A stretch of 13,028 bases of DNA, taken from contig JAWQFM010000010.1 of NCBI GenBank assembly GCA_033442325.1, forward strand, positions 759,657-772,684, read 5' to 3'. Position numbers and translations under genes: made by a program. This stretch comes from Salpingoeca rosetta (Eukaryota > Protista > Choanoflagellata). The notes under the pieces are model-generated. The model worked only from the letters and a program-made list of their open reading frames with translations. It did not search any database and was not told where the DNA came from. Of this stretch, positions 1 through 13,028 are shown piece after piece; within the stretch, counting starts at the first letter, position 1, and every line of letters starts with the position of its first letter.

Positions 1-5
1 ACGAC

Positions 6-7
<2 letters not shown>

Positions 8-78
<71 letters not shown>

Positions 79-90
79 TCACAAACACAC
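8..90. repeat. (CA)n microsatellite; GU-repeat in the CENP-T-like pre-mRNA, intron 4
   Basis: Direct reading. Confidence 0.95.
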
Positions 91-98
91 TTGCGCAC

Positions 99-723
99 CA
101 AGCGCCGACGGTGTCGACGGCTGCTGTTGAGAGGCGGGTGCTCGTTGCGGAGTGAAGGATCTGGCGGATGACTCCGCTGGGGAGGAGGTCGCTGCTCCGC
201 CGGGGCGCCCGTCTGGTCAGCCATCCAGCAGCACATGCATGCACCACACGTGTGAGAATCAACACGGACGCAGGCATGACGCGGACTCGCTGTTCGTGTC
301 CACAGTCTGCTTGTCCCCCCCCCCCCAGGCATGCATGGATACACGTTGACGCACACGTCATAACTGCATGAAAACGAAGACCGACCGCTTCACAGGCTCT
401 GCTTGTGGTTCTGTAGTACTTGCGACCGCTGGTTTCGCCGCTGTTGCCGCTGTTGTGACGGTGTGTTGTTTCTCATGTAGCACCTCCCATATGGAAGCGT
501 CGGACGGGCTCGGGGCGGACGCGTGCGGGTATTTGTGTGGGCGAGTGGTGGTATCAGCTGCAAGCAAGGATGCATCCCTTGTACCTGGTCCTGAGGCTAT
601 GGAAAGCAGCGACTGATTTGCACTTGGCACTCGCGAAGATGAAGCTGCGAGCATGCTGCTCTGTGTCGTGTCCAGTACTCCCCGAAGCAAATCTCCTGCG
701 TTGTGACGTGTGTGTGCGTGCGT

Positions 724-798
<75 letters not shown>

Positions 799-800
799 TG

Positions 801-888
<88 letters not shown>

Positions 889-1488
889 CAGTGAGCGCAT
901 CAAGTTGACAATGTCAAAACCAAAAAGGGCCAATGCGATGCAAGACGCGCGAACGTGTTGGGAAAGCACCGTGCCTGCATGTGCTGCAACGAAGTGTGCA
1001 CACCTTGGCGAGGAGTTGGTGGTGGAAGGGTAGATGCATTTGCCGACTTGGCGATGCTTGTGTCTGGAGTGATGGTTTGGTCGCCAGCTTGCTCGCGAGT
1101 GATTTCGCGAATCTGCACGCCACATGAAGCAAAAACAAACAAAAAAAAAGCATGAGCCGAAAGGGAAGCGTCAGCGGGCAATGCAACAAAGAAACACGCA
1201 AGCAAGCAGGCAAGCAAGCAGCGTTCTCACCAGTGTTCTTGGGGTTGGATCTTCGGTGGTGGCTGACTGTTGCCTTCTGCCGCGTGTCCGGGAGGTTGTT
1301 TCCGTGCCAGTTGTTGGCGGTTGTGCTTGATCATGCTTGCGAGTGGAGGAAGCAGTTGTGGCAGTTGCTACCGCTGGTGTCGTTGCAGGCGTTTTTGTTG
1401 CCGCAGGCGTTGCTGGCGCTTTCTCATTCCGGGTGATGGCACGAATGAGAGTGCGAGGCGTGGGTGCTGCGGGATCGTCGTCCGCCAT
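99..1488 (-). CDS. CENPT: CENP-T-like centromere/kinetochore protein, 5' part; exons 1488-1231, 1112-1004, 695-386, 212-99; continues beyond the left edge
   Basis: ATG at 1488. All junctions are GT..AG with matching phases (0, 1, 2, 2). Spliced product: MADDDPAAPTPRTLIRAITRNE...EDPTPRTL|IREITREQ...PPPTPRQG|DLLRGVLDTTQSSMLAASSS...EPVKR|RAPRRSSDLLPSGVIRQILHSATSTRLSTAAVDTVGA(C/W). Repeated TPRxL[IL]R motifs at T10 and T82 resemble the CDK-regulated Ndc80-binding motifs of vertebrate CENP-T (human T11, T85, from memory). A disordered S/T/A/P linker follows, then a segment patterned like histone-fold alpha1-L1-alpha2. The exon 3/4 boundaries are the least certain. Confidence 0.72.
708..887. repeat. 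Compound (GT)n/(GTGC)n microsatellite in CENP-T-like intron 2
   Basis: Direct reading. Ends about 12 nt from the minus-strand acceptor at 696. Confidence 0.95.
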
Positions 1489-1739
1489 GTCGGTGGCGGT
1501 GTTGCTGGTGTGTTGTTGTGTTGTTCGTGGCTGTGACTCCGCAGCCGTTGCAGCAAAGGCAAAGTTGACTTTGGCAAGAAAGGTAAAATTGCCCAAGAGA
1601 AAAGTTTTTTTTTCTTCGAGAAGAACGCGCTGAGCTGTGCAAACACAACACACCACTTTCCTCCCTCTCTGAGTTGTCTCGGCTTGCTTGCCCTGCTGTC
1701 TGGTTTTGTTTTGGTGTCCTCAACACCCACACCCCCACA
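1489..1739. promoter_or_regulatory. Putative bidirectional promoter and 5' UTRs between the CENP-T-like and GRB2 genes
   Basis: Divergent start codons at 1488 (-) and 1740 (+) with 251 bp between them. AT-richer core at about 1575-1625 with A/T tracts and the inverted repeat TTCTTC-GA-GAAGAA. Confidence 0.55.
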
Positions 1740-4024
<2,285 letters not shown>

Positions 4025-4183
4025 ACTGCTGCCCTACTTTGGCTTTGACTTGCTGTCGTATGCTTTTCCTTCTGTACGTTCGCGTCTTGTGCATTGTGCC
4101 ATGTGTTGTTTGCTCTGTTTCGTTTGCCGTGCTCTTCGTCATTCCCGTCCCCTTCTCTTTCTTCCGCTCCTTATCCGCTGTGG

Positions 4184-4184
<1 letters not shown>

Positions 4185-4241
<57 letters not shown>
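4185..4241. repeat. (GT)n downstream of the GRB2 stop (likely 3' UTR)
   Basis: Direct reading. Confidence 0.95.
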
Positions 4242-4242
<1 letters not shown>

Positions 4243-4530
4243 GTCTCCCTCTTCAGCGCATGCCCTGCCCTTTGTGGTCTTGCACATTGGCCTTGTGTTG
4301 CGGGCGTGACCACGCTTACTTTTCTTTGTTTTGTTGTTGACGACAAACACGAGAACAAACTAAACTTTCCGCCACCCACCACGCTAGTGTGCGTCCGTGT
4401 GCGCGTGTTTGTCTGTGTCTGCGCGTGTCTGTGTGTCTGTGTGAGTGTGTCAGTCTACCACACATCGGGCACCACCGGAGTCGCATTTCATTGAGATACA
4501 CAAATTTTCCGCACTGGGGTAGATTCATGT

Positions 4531-4602
4531 GGTCCTGTGGTCTAGGGGTATGATTTCCGCTTAGGGTGCGGGAGGTCCCGGGTTCAAATCCCGGCAGGAC
4601 CC
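4531..4602 (+). tRNA. tRNA-Pro (anticodon AGG)
   Basis: Acceptor stem GGTCCTG/CAGGACC, A-box TGGTCTAGGGG, anticodon loop TTAGGGT (AGG at 4563-4565), B-box GGTTCAAATCC. 72 nt, intronless, typical eukaryotic tRNA-Pro body. Confidence 0.97.
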
Positions 4603-4605
4603 CAG

Positions 4606-4616
4606 TTTTTTTTTTT
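4606..4616 (+). terminator. RNA polymerase III oligo-T terminator
   Basis: Run of 11 T starting 4 nt after the tRNA discriminator base. Confidence 0.85.
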
Positions 4617-4663
4617 GCTCCATGCCGATGATTAGCCACATTTCCCGCCAGTCTTCCTCAACC

Positions 4664-5701
4664 ATGCCAGTCACAACGACGACCGGCTCGCGGCTCGCCT
4701 TGCTGCTGCTGGTGCTGTCGATGAGCAGCACCACACTGTCGGTGCCTGTCTCCGACACGCTTGGCTGCAAACCCATACACGGCCATCACCTGATCCGCAA
4801 ATGCGGCGATGCATAGTGAGTTGAATGTGCTCGTGTTTGTGTTGTTTGTGCTTGTGTTTGTGATGTTGTGAGTGTGTGTGTTTGTTTGTTTGTTTGTTTG
4901 TGTGTTTGTGTGTGCGTGTGTGTTTGTGATGGTGCTTGTGTTTGTATTTGTGTTTGTGATGTTGCGTGTGTTTGTTTGTGCTTGTGGCTGCCTTTACCTG
5001 TGTCTTACACCATGTTTGCCTTTACCCGTGTCTGTGTTGGTACCTCACAACCGAGACTGCTTGGCTGTTCTGTCGATTTGTACGATCGATGCTGATACAG
5101 CTTCGACCTTGCTTCCGTTCGCGGAGCTGACGGCAAGACGCTCCTCTCCACAAAATCTGGCGATGGGGTGAGCACCCACCCGTGTGTCTGTGTGTGTGTG
5201 TCTGTCTGTCTGTGTCTGTGTGTGTGTGTGTGTGTGTGTCTGTCTGTCTGTGTCTGTGTGTCTGTGTCTGTGTGTGTGTGTCTGTGCATCTGTCTGTCTC
5301 TCTGTCTGTCTCTCTGTCTGTCTGTGCGTGTGTCTGTCTTGTCTGTGTGTCTGTGTCTGTCTGTGTGTCTCTGTGTGTCTGTGTCTGTGTCTGTGATTCT
5401 GCCTGTCTGTCTGTGTGTCTTTTTGATTGTCAATTGAACATTCGCTCGTTTGTGTATCGACTTTGTGTCTGAGGGGACCGTGACTGTGCGTCGTCTGTTT
5501 GATGGCCCGTTTTGTTCACACACACACATACTCACAAACACACACGCACGCACATACTCACAAACACACACGCACGCACATACTCACAAACACACACGCA
5601 CGCACCGCGATGTGCAACTCTCAGTTCATCTACTACTTGGAGCTCCACCATAATGGTGTCCCCCATAATTTGCCGTCAGTTACCGGAGCGCTCTGCTCCT
5701 G

Positions 5702-5765
<64 letters not shown>

Positions 5766-6464
5766 TCGTATACATTTGTCGGCTTTGTGTGTGTGTGTGT
5801 GTGTGTGTTTCTCTCCCTGTACATGTGTATGTGTGCGCTTGTCTGTTTGTCTGTGTTTGTCTCTACTGTGACTGTACGTATTCTGTGCATGCATCTGCCC
5901 AAAGAACCTCAAGACTGCGTGCTCATTCCCTGTTCACCCACACGCGCTCACGCACACGCACGCACATACAGCAACTGCACCCTGCCCGATGGACGGTGGC
6001 TCGGTGCGCAAGCCAGCCTGCACGGTGGGGGCTGTCGCACCCTGGCCGCGTCCAATCTCGAGTATTGGCAGTACGACAACTCAACCCGCCAGCTCATCAT
6101 CGTAGCAACGGGCGGCACGAACGGCACTTCATTATTCATGTCCATTCAATGCCAGCTGGGCGCCAAGTACAGCACCCTGCGACACCTCGGACACACCGGC
6201 TTTACGCACAACTTCTTACTCAACATCCCGAGCACACACTGCACGGAGGGCCCTGATTCTTCTCCGCACAGAAGCGGCATGTGGGTCAACACCTCTCCGT
6301 CGCTTGAAGGAAGCTGGTTTACCTCCTGCCATGTGTCATCGACATCCGTCTGCTTCCTCGTTGCGTCCATCTTGTGCGTGGCCGCGTGTGTGCGACTGCA
6401 TGGAGTGTTGATGGCGTTCCACAGAAGAGGCGCTCGTTCTGAGAAGGAGCAGGCCTTCAAGTAG
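4664..6464 (+). CDS. Type I membrane glycoprotein with a divergent MRH (mannose-6-phosphate receptor homology/ATG27-like) domain, about 253 aa; exons 4664-4815, 5101-5167, 5625-5674, 5972-6464
   Basis: ACCATG start (in-frame upstream ATGs at 4622 and 4628 also exist). Signal-peptide-like [17 protein letters not shown]. Phase-consistent GT-AG introns (2, 0, 2). Product includes C..KCGDAY|FDLASVR..G|FIYYLEL..LP|[41 protein letters not shown], which follows the MRH pattern YDLS.L/Y.Y/A.Q/C..LG/L.L.Y.GG/I.F.C/Y.F.W...C. Several N-glycosylation sequons (NCT, NST, NGT, NTS), a hydrophobic segment [16 protein letters not shown] and a short basic tail. The exon structure is well supported; the family call is by pattern only. 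Confidence 0.62.
5182..5420. repeat. Degenerate (TGTC/TG)n tract in intron 2 of the MRH-like gene
   Basis: Direct reading. Confidence 0.9.
5527..5604 (+). repeat. 26-bp minisatellite x3 (CATACTCACAAACACACACGCACGCA)
   Basis: Three exact tandem copies ending 20 nt before the exon starting at 5625. Confidence 0.9.
5707..5808. repeat. (GT)n tracts in intron 3 of the MRH-like gene
   Basis: Direct reading. Confidence 0.9.
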
Positions 6465-6846
6465 CCCCTTGCTCTTCCCTTGATCGTGCTTGAACTTGTT
6501 ACTCCTGACGGCGCCGCCCTCGATCCGCCCGCTTCTGCTGCTATGGCGATCCATCCCTCTTCGATTCTTCTTTCTTCTTCTCCTCCTCCTCCTCCTCTTC
6601 CTCCTCCTCCTTCTTCGCGCCTGGCTTGTGTTACTCTTGAGGGCTCTGTTGTTTCAGTCGTGCCTGCGCACGACGTGCCTCCCTTTGTTCGCGCCCTTCC
6701 CTGCCACCCCTCGACGTTGTCTGATGATGATGGTGTTTCAGCGCCATCATAGCACCACAATGCGCTCCTGTTACACACCGAAGCAAGCACCGACAACCAT
6801 CGTGATGACGATGAACGAACACGCATCACTGCATAGAGGAAAGTGG

Positions 6847-7388
6847 TGTTGAGACAGCAAGGGACGTGTGTTTACTGTAGGCAAACGCAACAAACAAGAA
6901 CACAAGGAGAATGAACAAGCACAACAAGCGGCTGCCAAATCAACGCGGGCAGCACGCTCAAACAAACACAAGACAAGTGCACATACAGTCAACAAAGCTG
7001 CCAAGGCGACATGGGCAGCGTGTGCACGAACACAAACAATCTAAACAACGAACAGCATGCATACATGCGCGCAGAGCAGTGCTAGGCATGGCATGAATGC
7101 TTGCAGGCAAGCATACACAACAGACAACACTGCACAACACTGCATGGCACGCAGGCATGGCATTTGCCAAGCATAACGGGCATGCACACACACACATGGC
7201 ACACAACTCACGTGTGTAGGGGAAGGAGGAGAGGAGAGGCAGTTGGCACACATGCCAGCAGAGAGAAAGGAATGTTTGCCAACGGAAAAAACCACAAAGC
7301 AGGTGTTGTTGGCAAACAAGACAAAACCACACGAGAAGGCGAATTAGGAAGGACTCTACACAAAACAGAAACTCACTGAATCTCAACA
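6847..7388 (-). repeat. Family A LTR (3' LTR of A1), 542 bp
   Basis: Perfect 8-bp terminal inverted repeat TGTTGAGA...TCTCAACA. Preceded on the minus strand by the polypurine tract GAGGGGGAG. Homologous to 10726-11282 (inverted) and 11731-12278 (direct). Confidence 0.92.
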
Positions 7389-7692
7389 CTCCCCCTCAAC
7401 TGCCTTCCTCTGCTCCGTCTCAGCCGTCGATGTTCCCACTAGTCGTGGCAGGTGCTGCTCGAAAGTCTGCTTGTCCAGTGCTTGGTCAGCGCGTCGGCAA
7501 CCATCCGCGTGCCGGGACAGTGCTGCAGCACAATGGTTCCGTCGGCGATGAGCTCCCGCACGAAGTGGTGGCGTACCCGGATGTGCTTCGTGCGCGGCTT
7601 GGTGACGTGGTCGTTGCCCGATGGCGATGCCCGCCTGGTTTATCTGTCAGCATCTTGGGTGGCTCCCAGCCTCGGTCTCGCCCGAGGTCCAT
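7383..7692 (-). pseudogene. Frameshifted copia RNase H C-terminal fragment (family A)
   Basis: Contains the RTKHIRVRHHFVRELIADG-coding sequence seen intact in ORF 12273-12980, but with a 1-nt deletion near 7481 and several 1-nt insertions at 7610-7690. Confidence 0.85.
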
Positions 7693-8135
7693 TGTTGCAA
7701 GTTCATGCTGGTGGTGCTGTTGTGAGAGACTTGTGTGTGTGTGTGTGTGTGTGCTGTGTGTGCTGTGTGTGTGCTGTGTGTGCTGTGTGTGCTGTGTGTT
7801 GTGTGGGAGATTGTCTTGGCAAGAGAGAGTTGTGTGTGTTTACTTGAGTTGTGAAGCAAACAAGGATGTAGGATGAATGAACACTCCAACAGAAAGAAAC
7901 AGAGCACAAGACAAGAATTGTCGACAACGCAAAGTGGTGACGTGGCAGTGTTTGTTGAGAGTTGTGTGGTTATGTGGTGTGTTATGCAAGAACATGTAAC
8001 ATCGAGCAACCACACAAGCTAAACACTGCACGTGCAACAGGTTGGAGGGAAATCACGTGAGGTGAATGTAAATTTGTGGTGTCGTGAAGAAGGGAGGTCA
8101 ATGATGACTCAGCAGACAGGACTTGCCTGTCAACA
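7693..8135 (-). repeat. Family B LTR (3' LTR), 443 bp
   Basis: Starts TGTTGAC directly after the PPT (minus strand) and ends TTGCAACA exactly where family-A RNase H homology stops. Shares TGTTCATTC and AGTAAACACAC motifs with LTR A in the same orientation. Only one copy lies in the window, so the boundaries are not confirmed by a partner LTR. Confidence 0.75.
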
Positions 8136-8357
8136 CTCCCCCGCATTGACCTACCTCTCTGCTGCGTTGATGTTCTGAAACGTGATGAGCATGTGGATGA
8201 TGTCATGCATGTAGGAATGGCATGGGCAGATGTAGGTGAGATATGAGTAAGGACGTGTGTTGTGGAACACGTTTAAGAAAATGGTTGGTGCCTGTGGTGC
8301 GCAGCCTGTTGTGGAAGGCTGGCCCGAGTGAAGGCGTGTCCTGTGGTGCGCGGCCGC

Positions 8358-10725
8358 TCAGAGGTCCTGACGCGGAGTCGAAGGACGTGGCGACCGGCCC
8401 GAATGAGGACGGGCCCGTGGCTGGCAGCCTGGCAGAGGACGCTGGTCGAACAGCATCGTGCAGAACTGAGCCGTCTTGGGCCGAGGGAGGATCTTCGTGA
8501 GGAGATCTGCGATCATGTGCTCCGTGGCGAGGTAGCTCAGCACAATCCTCTTGGTGTCGACGCACTCGCGGATGTAGTGGTACTTGACGAGGATGTGCCG
8601 CATGCGCGAGGCGGCGTGTTCGGCAACGCGCTGCGCCGGCTGGTTGTCCGTGTGGACGAGCGTGGGCTCGCACAGGACGGCGCCGGTGAGCTCCTCCTGG
8701 AGTTGGCGAAGGAACATGAGCTCCTGTGCGGTGGCTACGAGAGCCATGTACTCCGCGTCGGCGGAGGCTGTGGCCACGGTGGCCTGCAGCTTGGAGTTCC
8801 AGGACACGGGGCCCGTGGAACAGAAGACGACGAAGCCCGTGCGGGAACGTCGCGTGTCAACGTCGGAGGCGAAGGACGCATCCGAGTACGCTGAGAGCAC
8901 GCCGTCGGCAGTGCTGCCGTTGCTGGTGTCGCCAGTGGCGGCGTACTTGATGGTGTAGGACAAGGTGCCCTTGATGTAGCGAAGAAGGTGCTTGGCAGCC
9001 TTCCAGTGGTCCATGCCGAAGTGCTGCATGCGGCGAGACAGGATGGAGACAGCCGCCGAGATGTCTGGACGCGTCATCGTCGCAGCATAGAGGAGGGAGC
9101 CAAGCAGCTCGCGGAACGGCACGTCCGGGAGTGGCTCCTCCTTGTCGGCTGGCTTGTCGACGTAGCCTGTGCAGAGCGGCGTGCCGACAGGCTTGCAGTC
9201 AGCCATGCCGAAGGTCTCCAGCACGCTGCGCAGGTAGTGCTCCTGGCTCATGGTGACGGTCCTGGCCTTGCGGTCGTGCTGCACCTTGATGCCGAGACAA
9301 ATGTCTGGGCTGCCCAGGTCCTTCATCTTGAAGCGCTTGGAGATGGCCTTCTTGAACGCGGCCATGTCGCTGTCGCTGTCGGCGAAGATGAGGAGGTCGT
9401 CCACGTAGACGGCAACCCACATCACTTTGCCACCCTTGCAGGTGCGGCGGTAGATGCAGGCGTCCGTGGCTGTAGCGACGAAGTCCTGCTCGCGCATCCA
9501 GGCGTCCAGCGTGTGGTTCCACAGGCGCGGGCTCTGCTTCAGCCCATACAGCCCGCGCTTGAGGCGCAGGACTGTACTCGGGGAGAAGATCCCGTCGACG
9601 GCCGGTGGCTGGACGTAGATCTCGTGATCCACGGGCGCGTTGAGGAACGCCGTGTTGACGTCCATCTGCTGGATGTCCATGCCACGCGCGACGGCCATGG
9701 CGAGCATGGTGCGGATGGCTGCGATGGTAGCCGTCGGGGCAAAGGTGTCTGTGTAGTTGACACCGTGGACCTGGGAGTAGCCCTTGGCAACCCAGCGCGC
9801 CTTGTACTTGATCACCTTGCCCTGGTCATCGCGCTTCCTCCGAAAGATGACCATGCTGCGGAGAAGCTTGTGGCCCTTGGGAAGGTCAGCGCGAGGCACG
9901 ACGTCGTAAACGTCATTGGCCTGCATTGCCGCAAACTCGTCCAGGATGGCTTGGCGCCACTCCTCAGAGTCTGGCGAGGCAAGCGCCTCCTTGACGGTGG
10001 CTGGCTCAGCTGACGTGGCAAAACTGCCAGCAGCGATGTCTGGTAGATGACCACCCACTGCTGATGTCTTCTCCCCCGTACCAGCAGCGCTGGTGGCAAC
10101 GTGACACGTGGTGGTTGAGCCACCAGAGGTGTCCTTGTCGCCGAGGGTCTCGGACAACAGCAGCTGGTCCCAGACGGAGCCGCCAAGGGCGCGTGGCTGG
10201 AGCTGCGGCTCCCCCGCACGTGGTGCAGTGGGAGCGCCAGTGGCACTGTCCTCGGTCGAACGCTGAGCGGTCTTGTTGGCATGCGAAGCAGAGGCACCGC
10301 TGTTCTGCTTTTGCTGCTGCTGAGAGGAGGCGGCGTGCTTGTTCTTGATGGCGCCGAAGCGAGCGTGGATGGTGTGGACAACGCGTCGCGTGTCCGGCAT
10401 CCAGACGACGTGGGCCTGGTCCTCCTCGGCGAAGCCGACGTAGACGCCAACGCGTGAGCGTGGGTCAAGCTTGTGCCGCGTGCTGCTCTTCTCCACATGC
10501 ACGTAGGCCGGCGAGCCGAAGACGCGCAGCAGGCTGACGTCGAAGGCGTGCCCAGTCAGGGCCTCGAACGGTGACTTGTCCTTGAGGCTCCTGCGTGGCG
10601 CGATGTTGTGCAGCAGCGTGGCGTGCTGCACGGCGAAGCCCCAGAACGGCTTGTCCAGGTCCGCAGCAAACAGCATCGTGCGCGCCGTCTCGAAGAGGGT
10701 GCGGAAAGTGCGCTCTGCGGATCCG
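8358..10725 (-). CDS. pol: Copia Pol polyprotein fragment (integrase C-terminus, SH3-like fold, reverse transcriptase, RNase H), 5'-truncated by insertion
   Basis: The frame of ORF 8358-10676 stays open up to the junction and reads GSAERTFRTLFETARTML (integrase NGxAER motif). Also FGSPAYVHV..KLDPRSRVGVYVGF; RT motifs YKARWVAKGYSQ, QMDVNTAFLN, LKRGLYGLKQSPRLWN, VYVDDLL; RNase H motifs YSDASFA, AEYMA, TDNQ, ADLLTK. No stops or frameshifts over about 2.37 kb. Confidence 0.96.
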
Positions 10726-11282
10726 TGTTGAGAGTCAGTGAGTTTCTGTTTTGTGTTGAGTCCTTCCTAATTTGCCTTCTCATGTGGTTTTGTCTTGTTT
10801 GCCAACAACACCTGCTTTGTGGTTTTTCCGTTGGCAAACATTCCTTCCTCTCTGCTGGCATGCATGTGTGCCAACTGCCTCTCCTCTCCTGCTTCCCCTG
10901 CACACGTGAGTTGTGTGCCATGTGTGTGTGTGTGTGTGCATGCCCGTCATGCTTGGCAAATGCTATGCCTGCGTGCCATGTAGTGTTGTGAAGTGTTGTC
11001 TGTTGTGCATGCTTGCCTGCAAGCATTCATGCCATGCCTAGCATTGCTCTGCGCGCATGTATGCATGCTGCTCATTGTTTAGATTGTTTGTGTTCGTGCA
11101 CACTCTGCCCATGTCGCCTTGACAGCGTCATTGACTGTGTGTGCACTTGTCTTGTATTCGTTTGAGCGTGCTGCCCGAGTTGATTTGGCAGCAGCTTGTT
11201 GTGCTTGTTCATTCTCCTTGTGTTCTTGTTTGTTGCGTTTGCCTACAGTAAACACACACACACCACCTGTCGTGTTTCTACA
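10726..11282 (+). repeat. Family A LTR (5' LTR of A2), 557 bp
   Basis: TGTTGAGA...TTTCTACA. Reverse complement of 11731-12278 at high identity by eye. Confidence 0.92.
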
Positions 11283-11297
11283 GATTATGAGACCCAG
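11283..11297 (+). promoter_or_regulatory. Primer-binding site of half-tRNA-Met type (GATTATGAGACCCAG)
   Basis: Abuts the LTR terminal CA. The reverse complement GTCTCATAATC contains a CAT anticodon loop in the same register as the copia/Ty5-type PBS GGTTATGGGCC. Confidence 0.8.
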
Positions 11298-11405
11298 CCA
11301 CTCCTGATCATCATCGCCACTTGTCTCACACTCGCTTGTGCTTCTTCTCTCCCTTCTGCTTGTTCCCCTCTCTTGTTTCTCCATCACCTTTCTTGAGCGT
11401 GCAGT

Positions 11406-11735
11406 ATGTCTGACCCGTCGGACCACGTCGTTTCCACGCCAGGATTCAAGATGGACCTGCCCAAGTTCTCTGGCTCGCCCGGCACCTTTCATGCGTGGAG
11501 CATTCGCATGAAGATGGCGCTCAAGCTGCGCGGCGACGACGTCTGGGCAGCTGTGGAGGCAGGAGCATCGTCATCGGGAGGTCCAAGTTCAGCGACACGC
11601 TCAAGTGCAAGGAGACCGACAGCAGGCGATCACGCCAACCTCACCGCTGCAAACCTCATCGCGTCCACGCTCTCAGGCTACCCCCTTCTCCTCTTCACCA
11701 ACGGAGAAGCAGACGTCAACGCCGGCCAAATGTAG
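11406..11735 (+). CDS. gag: Copia Gag N-terminus, truncated by LTR insertion (stop codon supplied by the inserted LTR)
   Basis: LPKFSGSPGTFHAWSIRMKMALKLRGDDVWAAVE fits the copia Gag N-terminal pattern (PKFxG..[YF]xxWxxRMKxxL....[LV]WxxV). The ORF begins about 110 nt after the PBS and hits LTR sequence at 11731. Confidence 0.85.
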   Translation: MSDPSDHVVSTPGFKMDLPKFSGSPGTFHAWSIRMKMALKLRGDDVWAAVEAGASSSGGPSSATRSSARRPTAGDHANLTAANLIASTLSGYPLLLFTNGEADVNAGQM

Positions 11736-12278
11736 AAACACGACAGGTGGTGTGTGTGTTTACTGTAGGCAAACGCAACAAACAAGAACACAAGGAGAAT
11801 GAACAAGCACAACAAGCTGCTGCCAAATCAACTCGGGCAGCACGCTCAAACGAATACAAGACAAGTGCACACGGTCAATGACGCTGCCAAGGCGACATGG
11901 GCAGAGAGTGCACGAACACAAACAATCTAAACAATGAGCAGCATGCATACATGCGCGCAGAGCAGTGCTAGGCATGGCATGAATGCTTGCAGGCAAGCAT
12001 ACACAACAGACAACACTTCACAACACTGCATGGCACGCAGGCATGGCATTTGCCAAGCATAACGGGCATGCACACACACACATGGCACACAACTCACGTG
12101 TGTAGGGGAAGCAGGAGAGGAGAGGCAGTTGGCACACATGCATACCAGCAGAGAGAAAGGAATGTTTGCCAACGGAAAAAACCACAAAGCAGGTGTTGTT
12201 GGCAAACAAGACAAAACCACACGAGAAGGCAAATTAGGAAGGACTTAACACAGAACAGAAACTCACTGAATCTCAACA
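11731..12278 (-). repeat. Family A LTR (3' LTR of A3), 548 bp
   Basis: Plus strand reads TGTAGAAA...TCTCAACA, i.e. TGTTGAGA...TTTCTACA on the minus strand. Same U5 end as A2. Confidence 0.92.
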
Positions 12279-13028
12279 CTCCCCCTCAACTGCCTTCCTC
12301 TGCTCCGTCTCAGCCGTCGAGGTTCCCACCAGTCGTGGCAGGTGCTGCTCGAAGGTCTGCTTGTCCAGTGCCTTGGTCAGCGCGTCGGCAACCATCTGCG
12401 TGCCGGGACAGTGCTGCAGCACAATGGTTCCGTCGGCGATGAGCTCCCGCACGAAGTGGTGGCGTACCCGGATGTGCTTCGTGCGCGGCTTGGTGACGTG
12501 GTCGTTGCCGATGGCGATGGCCGCCTGGTTATCTGTCAGCATCTTGGTGGCTCCATCCTCGGGCTCGTCGAGGTCCATGAGCAGCTGCCGCAGGAAGACG
12601 ACGTCCTGCGCTGCTGCGGAGACGGCCATGTACTCGGCCTCGGCGGTGCTCAGCGCACCCGTGGGTTGCAGCCGGCTGCTCCAAGACACAAGACAGCCGT
12701 TGATGTAGCAGGTGAAGCCCGTCGTGGAGCGGCCCGTCAGCTGGTCGGTGCCGAAGCTGGCATCGCTGTAGCACACAAGGTCCAGCGGCTGGTCCTTGCG
12801 CGTGCCGCTGCGTCGCTTGAAGAGGAGGCCGTGCTCGCTCGTCGCCTTCAGGTACCGCACGACGTGCTTGGCTGCCTGCCAGTGGACCGTCGTGTAACGG
12901 TCCATGTAACGGCAGAGCAGTCCGCACGCGAAGCTGACGTCTGGTCTCGTGCGGTTGGCCAGGTACAGGAGCGAGCCCACGAGGTTGCGGAAAGGCAGGC
13001 GTCGGTCGGGCTGCTCGCTGATGCTGGA
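12273..13028 (-). CDS. pol: Copia Pol C-terminus (RT thumb/connection and RNase H), partial
   Basis: PFRNLVGSLLYLANRTRPDVSFA, HWQAAKHVVRYLK, YSDASFG, RSTTG, VSWSSRLQ, STAEAEYMA, TDNQAAI, RTKHI, MVADALTK. Confidence 0.96.
   Translation of the reverse strand, partial: SSISEQPDRRLPFRNLVGSLLYLANRTRPDVSFACGLLCRYMDRYTTVHWQAAKHVVRYLKATSEHGLLFKRRSGTRKDQPLDLVCYSDASFGTDQLTGRSTTGFTCYINGCLVSWSSRLQPTGALSTAEAEYMAVSAAAQDVVFLRQLLMDLDEPEDGATKMLTDNQAAIAIGNDHVTKPRTKHIRVRHHFVRELIADGTIVLQHCPGTQMVADALTKALDKQTFEQHLPRLVGTSTAETEQRKAVEGEC

Follow-up and report, generated by a model that had tools for sequence, protein, structure and literature searches.

A CENP-T-like gene with Ndc80-type motifs beside an assembly gap in Salpingoeca rosetta

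The analysed window, a stretch of 13,028 nucleotides from Salpingoeca rosetta, begins with a minus-strand gene that is transcribed and spliced and comprises at least five exons. The four assembled exons are listed in Table 1, together with their introns and the three Ndc80-type motifs encoded in them. Spliced, these exons give an open frame of 263 aa plus 2 nt. The leader was checked for ATG, and an upstream ATG is absent from its 104 nt.

Table 1 Features of the minus-strand gene, with positions counted in the window
Feature	Position	Strand	Remarks
5' UTR, about 104 nt	1489..1592	minus	5' ends of the two RNA contigs at 1592 and 1587
Exon 1, residues 1-86	1231..1488	minus	ATG at 1488; motif 1 and first half of motif 2 (TPRTL)
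Intron 1, 118 nt, GT-AG, phase 0	1113..1230	minus	splits motif 2 between L and I
Exon 2	1004..1112	minus	second half of motif 2, IREITR (1112-1095), and first half of motif 3, TPRQG (1016-1004)
Intron 2, 308 nt, GT-AG	696..1003	minus	splits motif 3; long CA / CGCA microsatellite at about 703-897
Exon 3	386..695	minus	DLLRGVLDT (693-667), S/T/A/P-rich linker, start of basic patch (KR)
Intron 3, 173 nt, GT-AG	213..385	minus	joint 212/386 in reads and both contigs
Exon 4	99..212	minus	rest of basic patch (RAPRR) and histone-fold start LLPSGVIRQIL...AAVDTVGA: alpha1, loop 1, start of alpha2
Intron 4 (start)	1..98	minus	GT donor at 98-97, then GT microsatellite running into the assembly gap
Motif 1, TPRTLIRAITR, T10	1461-1429	minus	in exon 1
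Motif 2, TPRTLIREITR, T82	1245-1231 + 1112-1095	minus	built across intron 1
Motif 3, TPRQGDLLRGVLDT, T119	1016-1004 + 695-667	minus	built across intron 2; gapped

The plus-strand neighbour is S. rosetta Grb2 (protein 100% identical), with a transcript start near 1669. The two genes are arranged head to head. On the minus strand, the RNA contigs have their first position at 1587 and 1592; on the plus strand, many RNA molecules end or begin at 1669. This leaves about 80 bp between the transcription starts of the CENP-T-like gene and Grb2 and suggests that a bidirectional promoter lies between them.

The gene model was compared with four S. rosetta RNA runs aligned to window positions 90-1700. 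Exactly the four exons are covered by two RNA contigs, 1559 and 1554 nt long, which come from different studies. The joint 212/386 is further covered by 9 and 7 raw stranded reads, and the joint 1112/1231 by 8 raw reads (4 starts, one run). For the joint between exons 2 and 3, which spans the microsatellite intron, the basis is the contigs, in both of which the pieces 1003-1112 and 386-694 are adjacent. The orientation of the reads is opposite to that of the plus-strand neighbour, as expected for a minus-strand mRNA. The junctions proposed in the initial annotation, which had been made from the sequence without RNA data, are therefore borne out, two of them in raw reads and all three in the two contigs.

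Several smaller observations were made in the same region. Inside intron 3 (window 252-359), a few reads of one RNA run reach a depth of 0.6-1.8, compared with about 10 on the exons; they are low-level intron retention or pre-mRNA. At window position 491, G replaces A on the plus strand in 4 of 10 reads of one run and in none of a second run or of the contigs. Codon 191, read on the coding strand, thereby turns from ATA (Ile) into ACA (Thr); a strain polymorphism, editing and an error are all conceivable sources of the variant. Exon 3 has a tandem acceptor, CAG/GAG (NAGNAG, window 693-698). Use of its distal AG, not seen in the two RNA contigs, would drop one residue (G) from the motif 3 spacer and give TPRQDLLRGVL. 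Microsatellites lie directly after the donor of intron 4 (GT repeat) and before the acceptor of intron 2 (CA/CGCA).

The spliced product consists of a long N-terminal part of about 230 aa, rich in small and hydroxylated residues and proline (54% S/T/A/P in residues 1-228), followed by the basic patch KRRAPRR (390-386 and 212-197) and then LLPSGVIRQILHSATSTRLSTAAVDTVGA, with which the assembled part of the product ends. The segment LLPSGV...VGA is encoded at 187-101. All the peptide strings quoted in the initial annotation were found in the spliced minus-strand product at the places given for them.

Past position 99, 5 + 5 raw reads and both contigs carry one and the same sequence, with 100% agreement. 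This continuation, 30 nt long, stays in frame and adds ten residues to the product (C-LDRFMATFAA). Each contig extends exactly 664 nt beyond exon 4. The equal length points to a common 3' end, and hence to an mRNA of about 1.56 kb and a protein of at most 484 aa; the actual length is probably around 340 aa.

The 30-nt continuation is nowhere in the assembled flank. In locus L001 (scaffold GL832963.1, GCA_000188695.1), the window is present without mismatch from L001 8262 on, and a run of 1017 N (L001 7245-8261; about 1,140,803-1,141,819 on the scaffold) abuts window position 1. The assembly therefore lacks the next exon and, with it, the greater part of the histone fold; the diagnostic alpha2-loop2-alpha3 with its AYAxHAxRKT-like signature and the two-helix C-terminal extension of CENP-T would fall in this gap. 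An exact look-up of a 255-aa genomic ORF, made in search of a contig spanning the gap, found none on record, and the 30-nt continuation gave 0 matches in metagenome contigs.

In the public annotation, the interval L001 5368-9749 is assigned to one gene on the minus strand. Translation begins at the same ATG, and for the product, which has 638 aa, no Pfam hit is recorded. Beyond the gap, the sole long coding frame is a 345-aa ORF of REI1/ZNF622-like type, with zf-C2H2_2 (E 3e-29) and zf-C2H2_jaz. The gene had been called hidden in the initial annotation, and this description is accurate, as the only annotation that covers it is that of the gap-spanning 638-aa product, which has no Pfam hits. 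Its coordinates and the gap, taken with the RNA continuation and the length of the contigs, indicate that the 638-aa product is probably a chimera of the CENP-T-like N-terminal part and the REI1-like gene, whose 5' end probably lies in the gap as well. Enumeration of splice sites for the 638-aa model found no two-exon tail, and the annotated structure was deduced from coordinates only.

The annotated product could also be taken at face value, as a natural fusion to a REI1/ZNF622-like zinc-finger protein, since the public annotation calls one gene over the whole interval. This is extremely unlikely. The model has to jump the run of N, whereas the RNA runs on after exon 4 with sequence that the assembled flank lacks. 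The 664 nt that follow exon 4 are too short for the 345-aa zinc-finger ORF and its last exon. Moreover, the zinc-finger ORF has a separate, complete-looking REI1-type domain set. The fusion was rejected as a real product on these grounds.

The N-terminal part carries short motifs known from CENP-T. The same short motif is found near the N-terminus of CENP-T orthologues across eukaryotes (PMC5579357). Human CENP-T has TPRTLLRRVL (T11) and TPRTLLKNIL (T85), Saccoglossus has TPRTLIRAF and Ciona has TPRTLIQQVI (PMC5579357). In human CENP-T, phosphorylation by CDK1 enables both T11 and T85 to bind SPC24:SPC25, and a single molecule thereby holds two NDC80 complexes (PMC5241120). The two human sites had been named in the initial annotation as Spc24/25-binding, correctly so according to this study. 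In chicken CENP-T and budding-yeast Cnn1, an N-terminal helix-forming peptide docks on the RWD domains of Spc24/Spc25 (PMC9252888, PMC11189301). The S. rosetta motifs resemble these in being N-terminal and of a putatively helix-forming type, and differ in number, as chicken CENP-T and Cnn1 have a single Ndc80C-binding motif each. Binding of Cnn1 is independent of phosphorylation (PMC5241120). A putatively disordered N-terminal region with motifs of the form [ST]P[RK]x[LIM][LIMF] followed by a helix, a feature of CENP-T and Cnn1, can thus be recognised in S. rosetta at the sequence level.

The pattern TPR.[LIM][LIMF]..[LIVAFM] occurs twice in the product (T10 and T82). The expected number in a composition-preserving shuffle is 0.0012, and not one among 50,000 shuffles has as many as two. 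If a spacer of 1-3 residues is allowed, T119 joins as a third occurrence, against 0.004 expected. All of these figures are to be read in the knowledge that the patterns were defined after the sequences had been looked at. A six-frame translation of the entire window shows the strict pattern at motif 1 alone, as motif 2 exists only after splicing. The earlier statement that motif 2 is formed only across an intron thus stands: intron 1 splits TPRTL from IREITR, and the joint is supported by RNA. Copies 1 and 2 have 11 residues in common, and the codons differ at 9 of those. Therefore, the similarity has been kept at the peptide level and does not stem from a recent DNA duplication.

Comparison with human CENP-T reveals a similar arrangement. 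The human protein has two NDC80C sites (T11/T85), a MIS12C site (T195/S201) and a C-terminal histone fold which pairs with CENP-W. Both proteins start with MAD and carry TPRTL(L/I) at nearly the same places (T10/T82 and T11/T85). In front of the histone fold, each has a disordered linker and then a basic patch. The near-vertebrate motif spacing noted at the outset is apparent from these positions. Within alpha2, the S. rosetta protein reads CLDRFM where the human protein reads CLDKYF. Unlike human CENP-T, which has 561 aa, the S. rosetta protein does not exceed 484 aa and has a third TPR motif with a spacer that is two residues longer. A PxSVxR-type MIS12C motif was not recognised by eye in the S. 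rosetta protein.

As for the third motif, the helix part LLRGVLDT differs at one position from LLRRVLDT of human site 1, but the helix lies two residues further from TPR than in the other copies. In human CENP-T, T27 and S47 demonstrate that a TP site alone is not sufficient (PMC5241120). Judged by its sequence, the T119 segment may be a candidate third site which is weaker or differently regulated. The possible extra motif of the initial annotation is thus present, in gapped form and beyond chance, but it is not unprecedented. Capsaspora CENP-T has TPRRLMRRIL, SPRGLIRAV and TPRTMFRGAL, Thecamonas CENP-T has three copies, and Aplanochytrium has two (PMC5579357). Capsaspora owczarzaki (COWC005863) is a unicellular relative of animals, and Thecamonas trahens is a unicellular relative of opisthokonts. 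By eye, their CENP-T proteins share with that of S. rosetta three TPRxL-type motifs and a short S/A/P-rich N-terminal part, so the three-motif layout is not unique to S. rosetta. In contrast to both, the first two copies in S. rosetta are nearly identical to each other. The motif TPRTLIRAF of Saccoglossus kowalevskii shares a stretch of 8 identical residues with S. rosetta motif 1. Unlike the S. rosetta protein, Saccoglossus CENP-T is 598 aa long and has a long acidic linker.

The C-terminal end of the available product was examined for a histone fold. Of this domain, about 45 residues can be read, 37 encoded in the window and 10 supplied by RNA, and a 50-aa C-terminal piece was used as the query. 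The profile CBFD_NFYB_HMF matches this piece with E 0.0072 over profile positions 3-41 of 65. CENP-T_C (PF15511) matches with E 0.11 and 13.1 bits over positions 5-47 of 108 (curated cut-off 28.1; Pfam). Both matches begin at the start of their histone-fold models, and both scores stay under the curated cut-offs, as is inevitable for half a domain. The extension of the sequence leftwards, followed by a CENP-T_C scan, had been proposed as a check in the initial annotation. It succeeded in part: the ten residues from RNA bring the CENP-T_C match, but that match remains sub-threshold and covers a half-domain only. The refuting condition given there, downstream exons without the rest of the fold, could likewise be followed for these ten residues.

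Pairwise comparisons were made with individual CENP-T proteins. BLASTP against the histone fold of Saccoglossus CENP-T gave an ungapped alignment of 40 aa starting from the conserved LP, with 11/40 identical (28%) and 21/40 positive (53%) residues and an E of 6e-5 for that comparison. The start of this fold is the best pairwise match of the S. rosetta half-domain. Against alpha2 of human CENP-T, 17 aa were aligned (E 0.002; AAVDTVGACLDRF / ALEMVEKCLDKYF). BLASTP against the Capsaspora CENP-T histone fold gave no alignment, and the two proteins differ in this respect at the start of the fold. An Atlas feature search with the 37-aa piece named histone H4 / TAF / CENP-T_C (0.82) and histone H3 (0.80) as the nearest clusters, which serves as a lead only. 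The order of a disordered N-terminal part, a basic patch and an LP-anchored alpha1 is seen in KRRAPRRSSDLLPSGVIRQIL, whose layout is the same as that of LPKSLIKNMF, LPPSILPRPF and similar segments in the published CENP-T set.

The better-scoring Pfam match is to the generic NF-YB/archaeal histone family, ahead of CENP-T_C. Together with the blank comparison to Capsaspora, this would fit another histone-fold protein, either NF-YB/NC2-beta/Dpb4/CHRAC-like or lineage-specific, which has an unrelated disordered N-terminus and in which TPRTLIR marks docking sites for CDK or other partners. Such an identity is improbable. The ungapped alignment with the Saccoglossus fold holds from the LP anchor on, and a disordered N-terminal part, basic patch and C-terminal fold combined with repeated TPRxL(L/I) is the layout of every orthologue in the published set. 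In addition, the CENP-W of S. rosetta would otherwise have no partner. Membership in the NF-YB / NC2-beta / Dpb4 group itself (CBFD_NFYB_HMF) was not found, as the match scores 17 bits against a curated cut-off of 21.4 and the fold is preceded by three TPR motifs.

Searches for homologues of the separate parts were negative. Pfam returned nothing for any exon piece alone, even at E 10, and exon 4 with its 37 aa is too short on its own. No homologue was found by phmmer of exons 1 and 4 against PDB sequences, by a word search with exon 3 among candidates of 140-446 aa (a range outside which the 638-aa annotated product falls), or by a word search with exon 1 among candidates of 89-282 aa at E up to 10. 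An exhaustive phmmer search of exon 1 against 1.84 billion representatives gave 0 hits, including none to the protein of S. rosetta itself, presumably because its cluster is represented by a REI1-like sequence. The Atlas feature search with exon 1 gave no usable match. In these searches, no statistically significant whole-protein homology was found. Blank results are to be expected for the N-terminal part because its conserved features are short linear motifs.

These blanks, the Pfam result on all exon pieces alone and the sub-threshold evidence for the fold could also mean that the product lacks a histone fold altogether. The protein would then be a disordered, S/T/A/P-rich CDK substrate whose likeness to CENP-T comes from coincidental short motifs. 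This is very improbable. Two histone-fold profiles, independent of each other, are both matched from the beginning of the model. Selection on the peptide is evident from the motif statistics and from the divergence in codons, and T10 and T82 lie close to human T11 and T85.

The published catalogue of kinetochore proteins provides further context. The CENP-T orthologue set used here is that of van Hooff et al. 2017, Dataset EV1 (PMC5579357). For S. rosetta, this study lists CenpW (SROS005536) as well as CenpA, C, H, I, K, L, M, N, O, P, Q and U, and has no S. rosetta entry for CenpT, CenpS and CenpX (PMC5579357). A CENP-W without a CENP-T is what would be expected if CENP-T had been missed. In the literature searched, no mention of S. 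rosetta CENP-T as an identified gene was found. The absence of the gene from orthologue catalogues is explained by the location of most of the histone fold, the sole HMM-detectable part, in the assembly gap, and also by the annotation, which bridged the gap into the REI1-like gene.

Taken together, the gene is very probably the CENP-T orthologue of S. rosetta, an inner-kinetochore (CCAN) protein. This assignment is supported by the architecture and the motifs, by the half-domain, whose similarity to the CENP-T_C profile and to the CENP-T of Saccoglossus and human is colinear, and by the hole in the catalogue. The CENP-T-like orthologue put forward in the initial annotation is upheld, in all likelihood, by the architecture, the TPRxL(L/I) motifs, the half-domain similarity, and the presence of CENP-W and most of the CCAN without a catalogued CENP-T.

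The way in which such a protein would work can be outlined on the model of the human and chicken proteins. CENP-T would link centromeric chromatin to the microtubule-binding Ndc80 complex. Its C-terminal histone fold would pair with the catalogued S. rosetta CENP-W on centromeric DNA. In mitosis, CDK1 would phosphorylate T10 and T82, after which each TPRTLIRxITR segment may fold into a short helix and dock on the RWD domains of Spc24/Spc25. One S. rosetta CENP-T could in this manner recruit at least two Ndc80 complexes, as the human protein does via T11 and T85.

A further reading concerns the third motif. T10, T82 and T119 might all be working Ndc80C docking sites. Considered along with the three motif-like sites of Capsaspora and Thecamonas CENP-T, this would imply that CENP-T in the ancestor of animals and their unicellular relatives directly recruited three Ndc80 complexes, with the number being reduced in vertebrates. 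This is speculative and rather unlikely. If it were true, the longer distance between TPR and helix would give site 3 a different affinity or phospho-dependence, and the reduction in vertebrates would have led to two sites in human and one in chicken. According to a review, the number of Ndc80 motifs is two in human, one in chicken and one in yeast (PMC9252888).

The gene was expected to exist, even though it was uncatalogued. Filling this hole is useful and will be no surprise to a kinetochore specialist. It supplies the missing partner of CENP-W and clears up what looked like an anomaly in the published list of kinetochore proteins. S. rosetta is a genetically tractable close relative of animals, and its compact CENP-T, with two near-identical motifs and one variant, could be used to probe how the number and spacing of the motifs set the stoichiometry of Ndc80.
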